Shown here piece after piece: positions 1 to 64,000 of a stretch of DNA of 64,000 nucleotides. This DNA comes from Sarea resinae (taxonomy: Eukaryota). Within the stretch, counting starts at the first letter, position 1, and every line of letters begins with the position of its first letter. The stretch spans positions 310,001 through 374,000 of the forward strand of contig JAPEUD010000012.1 in assembly GCA_026026165.1 (NCBI GenBank), written 5' to 3'. The position numbers and the translations under genes were made by a program. The notes under the pieces are model-generated. The model made no database searches and was not told the origin of the DNA. It worked only from the letters and a program-made list of their open reading frames with translations.

Positions 1-272
1 AGTGGGGGGGGGAATACAGTGGAGCCTGGGGCACATGCAAGAGATATGGGCCGAATGTGTTCGAAGATGCCTACAGCCAGGCGAGGCGACGATTCCAGTT
101 CAGGCCGTGGACGCGTGTTTGATTGAAAGCTGATGGTGAGGTGAGGATGGGTTGGTGTTTTGGGTGGGTGGTGCGTAAGAAACAGATCGGATTGGGTAGG
201 AAGAGAGATGATGGGCTGCTCGCTGACGTTGATTGCCAAGACTCTCAGGCCCCGCCGACGGCTGTCGACCGA

Positions 273-308
273 GCCACCGCCACCGCCACAGCCACGGCCA
301 CAGCCACA
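273..308. repeat. Hexanucleotide tandem repeat (GCCACN)6
   Basis: gccacc gccacc gccaca gccacg gccaca gccaca. Confidence 0.85.
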
Positions 309-563
309 ACGGGTAGAGAAGTAACCATGAATCCCTTACCCCACTGCGCAGTACTGAATTCAGTAGACGACCATTCCCAACATGGAGCCGTTGCGGCTAC
401 AATCATCGCACGTTCATGATCGATCAAAGGAAGAAGCAGAGTCATGTCCCATCGCAAAGGGTTTGCATTGATCTGGCTAGAGATAGTCACCAAAGGGGTA
501 TCCAGAATCTACTCGGCCACACTCCACCATATCTTCATTCCCATCACTCGCTGTCCGGCATTT

Positions 564-2357
564 TCAGAAGTGTAGCAGCTCAGTCTGACCGATCGCGGAC
601 CACTCTAGCATTCTCCGATCTATTCCCTGCTTGGTAAAAACTTCGCCCTCTTCTACGTCGTGATCGTGCCGCCACCTCAGCTGCGTGATGGGTATGTGCA
701 TATTATACGCATGGAGATCGCGCAGCTCGTCGCGGAGGTAATCGCTATCCCGCTCCGTCCCGGTCTCAAAGCACATCATGTAATAATATCCTGAGCGATA
801 GATGTGTCGGGCGCGCACAGCAAACTCATCACGAGACATGTCCCACCGGAACGTGTGTCCCATGTAGAAGCGGAGGGCGAATTGCTCCTTGGCTAGGCCT
901 TGGAAGCGGAAGTAGAGTTGCTCGCTGCCCTGAGTGTAGGGATTTGGCTGGACGGAGACATTGACGGAGAGGTTGCCGATGGCGTTGATGTAGCTGCCTG
1001 CATAGTCTGAGAGAGGACGATGGGGCGCTTCTTGGATCTGGCCTCTCTGTCTGTCCAATTCATGTTGGATTTTTGTCTGGTACCCTGCGCCGGCTTGGGA
1101 GCTCTGCTTGACGAGGGAGACGTAATCGAGCGGTGGAAAGGGAGTAGAGAAGACCCTGGAGATCATCATGTGACCGATCCAGTCCGGGAGGTCGCAGAGT
1201 CCGATGGAATTCTGTAAGACTACAATTGCGCTTGAAGTTTCAGGGAATAGGTAGGCAGCGGATGAACAACCGGGTAGCATGCCTTCATGAGCATAGGCCA
1301 AGCGAGGGGCGCCTCCAATGCCGTGGTCAGGTGCGGATGGTAGCAATATCCTGTTGATCGCGCCCAGTGAGTTTGGGAGCTCAGCCCTGATCCACCCGAG
1401 TGCAAATTGCTGTCCACTGCAGGGCATATGGACGTGGCCTGCCATGATGGTCGAAAGCTGCTTCAATGGCGAACCCGGAGTTGAGGTTGTCTGATTTGTT
1501 GCTTGTTCGCTTGCTGCGACCATGATGGCGGCGTAGAAGTGTAAGAGATCATTCACGCAGCTGCGGATTCCAGCGGCTGGGGCCATGAGCGTCCGATCAC
1601 CAAGCCTCGGTGGGCTGATCTGGTAAGGGGTTCCGTCTGAGAGAGAGGCATATGATCTTGACACGTTGTCCACTTGGCCTGAAGGGTCTTCGGTGAATGT
1701 GCGACGCATACCTAGAGGATCAAAAATGCGCTTTTTGACAAACGCCCCGTAAGACATGCCGGTCAATCTCTCAATGGCTTCTCCCACAACGCAGAAGGCC
1801 AAATCGCTGTATTTCACCCCTTGACGAAATGGCCTGACCGTTTTCAGTGTGTTGAACATTTTTACGCAATCTGCCTTGGACAGCAGTAATTCATTATCCG
1901 AACCGGACCAGATGCAATCAGGAGCCAGACCTGATCGGTGGCTCAAGAGGTCGACGACGTTCAGATCTTTGCCAAGACCAGAGATGCTCTCTGCGAGCTC
2001 TGGTATGATCTCGTACAGAGGGGTAGTCCACTGTAATAAGCCATCCTCAACCAATATCCCGACAGCTACAGCAGTGAAGACTTTGGTCAGGGATGCGATA
2101 CAGAATATCGTCTCAGCATTGGGAGGGATCTTCCCATCCTGGCCGTCGATATATTGAAAGCCGAAAGAACCTTGGTAGAGTAGTTGGCCTGAGTGAATGA
2201 CGCCGACACAGAGGCCCGGGACGCCAGCAATTTTTCGGAGCTGATCCAGGAACGGTGCGATCTGGGGGATATCGTTGGGATGTGGATCATCAGTGTCCAG
2301 GTCTGGGGCTCCTTGGATCGAACTGTCCCCTTGCTCCCAGCTCTGACTGCCTGACAT
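564..2357 (-). CDS. Beta-lactamase/AmpC-fold serine hydrolase with a probable C-terminal DUF3471-like domain; intronless, 597 aa
   Basis: SxxK motif SLTK (2093-2082), LLSHRSGL, YxN-position motif YSD (1811-1803), IFDPLGMRRT, HEG (HxG); C-terminal PLSDYAGSYIN resembles DUF3471; no signal peptide evident. Confidence 0.88.
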   Translation of the reverse strand: MSGSQSWEQGDSSIQGAPDLDTDDPHPNDIPQIAPFLDQLRKIAGVPGLCVGVIHSGQLLYQGSFGFQYIDGQDGKIPPNAETIFCIASLTKVFTAVAVGILVEDGLLQWTTPLYEIIPELAESISGLGKDLNVVDLLSHRSGLAPDCIWSGSDNELLLSKADCVKMFNTLKTVRPFRQGVKYSDLAFCVVGEAIERLTGMSYGAFVKKRIFDPLGMRRTFTEDPSGQVDNVSRSYASLSDGTPYQISPPRLGDRTLMAPAAGIRSCVNDLLHFYAAIMVAASEQATNQTTSTPGSPLKQLSTIMAGHVHMPCSGQQFALGWIRAELPNSLGAINRILLPSAPDHGIGGAPRLAYAHEGMLPGCSSAAYLFPETSSAIVVLQNSIGLCDLPDWIGHMMISRVFSTPFPPLDYVSLVKQSSQAGAGYQTKIQHELDRQRGQIQEAPHRPLSDYAGSYINAIGNLSVNVSVQPNPYTQGSEQLYFRFQGLAKEQFALRFYMGHTFRWDMSRDEFAVRARHIYRSGYYYMMCFETGTERDSDYLRDELRDLHAYNMHIPITQLRWRHDHDVEEGEVFTKQGIDRRMLEWSAIGQTELLHF

Positions 2358-3447
2358 TCTGGAAAGCGAGGAGGACTTGTATGGCCAGGCTGCCGCTGCT
2401 CCTCTTCAAATGCTCTTGTCGCGATGGAGATTTCAAACATGCATGAATGGCGATGATTCCGACAATGGAAACTCGCTGAACGCGTAGGATCGGGCATTGT
2501 TGATTATTGGGGCAGAACATGACCCACGAGCGAGATGAATAACACCTGGTCCCTTCCTTTCGTTCCGTGTATCCGTATCTTGACCTACACGTAAGACCTT
2601 AGGTGGCTGGTGATCATGTTCCATACAAAGAAGGGACGACCTCGTCTCTGTATCCGCACGCCTACCCCACAGGGCTGAGAGTGGGGAGGCGGCATGATCA
2701 TATTCATCTGCAGGCGACGACTGCATACTGGTGGGTACCTATTTAGCTGACTTGGCGCATCATGAATCCGTCAGTGTTCTTCTCAACAGAGACGCATCCA
2801 GTCGAGGGATGGGAGTGGTGAGGATGGTGAGAATAGTGAGAGAGAAGTCTCGAAGTGATGAGTTTCGTCCCAATTCCTGATCACCACTGTCTATCTCGAC
2901 TTGCTATTTATGTATCATGCTTTACGAATACTTACTACGGAGTAGGTTCGTGCCTGAGGTAGTGCGCTCGGCCTGTGCAGGCATGTGGTTGCCGTATCGT
3001 CCGCCTGATTACGTAGTTCCCGGTCCGGTGTGACCGAATCCAATGTTGAGAGGCTTCCGAATTGTTCACCTCATCTCATCTCGTTTTCTCCCTTTCTCAT
3101 CTTTTCAACTCTCATTTCTAGCTGCCTCGTCTCACCTGACCTAACTCCCATTCAATCATTGATTTCTCCATTTCTCCATTTCTCCATTGCTCCATTTCTC
3201 CATTTCGAGCCATCTGGAAGCAAACTCATTCCCTATATCCCGTAAACTTCAACCCTATGCATCGGGCTGTCGAGAGGCTGCCAATTGATTACACGCATTC
3301 AAGTTGGCCGGTCCAGACTTTTTCCGTCGTCTGTTGCAACGTGCAGGTGGCGTGCCAGTGAATCGAGCTTTCGAACAGTTATCTGCATCGATTGCTGCCT
3401 CTTTGAAACCGGGCTTGGAGGGCGTCCGGGGTCGCCCACCTGGCGAC

Positions 3448-6400
3448 ATGGCCAACCCGGAGTCGAAATCCTACCTCTCTGCTGGTATCAACGCAATTTC
3501 TCCATGGGGATCCAGGTCGGCGACCCCGAAGCCGGGGCTGACCCACGGTCTGGGAGGAGAAGGAGGACTGGGGAAACAACAAGGTGGTGACCACACGATC
3601 AGCCACAGCCACAGGTTAAGCTCGAAGCGGTATCCTCGAGATTGTCCTCCGTTGACCGTGAAATGGTTCTATGCCGTGGATGTAAGTGCCATGACTTTCG
3701 AAATCCGTCTATCTGAGTGCAAGGAGAGAGGACGAGGCTTATGATTGCGCACGAAAAGGTCCCGAAAAGAAAGCCTCTACCTCCCACCCAGCCTCCCAAA
3801 GACGCGAAACCTCCTCCAGCGCCGAAGAAATACGTGACCTTCTCTGCTCATGATTCCCGCTCGATCGAATCGGCGTTCCAGAAGCTTGCGGAAGAGGAGG
3901 ATAATCGGGAACCGCGCTCCGGGCAAGCAGAAAGTGAAGTGGGCGGTGATCTTAGCACGCAAGGAGATCCTGGTGCCAAGCAAAATACCAGTATCAATGA
4001 GCCCAGTCATGACGGGCAGGCAAGGGGTGTCAAGGTGCCCGTCAACGAGGACTACCTCTTTGACGTCGACATCGAGCGAAGAGAATTGGGTCCCGTCTAC
4101 TGGCTCGGCCCAATCTACGAGGTTCGGAGGGGAACCTGGTTTTACCAAGGTGAGTCAAGTTCCTGCATCCTGAAATCGGCCATTCGTTGCAGTAAGCTCT
4201 AACCCTCAAACGCAGAGGGATCTACACAGCGACCCTGTGACGAGAATCTTGCCACTCAATTAGAGGAAGGTTACCTGAAAGTGAAACCGTGGCGAGATGC
4301 CAATCAGCCAAGACAGCGGTCAGCATCACAGACAAGACCAAGGCAGAGATCATTAAAGGACGAGAAGGAATCGAAGTCTTCCGCTGCTGAAAGGCCGTCA
4401 ACGCCCGTAACGCCTACGGCTTCATCAGATAATCCCAAAAGCTATGATGATAGTACAGGCGGAGGACAGAAAGACGGGCCAAACCCGCATCAGGCCCAGC
4501 TACCGACCTACCGGCTCTTTGGGACTTACATGAACTCCGTCGTGACCTATCAGGATGCAACTGTTGCATGGATGCTCACGGACGATTTCTTGTCCCGCAT
4601 GAGCAGTACCGTATATCAACGCTTCGCTGGTGGTGGCCACCTGGGTGGGATCAAGCTCGTACGCGGTTACAAAGAACCTACGAAAGGTAAGGAAAACAAG
4701 GACGGCAAGCCGGACAATGAGAAAGATCAAGTTGATGTCAGCAAGGAGAGTCCAAGGCCTGATCGAGATCCTAAAACGGAGCTGAAATTCAAGAGGCGAT
4801 CGGCACCTCCTGCTATGTCTTCATCAGAATCAACCGACAATCTCGCCAAGGCCGAATTGGAAGGCGAGCCTGAGGACCGGAGACAGGCTCTGGAGCGAAA
4901 CATGTCCAACTTCGTTTCTTCCGCAGAGCTTGAGGATCCCGAGAAACAGGAGGAAGAACTTCGTAAAAGAGACGAGAAGGAGATTCGGGATGACTATCTA
5001 GATCAAGAGAGTGGAGAACAGGGTAGAGAGATTGAGCATTTGCTACTGGTCACTCACGGTATTGGCCAAAGGCTCGGGCTAAGGATGGAAAGCGTGAATT
5101 TTGTGCACGACGTAAACATCCTTCGCAAGACCCTAAAAGGTGTTTATGGATCGTCAGCAGATTTGCAGGCGCTTAATTCCGAGATCGATAAGCTTCCAAA
5201 GAACAGTCGTGTACAAGTTCTGCCTGTCTGTTGGCGACATCTTTTGGATTTTCCGAAGGAAAGTATGAGACTAAAGAAGAAAGAATACGATCTCGGAGAT
5301 TCCGCAAGCCTAGACGACGATGAAATTTATCCGAGCCTTGAAGATATCACAGTTGAAGGAGTTCCCGCTGTACGAGGATTAATTACAGATCTTGCCCTCG
5401 ATGTCCTACTCTACCAGAGTGCCTACAAGCAACCAATCTCGGAAATCGTTCTCAAGGAATGTAATCGGATCTACCATCTTTTCATGGAGCGCAATCCCGA
5501 CTTTAAAGGAAAAGTCAGTCTTGTGGGCCACTCTCTGGGCTCGGCAATTATGTTCGATCTTCTTTGCCAGCAAAAGCCGGACAAACCTCAGACTGTACCT
5601 GGACACAAGAAACATCATTCACGAGACATCAAGCCAAGGAGTGAAAAGCATAGTCTGAAGCTCGATTTCGATGTTGAAAACCTCTTTTGTCTTGGATCGC
5701 CTGTTGGACTTTTTCAGATGCTCAAAGGTCAAACTATTGCTGCCCGTCAAGCCTTTGACACCAATACGGCGGAGGATCCTCGAGACCCTAACCTAATAGA
5801 TGACCCATTTCTTGCAGCCTCTGGTGATGCAGGAAAAGGCGCCGCCAAGTCCTCAACCATCACGCCAGTTCCCCTGACAGTGTCTTCTCCAAAGTGTCAA
5901 CAGCTCTTCAACATCTTTCACCCAACTGATCCTATCAGCTACAGGATGGAACCGCTGATTTCACCTACGATGGCGTCACTAAAGCCTCAACCTTTGCCCT
6001 ATACAAAGAAAGGCATATTCGGTGCACCGATGGGCCAAGGACTCACGGGCATTGGTGCGAGGGTCGGCCAAAGCGTTTCAGGATTATGGTCAAGCTTTAG
6101 TTCTGGAATTGCCAGCAGTCTGCTCAATCGGAGTCTAGGAATTACTGGTGAGGAGGTCAGGGAATCTCAATCTGGGCATCAACCATCCAATGCCCAGGCT
6201 CAGCAGTCAAGGATACCACTGTCTATGGGCGCAGGCACGAACATCTCAGGCGGTGTCATATCTCCTGACGGATTGTCGCCTCCCCCGGAGGTCTCGGGTG
6301 ATGCGAAGAAAAGACAACTGGCGCAGGACACGCTATCCGCCGAGCGTATTGGAGACCATCCACCAACTCTAATCGACGCTGAGATCGAGACTCTCTTCGC

Positions 6401-6796
6401 CGGCTTCCAGAAGCGCAGGAAGAGCCAGCAGGAAACTGAAGGCGGTGTCGTGGAGGAGCAGGATGATGAGTGGCGTGCAGCAGAAGAGAAAGGGAAGAAA
6501 TTAAGGCGCGAGGAAGGCAAAGTCAGGGCTCTGAATAGCAACGGAAGGGTTGATTACAGTATCCAAGAGTATGTCCTGTCCCGTTCTGATCAAATTTGCT
6601 TTCATCTCTCTATCCTTCTGTTTGGATACTAATTCTTCCTTGAAACTCTCTTAGGGGCGTTTTTGATATCTCACTCATTGCGAGCATCGCTAGCCATCTG
6701 TCGTACTGGAGTGACGAGGATGTCAGCCACTTCGTCATCTCGCAACTGCTTTCTCGCAATGCTACGTTTAACCCTCCTCGTTCCTCTTCTCGGTGA
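3448..6796 (+). CDS. DDHD-domain phospholipase A1 (yeast Ddl1/YOR022C-like); exons 3448-3681, 3759-4149, 4216-6568, 6655-6796
   Basis: WFYAVD, PVYWLGPIYEVRRGTWF, HLLLVTHGIGQ, lipase GHSLG, FNIFHPTDPISYRMEPLI, NGRVDYSIQE and spliced last exon SHLSYWSDEDV; three GT-AG introns restore the frame. Confidence 0.92.
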
Positions 6797-7463
6797 AAGA
6801 CTCGCGTTGGAAGATGGTTAATGTTGTTATAAATATCTCGATTGAGTTGCGCGACGAGCAACGCTGGGTATGCCAAGGCAAGCCAATCAATCAGTCGATC
6901 AATCAAACTTTGGGTGGATGGGCGGAGTCGACGGTTGAAAAGGAGGGGAGCAGGGGCATTGGTTTGGGCTGGGGGATCTGATTTACGTAGACTAGACAGT
7001 ACTACGGACAATACCTATCATATCATTCTGCCGTGCGTGCGCTTCATCCATGAATAAAAGAAATAAATCAATTAATGTATGGCCGGCGATCCTCGAATCG
7101 ATCGATGATTGGGAAATGAATTTAGAGTTTGTTGTTGGTTGTTTGCCGTCAGCCGCGCCATAATCATACATGCATGCCTAATCGGACTGGCCGGCTGCTG
7201 AGTACCTATGGAAAAGGTTTGATTGGCGGGCTCTGGGGATGGAGCGCAGGGGGCAAGAGCTACTAAGACTACTCAGAACACTAATCCTCCCCTTCACATT
7301 CGGACGTGGATATGGATAGGTGGGTGGGTACGTGAGTAGGTAGGTGGCGGCAATCAATGAGAATCTCTGTTCCGGGTTTGCGGTTGCGCAGGCATCTTTT
7401 TAGCTAGCCAGAAGACTTGACGATTTACCTAGCCCTTACCGTGGTGATTTGATTGACTCCTCT

Positions 7464-7490
7464 CACACACACACACACACACACACACAC
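7464..7490. repeat. (CA)n microsatellite
   Basis: Direct read. Confidence 0.95.
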
Positions 7491-7655
7491 TATACGCCAA
7501 AGCGAATGGAGGGAAATGAACAGGCTAGATTGAATCCGACTTTCTTGCCTGCCTTCCTTCCTTCTTTCCTACCTTTTTCCCTTGCTTCGCGCCTCAGCCT
7601 ATAGTAGAAGAAGAGCAGAGTAAGCAAAAGAGATGTAGATCAAATCAAATCAAAA

Positions 7656-10600
7656 TCACGCATCGCCAGAGCCTATCCCACCCAGGTCGACCTTGCCCAC
7701 ACTCCAGACCTCCCTCTCATCATCGCGCTCATCAACACTGAGGCCCAAGCCGCCCTGTCCACCCTCAGCTTCCTTGCGTTCGCGCGCCTGACTACCGAGC
7801 CTCAGCGCGACGCGCTTGAAATAGTCGCCCATGCTGCGCCTGACGTTCGGATGCAGCTCGGCCGTCGCCAAGTACTTTTCGAACACGGCGCCCTGGTCCT
7901 CGACGACGGAGAAGAGCGCGAGGAAGGCTGCTTCTGCGGACAGTTTGACAGGGATGACGGGATCCCGGACGGAGGCGAAGACGGGCGGGGCGAGAAGTGT
8001 GAGGTGCGGCCGAACGAGGTCGTTGTGCAGACGTGAGACAGTGCGGATGACGACGAGGGCGAGACGGCGGGTGTCAGGAGGAGAGGAGCCGGGCTGGATG
8101 GCAGGGGCCAGGGATTCGAATATGGGTTTGGTCGATTCGAAGGTTTGGGTGATGTTGGGGGAAAGGAGATATTTTCCGGCCGCAAGAACACTGTTGTCAG
8201 AAACGAATTTCTGTCGAGACAAAGATTAGGCTGAGGTTTCCTTTAGTACATGCTGTGGGTGAGCTTACATTGCTGTTGCCAATCCCTTGACAGATGACGC
8301 TGGCGGTCTCTTCGGCCAAGGTGTCGGCCAGAGCTTCGGGCGCTTCGAGCAAGACGGAGTTGAGGGCGAGAACTGAAGCATTGGTTGCGTGCTTTGGCAG
8401 AACTCGGGTCCTTGATGGTATTTAGTAAAAGAATTCGAAATCAACAACTTTAGAAAAATACTCACTTGATCAGTCCCGCAGCGCTTTCAGCAGGCAAGTT
8501 CTTGATGAGTGCGCCCAGAAGCCTAGCATTTGTAATGGACATTGCATCTGGCCATATCAGCAGTGTATACATGGCGTGAGAATCCCTGAACCCTTACCAT
8601 TTGATTGATCGGCTTCTGCGTCGATAGACGCGAGTACAGAGTTTCGTGATACTTCACTCATGTTTGCCCCGGCCTTGCTCACTACTTCAAAAAGCGCCTT
8701 AAGCATAGCATTTCTTACACCAGCATCCGCCGTCTTGGATCCTGCAACCAGTTCTGAACGAATGCTGTTAGCCGGAGGACACAATCTAGAGCACGCAGAA
8801 AAGGTAGAAACCAACCTGCAATAAGAGGATCAACCCGCGGAGTCAAAGTAATAAGAGTGCCCAATGCTTTAGCTGCACGGCTTCGCAGGACATCACTGGA
8901 CGTGTCTGCAAGAGATTTGGCAAAGGTTCGCTGAAGTTGTGGCAAGAAAGGTTTGAGGAATGTGGGTATCTTCTCTAGCAATTTGTCCAAGGTGAACAAG
9001 ATAGCAGCTGTGGACTAGATTAGCGTATTACTCAGCAAATAAAAAAAGTCCTGCCTTACATTTGACATCAACAGATCGCTCAGATACAACTCTGATCAAC
9101 GGACCAGTAATCTGAGTAACATAAGGCTTCAGCGACTCTGCACTGGTTCGATCAATGATGTCTGATATTGCGAGCGCCGACTGAACCCTCTGCTCCGCAG
9201 TACCATTCATTAGGCCCTGCAAGAAAATAGGAAGGATTGCGTTGATTCCCTTTGGCAGGGAAAATCCAGGTAGGTTTGATCCTGCCACACCAACTTGAAG
9301 AAGGACTTGGCGGGTAGAGAAGACGAGTGACTCCATTTCCTCTTTGCGTAGTCTCTTGGTCAACTCGGTGAGCGCGGTCCAAGCAGCTTTGACCACTTTT
9401 GGATCCCGATCATCGAAAGAGATAAGGAGCACCCTGATAAGGTCTTGATAATAGCGAGAGTAGTCGATGTCGGCATCAGCAAAGAATTTCGCCAGATGGA
9501 GGTCAGCTGCAGCTCGCTTTCGATGATCATCATGTTTGACGAGTGCAATCATGACACTCATGGCTGTGTTGAGGCCATCAAACTCATCGACAGATAGTAG
9601 CACCGCATCGAATGCGGTGTTGAGTTCGACGCGGAGATCTTCATCTTTGGAAGAGATGATGTTGTCCATCAGGGAGTTGATGATTGCCGGTAGTCTTCGT
9701 GCCATCGCTGAGCCAGCAACTTGAGACAATGAAGCGAGAGCTCTTGCGTTGAAAGATGTAATGGGCGGTGTCAACAAAGTGGGGATCAAGTTTGGCAAAA
9801 TGATGCTGGACCTTGTATTCTCTGTTAGTAAGGTCAAAAGAGCGGCTAATGCATTGTCGGCTTCATCTTTGCTTCGGAGTAAATTCAATAAATGAGGAAG
9901 GACGTGGTCAACAGCCTTCTTGCCCAGGATTCGCTGAAGAGAATCGAAAGCTTCTGCGGCGGCCTCGCGAACGTCTTCATCCGGATCAACCAGTGCAGTG
10001 CGAACAACAGAGATAAGGGTCTTCTCGTAGTCCTCTAACGTTTCTGGAGCAGCTGACGATATAATTTCCCGCAGAGCAATGCAAATACCTTGCTTGGCGT
10101 CGGTGTCCGTAGATGTTTGAAGGCCCTCTTCCAGAGTAGGCAATAGACTGGCGAGCACACCATCTCCTGCTTTTCTGATGAGCTCACCTAGAGCATTGCC
10201 TGCTATAACCTTATGCTCCATGTTTGAGCTAGCAAGACGTCGAATGATGAGCTGCGTCAATGTAGGTATCAATTCTCTCAAGGTTCTTGGCGAAGCCACA
10301 AGAGCCTTCCACACGTTGATGGCGGCACTGCGGACCAGGCCGGAAGTATCGCAACGGCAGATATAAAGGGCAGATAAGACCCTATTTCGCTTCTCTTCAC
10401 CGAGAACCTCCAACAGTGAGTGTCCTGCTTCCACAGCTCCTTCCTCGGCCTCTTCTTGGTCTGCATTGGCACTAATACCAGTGAGATTGAACAGGAGATC
10501 GCCAACAAGCTCGACAGAGCTAAGACGGATACGGTAGCTATCATCTGCCAGGCCACGTTCCAGTTCGGGGAGCAACAAGTCAATGGCCCGCGTAGCAAAG

Positions 10601-13600
10601 TTCTTTACCAGAAGACGTCCAGCACGGAGTGAAGTCTCGCGAATTGATTCACTTTCATCAGCTAATCCAGAGAGAATAGGGGGGATAATCTTGCTGAGGT
10701 AGGCAGCAAAGCTGTTTCCAAAGCACGCGGGCAAGAAAATGAATAGTGACATGAAGCCTTCTCGCACCGACGGCTTTGAGCTCGATACGTTTTGAAGGAT
10801 CGTTGGCAAGGTCTCCTCCAGGCGTCCGGTACCGAGGCCGGCAAGCACCTCGCTGAGAGCTTGTGCAGAGCCAAGTCTGTCGCCTGCTCCGGTGTCGGAT
10901 TTGAGTGTATCCATGAGGCCCGGAATGAGATCTGGTAGAGCGTCTTCTCCAAGTTTCTCGACTAGTGATCCAAGCGCTTTGGACGCGGTTGCGCGGGTAG
11001 TTGGAACTGGATCGACAGCAGCAAGCTTTAATCCTGCCACTAGGATTGGCAGATGTGCAACCAGATCTTTTCGTTCCGTCAGATGGGCTAGACTTCCAAT
11101 AATCTGAGCGGACTTTCGCTTTGTGCCCGATCTATCGCCTAGACCCCGTTCCAGGATACGGACCACCAAGGCAAGAGAGGGAGCATCGAGGTAATGCACG
11201 AAAGAGACTTTGATGAGAGAGTCCAGAGCATCGTCTGTATACTTGGTCGGATCGCTGAGAGCCTTGAGTAAGATGCCCACCAAGCTCTTGACCTCGGGAT
11301 TACTGATGACCTCTCCAAAGCGTTGCAAACTCCGATTTGCCGAAGCTCTGACCTCCTTGTGGCTGTCATTGAGGACGTTAGTCAATGGAGGAATGATATC
11401 TGGTAAGCTGAGAGCTAATTGTTGCGGATCCAAGTATGCCATGGCGCCTAGGAGGTCACAGGCGCCCTTCTTGCTTCGCCATTGCTGATCATCGAGACCG
11501 TCTAGGAGGGTAGGAAGAATTTGCTTCACACCGTAAGAGCTCAGACTGGCAAAACAAGTCTTGGCAGCATCAAGGCAAGCCTCCCGGACATCAGTATTAC
11601 TATCGCCGAAGGCTGCGAGTAGTTGGGGAACAAGCTGAATAACATATGGCTCAAACACTCTACCAAGTATCAATGACAGAAGCTCATATGCGAATAGAGC
11701 TCCTTGTCGGTAGTTCGGATCCTTTTTATTGTCAATCGCTGCTCTCAGGGATGACATGATTCGAAATTCTCTTAACGCAGAGATGCCTTTGCCGTTGACT
11801 ATGCCTGCAAGACCGTATGCTGCACCTCTTCGAGTGGCAAATTTCTTGGATTGAAAGAGTTCGTCCAGCATCTGCTGGACGTACTCTGGAGTATGTTCTG
11901 TGGAGGCGCGAATAAGTGGAGGTAAGCACTCGGCCACGGCATACTGAACGGTCTCCGATGGTGTACTGAGTGTAGCGAGAAGACGTTGTACAACCTTCGG
12001 AACCCGCTCGTCCCCAGCTTTGAGATGGCGAGCAAGAGCTCCGTATAGAATAATTACGGCCTCGTTAACCAGATCGTAGGCCTCAGAGCCCTTGTCGGGA
12101 TTTTCCAGGGTATGCTCAAATATTTCCATGAGTTGTTCGACCTTTGTATTCCCCACAGCTGTAATGACAGTAATGCCAGCATTCACCATTTCCTCTCGAA
12201 CGTTTGCGCTTCGGTCTCCTAGAGGTCCTTCGCTGACCATGAATTCGATGAAGGGAACTAGACAGGTCGGGTCAAACACCGCAGCCAGCTCTTTGAACGC
12301 CAATGCTATGCCGTTCCTTGCTTCCCAGGGATCTGCGTTATCCATCTTGCGAGGCATGCCGTATTCGTCTCGCTCGGGCACTCTTGGTTTGGCTTTCTCT
12401 CGGTAGATGCTTTGCAACCGAGAAAGAATATCTGCGCAGGTGGATGGGTGAATAGCTACCGTCTCCGCCAGAGATCTGGCAGCGGCCCGCCGTAGCTGCT
12501 TATCGACGCTCTCGAGGTAGGGCAAGACTTTGATTCCAGAGTCTTCTTCAACTTCCAGTGCGTTCTCCTCCCATATTGACCGTGCAAGCTCCACATTCTC
12601 ATCTATGTCGTCATGGCAGGCAAGCCATATTTCCTCACAAAATTCCAGGTCTGTCAGATCAAAATCTGCATCCATGGCCTGTAGGCTAGCCGTTCTGACA
12701 GGAACCTCCGGCTTGATAGCCGCTTGCAAAATGACTTTGGTCTCTGGACTTGATATATTGACGGATATGCATCTGCAGGTCTCAAGTAGGCAGTCCTTGA
12801 TAACTCTGTAATGTTGATTATACTTTTGCATCGAGATCACCATAACCGAAAGCATCTTCTCACGAGGAAGACGGGGGTCAGAGCCTAAAATTTAGTCAGC
12901 AAACCCTGATGTCTGGTAATATGAGCTGTACTCACAGGAATCGGTGTGGAATGAGATGTATTCCAATGCTAGGACGACTTGCTCATCAGCTTCTTCGCCA
13001 GTCGGGTGGCCAACGCCGCCGCGCTCCAGAACAAGGAAGATAAGAGGAAGAATGTAGGTCAAAGAGATCATGTCGAATGGTCGCTGTTCAGAGGTAAAAC
13101 GTAGCCTGTATAGCACTCTTGTGACAAGATCTGGTTTCGTGGTAGTCAGCTATAGTACTAAGCCTTCAGATAAAGCCATCGTACCTCCAAGTGGCTCTAC
13201 TTCGAGCTCGGGCTGCAGTTGAGATGTGCCTAGCGCACGTAGAGTAGCGATGCCCACAAAAGGGCGTAAAGCGCCAAGGCGAGGTGATATTCGCTCGGCA
13301 CAAGCTATATAGGCAGTAGCCGCAGCGTCTCCGAGCACCAACCCTGCACCAGCCTCGATGGCATCTAGCAATGCGGTGATAGCCGGACCAATCCACATTT
13401 CCGCTTCAGTCGGCGGCCCTGTAGCCAGACTTTCGATGATACCGACACCACGTTTCAATTGAGTCACCAAGGCGGCAACTTGACGCCGAATAACAACTTC
13501 TTTGGCAAGCTGCGCGTCTACCTTGGCTTGCTCCTCGCGAGACAGTCTTTTTTGTTGCCCTTTCTTTTGTGCAAGCTGACTCCGTAGCTCCTCTTCCCAC

Positions 13601-16224
13601 TTTAGTGTATCATAATCTTTAACGTTCCTGTCGGGTACCTGATTTTGCTTCTTCGCTAAGACATCGACGAAGGCTGTTCCTTCTGGCGTTCGATAAATAG
13701 CAGCCTCTGTTGGGCCAACGCCTTGCAGTAAGTCGGAATTCAAATCACGCTTGATCAAGTCAACGATTCGTGGCGTCACTGCGTCCGGTGCGACAAAAGC
13801 AAGCTCAGCAACAGTGCGATATGCCGCCAATTTGACCGTCTCAGAAAATACTTCCGAAGTTCCCTAGATAGGCCAACGTCAGAGATATCCCACCACACCA
13901 TGGGGAAAGTTGATAGCAGTAAGGACCGATCTCACATACTTCAGTGATAGCTTGTACCCGTTCCAAGCACTGACTGGGCCGCTCAGTGGCCAAGGCTCCT
14001 GGATCAATGCCTGTTCTCAGACAAGTTTCTATCCAGCTAACACGGGGTAGTAACTCGGGCCGAGCGAGAACGAGCATATCTATGAGCTGGTTCTTCAGGA
14101 CTTCCTCGTCTATCTGACTACTAAGCTCTGCGGCTTCGCTTGGGGTAATTGATATTGAGCGAATAACAAGATAGAGCTCCCCGCTTCCAGTCCTAGCCAG
14201 GGCTGCGGCAGTATCTTTGTCGTTTCGCTCCGTGTGCTGCAGCCAATGCCATAGTGCGGAAACAACACTCTTGCTGATTTGTGCCGGCTGATGCGCGTAG
14301 GCTACAGCAAGTGTACGAGCAGCTTCTCTGCGTACTTTTGATGGCACGTGAGAGGAGGATATCAGGTACAGGAAGGCCTGTGCCCAGGCATCTCCTATTT
14401 CCGCTTTGTTCTCATCAAGTGGGAGATCATTAGAGACTGCAGCTAAAGCACGGACTCCCCATGTCAAGTCTTCACTTGAAGTAAGCTTCGTATAGATACG
14501 ATGGTTCAGCAAGAAAGACGGCTTTGGCTCGAATGCCAATGCCTGACTAGAGATGGCTTGTTTTAGGGTAGATGAGAGCTTCTCATCTTGAATGTTCCGT
14601 AACTTCGATAAGACCACGGCCGCCGTTACATAAGCACTAGTGACGAGGCCATTTTGCGCCGCCGGTTGAGGATTGGAGACAACCTCTTTCCAAGCATCCA
14701 TGAGTTTGCTCACAACAGTCGTAATAAAAGATATGACGTTTGGTTCCCGCAAGTTTGCTTCTTCCATGTCCCAGAGTAGATTTCCAAACTGTAGACTCCA
14801 AAGTCTACGGACTGGAACTCGCTTGTCTCCAATGCCTTTCAAAAACGCATCTGTGACTGCCTTGTCAACATCCATACCATGGCGGAGACCAAAGCCCAAA
14901 TGCTTGGCTATCGCTGCAGTCAGACTGCCGACTGCAAGTTCATTTGGTTCTTTGGCGGCCACAGGAGCCAGTCCCGAAGTTATTTTCTGCACCAGAGCTT
15001 CGCATCCGGGAATAGCAGCCAGCATCTGAGCGTGTAAAGATCGCTGTTCCGCAGAAGAGACCTTTGAGGTTTTCAAGGGGTTTAAAACATCGTCCACGAC
15101 CTTTGCTAAGAGCTTATCATCATGTGATCGGGAGACGACAACGGTAAAAGCAGAAAGAGCTCCGTTTCGGATAGCCTGATTTGTAGACTTGATGTTTGAA
15201 AGCAACGGCTTTAAAAGATTGCCCTGAAGTATTTGCGATAGATCCAGCTCCGCCGGAAGAGGATCAATGAGGGGGGTAACAAGGTCATTGAGAACCACTT
15301 CGGGAGCTCGTAACAGAGCCTTTTCAAGCGCAGGAACGATCTCTTTTTGAAAGTCTTCCAGACCTACAAATGAAGACCAAAAGTCGTATAGGCCATTTGC
15401 TATGTGCTTTGGTACAACGCTCCGGGATCCGAGTATCTCTCTGACAAAGAATGCGAAGTAGTCTCTCTTGTGCTTTTCAAGAATCATTTTCAGCTCGGAC
15501 TTCCGAGCGCATACTCCAGCCACGACGCCGACAAAAACAGCGTTCCTTGCTACAGATGAAGCTCCCTTTGCCGTGAGATTTGAGATAGTTGCAGAGATTG
15601 CTTCTTCTCCGATCATGTCAGCAGTGAAAACCTTCCGAAGGGCGCGTCTAGTAACGACGAGCGCCGATTTCTTGAGAGTATCTTTGACATTCGAGCTAAG
15701 GCATAGCTCTAATACCCGAGCATCGGCTTTGAGAAGCTCGAGGCCCCATTTCTTCCAAGCCTCCTGATTGGATGCAAATTGCTGCAGCAGCAAAGAACAC
15801 CACTCCACTAACACGAAGGCATTGGAAGGAGCAATCCCCGATTTCGAGGATTCATGGATAACAGCATGCACCAGTGTCGATGACGCTTCATCATGCGCTG
15901 AGCTTGACAAAATTGCACGCAAGCAATTCTGTGCGGCCTGTCGTGATGGCCGGTCGTTGTAGAACGGGTAAGTGTTGAAGAGAAGTCTCAAGACCGGTAA
16001 GAGGAATTTTGGAGGAATCTCTGGAAAGGATATCAGCGACAAAATCGGTGAGAAGGCAGCGGTAGCAGCAGCATTATTCTTCTAGGTGGCTCACCCTCAT
16101 GGTTGATTTGGTCGTGAAGTGCATGCAATTCTGCTATGCGTCTGGATGTCGAGCTCGTGAAGAGGCCAAGCCGCAGAGACTCAACATCCAGCTCCTTTAT
16201 TCCATTCGGTTCGACCTCCGCCAT
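7656..16224 (-). CDS. GCN1: GCN1, HEAT-repeat ribosome-associated activator of the eIF2-alpha kinase Gcn2; about 10 exons
   Basis: ATG at 16224 (MAEVEPNG..); HEAT repeats with GCN1 signatures [69 protein letters not shown]; canonical introns, e.g. 16094-16021, join the ORF segments. Confidence 0.96.
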
Positions 16225-16567
16225 TTCACCGCAGATATGGGACAAAGGAAAAGACAGTTCCTGTTCTGCATCAATGCAGATTTCCACGTTGCTTTCCAAA
16301 GGTTGGCCGTGATGCGGAACTTTTGCAAGATCGTGTTGTCTCTCGTATGTGCGACGGAAGTTACCGTGACTCATACCAAGACAATAGTACGGGGCTAGCA
16401 GCACGTACGAGTGGAGGGTACCTTTCCCTGTCGGACTTTACCTAAAGTAATTAATTCCCATGTCTGACATCACAGCCGGCGCGATATTTTACTCGTACCT
16501 GACCTTCGTCCTCGAGATTTCTTGTCATTAATTACCAGAGAGCCAGAGAGCCCGCCACTTCACGGCC
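16225..16567. promoter_or_regulatory. Probable bidirectional promoter shared by GCN1 and the DEAH helicase
   Basis: Only 343 bp between the divergent start codons (16224 on -, 16568 on +). Confidence 0.6.
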
Positions 16568-19500
16568 ATGGCTCCCTCAAAAAAGAAGAAGAAGCCAGCT
16601 TCGAATCCTGCCAGAGGTTTTGCTACGGTCTCTACTGCGAGCAAACCCAAAATCGATAAGAATGCCGAATCAACAGACGCATCTGAAGTCGGAAGCTTTG
16701 CCACAGCTCCAACGCCGGTGAGCGCCGACGACATGTCCAGCAAGCCAGTCAAGGAGGAAACCAAACTGAAAGAGCTGCATGAATTAAACCCTGAAGAGTT
16801 TGAAAGGCGGCTTGAAGAGTCAGAACTTCAAGCTCTTCTGGAAAGCATTGGGCCAAAATGCAAGAGAGAATCAGGACGTCAAGTGACGAGGCTGCGGACA
16901 GACCGTCGATTGCTGCGTGGTCAAGCAGATGTACTCTCCACTAGGAATTGGCTACCTCCGGAGTTGCTGGGCCAAATTATGGACTTCGTTAATGATGAGA
17001 TGTCCCATGGCAAATTTCATGCAGACCAGGATAATAAGTTAAAAACAATATCGGAAGAAGAGCTCACGGCTAAAATATGGACGCTTCAGCAGACATTACT
17101 AGAACTTCACTTCCGGGAGGAATTGGTGTGGCGCGTGTTGAAGTGGCTCTTGGATCACCCGCCGTCATTCAATCCTTTGGCATCTACTATGAAAGATAGC
17201 ATATGGGGCCTTGAGGAAAGCTTGGATTGGCTTGCAATAGAATGTGACCTGGAGGAACTTCCCGATTATGAGCTCCGTGACCGAGATCCAGGCCGGAGTC
17301 GACCTACCGCGGCATCTGAAAAAGGTGAGTCACCCGTCTCAATATTATATATATTCTTTACTTCGAGGATTTTTATGCTCATTTGGCTTGTACAATTTAA
17401 GGAGTAGGTGATACTCCTGAAGTTCTCGGAAGCACAACCTCCCTGACGGACAATCTACCCGAGCGGCCCAAATTGAACGTCAACAAAGAGCTTAAGGTCA
17501 CACCAGCTGTCGCAGAGGAATCTCCAGGGACAGTGGTCAGCGACCTGGAAAGTGACCTTGATCCTGAAGAGCTATTGTCCACCTACTTGACAACAAGATC
17601 ACATCTTTATGCATTGCAACCAAATCTCGTTGCTGAGAATCCTCGAAAATTGCAGAAATCTAAGCCATCAAAGACGAATAGAAATACAACCACTACAACA
17701 TTATCTCCGCAGATTAAAAATCTTCAGAACAAATTAAAGAAAATCGAGTCGGATATCTTGTTCGACCAATATGAGGCAGACCGAAAATGGATCGACATCA
17801 GAAATGACCTAGCTCAACAGAGTGCTGCGCGTCGGAAGCTTGAACTCGACGAACCCGGCGGTGGCGCGGCTCAGAATGGTTCAGCTGGTCATCTCCCGGG
17901 CCAAAATTCAGTTGATGAAGTCAGCCGCGAAGCTGAAGAGATTGCTTCCTCTTTGTTGCAGGATCCCTCCTTTGGTGAAGATGGAGATGGCGTCCTTGGT
18001 GATATGTTCTCAAATGCATCGGAGGATAGAGTAGGACCTGGGTCCTCCCTTGCCGCCGATGAGGCTCCCAATGATATCAACGTGACCATTCGAGATTTTG
18101 GAAAGTGGAATGGAATGAACCCGAGACGGGTGCTTGAAGATGCTTGCCGAGCAAGAGACTCTAGCGCCAAACTGTCTCATAAAGTAATATCTTCTTCATC
18201 TTTTTCTATTAGGAATAATGTGACAGTATCTTGGTCCAAAGATCAAGAGCCTGTCCTGTCTTCTCCCTTTTCTTCCGTGTTGTCCTCTTCAGACAACCGC
18301 TCCTCCTCCTTTTCTATGCTTTCAATAGCCACACCTGATAAGACTCAATCCGAAGCCTACATCTCAACGGTCGCACTGTTCCTATTATTCTCATCTTCTC
18401 CAAAGGAAGAGAAAGTTCATCTACGCTTACCGCCGATTTGGAGAGATCTTTGGGATGAATTCTCAGAAGCCAAGAGAGAGCAAGACGATGAAGCTAGTCG
18501 GCGAACATTACGAGAGCTTAGGGATTTAGTCCGGGAGATTAAAGATAGAGAGGACGAAGACGGCATTGTCCTACGAGACGGCTTCAAGAAAAGAAATGCC
18601 CTCAATGGTGGCTTAGAAACCGGTGAAGAGGGCGAACAGAAAGAAATCGACACAATCAGGGCCGACCCAGAGCAGCTCCAGTCTCTTTGGGCGCAGAAGT
18701 CTTCTTCACCTATGTACCAGGCTATGCTGAGAAGTCGGATGCAATTGCCCATGTGGTCATTCAAAGACGAAGTCTTGGCTGCTATCGATCGGCAGCAAGT
18801 CGTTATTATCTGTGGAGAGACAGGGTGTGGCAAAAGCACACAAGTGCCCTCATTTATTCTTGAACACCAGCTATCACAAGGCCGCAACTGCAGAATATAT
18901 TGCACAGAGCCGCGCAGAATTTCTGCTATTTCGTTGGCGCGCCGGGTTAGTGAAGAGCTTGGGGAGCGGAAAAACGACCTGGGGACGTCGAGATCAATGG
19001 TGGGATACGCTATCCGGCTGGAAAGTAATATCACAAGTCAAACTCGACTGGTGTACGCCACAACTGGAATCGTAATGCGCATGTTGGAAGGCTCCAGTGA
19101 CTTGCGAGACGTTAGTCACTTGATACTCGATGAGGTTCACGAGCGGAGCATCGATAGCGACTTCTTGTTGATAGTGCTTCGGAAGTTACTATATCAACGA
19201 CCAGACTTGAAAGTAGTCCTTATGTCCGCGACGGTAGATGCAAAGCGCTTTTCGAGCTATCTAGATGGGGCACCCATTCTCACTGTTCCTGGACGGACGT
19301 TTCCAGTACAGACCAGATTCCTCGAAGATGCTGTCGAGTTGACGAATTATACTATCGATTCCGGAAAGCAGCAGAATACTCGTGAAATTGATCTTGACGA
19401 CGCAGATACAGAGGACAGCTCAGAGCCATCCAATCCGCAGTCAGTAGAAGATCTTCGTGACTACAGCGCCAGAACGCGGCGAACGCTCTCTCAATTCGAT

Positions 19501-21505
19501 GAATATCGAATCGACTACAACCTCGTGACGAGACTCATCGAAAAGATTGCCGTGGATGCACGGTTTGAGCCCTTTTCAAAAGCTATTCTCGTCTTCCTTC
19601 CCGGCATGGCTGAGATTCGCCAACTGAATGATATGCTTGCCGGTCACCCATCGTTTTCGCAAGGATGGTATATCTATCCGCTGCATTCGACAATCGCTAG
19701 CGAAGATCAAGAGAGAGCTTTTCTTGTCCCACCAGACGGGATTCGGAAGATTGTCCTTGCCACCAACATAGCAGAAACGGGTATCACTATACCAGATGTC
19801 ACTTGTGTCATTGATACTGGGAAACACAAAGAGATGAGGTCAGTCTTGTAAAGGAAAACTAATTTTCGTCCAAGCTAACAGTTTCAGGTTCGATGAACGA
19901 CGTCAATTATCGAGATTAATAGAGTCTTTCATATCTCGTGCCAACGCAAAACAGCGACGTGGGAGAGCTGGTCGAGTGCAAGAGGGCCTTTGCTTCCATC
20001 TCTTTACCAAAGCGCGCCACGATCGTCAGGTAAAGTTTCTCCTCCGTCCTGCCACCTATAGTTCATCTGCTCACCTCTCACAGATGGCTGAACAACAAAC
20101 GCCAGAAATGCTCCGTCTATCATTACAAGACCTTGTTCTGAGAGTGAAGATCTGTAAACTCGGAGACATTGAGCAAACACTATCCGAAGCCTTGGACCCA
20201 CCGTCGTCGAAGAATATTCGTCGCGCGATCGACGCCCTGATTGATGTGAAAGCACTAACTGCCTCAGAAGAGCTTACGGCCCTTGGACGTCAGCTCGCAA
20301 AGCTTCCACTTGATGTACAGCTTGGCAAACTTGTTTTACTCGGCAGTGTCTTCAAATGTCTGGATGCCACCTTGACGATCGCCGCGGTTCTCTCCTCTAA
20401 AGCTCCCTTTTCCGCTCCAGTAGGTGCTCGCGCTCAAGCAGATCTAGCTCGTTTATCTTTTAAGAGAGGTACGAAATTCCTGTCGAGCATTCTCAACGTC
20501 CGGTATTGATATGTGAGTGCAGGTGACTCCGACCTTTTGACCATCTACAACGCCTACTGTGCTTGGAAACGAGTATGCACCACCCCAGGAGCATCCGAGT
20601 TCCAATTCTGTCGCAAGAATCTCCTCAGCTCCCAGACGCTCTCGAACATTGAGGATCTGAAATCCCAACTCTTGGTCGCCCTCACTGATGCCGGATTCCT
20701 CACTCTCGGCCCCAGCGAGCGAGCCGCTCTGAATAAGTATGCAATACAGCCTCCAGATCATCTTATAACTACTCATCTCACTAACACACATTGACTTAAT
20801 AGGTCGCGCACCGCAAGCCGGCGCCGCAACTTCTTTACCGTCCCCATCTCCGCCACTACAAACAGCGAGAATGACCTCATTGTCAACTCGGTCATCGCCT
20901 GGAGCTTCTACCCGAAGGTGCTCACGCGTGACGGCAAAGGCTGGCGCAATGTCGCCAACAACCAATCCGTCAGCCTGCATCCTACATCCGTCAACAAGGG
21001 CAGCAGCAGCTCGAGCGTGAAATGGCTGTCTTTCTACCATATCATGCAATCGAGCAACAAGTTCTATAATGCGCATGAGACTAGTGCCGCTGACGCCTTT
21101 GCCATCGCTCTTCTATGCGGTGATGCCGAATTCAAGGTTCGTCGCTCCTCTATCCTTCCACTTGACCTCCCCCTTTTCTTACTGGATTGAACTCCTTCCC
21201 CCTCCCCCTATCTCTTTCTCTCTCTCTCTATCGCTCTTCCACAATCCCAGCAATCTCCACAATTCCGTCCCAACGACTAAGCAAAAACCAACGCACAGAC
21301 ATACGCGGGCGTCGTCATCCTCGACGGGAACCGGGTCCGGTTCTCGGTGCGCGACTGGAAAACGCTGGTGGCGCTGAAGGCGCTCCGGATGCGCCTCCGC
21401 GACCTACTAGCCAAGAGCTTTCGGAGCCCTGGCGCCCGGCTGACCGCCAGAGAGGAGAGGTGGTTCGCTGTCTGGACGGGCCTTTTTGCGAGGAAGGTCG
21501 AGTGA
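16568..21505 (+). CDS. DEAH-box ATP-dependent RNA helicase, DHX29/DHX57-like; 7 exons
   Basis: N-terminal [18 protein letters not shown], Walker [44 protein letters not shown]2 region [12 protein letters not shown]; six GT-AG introns; last exon ends ..FARKVE TGA at 21503-21505. Confidence 0.93.
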
Positions 21506-23332
21506 CTGACTGACTGACTGAGTGGGTGGGGACGGGAGTCGATGCAATCGATAGGTGGGTGGATCATGGGTCATGGGTCTTGCTGAGTTGTCGTGAGCCG
21601 TGAAGAGACACGCCGGGTAGGGACGGTAGGGACGGTATGCATGGGTGGATGTGGAATCTATCTCACGTTTTCACGCTTTCATATTCACATTCATGTCCCA
21701 CATTTCACGTATGCGTACGAAGATATGAATTGAGGATTTCACTCCAGCGGTATCGACAGTGTGTAGCATAGTCATGCCCAGGCACGATATATACATGCAT
21801 ACATATGTCACATAGTCATCACATTGAATTTACATTCACAAATACCTACGACTGCGATGGATGATTGGAGCAGCAAAGAAAAGAAGATAGGAAGATGATA
21901 GAGACGGATAGAAAGAATGATGGTGGGAAGACAAGTCAACATATCTAGCTAGTTGCCTACACAGACAGGGGTGTGTGTGCATGAGCAGGTGCGTGTTCAA
22001 AAACCTCTGGCCACAACCACTTATAGATAGATACTTATACAAAAGGCGCACTAGCTACCTACCTTACCCTACCCTACTTACCTACCTACATGAGGTACCT
22101 AGCCTTGGGACTAAAATAGGGAGAGAGGGATTCAGGTAGAAGAGGGTAGAAGAATAGGCAGGCGTAACCCGCTTCATCCAATCGCCCACCTCAATCCCAC
22201 CTAGATGGTTGGATCGGCACAAGAGACCGCGAGGGAGAGAGAGGCCTTGAAGTCTTTTCTCGAGTAGTAGTTGGTTGTGCGGTATAGGTCGTCTATGGAA
22301 ATCCCAATAGATCATCCCGTGTTACAAGGACGACGGGCTATACAAATTACAAGCCACGAAAAGCTAGACCAGATATATCACACCATCGATTGGAAGACCT
22401 GATAGGTAGAGACGAGTAGATAGATAGATATGGTAGATGAGTAAGGTTGAAGCTATAGATAGATAGTAGTCTTGCCTGTGTCTGTCTGTGTGTGTGCCTA
22501 GTAGTAGTAATGATGTGTAGTCGTCGTAGGGGTAGTAGAAGTAGCAGTAGTGATGATAGTGGTGTAGTGTAGCAAGGCTATCAATATAACCCAACAGTGA
22601 AAAACCAACGAGAACACAAAACAAAACAGAAAGAATTCCAGAGGAAGAAGACTGAAAAAGCAGATCAAAGTCAAAAAGTCTTGAATTCGTTTCATTCAAT
22701 CATCATCACACTTCATTCATACAACATCAGAAGAAGTGGAAACATCAATCATGGCACTCACAGACCCCTCCCCCGCGCCCCTGGGAACCCCTAATCCCAA
22801 CGTTATCGAAGCGAAGAGAGAAGCGAAGTGAAGTTGAAAAGAAGAAAAAACAAGGGTCGTAAAGGTCGTTATGATTTAAAAGACGAGGCAGAAAAATATG
22901 CAAAAGAGGAAAAGAGCAGATGGTAAAATGACGAGACGAAGTGTAGTAGGAAATCATAGGTTTGATAGGTGGAATTTTTTTGGGAGAGATCAGACCGAAA
23001 AAATGAAACAGACAAGAGAGAGTATTTGTGAGGGACATCCTCAGGCTGTGGGATCCACCACCATTGTTATCGAGAGCAAGAGAAACTTCGAAATTCGAAT
23101 TCGAATTCGAAAGACCAAGGCCGAAGAAGACTCCGAACACTCGAAGCTCAGAACTCATAACACCAAAGCCCGCTGCGTTCACTTCGTATCCTCGAGAGCC
23201 GGCAAACTATTAATCCAGCATCTAACGTGTCCGAACGCAATTTCGTCGTTTCGTCATTTCGTTCAGTTTTCTCTATTAGCAACGGCAATTAACCCACCCC
23301 CGCACTGTCGCTGGTCTTAGTAAATCCGAGAA

Positions 23333-25559
23333 TTATCGCCGTCGTTGCACGATAGCCGATCGTGTCCGATTGATCGACGTCGCCGCATTTCGATCAAAAG
23401 AGCCCCCCACCGCTCCCCCAACGCTCCCTTCTCGTATCGTTTTCCGACGCTTTAGTCCGTCGACGTCGATTTCGCCGCCAGCGCCACGGCTTGTGGGCCG
23501 AGAATAGCGATCTTGGTCGTCGTCGTCGACGTCGCGCATACGCTTGCTCGAGGATGCCGATCCATTAGTAGACGGCTGGTGGGGCTGTGATGGATAGCCA
23601 GTTTGTATTGCCGCTGAAATACCGGGTGTGGAAGAGTATCCCTCACCTCCGGCGTTCCCATTGGTTGCACTCCCCCGCGTATCACCACTCATGACATTGT
23701 AAAGACTGCTAGACGAAGGGAGCTGGGGTCTTGGGGGTGTACTGTAACCCGCAGCCCAGTGAGGCTGACCCGTCGTTGAAGCGCGGGGAGTGACTCGCCC
23801 GGTCTGATTCTGATGAGAAGGAGATCCAGTCATTTCGGGGGAGAGATGAGGATGCTCCCCTTGAAGATTTCCCACTGCTGGGCCGGGATTGTAATTGTAA
23901 GGGCCACGGTTGGCACCATAAGCAGCAGCATTTTCGTGGGAATATTCGTTGTCGTGCTCATGTTCAGCCTCTTCCTCACCTGCACCATGACCAACCTGCT
24001 CATTTCCTTGACCATGCGTCATCGAACCATCGGGCCCTTTCGCGGGGTGATCATATTCTGTACCGGGAGCTCTCGATGAGGGCGGACCCATGTCGTTCTT
24101 GAGATAATGGCTCGACTGCCCGGGTTGTCCGAATCTGGCCATATTCTGCTGCGCGATACTCGGCTGGGGAGCGTATTGGCTTTGTTGCGAAGGGGGGGCC
24201 GAGTACATCGGTCTCGAATTATCATAGCCCTGTCCGCTTTGGTACTGTTGTATGCTTTGCATCGAGTTGCCTGGCGGTGTCGTTGCTGGTGTCGTGGGCA
24301 TCGATCGAGTATTGCTCAATCCGGTGTCGATTGAAAGCGGTTGGGCATTTTGGGCGCTGGGTATCGGCTGACCGCTCCACTCGTACGAGTTGGTTTGACC
24401 AATGTTCATGATACTGGACGCACTTGTTGGAGGGGTGGGGAAGGTGTGAGCCCGGTCCAAACCAGGACGCCCGGCTCCCGGGTGAGGCGCGATTGAGTGC
24501 GGAGATTGTCCGAGATGAGAGCCTATAGAGTTGGCCATCGAATGATGATGATGCAATGAGGGCGGTTGCGAACCTTGAGAGCTACGAATCTGAGCTTGCT
24601 GCTGCTGCTGTTGATTCTGTTCGTACCGTCTCCGCTCTGCTGCCGCCATGACAGCATTCGTACGCGTCTGATTGGAAGGATGGTACAGCAGAGCGCCAAT
24701 GTTATGTACGAAGAGGGGATAGAGCAGTTCCGTGATCTTCTCTTTATTGGCAAAGTCCAGCGCTCGCTCAAAGGGAATCCTACAAACGGTGAGTGCGGTG
24801 CCATGATTGGTTCAAGCTTCCCAACTTACCAAACTCCTTTCAAGTGCATCGGTCCGATCTTGACGACATGTCGAGTCTTCTCGCTCTTTAATATACCGTC
24901 TCGGCGACCACGGGTCATACCAGCAACATTCAGTAGCTTCGTACCATTTATCATATGATTATCTGAATTGCCCTGGTTAGCAGCTGCACTGTAAAAAGCA
25001 GGATAGCATGCACTCGAGGTGGCTGACCTTCTCGTCTGGCGACACAGACTCCCTTCGCCTCGACTTGGAAACACAGGCTGCCTTCGTCCTCCCACAGCGT
25101 AGCAGTGACTCTCGGCTTCATTCCCGGAGGTGCAACCTGTCCTGTCGTGTCGAAAGTCTGCTGCGGGTAACCCTGACCGTTGGGGAGACCCGACGGGCCC
25201 GGCGGCGGTTGTCCGGCTGTGGTCATAGCTAAAGGATTCATCTCAGCCGGCATCAATCGACTGTTGGTCGTTGTTTGTAACTTACCGGGTAACGGCAACA
25301 ACTGCGCGGGGACTTGGCCGCCCATGGACGCCGAAGATGGATGACCACCAGCTTGAGGAGAAGTGACTCCATTTGCGTATGCGTACTGACCATACGAATT
25401 TGCAGGAGAATAGTTTCCCGGCCCTGGTTGTAGTAATGGCGGTTGCTGATACTGAGCGTAATGAGACATGCCTCCAGCAGTTGCCGATGATGGACCTTGC
25501 GATTGACCACCTGACATATGGGACTGATGGACGTCCATGTAAGGCTGGGGCTGATTCAT
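23333..25559 (-). CDS. stuA: APSES transcription factor StuA (AUG-initiated form); exons 25559-25286, 25228-25028, 24962-24830, 24779-23333
   Basis: MNQPQPYMDVH start; APSES/KilA-N domain [74 protein letters not shown]; StuA-typical RPGLDRAHTFPTPP, LSIDTGLSNTRSMPTTPATTPPG, KRRKT. Confidence 0.97.
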
Positions 25560-25940
25560 GCTGGCGTAAGAATCGCTGTAGGCGTAGCCTTGGCCGCTCT
25601 GCTGATCCGACTGGGCAGGCAAATTCTGTGCCTGCGATCCCAAGGCGTGCGGCGCGTACGTGGGAGAGGGGGTCTTTAGGCCGCCGTTGATCCCCTCGTT
25701 CGTGTATGACGAGGCGGATGTATTCGAGCTGGCGTGGCCACTATGCCCAGATGAGGAGCTAAACGATCCACCCCGAGGCGAGGAGATGCCCGAGGAAGAG
25801 CTTCCTTGCTGGGTCTGCGGTAAGGGCAGAGCAGGGAGTCGCTCACTCGTAAGCAATGGACGTTGTGTGTAATATTGACTGTTCCACGGAACGTCTGCGG
25901 GGCCTCGGGTGTGAACTTGGGAGATCGACGGCAGCTCCAG
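25560..25940 (-). CDS. Putative CUG-initiated 127-codon N-terminal extension of StuA (LELPSISQVHTRGPADVPW...)
   Basis: Frame is stop-free from 25994 to the AUG at 25559 with no AUG in any frame; CTG at 25940-25938 in context GAAAAT-CTG-G (A at -3, G at +4). Confidence 0.6.
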
Positions 25941-26042
25941 ATTTTCGGTAGAGGGATGGTAGTGTCCTAGGCGACGGTGATATTCGGTCGAGTACTAAGC
26001 AACTACCGCAACCTGGATTCAGGGAAACGGCTTCTCTTGATG

Positions 26043-26261
26043 CTACTGAAGAAGATTGAAGGAAGCGAAGATGCTGTCGCGGTGGGTGGATTGTGCTAGA
26101 AGGATTTCAATTCGATGGCAGTTCCCAGCTAATGTGCCGGACTGCAGATTTCTGAATGGAGGCGCGTACAGGTCGTAGGTAACGTAATAAGCCTCTCCTC
26201 GAGGTGACGGCAAAGGTATGCAAATCGTAGATGCAGTAGATGCTCGATCAAAATCGCTCAT
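26043..26261 (-). promoter_or_regulatory. Candidate 72-codon uORF in the stuA leader
   Basis: Only AUG between 25560 and 26729 on the minus strand; weak context (T at -3); same frame as StuA but ends at TAG 26045-26043. Confidence 0.45.
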
Positions 26262-26723
26262 AGAATGCTTTTAAGTGCAAGACAATCCCAGCAGGCGCGC
26301 GATTGTGGAGAGCGAACAAAGGACGCTGGAGGGTAGTGAAAAGGTGGTGAGGTGAGCTGCTCAAAATAGGCCGTACGGAATGAAATGGTGAAGGCGACAG
26401 AACAACTCTCGTGCTCGGTATGGCGAGACTGAATTCGGCGAACCAACTTGATCGCCAATGTGTAGAACAGACTGCTATGCTGAAAGTCCAAGAGCAACGT
26501 CGTTTGGCTCGTTTCAAATCGTAAGAGAGGCAAGGCTCGTTATGGAATGCTTTTGGTGCGCTGTAATGCAAGAGGAAAACTTGAGAGTGGCTCCAGATGT
26601 GGTGAGGTTCTGGCTGGTGTTCTATCGGAAGCGGATATGTGAAGCAGGCTGCAAAGTCGAATGGAACAGCGCTTGGAGAGGGCGTTTATCGGCTACTTGC
26701 TTATGATTTTGTCGGGAATCGTG

Positions 26724-26732
26724 TCAATTCAT
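26724..26732 (-). promoter_or_regulatory. Candidate micro-uORF (ATG AAT TGA) in the stuA leader
   Basis: Met-Asn-stop just downstream of the predicted leader intron; weak context (T at -3). Confidence 0.4.
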
Positions 26733-26809
26733 TAAGTTCGTTGCGCTTCGTGATCGTATCGGCGAAAGATTGGGAGATGGGATTTTCGTACGCCGGACGT
26801 CGTCTAACA

Positions 26810-26948
26810 CTGCAGGCCAAGCATTAGTGAAAGGGCATCATTGGCAGACGGCGAGGATGAGAGAGCAAGTGCAGCTTGGGTGGGGGGGAACGAGTGAGAG
26901 CGGTGCCATGGAAGGGAGATGATGCAGACAGACCTTCTCCTGCCTTAC
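26810..26948 (-). other. Predicted 139-nt 5'UTR intron of stuA
   Basis: AG|GTAAGG donor at 26948, CACTAAT branch, GGCCTGCAG acceptor at 26810; contains four local AUGs that splicing would remove. Confidence 0.6.
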
Positions 26949-29009
26949 CTCTCTGTACCTACTCCCAGAGGAAATCTTACACGTGGAGGAGAGAAGGAAA
27001 GGCCGGTCGGCGATGGAGGAGGAGGTAGTAAGGGAAGTAGAGGAAGAAGAGGGACGGCGGGCAATATTGAGTTGAACGTTGTGGTAGGTATCTGTACTTC
27101 GTGGGAGGAGGTTGGGGATGTGCTGGTGTGTAGTTGTGGTGGTAGAGGTGGTAGAGGTGGCAGCAGTGGTGGTAGCGGCGTGCTGGCTCGCCCGGTCGTT
27201 GGTTGGTGCGTTTAGCAGCCCTGGTGGGTGCTGGTGACTGACCGACCACCCTAGCGCCAAGTTGGCTGGCGCGGCACACGGGACCAAGACGGGCAGGTCC
27301 CCTCTGTCACTCTCTCGTCTCTCGACAAGAAAAGCCGATCTGAGCAGTGGCAGAGGCAGTGGTGAGGCCAATGCTGAGCCAGGCACAGGAGCGGGACACG
27401 CGAATTGCCGCTGCGTGCGACGAGTCAAGTGAGCGGAAGAGGGTCTCGTCAACGTGCAGTTCCAAGGAGCGTCGTAGATCGATCGAGCGAGCGGACGAAG
27501 GTCCCGTCTGGGGCAATGGTGAGAGGGGACAATTGGCCGACACTTCGTAATTATTGATTGATGGCCGTGGTCGAGAGATAGCCTGGGCTGCCGACAAACG
27601 GTTCGGCGTTGGTGAGGGCGGGCAGGGAGGTCGGTAGTAGGTATTCGTGGATGCTGAGGAAAGCCCCAATGCTTGCACACTGGACCAGAAAAGGTACACC
27701 TCACTTAGACACTGCCCCGAGCACCAAAAAAGAGAGCTGTCGTTCAGCACCACGGCAGCCGCAGACAGAGCTCTTTCCTATCGGTGCGAAGCAGCAAGCC
27801 GTCCGTTGAAAGAGAGCGGCACGCAGACACGCAGAGGGCCAGCAAGCAAGCAATACCTTAGGCAGGCCGACTAGGTAGACGTTAGGGCTAATTAATACGC
27901 TGAAGGGTTGATGCGATGCGCGGCGTAGTGGTGGCAGGACACTGCCCTTTTACGAAGACGCAGGATGCGTTGCGGGCCGGCGCAAGTTGCAAGGGAGGTA
28001 CGAGACTCCAGAGGGCCAGAGGGGAGGTAGTGGCCGGCCCAGCTGTCGTCTGGAAGGGTAACGAGCAGACACCAACGCTTTAGGCGCAGGAGGGGCGGAC
28101 GAGCGGTGGGCTTTCAAGGATGCAGCTGCTGGTGCAGGTGCATTTGCAGAGGGCAGCAAGTACTGTAGCGAATTGGTAGGTGCAGCTGCTCCAGCAATCT
28201 CAGATCACCTAGTGCCATCGATCAGCCAGACCGAAAGGCGGGACAGGGTGGAGACAGGATGGACGGGGGCAGTACGAAGTCGTCCCAGGTAGGCAAGGCA
28301 GAGGCAGAGGAAAGCGGGATCAGGACTCCAGGAGGGAATAGCGGGACAGCAGAGGAAAGAAGAGGAAAGGTCGTCGAGGGGACCCTGGGGGGCGGGGGTT
28401 GTTTTGGATGAAAGGAAGCTGGTCAACTACCCTTTCGAGGCAAGAGCTGGCTCTAGTTCACAGCGACTACTCTACTGTTGGTGTTCTTGCCGAAGGCACT
28501 CACCATGCGAAATCACATACCCTACCGCGTCTGTTAGATCTCAGAGCATGGGACTTGCTCTGTACGAATGAGGCCGGAAAGTACGAATACATAGTAGGTG
28601 AGAGCGGGCATGGGAACATGGAAGAGCATTGGGGAATCAAGTGAGGAATGGGGCGACAGCAAGAAAATGAAGAAGAATCCGGCGCATACGATACAAAATC
28701 AAAGGATGGAACTACCTGACCGACTGAGCGATTATTGATTATGGATGACCTCCTGCCCTCAGCCATGAGGAGTGACGGATCTGAACCGACTGATTTCGCA
28801 TTAGAGCTCAAGGGGGAACCACGACACCTTCGAGCTCGAAGCTCCGAGCTCCGGGTCGGACTTCGTAGTGATACTTTGCAACATCTGTCTTCGGCCTCAC
28901 GGGCCCCTACAATCGCTGAGCCGGCAAGAAGTCGCAGTACCTGCGCAACGAAAGCGAGCCAGGTAGACGGGCAGGTACTGCGGACCTCAGAGCGTGAGCG
29001 AGCAAGCAA

Positions 29010-29320
29010 AGCATGGAGCGTGAGCGTGAGCGTGTGAGCGTGTGTGGGCGTGTGTGAGCGTGTGTGAGCGTGGTAGGCGTGGTCGTGGGCAAGTTAGCAG
29101 CAAGGGCCGGTTGTGCTTGCTTCTGGGCTGCAGTGACAGGCTGCCATTCCCTGCCACGGCCTGCCAGCCCCCTGCCCCAAAGTGTCCAAAGTATCCCAAG
29201 CATCCCAAGCCTCCAATCTGTGTCCCTTCCCAGTCATCCCAGTCATCCCAGTCATCCCAAGCCCGCAACTGCACTCGCTGCACTCACTGCACCCACTGCA
29301 CCCACTGCACCCACTGCACG
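29010..29320. repeat. Compound low-complexity region: GAGCGT/GT repeats followed by 9-bp tandem units
   Basis: ccaaagtgt/ccaaagtat/cccaagcat, (cccagtcat)3, cactcgctg/cactcactg/(cacccactg)3. Confidence 0.85.
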
Positions 29321-32300
29321 CAAGCAAGCGAGCAAAGGATAACAGGGATGGGCCCCACCATCGATTTGCGAATGGAACTGACAAGTCCGATCGGAACTTG
29401 TACTTACCGCACCGGACGTACAAAGTACTCTGGTCGTATCCAATGTACCTGACCCGACCCATGTAAAGCACCCAGTTCACTCATTAGATGTCCGCTGCTC
29501 GAGTATTCGTACTCCATACTCCTCCGTGCCGCGAGTACAGCCCATACAGTGCTCCGGTCATATGGCGATTGTCACCACCATGGCGGATGTAAGGTCGACG
29601 AGGTACCTGAGGAAAAGCCAGCATCACTGAAGCAGCGTAGGAAGGTTGCACCTATACGAGTAGAGTGATTATGCAAGAAGAATAACCATGAGGATACGGT
29701 GCAGTCGGGTAACAGTAAGATAGGCAATCAGCGAGATGGCCAATTGGGATTCCGTCAAACCTTCATTCTTTGTTTACGTCGTGATTCAATTGGCCCGCAG
29801 CAATCGTGCAAAGCTCTTCTGGCATGCGTTGAACCTGCTCCTCAGAGCTCCACATACTGCCTCCCTACGCTGAACCCTGACCCGTGTGAGAAGGCTTCAT
29901 CACCGATCCTGGACGGTGTGGCGTAACCGTTGCTCGGAAAGAGGCAGTCGCGGTGGACATACAAACCGACAGAGAGACAACTTCAAAACGCGGCTGGCGT
30001 CGAAGCAGAGGAATGTAGGTAGTTTGTACTCCGAAGGAGATATTCTCGTTCGCGCGCATGCCAAAGCTGATCTGAGTAAAGTCCACAGGCGAGTGGGTGC
30101 GGAGATGGATGGCAAAATGCTGGAAAGCTACGGAGTAGCCCGCCCCCTAGTGACAAAAGCGTGGGGAAAGAGTGGCCCTCACTGGCGAAGAGAGACGCTG
30201 CCTCGTTGGCGCATCCTTCTTCGGTGCCCGCCGCGCGCCCCTGAAATGGCTCCAGACGGAAACCCAGTGGATCAAGGATTGGAAAGAGGTTAGCAGTACA
30301 TAGTAGGTGCTCCAGTATCCATGGGCATAGCACAAACTACGGACCCCAAGATGTCCTAGGCTGATCCGGGCCCATGAGAGCTGTCCGCCTCGAAATTTGG
30401 AGACGAGAGCCTTGACCGAGGTCTCTTAGCTCTCGAGGAGCCAACATCCCACCATCGAGGTAGGAAGGTAAGGAAGGGTAAGGTAGGTACCTGTTCTCTA
30501 CCTCCACGGGCAAGAGGCGTATCAACGGGCGTGACCATCGCACACCTGATTAGAAGATGAGCCGCTGACTTGGCTTACACACATTGACACTATCCCTATC
30601 TCACCCTGCTCTCCTTCACAGACCACTGTACACGAATTACCGGTAACATGTCAACTTGACACTGGCTGTGTTTGCGAGCAGGAGGAACAGGGGGATTGGC
30701 TATTCGCGTGGGGCGACGGAGAGAACGGTACCACATCTTCGATTCGCGACTGCTCTCCATTGCGCGAACAAGTCGGACAGAATCAGTAGATCCGTAGTGA
30801 GTGATCTATGAGCTAGGAGCAGTGGAACGGTCCAACAATAGCAATACGAGACAGTCCAGTCAGAATCATCCCTTGAGGGCAAACTAATCCGCAAAGAGTG
30901 ATGGAGTCGTTCTACACACGTCAAGGATAAGGATGGTGTGTTAAATGTTTATACGCCACCACCACTACCATCCATCAGTCAGGACTCGGTGAATTCGTGA
31001 TGAGCGAGGAAGATCGGTGTGCACCTCATCGGGGGCTAAGCTAAGGTACGTTATGCGCTGGCACTCGGACGAGGCGCTATAGCCGAATCGCCTCTCAGTG
31101 GTGGCAGGTGAGCGAATGGTCAGTGAAGTGGTCACGAAGACGTTCTTCTTTGACCGGAAATTATCGTGAGATTCATCTGTCTCAGCACTGAACTGATTCA
31201 TTGGAATCAGGAGGTCTGTCCGGATGAAGAGGTACATCGTACAATCTCAAAATCCAAGTCCTGACGGATTGACGTCTTGGCGAGAGGTGAATCTCTGAGG
31301 CAGGCGGAGGCTACTAAGCATGGTCCTCGTCATCTCGTCATACCGCCTACCTAGTAGGTTCTGCCCTCTACCTTCATTCTTGAATAATGCGAGCCTCGGC
31401 CACGGAAGATGGAAATTTGCCTTTTTCTCCTTCAGCTTCGAGGTTTCGAGTCTTTGTGGCTTGCACAATTGTCAAAGATGCGGCACAGCGATCGAGGGTG
31501 ATTGGATAGATCAGGACCCGCTGCCCTTTCGAAGTTCATGTGTCCACTTCTTACTCGTTTCACAAAGCAAAGCGATCGAAATCCCTCTCCAGTTCCGATA
31601 ACGCAATTCATTGGACTTTGATGCACCATTTTTCGGAATCTGCTACCGGCTCTAGATTTTTATCGATCTGAGGAATGTTCGGCATGCCTCCCGTCCCCTG
31701 CGGCCGACTCTGATGTTGCTACTCAATAAGATTGAAACCTGGAGCGAAGATATCCAGGCGCTCCACAGGAGACTTCGATGCTCCCTACATATAACAGTCG
31801 TTCATTATAGACTAGACGAACGTCCGAGAAGGGCAGAGAGAAACAATCCAATAGCCGGTGCGCTCAGTCTCGGATCATCAAGTGGCTCTAGCTCCATGGA
31901 AAGATGTTAGAATTAACTCTCACGTCAATGATTACGGAGCCACGGGTTGGCAACAACCACCCACGCGCTCTGTTCAGAGACACTTGACGTGGCCATCACT
32001 AAGCGAGGAATTCTTCAATACCACATTGCCTCCCCGTATCTCTGATTGTTCGTAAAATCTCGGTATCACGAGGCACGGGTCAGTATTCGTCACAGATATC
32101 TTTGAAACGACAGGATTGCGGAGCTCTCGATCTCCTTGCATGCTGGTGGCGTCTCGTCCGTGATTTGGGTAAACGCCGTGGTTGCATCGTGGGGAGCAGA
32201 GATCAACACTGGGACTGCAAGGGCAACGCGAAGTTCGCATGGGCTGAGGCAATGCAATGCGAGATTTAAACTCGCAGTGCATCACAAGCGAGCGATGGCT

Positions 32301-35300
32301 CTCCATCTCGAAGTCCTGAGACCGTATCCACAGGACACGGCGCGCACAGACGGCTTGTCGCCAACAAAGGCTGGATGTGTCAGTCCGTATGTAAGGTATG
32401 GTATGTATGGTATGCGTGGGATTATGGGGTTACGGGGTAGGATCTTGTTGATGCATTTGATCTCTGAGCCTCTGATTCCATAGCCATGGTCGCCTACTCT
32501 CCCCACAGCATCGACTCATGAAGTACGTCTCAGGCATTCTTTATCTGATCATCACAATAAATCCCGTGGCCCAATCGACAGTCATGGCGAACATCGAGAG
32601 TCTAGTCAGACGGCACTCAGAGGAGCCGCTCGGGCGAGGTCTTGAAAGGCTTCACTTTCCTGCCATACCCTTCCTCTGCGGCAGCCTCTACTTGAACTTC
32701 AAAGACGAGAGGACATGCTTCTCCTCCTTCAGCGGGCCGGACGTTCTACATGAACCTAATGGAAGATCTATCACGAAACCTTACTAAACCGTTCTAGGGT
32801 TTTGTACATGATGCAATGATGACTTTATGAATTCACGCCTTTTATCATGCAAACTCTTTTTGGCGCTGTATCACAAATATGCTCATCCGTTCCGGTACTG
32901 CCATGCTTGTCGCGATATCATCTTAAATCTGCGCTGCTTACCCGCGAGACGTCGGTGCCATTTGCTGCAGCCTCCCTCCTTCGAGTGGCCCGTTTTGTCT
33001 ATCGCGAAATCGATATCGGTCATGTCCCTGTGCTATTCAAGCGATACCAGACGTATCATTGCGAAGGCCATTGGCCTGCTGCGAGTAAGTAGATGGGAAA
33101 GATAGGCCAGATGGCAGTCAGGCCAGCCATCAGCCATCAACGAGGCACAGGCCAGCAGTGGATCCACGTAGCGGACGCCCGCCGACCCTGCACCTGTTGG
33201 TATCCGGCGTTAGCTCTTGCTCCCCTGCCCATTCGCGCCTCTTTCACTGGCCATTCTGCCACTCATTTGCCAAGTCTCAGCTGCGGAGAATCCGCTCTGC
33301 ATATGCGAGTGTAGGAGCCGTTTCCGGCCAATCTAGCAAGGATCTAGTTGAACTACGTTTCACTGGAAAAGAGTTGGAAACACCCTTTCCTGATCGTCCT
33401 TCCCGTGAGCAAGCAGCGGCTGGGCGTGAGATGGGCTGGTCGGAAGGTCGATCGACGGAGCAAGAGTGTGCTCTGTACGTACACACCTTACCCTCTGTGG
33501 AAGGGCTAACGATCAACCAAAGTAAGGTCCGTCAATCAGTCCTGCGAAGTGGGGAGTCACTGGTGAGCGCATGGATCCTCGACGAGAGAGAGGGCCGGGG
33601 TCGGTCGTAGTTCAGATGATTTTTCTGATTCTTCAGCATTGCTTGCTCGCCAGACTTCCAATCATCGTCGACCACGTCTTTCAGCCCCCAGCCGCCGTTA
33701 TCGGGTCCAGTCACACTGGCGCTTGGCAGGGCAAGCCACTGAGCTGTCGTCTACGGCACAAGACAGGAAGCGTGGCAGGAACTGCCAGATCCTGTGAAAC
33801 TTGTCTTATCGAGCCGGGCGTGGACGGCTTGAGGGAGAGGAGCAAAGATGTGGTCAGGATCACATTGCGGCCAGTTGATCGACATTGATTACGATTGGGA
33901 CCGACCGATTCGATTTGAATACAGCAAAGCGGCAGATGCCCACCGTTTACTTGCTTCGAGTCGTTTGCCCCGTCTGTGGACGGATCGTGCTGAATCTGTT
34001 TGACTGCCGATTGGTGTATTTCTTCTCGTCGTCTTTGCCTACGAGTATGGACTCGTGAGGTGCGGAGCGGGTACGATTACTGACTGTGACTGCTTCTCTC
34101 TCAGGTGGCTGGAAAACAATCCTCTCACCGCCGATTGCGTTGTTGACGGCCTCGGTTAGAATATCAAAATTCATTGTGGAAGACACCCCTGCTGAAAATC
34201 TGAATGCTTCAATCCTCTCCTCCGGAAAAGTCAGAACGGTTTGGGCATTCGGCTCCACCTTCTGTCCTCACATGTCTTGAGCAGATGGGTATTGGTGCAA
34301 ACTATGCCGTACTGCAAGGCTTCATTATTACTTGTGCAATAATCGGGGGATTTCCTCTAGCTGGTTATACGATACGGACCCGATCGTGGCTAGTGAACGC
34401 TGCTCCACCCGTCAGGGCGTGATGCACAGAATCAAGGTACTCGCAGTAAACACACTGCTAGCAATTTACCCGCACAAGGATCCGTGATCTTATGATTTCT
34501 CCTTCAAGCCTCGAAATCGTTTGCAGGAGTGAAACTAAACCGTACAGACTGGCCTCTACAGTACTAGATTACCTAAGGCCTCCCGCAATATCCGCTTTAG
34601 GGACCCTGGGCAAGGCGCAATGATCTTCAGTGCATTGTGACACGAGAACTAGCTGCCGACGAGGAGGTATCACCATCGATCCGCCGACAATCAACCTTTT
34701 GGCCGACGGTCCTCGGCGTCAGCGTCAGAACGTTGTTCGCCACCGGCACGACACGAGTACCGAGGGTCCTTTGATGGCGATTAGGAAATTGGACTCATCA
34801 TCTTCACGCCATCTGACGGGACATCTGTCGTCGTTGCACGAAGATTCAGATGAATTTCATACACCGTCTTTCTTGGTGATCGAATATCAAGTCACGAAGA
34901 TGGGCCAATGTGGCTTTTGTTTGAAGGCTTAGATCAACCTCCCCACCCCCTTGCGTAAGGATGCAACCGTGGCTTGCCGTGCTTTATGCATTGCATCGAC
35001 CACAGGTGCATTAAGCTCGCGGACGATGATGTATGTACGTGTGTGGTCAGTTTGATTATGTCTGTGTGCATGTATGTAGAGGCACGACACACTTGCATTG
35101 CAGTCAGAAAACCAGTCCAATTGTTGATGAATGAAACGGCGTCTGGGTCTTTCATGCCGGCGAAAAAGCATGCAAACGGCACGGCGTCAGAGGCCATTTG
35201 TGGGGAATACATATCGATTTGCCCTGCAATAATTTGGTCAGCTATGATTCTAGATGAGATACTGAAAATGACGAACATAGTTCTCTACTCTATCCGAAAA

Positions 35301-37271
35301 GGCTACTCACCGTTCGTCGCGGACTCTCACCCGGAGCACGAAACACGAAATCATTGTATGGTAAGGTAAAGTAGGTTCGATGATTTTTATTCCATTCAAG
35401 TGACATATATATCCAAAAAGCTTTTTATCATGGTCGCAATCAAATCGGCATTTATTGTTCGGCGTTTACTAACATATTCTCTATTATCACTGCTTGTCCA
35501 AGTGAGGCATTATTTATTCATCGTTGACAACGGCAACCGGCCACATCATTGCGCCGTCGGATAGTCTTGACCTCCCCGAGTCGAGATCGTCTGACGAGTA
35601 TGCTGCGCCCCCACCACGCGACCCAAGATTGCGACCGACCTCCAAGTTTCAATCGGAGTAAGCAGAGTGCGTAGATTGACAATTTCATATCGAATATGCT
35701 TGCCATACCTATGACTGAAGATCGCGGATTGAAACGTGAAACGGGACGATCAATCGAGCAGGTCTACCGCACACAACAAGGAAGGCGGAATCTCACCGCT
35801 CAGTGTCAATCATCATGTCTTCGCATCCGACCGGCATCTTCACCCGTCACCTCGAACAGGATTGCATAGCTGTACTGGCAGCTATTGCGGCTATCACGTC
35901 TCTTCCGTTGCTACGCTGGGTCTATCACGACTACAGAGATTAGCTTTTTCCTCAGCGTGGGCGGTCTTCCACAAGTCCCATTAGCTAGGCTTTTTAATCT
36001 TTGAGCGCCGAACCCTTTGGCTCGTCATGTTATCATGACACTGATAACGTCTCAAAGGGCGAAGAGATAGGTGAGAGATATTTCCTGGAAGAGGATGGAG
36101 GATTGCAGCCTCGAGGAGGCAGTAGGCTGTAGTTCGGCCCTTGGATTCTGTCGCAGAGATGGATCACCTATATAAGCGCGGCAGCTGAGCGCGAGGTATG
36201 CGCCTTGTACAGATTATCTCTCTGCAATATATGCTAAAGGAACACATAGAAACATAGTCTAGAATTCGATGCCATCGCAACAGTAAACAGTGATATTGTC
36301 GAAGTGAAGACTTCCGGCCTCCAACTCCGTGGCCCCGCCATCTTCCTCAAGGACTCGATTCCACCTCCAAAAGCCACAGCTGCGCAAACACAAGGAGAAA
36401 TCACGCATACTCCTTCCCAGGTTGATCGGAATATTCACGTAGATCTTTCTTGCGTGCGTGCCAAATTGGTGCTTTGGGATGGAGCAGGAAACACAGGCTG
36501 GCTCGGCGAAGTCTGCCACTGAACCATATTCTAATGTATTGCCCGCAGAGTGAGGAGGGGCATCAGGACGGCCAGGCGTATCATGAATTGCGGTGCAATT
36601 TATGAGCGGAGGGAGAGAGGTAAAGGAATCTTGATACTGTGTTTGCTTGGGCGATTGTCTTTCATGTGGGTATAGGGGCCGACCAATGCCATGCCAATTA
36701 CTGAATATTACTTATTTCTATGAGCTCGATAGGGGCAGACTCTCAGTGACTGTAGCAATGATGGCAGTGAAGACACCATGCCGCAGTTATAACTCTACAT
36801 TTGACTGTTGCGATGGTGAACATGAAGGAGCTAGAATCCGAAAAAGGGTGGGGGCCTCGGCCCTATCGACAAAGCGATTGACAATGCTGAGATAAGATAA
36901 GATCAAGACACTGCTGCTTTTGGAAAGCTAAGATAAGATAACGTCATGGACCGTCAACAACGAGCGAATTAGCTTCTTCGGCCTCTGTATCAAAGCCCGT
37001 TTTTCTTGCCTCATCATCATTCCTTTTCTTGAGCAAGTAATGTAGCAAGGCGCAGACATCGCGGCTCCATTTTTTTTCATTTCGGCTGGACCGCACGGTC
37101 TGTGAAAGGTTCTGGATTCATCATCACGTCCATTTTCACCAATGCGAGCGGACATTAAGTAATGTTGCCCCTCCCCCGCCTCCCGCAAACCCCTCCACAA
37201 CATCTTCATAACATTTGCAGCACCAAGGCAATCGCGGTCGAATCGATAAGCGCGACCATAGCCCGTACGGA

Positions 37272-38366
37272 ATGCCTCCCGACAGGACCCTAAATCCGAA
37301 TTCCACTCCCCGCTTCGATCCCTACAATTCAAGCGCAACCGGTCACCAAGTCGCGGACAACCGCCTCGGGCGCTCTATCGCCTGGGCGCAGTCACGCACC
37401 ACGAAGCTCTCTGCCCAGTTCTCTGCTGGCTATGGTGGCGGACGGCGCGTGGCTGATACTGTGGGCGCGGGGTCTGAGGATTTTGGGAAGGATGGGCGAA
37501 ATGAGAGGGGAGGGTGGGAGAGGGGTGCGTCTGGGTTGAGGGGCAGGGGACAGAGGGCGCTTGGGGAATTTTTTGCCGTGGGGAAGATAAAGGGGAGTGG
37601 AGAGCTAGAAGGAAAGCGTTTCAATGAGGACGACGACGAGAGCGTAAAGGTGAAGTCGTCAGCGACCGAAGACGATATCCACTGGATGGATCACCAGCAC
37701 GCGCAAGACGACACAGCAAAAATACCATTCCCCCAATTCAACGGCACCACCGCACCTCTGAGCCACCCCTCATCTCAGCCCTCGCAGAAACCAAAACAGC
37801 TCTTTGCCCACCTGAATATCTACATAAACGGCTCGACCGCGCCACTAATATCCGACCACCGTCTCAAACACCTCCTTGCAACCCACGGAGCACACTACGC
37901 CATCTCGCCGGGAAAGAGAGTGACGCATATCATCCTCGGCACGAGAGAGAGCAGAGGCCTAGCGGCCTCGTTAGCAGCGACGAAAGTGCAGAGAGAGATT
38001 TCGCGTCGGAGGGTTGGCACGGTCAGATATGTCTGCGTCGAGTGGTATGTAATTCCATCATCTTTTTTCTTGCGCGAATCCCATGCCCATGTCTGCGACA
38101 GCCCGGAAGCGGTGACTCCTGCTGAAGTGTATGTGCTATCTAGGGTCCTCGAGAGTATCAAAGCCGGCGTCCGACTTCCCGAAAGCCGATTCAAGCCATC
38201 GTTACCCACGGCCGCGAAGAAGAACGAGAAGAGCGTATATGAGGTGTTTGGTGGAGACAAGCGAGGCAGCTGTATTGATGATAAAGAGGGTGCTGATAAG
38301 GGTGGGCGAGATGGAGATGAAGATGGCAGAGATAGCAGTACTGGGGAGGGAGGGCCAGGTAGATAA
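37272..38366 (+). CDS. Small stand-alone BRCT-domain protein (Rev1-type BRCT); exons 37272-38044, 38144-38366
   Basis: FDPYNSSATGHQ motif, then LFAHLNIYINGSTAPLISDHRLKHLLATHGA..VTHIILG..YVCVEWVLESIKAGVRLPESRF after removing intron GTATGT..CTAG 38045-38143. Confidence 0.85.
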   Translation: MPPDRTLNPNSTPRFDPYNSSATGHQVADNRLGRSIAWAQSRTTKLSAQFSAGYGGGRRVADTVGAGSEDFGKDGRNERGGWERGASGLRGRGQRALGEFFAVGKIKGSGELEGKRFNEDDDESVKVKSSATEDDIHWMDHQHAQDDTAKIPFPQFNGTTAPLSHPSSQPSQKPKQLFAHLNIYINGSTAPLISDHRLKHLLATHGAHYAISPGKRVTHIILGTRESRGLAASLAATKVQREISRRRVGTVRYVCVEWYVIPSSFFLRESHAHVCDSPEAVTPAEVYVLSRVLESIKAGVRLPESRFKPSLPTAAKKNEKSVYEVFGGDKRGSCIDDKEGADKGGRDGDEDGRDSSTGEGGPGR

Positions 38367-38829
38367 TTCTCTTAGCTCTCTTCTGGCATAGCATCCACTC
38401 GCGGCGCCTTCTTCTCTTAAACCACCCCCGCCACCACCACCAGCAGACGCAAAACAAAAGGCACAAACAAGCGCATAAAAGGCGTCGACTGACAATACTA
38501 CCATAGGCACTGTTACACCAAAATAACAGACTCACTGCCTACAAATACTCACCACCCACCACTCAACCACCCATCCTTTTCCCTCATGCCTCCATGCCCG
38601 CCCAGGACACCGATCACAGTTACAATCATTATCACAATCACAGTCACGATTCCTATATTCTCAATCCCTACACTAGTCATCAATGGGAAGCAACTCTGTA
38701 TGGATAGATAGATGAACAAAAAATATAATACGTACAATTATACATGCAATTTTATTGTTCTCGATAGATGACTACTGTCAATAGCCAATAGCCAAGATTA
38801 CGTGCAAATGGAGTGTAATTAGAAAAGAT

Positions 38830-38863
38830 AGAGAGAGAGAGAGGGAGAGAGGGAGAGAGAGAA

Positions 38864-38952
<89 letters not shown>
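38830..38952. repeat. Compound (GA)n(GT)n microsatellite
   Basis: Direct read. Confidence 0.97.
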
Positions 38953-38956
<4 letters not shown>

Positions 38957-39884
38957 CCCATTAAGGAGAGGGGGAAAAGAGGGAATAGATGCAATATAAA
39001 CGCATCCCTCTCTTTTCTTCTCTCTGTCGATCACTTCTCTTTCTCTTTCCTTGATTTCTTAGTCTACCACGTGCACCATCTAACTCTCTCTCATCCACCC
39101 TTTTATCTACCCCCTCTCTTACCTACCACCAACCACCTACCTACCACCCACCCCTCTTACCAACAGACCATCCAGCCCTTTCCCCCTCCTACCCCCTTCT
39201 CTCCTGCCATCCTCCCCCCCTTCCCCCCACCCATATACAGATATGCCCATTCAGATTCAGATGCAGATTCAGATTTCGTACCTTCAATACCTTCAACACC
39301 CCCAACACCCTTTTCTTCTCTAGTCGGTTACTCTTATTCATTCGCCCATTGAACAAGTATCAATAGCACGTTCATAGCCATAGTGTAATACTACACTACT
39401 ATAGAAGGATCCATAGGATACGATACCCCTGGGGATAGAAAGGATAGAAAAATAGGGCTAGGGATAGAAGTATAGAGAGGGAGAGAGACCACTTGAAGAC
39501 AATCCATCAAATCCCTGAACCCGTCATTGACGCATCTAGATATATCTGCTGCTGTCGTTGCCGTGACCGTCGTCGTCGTTGCCACAACCAATAACCCCAG
39601 AAAATCCAGTCACGAACAAAGACGACGACGAGCTCGGGACGCAGACGCAGACTCAGACTCAGAGCGAACGTCACCAACCCAATCAGTCACTCACTAACTC
39701 ACTCGCTCACTCCCATGCCTACTCACTCACTTAGGCCCCCAACCCTTCCCGCTCAATCCCTCTAGCCAATCTTCCAACTTCCACCGCCTGATCCATCTAC
39801 TTCAAACCCCTCATACCCCTTCCCCCTATCCTCTTCCCCCTTTCCCCTTGCCCCACCCACACCAACCCACCTCTCAACCGCCTC

Positions 39885-42433
39885 TCACCCAGGCAAATTC
39901 CACGTATTCCTCCACGCCATCTCCGCGCGAACGAGCATGGCCCCGGCGACCAGCGTCGCGTTCAAGTTGGCCGGACCGACCACCCCGGCGGCCGAGAGAG
40001 CGAAGCCGTATGCCTATATTGTAATGACAAATGAGTGAGTGAGTGAGTGAGCGATCTAAACCGCCCAATCAGAAACGGCGTGCACTAAATCTCTATTTTG
40101 CTCTCTCTGTCTCTTTTTCTCTCTTTCGGTCTTTTCCCCAAGATGCGAGGTATCAAGATTCGACATCTCATTTCCCTCCATTCCTTCTCTCCCCTTCCCT
40201 TTCCCCAAAACAAAACGGGCCACGAAAAAAAGAAAAAAAAAGAAAAAAAGAAACGACATTACCTGAACCTCGGTAGCCAAGACCTGCAAGCCGGCATAGA
40301 CGGGCCGATTGAGCTCGTGATGCCACGCCAGCCCCCTATTCGAGATCTCGGTCGCGAGCGCGGGATAGAGGGAAATGTACTGTTACATCCTCTCGCAGAC
40401 GGATTAGACGATCGTCAGCTGTCCAATTTCTTGGTTTTTTTACCTCCCCCCCACCGGTTACGGCTGGTCTTTGAGCCAGATATCCATAAAAGGCGAAAGA
40501 AGGAAAGAAGGAAAGAAGGAAAGAAGGAAAAAAAGAAAGAAAGAGAGAAAGAAAGAGCAAACTCACGTCCGCATACGCCGAATCCGACTCATTGAATCCC
40601 GTGCCATTGAACGGCGATGGAGGAGAAGAGGTCATCTATACAATCAAGCAAATGAGCACGTCAGCAAATGCCCGATTTCTTTTCTCCACCCTTCTTTCTA
40701 TAAGTCATCCCGTCCTCATCACCACATAAGAGTGGGGGAAGGGGGGAAAGCAGAGAGAAATATAATGCGATGACGCAAACAACGTCCGCCTCAATAAAAA
40801 ACGACAAGGAATACAGACGACGCAGACGATAGTACAAAAGGGATTTTCCTGCTCGTATATTTTCTCCTCTTCCTACGGCGACCGACCTCTTTACAAGGTC
40901 TCACAATTTCAGAAAGGAAGAATCTTCGTTCCCTGCTAATCGCTGATCGCGCCGCGCCGACCAAGCCCGAGCCCTGAGCTAGACCGAGGCCCAACCCCAT
41001 CCAGAACTGGTGGCGTTGAAATGAGCCCACAAGTAAAGATACAGAAGCTTTCCAAGAGCAGAGGCAGGGGAACCAGAAAACAAAACCCATAATCAATCAA
41101 ATCCCACGAGGTTATGAATCCATGCTTCTCGAGTATCAAAGAAGGAGAAAAAGGACAAGGAGCAAGAGTCACGACCGAAGAGACGTCGGACTAAGCTAAA
41201 GAGCAGAACGCCCAATGGAAGAGAAAGCCGGCGCCAGAAAAAGTCCACCTACGCCGGACTTATTACCCGCTGCAAAACCCCCAATGAAAAAGCAACAAAA
41301 TGATCAGGATCCAGGATCCCAAGTCCGGCCTCTCTATATGGACAGTCCAGTATAAAAGAAAAGAAAAGGGCAAGGTAAACATGAGCATTGCGGTGTTAAA
41401 AACGAGGTCAACAAATACCTTTCCGATAGATCCGCCACTACTCGTACTCATCGGTTCCAGCTCTTCTTTTGCGATTTTGACTGCAGTCGTAAGATCCTCC
41501 AGGGTACCGGCAATTGACTATATCGCATAAATCATCGAGTCAGCCGAAAGATCGCGAGAAATCTAATTTTCCACAATCCAACATCGCAAAGACGAAAGCA
41601 AAGAAAGAAGGATGAGACAAAGCAGATCGCAGGGCCAGATCTTAAAGCAGGAAACGCACAAGAAAACAAAGAAGAGCAATAAGAGGAGGCTAGAGGCAAA
41701 AGGACAGGAAAGAAAGGGGAGAACGCACAATCCCGGTTCCGCCAATTGCTGCACCCTGAATATTAGCCGTCGAGTTTCCGACATCGTATTTGATTGCCTC
41801 TAGCGTTGCTAGGCCGATGCTTATATTCATGGCTGGCGTCGACAAGGATGACGGTGCTGCTGCGCTCGACGATTGCATGGCGGTCGAAGAAGGCATGGCA
41901 TATGATGAGGGTGAGAACGAGGTAGATGATGCTGCGGTATAGAATGCTACGGTGCTCGAAGAGGGTACAGGACTTGGAACCGATACAGCATTGAACGAAA
42001 AGGCACGGTACAATGTTGTCGGGGGGCTGGATGAGAATGACCCTGTGTATGGTGTAGTGGACGATTCAACTGCATATGACACTGCAGCGATCGATGTCGG
42101 TACCGCACTCAATGACACCGCTTTGTATACCGTAGAGGTCGGGTTGTAGGAGGGTGGTCCTGTGTACGATGATGCCGGAGTGGCAGAAAATGCCGTATAT
42201 TCGGTTGCCATGGTGGAGGAATATAGAGTCATCACAGTTGATGGATCTGCTGGGTGCATGGCTATCACATACGCAACATGAACGGTCCCACTTGCGCTTC
42301 CGGCCATCTGCGCTCCCGTCACCATATCCATTGCATCGACTGGGCCAGAGACCAAGAGCAACGACATGATAGACAGTAGAACCATCTGGAGGAGACCAAA
42401 GAAGTAGCTGCTTTGGATGTGCGATCGCGACAT
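39885..42433 (-). CDS. Uncharacterised secreted Ser/Thr-rich protein with a C-terminal helical domain; exons 42433-41729, 41517-41419, (41269-41267?), 41006-40905, 40635-40567, 40379-40263, 40013-39885
   Basis: Hydrophobic N-terminus ending GPVDA; S/T/A-rich stalk; successive GT-AG-bounded, stop-free exons give ..YISLYPALATEISNRGLAWHHELNRPVYAGLQVLATEVQAYGFAL..AWRNTWNLPG*. Confidence 0.72.
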
Positions 42434-45074
42434 GTTTGGTCTTGCTGATTGTCTCGTTCTAAGGGATCCGAGGAGATAGGGGGGTCTGTTTTGATCCTTT
42501 TTGAACTTGACGTTCGGATGTTTGTGTTTTGCTTACGCTTCTTGTATGAGCAATTAAGTTCAAGCTTTCAATTTTTTGACTTGATGAGTGCTCGCGCTGG
42601 GCCTTCAAATGCGAAGCGCGGTTTGGGAATGGGGTCTGATGGCCTGCGTTGTGCTTGGCTGCCGCTGGAAGAGAATAGATAGTGGAAGAATGTGTCAAGT
42701 AGAGAGACTTGTAGGCGAAGTGGTGATGAGATTGCTGCGTTTGTCTGATGAAAAGGGTCTGCGGAGATGGTGATATATGACTTGACGAAGAAGAGAACGA
42801 TTTAAAGTCCGTTGAATGCGCGACGTCCAACACTCATACAACTGCTGGACTCAAGTTGACTGCTCCTCTCTACCAGTAAGCATGCGTATGGAGCCATAAC
42901 AAACGGACAAGGGGGAAGAATAGGCAGAAAAGGAGAAAAGATGAATACCTTATCGGTTGAGCGTGTCTAATATAGGCTCGATTCGTGTTAATGTCTGTAA
43001 TCATGGAAGGTATCCTAGATGCTCCGACGTGGTGTAGTAGAGGAGAAGTCGTGAGATGAGAGATGGTAGAGTGGAAAAGAATAATGGAAGGGATGCGCAG
43101 AAGAGATGGCGGTATTGCTGTTGATGATAATCGGAACTGGTTCTCCAATAGAACTGTATAATACTCTGGGATAGGGATCTATTGTTATGGTAGATTTTTT
43201 GCGTAAGATAGGATTGGTAGAGGGATTTGGGGCCGGAATCAGTGAGTCGAGAGGTAAATCAGTATCAACAACGCCTGGGCCGGACCTTCTTCATTGGTAT
43301 CATATCCACTTTCGCATCCGTATTTGAGTACCTGCCATAGATTGAAGAACATCTTCGCTCCTGTCCTCTTATCTGACGGAGCGGCGATGATATGACCACT
43401 GTGAGGAAGGGAGGAAGAATAGAGGATCAGGATCAATCAAGCAAGAGGCATCGTTAACAGCCTATTCCCTCCTGTCTTAAATCAGATATAATGCGTCCCT
43501 GTCCCCATTTCGGATAAACTTACGATGGGAAAAGACGAAGAATGAGAGCAAAGATAGGCAAAGAATAACCACGTAGCAGAAAAACTAAGGTAGTGAAAAG
43601 CAAGAGAACAAGGTCCAACGACGAGACTGAGTAGAAGAGTAAAGATGAAATAAGCCAGCCAACGGCGCAAGGAAACGTGCATCGTGCCTTCCATCCACTG
43701 TTGTCTCCTTCCTTGAGAAACTAAACTCGGCCTAGGAAGGAGCGGCTATACACAGTATGCAATGAACGCTGGATTTGCAGGAAATGCAAGAACTAAAAGA
43801 GAAACCGTAGGTGAGGGAGGTCTGGAGAACAATATTAGTGGCAGTCAAACACAGATCAGACAAGCTTTTGGATGTGTGAGAGACCCCATTAGCAGCGGCC
43901 GAGGATGAAAACGTCGATTGATCAGTCTAGATTGGCCGAACATTGCGTGGGAAGCTGAGGAGGTCGTAGGTGGGTGCCCTCTACAAATTCGTACTTCCGT
44001 ACTTCGCACATCACTGCGAATCAGCAATTCGACGACCCTCAAGTTTCAACTCCTCGGTCGAAAGCCGGACAACAGCCTCGAGTCCCGTACATTCATGTTT
44101 TACTAAGGAATTCTGATTACTATTTCTTGAGTGATATTGATCTATCTATTTATATCTAAATATTTTAGTCCGCATTCCTTCTTCCCCTGAATCACCGCAT
44201 CTGAATATATATTTACCAAAAATGCTAGGTGTGGGTATACCGCGATACTGCGAGCGCTTGCATGTGAATGAACGTGTATGTGTTTCCAAGTCTGGAGCAG
44301 AAATGTACTGTAAAGAGATTTTGCCTGGTAGAAGGATGGCTGTCTGTCGGGAAGTGCGTACGATGTTACCGTGTTGATTGAGGGGAGGCGGACCTAATGA
44401 ATGATGGCCTGACCAAAGCTCCGAAATCGGGGGGAATAAATTGGATGAAGGATCGTGTGCGAGGCGGGATGATTGCGTGTAAGGTCCAGTGGTGAGATTG
44501 AGAAAGGAAAGGTTGATAGAACACCGCTCTTCATCGTCGCGGTCGCCGTTTTCATCCTCGTCCAAGTCCCTTCCCGTCGACTCTTCAAGGTCATGGCTCT
44601 CGTGATTTGGCATACATCTCGACAAAGACATTGGCTTCTTGTCTCATAAGTCTGATTTACAGTGTATGTCGATCTGGCGATTGATTTGACGTGATCGAGG
44701 TCTAGACCAGTGTGATCGATCTTGAATGAGACATTCCTATGGTCTCCCCGCACTACAAACCTACGACGCTGTATCCAGATGGTGTACGCGGAGTTTTCGG
44801 TAGGGATTCGGTCGGCTCGGTGATGATTCCATTTTCTGAGTAGCCAGAGACGTCAGATCTGGGAGGTTTAGTTTGGGATATGATAGACATCGATGTGGTC
44901 GGATGTTTAGTGTTTGACGCAGCAGAGGATGCTATTATGGTAATCCTTCCCCCAATAGCTGAAGATACCGGAATGACGCCGGCTCAAGTACGGAAACAAT
45001 ATGCTCTCATTCCTAACGACGTCTTCCAACGCCGGAAAGTTCAACGTAGGAACGCCGGCTCGTATGCACCTCGA

Positions 45075-46546
45075 TTAAACCTCGTCTGTTCGAGCTTCAA
45101 TATTTCTGTCGATCGCTTTCGTATAGTAGATCCGGTTAGGGTCGGTGGGATGGCTCTGAAGACTCGGATTGCTCGCAACGGTTCCTTCCTGATTGTTGAT
45201 CGGGCGCAACGGATACTGGTCCCCGTAGACGTCAGGATGCTCGTTCCGCTCAGCGGTGCTAGTGAGCGAAGACTCCTTGTCTGGTCTCAGGTGTATCCAC
45301 TTCTTCGAATTGGGTGTACTGTGTGAGCCAGCGTTATAGCTGGATCCGAGGTTGCTGCCAGACTTGCGGTTCGAGCTGTATCGTGAGGGATCAAGGCTCG
45401 AGAAGAGGAGTTGGTAGATGGGTCGAAGGGTTGGTAAACACGCGCTAGCTATCCCTGCTTCTACTTCGAGACAAGACCACATGAGAGGGGGCGCAAGACT
45501 CCCTGATTCGATTGTTAGTCTGAGGTGAAAAGTCACGAGGGCTGCGCATACAAGTGTAGTCCATCTTCGTAAGAGGTATGCGGTGCATAATGATAAACTC
45601 CTTCAGACGGATGATGCTCGCAGCAGTGGCACTGCAACGAGTCAGTAGCAATTTCAAGGGATTGGTTCAAGATACGCACAATCCACCCAAGAGGAATATC
45701 ATGGAAAGAAGAATCTTCTGCATTCTCGGGATCTGAATAGACCAAACCACGGGCAATGGAAAGATCAAGAGTGCGAGATCGGTCGCAATGTTGGGTACTG
45801 CAGCGCCGATGTAAAATCCCACCCGGTCGATACATTTGATCTTGCTAAAATCCTCGATCTCCCACGCGGCGGAAATGGGTGAACACTGGAAGAACGCAAC
45901 GAGCATCACTGCAATCCACCACATGAAGATGAAGACACCCGTTAGATAGAGAGCACGTATAACGGCCGGGATTTCGAAGATTCGGCGGTACATCAGAAGG
46001 ATCGAGAACTTCGTCAGTAGGAGGGTGGTGCTATAGATGAGTTGAAAGGAGAATGAGACCTAAGCGTTTGTCAGAGATGCTTCAGGTCCTTCATCGATGC
46101 TTGTAAAGACTTACTTTGCGCATCTGAATGAACTCCGGCATGGTCACGGCAAGTTGATGCTTTCCCAGCCCCCAATGGCAGCCTGATTCAATGCATTAGC
46201 GATTGGAGACATTGGTCAGGAAAGAATCACGAACAGAGGATCTCGTTCGCCATAGTACCAAAGCCAAACAACTAGATCAGAGTAAGCAATTGAAATTGTT
46301 CCCGTCATCGAGGAAATTGCCCACCATCGCGACCAATATCATCCAATCGTCCGCGGCAAGGGAAACATTCTTGAATTTGCGGGCTAACAGACGGAGGATG
46401 ACCGTCGCAAACGCCAATGCCGTCAGGGCGACGCTCACGGCAATATCACGGTGGGTCCTGGACTCGTGCAAGTCCACCGCCTGTGCCTGTGCCTGCCTCG
46501 GCATCAGTCCAAACATGTCTCCAGCCAAGGGCATGAGTGCGGCCAT
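45075..46546 (-). CDS. PTH11-like integral membrane protein (fungal rhodopsin-domain GPCR family, no CFEM domain); about 6 exons
   Basis: LRLLARK..LAADDW, WGLGKH, TKFSILLMYRRIF, FQCSPISAAW, NIATDLALLIFPLPVVWSIQI, ASIIRL, WSCLEVEAGIASACLPTLRP; five canonical introns. Confidence 0.92.
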
Positions 46547-49500
46547 GGCGAAAAGAGTAAGGCCAGCAAGAAAGAGGACGGGCGTCGATTGAAAGGAGAG
46601 GTAGTCAGTAGAAGACGGATTATCAAATGAGAGGAAGGAAGTCGAAGGGGAATTCAAAAACACGACGCATTATTGTTTTCGCCCTTGTCATTGAGGGACG
46701 GATTGAGACATGCGGTTGGGATCGAGTAGATGATATAGAGTATTTTTCGACAGCCGCGCCGGGGGTTCAGCCAGGGCACCGGTTCCCACTAGCTTCCACG
46801 CTTCTCAAACGCGTGGCATGGCTGAAGCAGCGATGGCTTGTTTCCAGCACTTGAGTCCCCACGGTGGACGACGGCAGGAGTACGGAGCTCCTAACGAAGA
46901 GTAACGCACGAGCAGCGCCGGGCCAGGGGGTCCTGGGTTGATGCTAGTCAGGAGTTCGCCCACTTGGTCCATGGGGCCGGACAGTATTCCAGAGTCCTCC
47001 GGAGTAGATTGAACGTGGTGCCGCAGATCTTGGTCCCTTTCGGTCGGCGTTCCTGTGCCTGTCGGGTGGACAGTGCGGGGAGCATTTCTGCTCCGAGGAA
47101 GCGTGTGTGCGTGCTCCATCTCCACTTGACTCCTCCTAGATCGAGACTCGAGCACATAACGTTATGCGTTAGAGAGGTTTGGGTAGGGCTATCCATGCTC
47201 GCGAAGCTAATGCGAACCACTACTGCACCGTACTGTTGACATCTGCAGTAGTTCGGCACCCAAGGTGCAGGGCAGTTTTCCCGTTCTGCCGTTCTGCCAT
47301 TCTTCCAGTCGACCTCTTGGGGGGGGTGATGGCATTGAAGTGAAGCCCCGATCGGGGAGCAAGATGGCAGTCACTAGTGTCCCACCCTACTCCGTCCTTA
47401 CCCTACTTACCCTATCTACCAGAGGATAAGCGAGACAGGCACGGCGGGCCCCCCTTTCCGCCCTGCCGGCGACCATGGCTCCCACCTCGTCCGGTGCCAG
47501 AGTGGGAAACAGTCGAGAGCTATCTTCGGGTCACGTCAAAGTCGGATCGAGTCAGTCAGGTCCCAATGGGGGATGCAGGGTTTGTCGACGAGGAAAGGAA
47601 TCACATCCATCCAACGCCACGCATCCATTTGTCGATCATGCGTGCCCGAGTGCCTGCCGAGTGGCTACCGAGGAACGCAGAACCTACAGGTACATAGTAC
47701 TCCGGCGTACTCTATTGCTACCGACCATCATGGGGCCGTGGATCTTGGTGTTTCGATCGTGGTGTTTTGACCACCTCTCCGCAAGAAGGCTTTGCTTCAG
47801 GTACGCCGTAGCTGAGTCGAGCAGGTAGAATCTCGAGAAGATGTCGGAGGTGGAAGGTCTCCCTTCAGCGCGGTACTTCAGTGCGCGTACTCTAGACTGG
47901 GGCAATTCCCTCTCTGTTCCTGGGTCGGGCTTGTGTCCTACGGAGTACGTCGTAGACTAGTGTTTTGCCAGTTGACATCGTCTTGCCCTGGACTGCACTA
48001 CGTACGAAGTACAGAGGACGGTCCAGAGTGATCGTGTGTGGGGAAGGCGGCACAAGAGAAGCGAAGAGAGGACGGCGAGCTTGGAAGCGAGCACGGCTTG
48101 TTCCGCTGCGAGGCGACAGCCGTCGACTGACAGCATGGGAAAGAACACGGCATGTCAGGTACGGATACCGAGTATCGTATGGGCTCTCGCCTTCCTCACA
48201 GGTGATTCTCTCTGTCGACTCCACTGTCGACGTTCGTCCCGTCCACCGTCCACGGCATCTCATGCTGGATGGAGTGTCAGCATCTAGGACTCGACCTGGC
48301 TCCTGCTCTTCGTCAGCAACGGCCAGAGTGCTCATTTCCGTCACCATGACTGACTAAGGGGGGTAGAGCGACTGCTGGTCCGGTCAACCGTGCGCTTGGG
48401 TCAGGCCACTACGACGAGCCGGCAGGCCAAGCGACACCACCATGGGCGGATGAGGTATCGAGGCGGACCTCCAGCGGGCAATAATTGGCAACGCTTGGGC
48501 TCTGTGAGCCGCATCGGCTCTTTTCGTCGTGCATGTCGTCTGGAGAGAGAGGAAAGACTTACGCGCGAGAGATGCCATTGTTGGTAGAGACGTCGATAGC
48601 CCAGCCTTATCCATCCATGGTCTTCTCGTGGATGAATGCATCGTAGGTTGCGGTTCGGCGACGATCTTGGCCATAACAACATGATCCAACGGCCGTCGAT
48701 TGTCCGATCGAGCTACAGTCGATTATATCGAGGACTTGATAGGTCCGGGGCATACCCAATCGACCCTGAAGGCCCGACGTGGACGAAAGAGGCAACAGTC
48801 GAGACGGTCCTGGCCGAGTGAGTCTCGGATCAGGGTGCCAGGGAGACTCGGTCCCCTCTGATCGAGGGTACCTCGGTATCTACGCCTCCTCTCCCTCTAC
48901 AGCAGGTACCCGGCTTGAGACGAGGGCTTTTCAGCGACCTCGAGCCAAGAGTGCCCTAATGCTGCGGATACACGGGCCAGAAGCCATCTCGTCTAGTCTG
49001 ACAGGTCCTGCCTGTATGTCAACATCGTCTATTGATCATGGCCCTCGGAGCCGACACGCGACCCTTCGGCACCGGCCCTGGCGAGGGGCATTATTACTCT
49101 CGAGATTAGAGATGAGCATTCTCTTCATGGACGATTGACTCCTAACTCCTTTTATTGTTGTCATCTCGGAATCTCTGCCATCTCTGTGATTCACCACTCT
49201 CCCGCTGCTGTAGGCTCTCGGCGCAAGCCACGAACTGCTACCTATTGGCATATGATTCTCAGCACACGAGTGAAATTGGGAGGGTAGATGGAGTCATACA
49301 ACAATACTGAATGAAGCCAGCGTAAGGTGCCTTAGTCAGAGGCAAATCATCAACCTAAATGACCTATTATCGTCATGGTCCAAGGCCCTACTACTTTAGT
49401 AGAATTCACCCACCAGTCTCCTACCTAAGGTACCTACCTACGATCGACGCGAACACGACAACGACGACGCCGACGCACCGACCAAAACCCGCAAAAGCCA

Positions 49501-50002
49501 TCTCCAACCACCCAATAAGAGCGCCTCCAGATAATTAAACGACTTTGAACTGCCGGCCCTCCAAACTCCAAACTCAAACATCAAATCAATCCATCGGCAC
49601 GCCATCAGATGCCTACCTATCTGCCGTACCTTGCCTTACCTTATCCACTCACTCACTCACTCACTCACTCACTCATGCACACACGCGACGAGCTCCCTCT
49701 CCCTCTCTCTCTCTCTCTGCCCGTCACCGCTTAGCACGTACCCGACCTACTACTCGTAGTAATTTGGAACCTCATCGTGTCAAACTCAAAAGTTAAACGT
49801 CTCCCCCCCCTTCCCCTTCTTCGACGATCCTGCCGCCACCGCCGCCGCCGCTTTGATTAATTAATACGTTCGTTCGAGTCCGTTCATTCACGATCGATTA
49901 TGTATGTCATGCCCACCCACAGCAAGTAATCTATCTACGGATCGTCCGCACGCAAAACTCTATCGCCCGCGCCAGACGATCGTAGGATCCCTCTTACTTT
50001 TA

Positions 50003-50114
50003 AGGTAGGTTAGGTAGGTAGGTAGGTAGGTACCTACCTCAGGTAAGGGAGGTAGGTAAGGTAGACCTCGACTATCGCGCTCGGTAAGGTAGGTAGGTAG
50101 GTAGGTAGGTAGGT
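50003..50114. repeat. Interrupted (AGGT)n tetranucleotide array with a local inversion (aggtaggtacctacct)
   Basis: Direct read. Confidence 0.9.
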
Positions 50115-50279
50115 GGTAATGCTGATTCTGGTCTGCGCTCTTGACAGAGACGCCTCGAGGGGAGGGAGTTCTGGGACATTGTTTATGTTTGCCGATTGTT
50201 ATTGTTCTGGTTTGACTGGCAACCTACGCCTCTTGCTTGTGAGCGAGTAGGCGAGTGAGTGAGCTCTTAGCCCAGGCAT

Positions 50280-51060
50280 GAGATTTTGTTGGATAGTAGT
50301 GTGGCAGCTTATAGATATAAATACATGGGTCGTTCTTTATCTGTAGATAGTAGGAATGTTTGTACTCTTTCTATATACTGTAGTTTAGATATCCTGAAAG
50401 ACTAAGGTAGATAATATTATTTTGTGTTTACATTCATTCTTTTTCTTCTCTACCTACCTTACTCTAGAGTAGCTACTCTCTCTCTCTCTCCCCCCCTCTC
50501 TCTATCTATCTATTACTCTACCTTGCCTACCTACTATACCTAAGATATATATAAGGAGGTAGGTAAGATAAATAATCTCTTATAAGAAATAAGGTAGAAG
50601 TAATAGGAAACTTAAGTTAGGTAACTTGACTATCTAGACACTTATAGAGGAATATTAGAAAGACAATTTTCTAGAGAGTTTACTTAGATACTTAGTATCT
50701 ATTTCTATTTTACTCTCTATATTTTTATTTCCAAGTCTACTTCCTTCTACTTCTATAGCACTCTTCTCTTAAGCTACTTTACCTTCTTCCTTTCTAGGTG
50801 TAGTAATTAGTGTTTAGATTAACACATATATATATACACGCACTTACATATACACACCTAGATATACCTAGAGACATATCTTTTTTTTCCTTCAGGCTAA
50901 TTTCCTTGCTCTTAGAAAAAAAAAAGAGTGAAGATACAGCAGAAAAGAAAAGAAGAGGACTTTTTATGCTTGGTTTGGTTTAGAGTATTAGCTAGTGCTT
51001 TAGTATTGATTACCCTGGTTATAGCGAGGATTTGGTTGGATAAGGCAAGGTTGCTAAGAG
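50280..51060. mobile_element. AT-rich island with a RIP-like dinucleotide signature; probably a degenerate repeat or TE remnant
   Basis: Abrupt GC drop, dense TpA, scarce CpA/TpG (clearest at 50521-50760); no recognisable ORF or terminal repeats. Confidence 0.5.
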
Positions 51061-51284
51061 ATAGATTTGTGAACAAGCAGGGCAGAGAGAGAAGAAGAGA
51101 AGGAGAAGAGAGATAAGTAGAGCAAGAGAAGAAGACGGAAAAAAGGAGATCGGAGAAGAAGAACGGATAGAGCCTGTGCCTGATCACTGATAAAGCCCTA
51201 TTCATCGCTTTTCCTTCGCTATCGATACAATCAAAACCATAGACCACGAATAGACAAGGAGCTCATCCGCATCCACATTCATAT

Positions 51285-52149
51285 TCACCCCGAATCCTCA
51301 TCGCTCGTGGCGTCGAAATTCCGTTTTCGCTTCTTCTTCTCTTCCGGCGTACTCTCTCTCCGCTTTCGAGCTGCCGCTTTCGGGGCGTCTTCTTCGCCGT
51401 CTTCGTCGCCACCGCCATCAGCGTCGTCATCGCCAGTCGTTCCTCCGCCCGCGCCATTCCCCGCTCCTCTATCCTCCAGGTCTGCATCTCCCGCCTCGTC
51501 TCCCCCCGGCCCCTCCTCCCCCGCACCGGCCCGCTCTCCACCAGACCCCGACGCAGAAGCATCGCCGTACTCGGGCCTCACGACCTCGGCGCCCAACCCC
51601 ATGTCCACGAGCGCGGCCTCGATCTCCGGCAGCAGCTCCACCAGCGTTGAGAACTGCGCCAGGGGCAGCGCGATGCCTTTCTTGCCGGGGAGCCATTTGC
51701 CGCTGTCTTTGCTCTCGTAGTATTCGCGCACTTGCACCATCGTTTGACCCTTGAATTGCGAGAGCGTGATGCGTTTGGTGCGCGTGAGCTGCCGAGGGTG
51801 GGTGGCGGGTGTTAGTGGGTTCGGGGATGGGTTGTGCTTGTAGGTTGGTGCAAAAGACAAACAAAACACGACGAACCTCCCAATACACATTTCCCTCATC
51901 ATCTTTCCTCTTCTTCTTCTTCTTCTCCCCCCCCTTCCCCGTATCTGGCGCATTTTCCCCTTTGCCCTTCCCGTTCCCTTTCTCCTTTGTACGACCCGCA
52001 CCTCCATCCTCTCGTTTCACCCTCTTCGGTCTCTGCTCCGCGGCCTCTTCGCCTAGGTCAGACGCATCGTCGGGGCTGTCGACGACGAACCCACCGTCTG
52101 CTTCGTAGCGGTCTGAGGCGCGCTTTTTGGTGGATGCACGAGGTGGCAT
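51285..52149 (-). CDS. SUB1: Transcriptional coactivator PC4/Sub1 (p15); exons 52149-51877, 51788-51285
   Basis: DDEGNVYWE|LTRTKRITLSQFKGQTMVQVREYYE..WLPGKKGIAL is the PC4 ssDNA-binding domain; C-terminal KRNFDATSDED. Confidence 0.9.
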
Positions 52150-52352
52150 TTGCGCGGGTTGTTGTTCTTGTTGTTGTCGTTGTTGCTTGGGTGTAAGCGG
52201 GAGGGGTTAGGTTGGTTGTGGATTGGCTGTTTTTTGATGAACTGGACCAGTCGAGATGGATGGACGGATGGATGGATAAGTGGATGTGAGGTTGCGATAT
52301 CGCCGTGTCGAGTCGCGTCTCGTCTCCCTAGGGTTCGAGGATGACGCGCCTG

Positions 52353-52380
52353 TGATTGATTGATTGATTGATTGATTGAT
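52353..52380. repeat. (TGAT)7 microsatellite
   Basis: Direct read. Confidence 0.95.
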
Positions 52381-53224
52381 CGATTGTATGTATTCAGCTC
52401 GGTTGCGAATCGTCGATTGCGGGGATGACTACACTAATACTTGCTCTATCATAATCTCACATTCCTCGGATATCAAGTTATTGATCGCAAAACAAGTCAG
52501 GATTTAGGATGTATATATTATGTTCTACACACGATCCGTTCCGCCTGTTGATAGATACCTAGTAGCTAGACAGACACCTAGACAGTGTAGACACTAGCTA
52601 CCTTACGTACAAGAGGCCTAGGTAAACTTACATACATATATATACACCTCTCTCTAAGCCTCTCTCAACACCTTTCCCTACTCTATCATTCTATCTCTCA
52701 GCGTACACACGAGCCCCTCTCATTTCACACCAGTTCCTACTCAGCGGTGCTCGAACGCGACGGAAAATAAACATGAAACGATAGACAGAGAGAAAGAAAC
52801 TACATACAAAACAAGAGAGGTATCCCCAACAACCAAACAGAAGCAAAGTAACTCCCATCGTCAGTGAAGGTGAGGCGAGTGATGTGGTGCGATGTGGGTT
52901 ATGTGAGGTAGGCAGACGCAATGTAGAGAAAAACTATATGTCATGGCCGCGAGGCTTGTTTCCGCCCCCAAACTTGGGAAGCCGAGATAGACGAACGCCG
53001 TGTGGGCCGTGAAACGCCGAGGAGAGTCGGATGTGAAGAGAGAGGACGTGATGGAGGAGAGACGGGAGAGAGGGTGTGCCTATAAGCAAAGAGTCTCAAG
53101 AAGGTCGTGTGACGCGTTGCAACGAATGCCGATGCCGGAACCAATCAAACAGCCACGAAGAAAACAACCCAACGGTCAACAAGAAAGACCTCTACCGCTT
53201 GCTTGCTTGTTTACTTCCAACACA

Positions 53225-56200
53225 TCAAACCAAAACCCACTCGCTGCCCCTCTTGATGAATTTATCTAGCATGAGCCCCACGTCCGCTAGCACGAACCGA
53301 CAAATATAAAAGGCAAAGAACTCGGCCGCGTGGCGCGTACTGAGCTCCAGTCCCACGTGCGTAGGGCTCGAGTGCTTGAGACCTGGGTCCTCAACCTGGC
53401 GCGCGATTTGATCTGCAGAGAGTCACGAGAATCCGTCAGCCAACCGAGTCATAAAGAGAGCAAAAAAGTCACAGAAAACGTACCCAAAACCTGAGCAGCG
53501 TCAAAAAGCCGCGCCAGCGAATTCATGTAGTGAGCATTCGGACCCGTACACTGCAAGCGACTGATATCACGCTTGGCGAACTTGATGTTTGGTAATGAAG
53601 TCATAGGTACGGTTTTCATAGACGGCGCCTCCTTGTTGACCCCCTCCTTCGGCCCCACAGCAGCAGCGGTAAACCCGCCGGAATTCTTAGACCGGAGCTT
53701 GCGCCAGGTAGACAGATAACTCCGACTGGACGAGGCATTTGCCGCCTTCGCGATAGCTTCACCATTGGGACCCAAGTCGCCGACGCCGGAATGGCCCGCA
53801 TCCTTGAACAACGCAGCACAGCCCTGGACGCCGACTTCATGGCCGAGTTTGCGGGACAAATTGGATTGAATTTGGTCGAGGACGAGTTCGAGGGCTTGCA
53901 TTTCTTCAAGCACAGCGTCGGCGTCGTTACTATCGACTCGGTTTAATTTTAGCAATGCTGCAGTGAGCAGGTCGCAGTTTGAGACTTTCTCCTCGACGGC
54001 TTTTAGCTTGACGTTCTTAACGTGCCAGACATCCGAAGGAACGAATAATTTTGTCGATAGATAGCCGCCTCTTGGATGAGCGATGGTCTGGAAGAAGCAT
54101 CGCATCAGCCAGAAGGGGCGCAATAGAGCCGACTCTGGACATGGTTCGAGGGGAATAGGAGCGTTGGCTGCGAGTGGATTGGGTGATCCAGGACTGTTTG
54201 GAGAATGGATGTCGCCATCAAATAGACACATGCCCCCGATGGGAAGACTGTTAACTGTGACAGTTGGGCCCGCTGTGATTGGCAGTGATGGTAAAGAAGG
54301 CTGATGTAGTCTGCGATACCCGGATCCTGCGGAGAATGTTGAACCACTCACCGGGGTGCCAGGAGAAACATCGGATATATCTGGGCTCGAAACAGATAGG
54401 TTCCGATTCCGTAAGTTGGTTGAAGAGTAATTCTGCCGTAGACTGCCGAGAGGCACCGGAGCCTTCCCAATGATTCTACCAGGCGAGTCCGAGGGTATCA
54501 GCGGCGGCGTGGCATTTTCACTTTCCCGAGAAAGCGTGTGTGAGAGAGGGGATGTCATCGTCGAGCTGGACACCGTGTCCGCTGGACTTGGTCCCGGTAA
54601 CGGTGAAGAGGCCTGCCGTTGGACGGTAAGACCCGGCAGTGCTGCCATTGGCCTGAGCACTGGACCAGAGTCCGGGCGTTCTTCTGGAATGGCAGATGCA
54701 GTCTTCGGAGGTGCCATAACATCGTGACTGGGGATGCTCGGGGGAGGCATCGACGGCGGTTGAGTCAAGGGTGCCTGAGCCCCTGGAGGGAGTTTCGTAG
54801 ACGTCTCAATTTTCAATTGCTTCAGATTCTGGCCAGAGAGCCTTCTGTTGCGCACGGTTTGTATCTGACCTACACCAGATATCGGAGGTTTAGGAGGAGC
54901 AGCAGTCGGCGGTGGACGGTGCGGTTCTGAAGACGACATTGGCGGGGCGGGAAGCGCGGACAATGGCGCTGGAAAAGGAGGTGGAGATCGGGGTTGGTGT
55001 TCCTGGGGGAGAGACGGGAGAACAGGCGTTTCGACCACGGCAGACAGAGAAGTTCCTGCCGTCGTGGGATATGAGCCACTTGAGCTTCCCCATGTCCGGC
55101 CGGAGAAGCCACTCGAATCTGACTGACGAGGTAAGGCGGATTTTGATTGCATATCATACTCAAAATCCTCAACGGCATAGCCCTTAGTCATCTCCTCTAG
55201 TAGCCGCTCCTCTTCCTCCGCCTCGTCTTCACCATATTCCAACTCAATGCTGTCTCTCGGGTTCCTACCGGCCGCTCGATCCTGGATCCATCTCTTCTCT
55301 CTGTCCTTTGTCAGCTGCAGAGCTGCTTCTCTTTCGGCCTCCCGCACTCGTTGCTTAGCTAATTCGACATTCCTTCTGGCATTAATCATCACATCATCGT
55401 CGGCAGGGCCAACCATCCTCTCTTCGGGCTCGAATCCATCATCGTATGCGGCTTCTACAGCAGCGTCGAGGGCAGCGTCAAACTCGGCCTCAGTCGCCCC
55501 ACTGGCTGCTCGTATGCGCTTTCGCCGAACGCCAGCGCCCGAGGACCGTGAGTGAACAGACGACGCTGATGAGGACCCTCCAGATTCGTCAATGGTATCC
55601 AGCCATGAGGTTGATTCGTTACTGTCCAGCCGTGGGCGCTGGGTGTGCTTGCTCTGCTGAGGTGGGCTTCTCAATTCGGGCGGAGATGGAGATCGAAGTT
55701 GAGAGACCTCAAATGGCCGAGGAGAGGATGGTCGGCGCGGCGACAGAGGCGGTGGTATATAGTCCAGATCCATCGGAGGCGCGAGACGAGACGGCGCCTG
55801 ATCCGCCCGTTCCTGGTAAGGAGACCTCGACCACGCTCGCGGCTCGAGACGGAATTGGCTCTCGCGTGGAGAAAGCATCTCGTCAATTTCGTCGAAGGGA
55901 GATGGAAGTAGTTGTTCTCTTTGTGTGGATGTTGGTGCGGGTGGCAATGGTAGATGTTCGCGCGAAGGATTCGACTGATCATGTACAATTCGAGTAACCG
56001 TTGCCGTCTCGATAATGGCCCCTCCATCATCTTCCAGAGATAGATCCGAGTCTCGAGCTTGGAATCCGTCACTCTCTGGCCTCGCAGGTAATGCCTTTCC
56101 CTCGGCTGTCTGGTATGTCGGATCCAGATTCCTCAATTCACCGATGCGGCTGGTATATGTATTTCGCTAGAATCGCATGTTAGCAAGAATTTCATCTTTG

Positions 56201-57424
56201 ACCATAGACCTTCCTTACTATGGCTTCCAATTTGCGCCTGTCATCTTCTCCCGAGCTTCGCGCCATGACCTGCTGCAATAGAGAGCAAGCATCTTCATAT
56301 GCTTCGATAGCCCCCTCGAAGTTCTCTGCATTGTCCAGAAGTACGGCCGTGTTGGCCTTTTGCAGAGCTTTGGAAAGCATGGCTTTCTGAGATGCGTTCC
56401 TGTTTTTGCGACCCCTATCTGAATCTCGGTCTCGGCTAACGCTAGAGGATGCAGTGCTGATTTCAGTATCACCACTGCCTTTGAGACTCTCGTCTCTGTT
56501 CCGCGAATGACCCCTTCGTGCTGCCGGCTGCCTCCCCTTTCCCGACGATTCCGGTTCACGACCGGACCGAGAGAGAGGACCCAAAGCCTGATCAGACGAC
56601 GCTACCGATCTGAGGCGACGGGCATCTGCCTTTTGAATACCAGCATCCACGACTTTTGGCCGACCAAGTGGGGAACGAGCGGGGACTGTCCGCTGGGGTG
56701 ACGATCTCGGTTTCTGCGGAGATCGATTATTCCATCGATCCCCAAAGTATTCCGAATTGGCAGAAGTCGATGGCGTGGATGCGCCGAGGGTTGAAGGTGT
56801 CGCAGTGGTGGCGGTCAGAGGTGAGGAGCGGGCATGGCTGACCGCCTGCGAGAGTGGTTCAAGGGTTTGAATCGGAGGAATGATCTTCGGGCCCTGGCTT
56901 GGCCTTCGCGGCGAGATCGCCGCCGTTGGTGGAATTCTCGAGGGGATTTCGCTTGGTGCTGGCCTGCTCGGAGGAGCTGGTCTCCTAGGAGGGGAATGTG
57001 ATGCCCGGAGACTTCCAAAGGAGCCAAATGCGCTCGTACCACTGAGACTCAATCTTCCGGAGAAACTGCTCCCTCGGCGATGGCCCGCCGACGACTTGCT
57101 CGAAGTCGTGGACTGCGACCAACGGTTCAGGGTGCCGACGCCTTCGGTGATGCCACCAACACTATTGCTTCCTCGCGTATGACTCGAACTCGATCGTCGT
57201 CGGGGCGAGGTGGGTGGACTGGCTCTCTTCCTCAACTTGGCCGGTCCTGCATGTGGTTCGGCGGGACTCTGGGCCCGCAATGGCGTCGCGGTCGGGCGGG
57301 GACTCAGTCCTGGGGTCAGCGATGCGGCAAGCTGGACGGTGACGACGGAAGAGGACGAGGCAGAGTGGGATCGGGAAGAGCGCCGCCGACTCGAGTGCTC
57401 GCTCGCTATGGGGGAGGTTAACAT
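53225..57424 (-). CDS. Fungal MIT-domain protein; exons 57424-56219, 56166-53484, 53412-53225
   Basis: MIT helix bundle SQKAMLSKALQKANTAVLLDNAENFEGAIEAYEDACSLL..RRKLEAI|RNTYTSRI; C-terminal PLEPCPES.LLRPFWLMR..HPRGGYLSTKLFVP and ARLFDAAQVL|DQIARQVEDPGLKHSS..KRGSEWVLV*. Confidence 0.88.
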
Positions 57425-59074
57425 GGTGTGGAACGAGAAGGGTCGTCTCGCCGGTCGCTTGCGACTACCGTCGGCTCAGGGGTGTAGTGTAACTCAGACC
57501 GCCCAATCGAAGGATGTGCTGCAATGGACTGCGCATGTGTGCGACCGCGCAGCCAGTCGTGCCTGACTCTGGAGGGCGGACAGCGTGTCGAGCAGGAACA
57601 GAAGATTCTGGCGATGATGTGTATGACGATGCTTCGACAGGAATGAAGCTGTGCGTGTGTGTGCAGATTGATGTATTGAGGTACGAGGGAGTCGAAAGAA
57701 CGAGGAAGTGGCAGGTGCGGTGCGAGGTGTCCCGATCGGGAAGTCGTCCGAGCTCCAGCTGTGTTTTGGCTCGTCCGAGGGTCCCAGCAGGGTCTCTGTA
57801 GGTATCTCTCTCCCTCCCTATCCGCCGTGACTCGGCTCTATCACACTGGACGGCGACGGTCGGCACGGGAGATGGGGAATCTGGCCTGCAGCTCGAGAGC
57901 ACACGACGCCCATGATTACAGAGGAGATGCCCCACGGTGTCCAGCAGTCTTCGAGTCATTGATACTCGTGGAGGCTGTTGCTACTGGCATCGATCAGGCA
58001 TGATTACATAGTTGACGACCCTACGTGCCCCTTGATGGACAAGGGACGATACATCAACATGTACGAAGTACCTGGGTAGGCAGTAGGCACGTTCCACGTG
58101 ATGCGAGAGTCGCCATGGCGTGCATCGATGATGGTGATGGTGATGGCGATGATGATGATGCCCATGATGACATTTGACATGGCCATCTCCCTGCGCCCTT
58201 GGCCGGCGGCAGAATGGTGATGAAGCCGTTATTGGAGGGTCATCCTAGATTGGGTGGCGGGTGTCAAGTGTCTCCATCCAGGTCCACTCCCGCCCACCTG
58301 GGCCATGCCGCCCTTTCTGGCCCCTTTCTGGCCCGGGTCATCGCCCTTGCCACGGTGCAGAGGGAAGAATCACGACGGGCAGAGTACGGAGACGAGTGCC
58401 ATTGATCGAGTCAGGAGGGTGATGGCTTCTCGTGTTCCAGGGCGTCCACGGTGTCAGGTTGGATGTCTCTTCTCGGTGTTTACGGAACGCTACATCGTAC
58501 CTTGCACGCCGGGTAGCATCATGTGGGTTTCCGTACCGTGGTGGAAACCTGTCCCATGCCATCTCACCTCTTCCCTCATTCTCGCCTCGTGCTTCTTTGT
58601 TTCGATCGATCTACTCGGGTAATGCGTACCGGAGGTCATTCTCTCAAGCAGCTGGAGGCGTCGTCCGAGGGCGGTGATATGGTGAGCAGGAATCTCATTG
58701 CCCTCCAGGTGATGGTCCCCCCAGATCGAGTACGATGTACCGTACGGAGTATGGGTACTCGGAGTACTCCAGCTATCTTCGACGTGGAGCCCTCGCCCAA
58801 TCAGATGTGCGCCCGCCAAAGCGGTGAGCGCATCAGCCATTCCAAGGCTGGCTGCTGAGTCAATCGTGTCGATCCGCCCAGTGACGCTCGGTGAATTCAT
58901 GTCACCGTGCTCTAGGCTGGCTCGCCGCTCGACCTTTGCGGATAGCTGCTACTTCATCTTCTTCATGCCTACGGAGCGGCGCATATCCTATAAGAGCGTC
59001 GTCGCCGATTGAAGTCTTTGCCTTTGGATCGTCGAATATATGCACACAGAGACGGCCCATCGTTGTACATAGTC

Positions 59075-62000
59075 ATGGCTTCAAGAGGGGAGCGGGGCAT
59101 TCGCATTGCAATAGACGTGAGCAGATCTCCAGATGCCACATTCGCTGCCGGAAGCTGACAGAGACCGGACAGCGTGGTGGCACCTTTACGGATTGTGTCG
59201 GGAATCCTGGAACGGGACGCATGGAAGATGACATTTTGATCAAACTCCTCTCCGAAGACCCATCGAATTACAAAGATGCTCCCTTGGAAGGAATACGGCG
59301 GCTCTTGTCCAAGTTCACGGGCAAGGAGATCCCTCGTGGCGATGCTCTCGATACCTCGATGATTGAGAGCATACGTATGGGCACGACCGTGGCAACAAAT
59401 GCCCTACTGGAGCGAAAGGGCGAGAGGATAGCAATGGTGGTGACCAAGGGTTTCAAGGACTGCTTGGAGATCGGCAATCAGGCACGGCCGAAGATTTTTG
59501 ACTTGGCCATCCACAAACCAGAGGTCTTATATGAAAAGGTCGTCGAGATTGATGAACGGGTGACACTGGAAGACTATGCTGAGGATCCCGAGAGGACCCA
59601 GACGAAGACGGAACCGAGGGACAAGGCTGCAGCAGATGCCGACTTGGTGCGAGGTCTTTCGTCCGAAGCAGTGCGCATTCTACAAAGGCCTTCGGAGGAG
59701 AAGATCAGGGCACAACTCAAGAGTCTGCATGATGAAGGATTCAAAAGTGTAGCTGTCTGTCTGATGCATGGATATACCTTTCCCGGCCACGAGGCTCTTG
59801 TCGGCAAGTTGGCCAAGGAGATTGGTTTCGAGCATGTCAGCCTGAGCCATGAGTTGATGCCCATGATCAAACTCGTTCCTCGCGCCACCTCCGCCTGTGC
59901 AGACGCATATCTGACCCCCGCCATTAAGAAATATATAGCTGGGTTTGAAGCTGGATTCGAAGGTGGACTCGGTACTGCCAGCGTCAAGAAGGAGGAGGGT
60001 GCCAAGGGAGCCAGATGCGAATTCATGCAATCAGATGGAGGATTGGTCGACGTGGGACAGTTTTCTGGCTTACGTGCCATCCTGTCCGGCCCAGCTGGCG
60101 GAGTGGTGGGATATGCGTTGACTTCGTACGATCCGAAGACGAAGACGCCGGTCATTGGATTTGACATGGGTGGTACCAGCACAGATGTAAGCCGATATGG
60201 CTCCGGGAGATATGAGCACGTCTTTGAGACCACCACTGCAGGCGTGACGATCCAGTCACCTCAACTGGATATCAACACGGTAGCCGCAGGTGGAGGATCT
60301 CGACTCTTCTTCCGCAACGGTCTCTTTGTTGTCGGTCCAGAATCTGCTGGGGCTCATCCAGGTCCTGCCTGCTACAGGAAGGGCGGCCCCCTGACCGTGA
60401 CGGATGCGAACTTGTTCCTTGGTCGGCTGCTGCCAGATTTCTTCCCCAAGATCTTTGGCAAGAGCGAGAAGGAGGGCCTCGACGAGAGTGCTAGCGAGAA
60501 GCTTTTCCACGAGCTCACAGAGAAGATCAACGAAGAGATTGCCGGAACCGATGAAAAGAAAAAAATGAGCGCAGACGAAGTGGCATACGGGTTCATTAAA
60601 ATCGCAAATGAGACCATGACCCGCCCGATTCGGTCACTCACAGAGGCCAAAGGCCATGATACGTCTAAACATCGACTTGCAACATTTGGCGGCGCTGGTG
60701 GCCAACATGCGGTTGCGATCGCAGAAAGCTTGGGAATATCACAGATCTTGGTCCATCGATATTCCTCCGTACTTTCGGCCTACGGGATGGCACTGGCAGA
60801 CGTCGTGGACGAGCGACAGGTTCCAGAATCAAAAATTTGGTCAGGTGATGCAAGTGCGAAAGAGGAATTAAAAGCGAAAATGGAGGAGCTCAAAGAGAAG
60901 TCGACGGCCACGCTTCGCGATCAAGGGTTTCCTGATGATAAAATAGTCTTTGAAGAATATCTTAACATGCGCTATCGCGGCACCGAGTCTGCCCTTATGA
61001 TCGTCAAGCCAGACCCAGACGAGGCAAAAAACGACTATGGTGGAGATGACTGGGCCTTTGGGAAAGCATTTGTCAGACAGCACGAGCAGGAATTTGGATT
61101 TACTTTACCCGATAGAGACATCATTGTCGATGACGTCCGGTCAAGAGGTATTGGAAAGAGCTTCGAAGGGATGGAAAAGACCGTTGATGATCAATTGAAA
61201 GAAATTCGCCCCAAGGATCTCAAGAATGGAGAAAAGATATATTCGAAAGGCAAGGCGTATTTCGAGGGTGGAAGGCTTGAGACGCCAGTTTATAAACTCG
61301 AAGATCTCGAGGTTGGAGACCGAATGCATGGCCCGGCGATCATTGCGGATGGCACCCAAACTATAGTTGTTACGCCTGGCGCAACGGCAACGCTGATCAA
61401 CACACACGTAGTCATCAACATCGGTGAAGGCGAAGGCCAAGATAAAAAGCTAAATTCGAAGGAGGTGGATCCGATCATGCTGAGTATCTTTGCTCATCGA
61501 TTCATGGCTATCGCCGAGCAAATGGGGCGAGCGTTGCAGAAAACAAGCGTCAGTACAAATGTTAAAGAACGACTAGATTATTCCTGTGCTCTTTTCGACG
61601 CCGAGGGGGGACTTGTTGCAAATGGTAAGAATTCGTCTGCTGGCCTTAGTTTTCTTGCTAACCTTCTTAGCCCCGCATCTTCCTGTTCACCTTGGAAGCA
61701 TGTCAACGTGTGTTCGCACTCAGGCAAAGATATGGAAAGGGATATTAAAGAGGGGCGATGTTCTAGTCTCCAACCATCCAGAATTTGGAGGGACCCATCT
61801 CCCAGACATTACAGTAATCACGCCAGCTTTTAGTGGCGACAACATCATCTTTTACGTCGCAGCCAGGGCACATCATGCAGACATCGGTGGTATCCTTCCC
61901 GGCTCGATGCCCCCTCATTCTCGAGAACTTTACCAGGAGGGTGCGGCGATCAAATCGGAGAAGCTTGTTTCTGAGGGACACTTTAACGAGGAACGGGTCA

Positions 62001-63476
62001 TAGAGCTTCTGCACAAGGAGCCGGCACAGTACCCTGGATGCAGCGGCACTCGATGTCTGGCTGACAACCTCAATGACCTCAAGGCACAGGTTGCGGCCAA
62101 TCAAAAGGGAATTAATCTGATTAGCACCCTGATCGAGGATTATGGCGAGGAAGTTGTGCAATTCTATATGACCAGCATCCAGCAAAATGCCGAACTGAGT
62201 GTCAGAAACTTACTGAAAGACGTGAGCAAAAGATTCGAGGGCCAGGACCTTTCGGCGATTGATTTCATGGACGATGGCAGTCCTATCCAGTTGAAAATTA
62301 CAATTGATGCGGACAAGGGCGAGGCCATCTTTGATTTCGAGGGCACCGGACCTGAAGTCTATGGTTTGTCTTGATTCTCACCCGGCATGCTCCTTTTTTT
62401 CTAATTCTGCTAGGCAACATCAACGCTCCAGAGGCTGTCACCTACTCGGCCATCATCTACTGCCTACGTTGTCTGATCTCGGAAGATATACCGCTTAACC
62501 AAGGCTGTCTCAAGCCCATCGATGTCCGGATCCCCAAGAAGTCCTTCCTCTCTCCATCCGATAAGGCCGCCGTCGTAGGCGGTAACGTATTGACTGTGAG
62601 TCTCCCATACCATTTTCAACCCCAGCCACACCGCAGCCACGCATGCTGACAATCCCAACCCGCCACTAGAGCCAACGTGTAACGGATGTAATCCTCCGAG
62701 CCTTCAACGCCTGCGCCGCCTCGCAAGGCGACTGCAACAACCTGACGTTCGGATTCGGCGGCAAGTCGAGCGACTCGGAGTCGGAAGAAGAGATCCGCGG
62801 CTTCGGCTACTACGAGACGATCGCGGGCGGGTCGGGCGCGGGCCCGACCTGGGCCGGGGCCCACGGCGTCCACACGCACATGACCAACACGCGCATCACC
62901 GACGCCGAGGTCTTCGAGCGCCGCTACCCCGTCGTGCTCCGCCGCTTCTCGCTGCGGCCCGGCAGCGGCGGCCGCGGCACCCACCCCGGCGGCATGGGCG
63001 TCGTCCGCGATATCGAGTTCCGCCGCGACGTGCAGGTGTCGATCCTCAGCGAACGGCGCGTGTTCCGGCCGTATGGACTCGAGGGTGGCGGAGACGGCGA
63101 GGTCGGCGTGAATCTTTGGGCTCGGAAGGTCAAGTCTTCTACTTCTGCTGGTGAAGGTGGTGGCGTCAAGAAAGCCGGAGACGGAGACGAGTTCCGTCTG
63201 ATCAATCTGGGCGGCAAGAACACGGCTGCCATGGTCTGCGGCGAGCGCATCATCGTCATGACGCCCGGCGGAGGCGGCTGGGGCCATCCCGATGATGACG
63301 ACGACGACGATGACGACGATGCCGATACTGAAGGCGAGGGCGAGAGAAAAGACACAGACGCCATGAAAGCTAAGAACAAGAAGAGTAGCGCCAGGATAGA
63401 ACGACCGCGGGATCCACGACTCGCGTGGCGCGGTGGCAGCTTGGCGAGTCGTGTCTTTATGCAGGAGACGAACTGA
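59075..63476 (+). CDS. OXP1: 5-oxoprolinase (ATP-hydrolysing; hydantoinase A+B fusion); introns 59117-59172, 61625-61670, 62364-62413, 62596-62669
   Basis: [102 protein letters not shown]. Confidence 0.96.
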
Positions 63477-63541
63477 TGTGATTTGATTTGATCGACTGGA
63501 TCGGACTGGAATGGACTGGACTGGGTTGTATCCGTCCAATT

Positions 63542-63566
63542 GGATGGGATGGGATGGGATGGGATG
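63542..63566. repeat. (GGATG)5 pentanucleotide repeat downstream of OXP1
   Basis: Direct read. Confidence 0.9.
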
Positions 63567-64000
63567 CTCGTTGGAGAGAAAGAGGTGGGAGGGGGATTTG
63601 CTTCTGGGTCGCAGGTCATCTACTTCAGGCTCTCTAGAATAGAAAAGCGCTATGGCATATTGAAATTCGAGCTCGAGTACAAGTGATGTTCACGTTTCAT
63701 GTGCATATCTATCTCATGGTCCAAGTCCGCGACAGTGACTGTGACGGTGACTGTATCTGTATCGTATCTGTCTGTTTCTACGTCAAAAGACTGTACTTAA
63801 TCTAATGTCATATAATTTAACGCAATATAACGTAAAGCAGTACAACTGTATCAGTATCGTGGATCTCGTATATTATTACAGACCGGAGGGTAAATGTAAT
63901 GTAGTCACTACCACATTTCCCTCCCCTATCCCCCCTATTCCCTATTACCTATCGCCTGTAGCCGATCCCCCTGTTCCATATCGCCCCTTTATGCCTTTCG

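Follow-up and report, generated by a model that had tools for sequence, protein, structure and literature searches.

Does translation of the developmental regulator gene stuA begin only at its canonical AUG, or does a longer protein also start at a CUG codon upstream of it? The question is raised by a 64,000-nucleotide stretch of Sarea resinae DNA, called the window here, in which the minus-strand frame of a StuA-like gene stays open far above the canonical AUG. Sporulation, sexual development and secondary metabolism are under the control of StuA and its orthologues, as is pathogenic development in many species, and deletion, tagging and over-expression of these regulators have been carried out in dozens of fungi.

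The stuA gene and its presumed leader in the window

The gene lies on the minus strand (23333..25940) and is described by a four-exon model, with coding exons at 25940-25286, 25228-25028, 24962-24830 and 24779-23333 (stop included), separated by introns at 25285-25229, 25027-24963 and 24829-24780. Read from the CTG at 25940, the model gives an 811-aa translation without internal stops, and read from the AUG it gives 684 aa, which reproduces the 127-aa extension of the original prediction. The final 684 aa are identical, with 0 mismatches, to those of P0003, a database protein labelled by its source as a hypothetical protein of a Sarea resinae MAG. The APSES/KilA-N DNA-binding domain occupies 24698..25052 on the minus strand (long-form residues 278-357) and has two introns inside it; Pfam PF04383 was matched on P0003 residues 283-362 at 37.8 bits (cutoff 23.8). 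Protein searches returned matches that their sources name StuA, from Phyllosticta citricarpa, Aspergillus udagawae, A. lentulus and Colletotrichum spp. Moreover, full-length matches were 50-58% identical to P0009, a homologue of the window gene from Sarcosagium campestre, and segment identities were 52-67% when P0009 was compared with the window by tblastn. By these comparisons, the window gene is a StuA orthologue, an APSES transcription factor.

The canonical AUG (25557..25559, minus strand) opens MNQPQPYMDVH, would serve as the start of the short isoform, and corresponds to residue 128 of the long form. Upstream of it, 145 sense codons stand in the StuA frame, the stop-to-stop frame (24951..25994, minus strand) being open from just past an in-frame TAG at 25997-25995 through ATG 25559, as had been predicted. 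The next minus-strand ATG upstream of 25559, in any frame, is at 26261, a distance of 702 nt that agrees with the predicted AUG-free run of about 700 nt. This gap and another of 1234 nt (28143 to 26909) are the two longest among 1003 minus-strand ATG-to-ATG gaps in the 64-kb window, where the median gap is 40 nt. By simple chance estimates, a frame open for 145 codons has a probability of (61/64)^145 = 0.00095 and a run of 700 nt free of ATG one of (63/64)^700 = 1.6e-5; 57 of the 4525 stop-to-stop frames in the window reach at least 145 codons.

The proposed initiation codon of the long isoform is the CTG at 25940-25938 (25938..25940, minus strand). The TAG (25995..25997, minus strand) lies 18 codons upstream of it, and none of the nine near-cognate codons occurs within these 18 codons in the window, the CTG being the first in frame after the stop. 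It stands in GAAAAT-CTG-G, an A(-3)/G(+4) context, and opens LELPSISQVHTRGPADVPW..., the protein-like sequence that had been expected from this codon.

The presumed 5' leader (25941..28400, minus strand) is ATG-poor. From about 28400 to 25601, minus-strand ATGs number 0-1 per 200 nt, the exception being four in 27000-26801. The candidate leader holds short upstream ORFs at 28143 (9 codons), 26909 (23), 26841/26838 (5/4), 26824 (6), 26732 (2) and 26261 (72), the last of which (26043..26261, minus strand, frame 0; MSDFDRAST...) ends at a TAG at 26045-26043 and serves as the first exon of P0003. In Aspergillus nidulans, Wu & Miller (1997) reportedly described a long stuA leader with small upstream ORFs and translational control, the leader otherwise being treated as untranslated. 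As a separate observation, the plus strand has its two longest stretches between ATGs (610 and 635 nt) side by side at 50356-51601, where there may be another long AUG-poor leader.

Conservation of the extension and of its proposed start codon

The N-terminal extension comprises 127 codons at 25560..25940 on the minus strand (LELPSISQVHTRGP..W..SERLPALPLP..SSPRGGS..LKTPSP..), carries a coding signal and has homologues in APSES proteins. A protein search with the 145 residues found the extension to be shared by 16 APSES proteins (E<=0.01, 449 candidates), which their sources place in Dothideomycetes, Eurotiales, lichen-forming fungi and Sordariales. Against cluster representatives, the extension query gave 31 matches at E<=1e-3, 15 of them at E<=1e-10, and a second search seeded with a Sordariales protein added 52 further models, including Colletotrichum, Monilinia, Lachnellula, Stachybotrys, Trichoderma and Beauveria. 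As well, KLDLPSIS was found near the N-terminus in 13 of 50 Sordariomycete/Leotiomycete models. No extension matches outside filamentous ascomycete-type models were seen in the protein searches, which also showed, in line with the original prediction, that LPSISQVHTRGP-like sequence occurs in other StuA models.

A 22-row protein alignment places the abrupt onset of conservation at NTEK-LELPSISQVHTRGP (NTEK-LELPSIS); the Leu at the CTG is invariant, and the Met of the canonical AUG (Met146 of the query) is invariant in 22/22 rows. Codon alignments of 32 distinct loci gave pN<pS in 496 of 496 pairs, with a median dN/dS of 0.177 (139 pairs with 0.05<dS<1.5; 32 representatives), and the entropy per codon position in the extension was 0.91/0.76/1.44 (32 loci). 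The reading frame is open at every locus and indels are whole codons. Judged by these measures, the 127-codon extension is coding and evolves under purifying selection; orthologues do show conserved amino acids ahead of the AUG, on which the original prediction depended. The extension, which is probably disordered, has (M)ELPSISQVHTRGP..W as its N-terminal motif, further an RLPxLxLP block, and proline-directed sites at SSPR and KTPSP; no Pfam family was matched within it. AlphaFold2 modelling of P0009 on a 15-row alignment gave a mean pLDDT of 37.7 and a pTM of 0.22 and was uninformative, with the APSES domain also poorly modelled.

For the comparison of the start site, a metagenome scan with alignment yielded 66 loci, which fell into 33 clusters at 97% identity and, with the window, made 34 sequences. 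The loci were fetched by the peptide pattern T[EAV]KLELPS[IL], so amino acids are fixed by selection over -9..+21 and only synonymous positions are free there, and KLDLPS-type classes fall outside the codon comparison. The aligned Leu codon is CTG in 34/34 distinct sequences (33 metagenomic clusters and the window), whereas the following Leu codon varies (CTG 17, CTC 15, CTA 2). The conserved initiation context runs from -13 to +6 (25935..25953, minus strand), with the consensus CAAT-ACCGWAAAR-CTG-GAG and, in the window, CTCT-ACCGAAAAT-CTG-GAG. Within it, ACCG (-9 to -6) is found in 34/34, A(-4) in 33/34, A at both -3 and -2 in 34/34, and GAG at +4 to +6, with its G(+4), in 34/34. Position -5, a second codon position, varies between A and T while the third codon positions beside the CTG are fixed, and the conservation around the CTG is therefore not codon-like. 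Third positions vary freely from +9 on, where three-base periodicity first starts, and the sequence upstream of -13 is near random (entropy 1.5-1.9 bits). Codon-like evolution thus begins at the CTG, and the preceding bases are conserved as nucleotides; they behave as an initiation context would be expected to. The C at -8 matches an enrichment reported for Neurospora crassa start sites (PMC7049704).

Between the upstream stop and the CTG, no in-frame ATG occurs in the window or in 63/63 loci with a stop in reach, where that stop lies 6-176 codons from the CTG. Other in-frame near-cognates upstream of the CTG are present in some loci, at no conserved position. The original prediction of a dN/dS below 1 running from a conserved near-cognate codon, with no in-frame AUG ahead of it, agrees with the values obtained for the CTG and its upstream region. 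Two other candidates were rejected. An AAG start at -3..-1 does not fit the window, which reads AAT, or 7 representatives, which read AAA. A hairpin downstream of the CTG that might aid its recognition was not found by RNAalifold over -5..+80 in 18 sequences, where the predicted fold, at -3.27 kcal/mol, comprised 7 pairs, with compensatory changes in none of them.

Some database ORFs do have a Met in frame, 2-30 codons ahead of the motif (e.g., P0021, P0026, P0031, P0009), so the long form may start at an AUG in some species; this set is biased, since gene callers need a start codon. In some lineages, there is also a weak in-frame similarity to GHSRPF (GHYHP in the window, about 25955-25970) located 8-13 codons upstream of the CTG, seen in the loci L002, L014 and L022 and in P0005, P0021, P0022, P0025 and P0034; this similarity could represent a leader element peculiar to a clade, or else an additional start further upstream. 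In addition, two protein models have Met exactly at the CTG position, P0016 of Venturia nashicola beginning MELPSIS and P0078 of Apiospora hydei beginning MDLPPIS; as protein models, they may point to a CTG/ATG exchange at the true start.

ATG depletion, the two proposed isoforms and competing explanations

The MNQ ATG is the first in-frame ATG past the CTG in 32/32 representatives that reach it, and opens MN[QHP].. Between the two starts, ATGs of all frames are scarcer by a factor of about 30: 12 were counted in 12,192 nt from the CTG to the AUG, as against 320 in 12,174 nt after the AUG (32 representatives), and 21 of the 32, like the window, have none at all between the two. Shuffling of codon order led to an expectation of 47.5 +/- 5.7 ATGs and synonymous resampling to one of 79.5 +/- 7.6, and in neither did any of 300 replicates give 12 or fewer, although these counts are not probabilities because the 33 clusters are phylogenetically related. 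The control region past the AUG was not depleted of out-of-frame ATGs (95 seen versus 60.7 expected). Met codons account for 0/4064 codons of the extension (32 sequences) versus 150/2560 in the next 80 codons. The depletion is confined to the sense strand, ATG standing at 1.0 per kb versus 16.2 for CAT in the extension, and at 0.3 versus 16.9 per kb in the 200 nt ahead of the CTG. Across the loci, sense-strand-only depletion persists at 1.4-6.8 per kb out to about 1.6 kb upstream and reaches background beyond about 2 kb. Its pattern would be the signature of a stretch crossed by scanning ribosomes and, together with the invariant AUG, supports the two isoforms that had been predicted, made via leaky scanning.

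Exceptions to the depletion are found in 11 of the 32 representatives, whose extensions retain one or two frame+1 ATGs. The main one is a frame+1 ATG located 74-83 nt ahead of the MNQ AUG in eight loci (L019, L023, L027, L029, L033, L038, L053, L054), a Dothideomycete-like subset in which it has a poor context (TTGCATGCGCAGT and variants). The spacing of the two starts is also not universal and differs between classes, as 27 of 50 Sordariomycete models (P0084-P0117) have their annotated AUG at M-x-x-[DE]-R just ahead of LPSLPLP, about 30 codons inside the extension. Of the extension, this class would then have just the LPSIS motif ahead of its first AUG.

The arrangement fits a CUG-started long form of 811 aa and an AUG-started short form of 684 aa produced via leaky scanning, and the two-start layout appears to recur in many filamentous ascomycetes. 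The stuA mRNA would carry a long, almost AUG-free leader, along which part of the scanning 43S complexes would initiate at CUG 25940, whose context (A at -3, G at +4) is strong and deeply conserved, yielding the 811-aa protein with the conserved module as its first 127 residues. Complexes that pass the CUG would cross 381 nt free of AUG in every frame and would then start at the invariant AUG 25559, yielding the 684-aa form. Eurotiales-type annotations presumably start at this MNQ AUG and so describe what we call the short form here. We consider it likely that the CUG-started form of StuA exists, and hold with somewhat less confidence that leaky scanning is the main control of the isoform ratio. 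We infer that the CUG is used in vivo and read as Met by initiator tRNA, that leaky scanning sets the ratio, that this ratio follows initiation stringency, and also what the extension module does.

Alternatively, the CUG long form may be real and the isoforms set mainly by alternative transcription starts, one upstream of the CTG and the other inside the extension or just after, which we regard as rather unlikely. If the extension doubled as 5' UTR for a shorter transcript, ATG depletion would equally be expected, and two transcription start sites are given for A. nidulans stuA in a review (PMC3563288). However, the 200 nt ahead of the CTG are equally depleted (0.3 ATG per kb), and this depletion, running about 1.6 kb upstream, fits scanning from far upstream; within the extension, it covers the entire 333-417 nt, starting right at the CTG. 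An internal transcription start could still add to the depletion pattern produced by leaky scanning.

It is a good deal less probable that the long form starts at the AUG of an upstream exon spliced in frame onto the extension, as modelled in P0003. That protein does place an upstream exon at this locus (ATG 26261, predicted intron 26046-25741), the window has two AG dinucleotides in the interval from stop to CTG (25996-25995 and 25968-25967), and in several annotated orthologues the protein opens with Met on a short upstream tail that differs from one model to another. The P0003 intron (GTAGCA donor...CATAG), however, deletes LELPSISQVHTRGP..SERLPALP, the best-conserved part of the region. 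From the ATGs of the ATG-poor zone, stop-free in-frame routes need the donors GTTACC, GTTCCC or GTCTGC, and routes with a canonical donor need introns of about 2.5 kb. No YAG acceptor occurs between the stop and the CTG in 5 of 33 representatives, one of which (L010) has no AG in 78 nt; in some representatives the stop is as close as 6-7 codons to the CTG; and position -1 is G, A or T, which leaves no acceptor at the CTG itself. Splicing would also leave the fixed third bases at -7, -4, +3 and +6 unexplained. This survey of donors and acceptors found no plausible AUG-bearing exon spliced in frame, the case that the original prediction had named as contrary to it.

Close relatives, moreover, bear three different predicted N-termini. 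In the StuA models P0035, P0059 and P0060 (one of A. udagawae and two of A. lentulus), three unlike N-terminal tails stand before the same ...TEKLELPSIS. Among the other StuA models, several are flagged 'partial', and that of Lobaria immixta has LELPSIS as its very start. It seems that gene predictors make up upstream exons so as to supply an ATG, and the 5' end of the P0003 model is probably mis-annotated. As an oddity of clustering, the 90% cluster represented by A. udagawae StuA also lists sequence-unrelated NPP1-domain proteins of A. fumigatus and A. lentulus (about 297 aa).

A conserved non-coding leader element, with the AUG form alone being made, would suit the Eurotiales-type annotations, which presumably start at the MNQ AUG, and the conservation of the block -13..+6 as nucleotides, but it is exceedingly improbable and is in effect excluded by pN<pS in 496/496 pairs, dN/dS of 0.18, the entropy by codon position with its three-base periodicity from +9 on, frames open in every locus with whole-codon indels, and a lack of conserved RNA structure past the CTG (-3.27 kcal/mol, 0 compensatory pairs).

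With the CUG-started long form and the AUG-started short form as the preferred reading, a broader and more tentative proposal can be considered. The use of a CUG depends on start-codon stringency, which involves eIF1/eIF5 levels and eIF2-alpha phosphorylation, and an N-terminal Met-Glu-Leu-Pro is a likely substrate for N-terminal acetylation. It is possible, though we would not favour it as it stands, that the CUG-started protein is the ancestral and main working form of StuA in filamentous ascomycetes, the AUG form a truncated counter-isoform and the extension a regulatory module, which would consist of the N-terminal Met-Glu-Leu-Pro motif followed by proline-directed kinase sites. Since CUG use depends on start-codon stringency, nutrient or stress signals would then shift the isoform ratio. 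If this proposal were true, translation state would be coupled directly to developmental competence, and many published stuA constructs made from the AUG would have tested half the system.

More generally, if the long form exists as proposed, stuA constructs beginning at the annotated AUG lack a 127-aa module, and N-terminal tags placed at this AUG sit inside the long form. As well, many database StuA models would be wrong at their 5' end, including P0003 for this locus and the three closely related Aspergillus models.

Comparison with known near-cognate and APSES systems

In the literature search, which covered the main texts of openly available articles, StuA was not found paired with non-AUG initiation. 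The sole co-mention of StuA and CUG concerns the Candida CUG and is unrelated, and the search for APSES together with non-AUG initiation returned nothing on an N-terminal extension.

Within the APSES family, Candida albicans EFG1 resembles stuA in having a long 5' UTR that acts on translation, and non-AUG leader codons have been discussed for it (PMC6034079). In that study, however, the speculation concerns UUG-started uORFs alone, and an N-terminal extension is not proposed (PMC6034079).

Fungal aminoacyl-tRNA synthetases share with stuA a weak upstream start in a strong context followed by a downstream AUG (PMC7049704). Near-cognate and weak AUG starts are reported there to have replaced each other repeatedly in fungi (PMC7049704). 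This agrees with the Venturia nashicola and Apiospora hydei models, in which Met stands at the position equivalent to the CTG. The synthetase extensions are mitochondrial targeting peptides (PMC7049704), whereas the StuA extension would be a 127-aa low-complexity module of a nuclear regulator.

The closest known case is cpc-1 of Neurospora crassa, the GCN4 homologue, whose study makes no mention of asm-1, StuA or APSES in its main text (PMC5487733). According to that article, cpc-1 is likewise a Pezizomycotina transcription factor gene with a long leader containing uORFs; above the AUG its main frame is open and lacks any further in-frame AUG, purifying selection acts on the extension, a near-cognate start stands in a conserved A(-3)/G(+4) context, and automated annotations include the extension without resolving its start (PMC5487733). 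The two cases differ in that several near-cognates (NCC6-8, including ACG) and two conserved uORFs that control reinitiation are described for cpc-1 (PMC5487733), while in stuA a single invariant CUG marks the boundary and the leader holds predicted short uORFs. In the same account, cpc-1 has in vitro, reporter and ribosome-profiling support (PMC5487733); the stuA long form is proposed here from sequence comparison. If the CUG-started form of StuA is real, StuA would follow cpc-1 as the second transcription factor of filamentous fungi with a deeply conserved near-cognate start.
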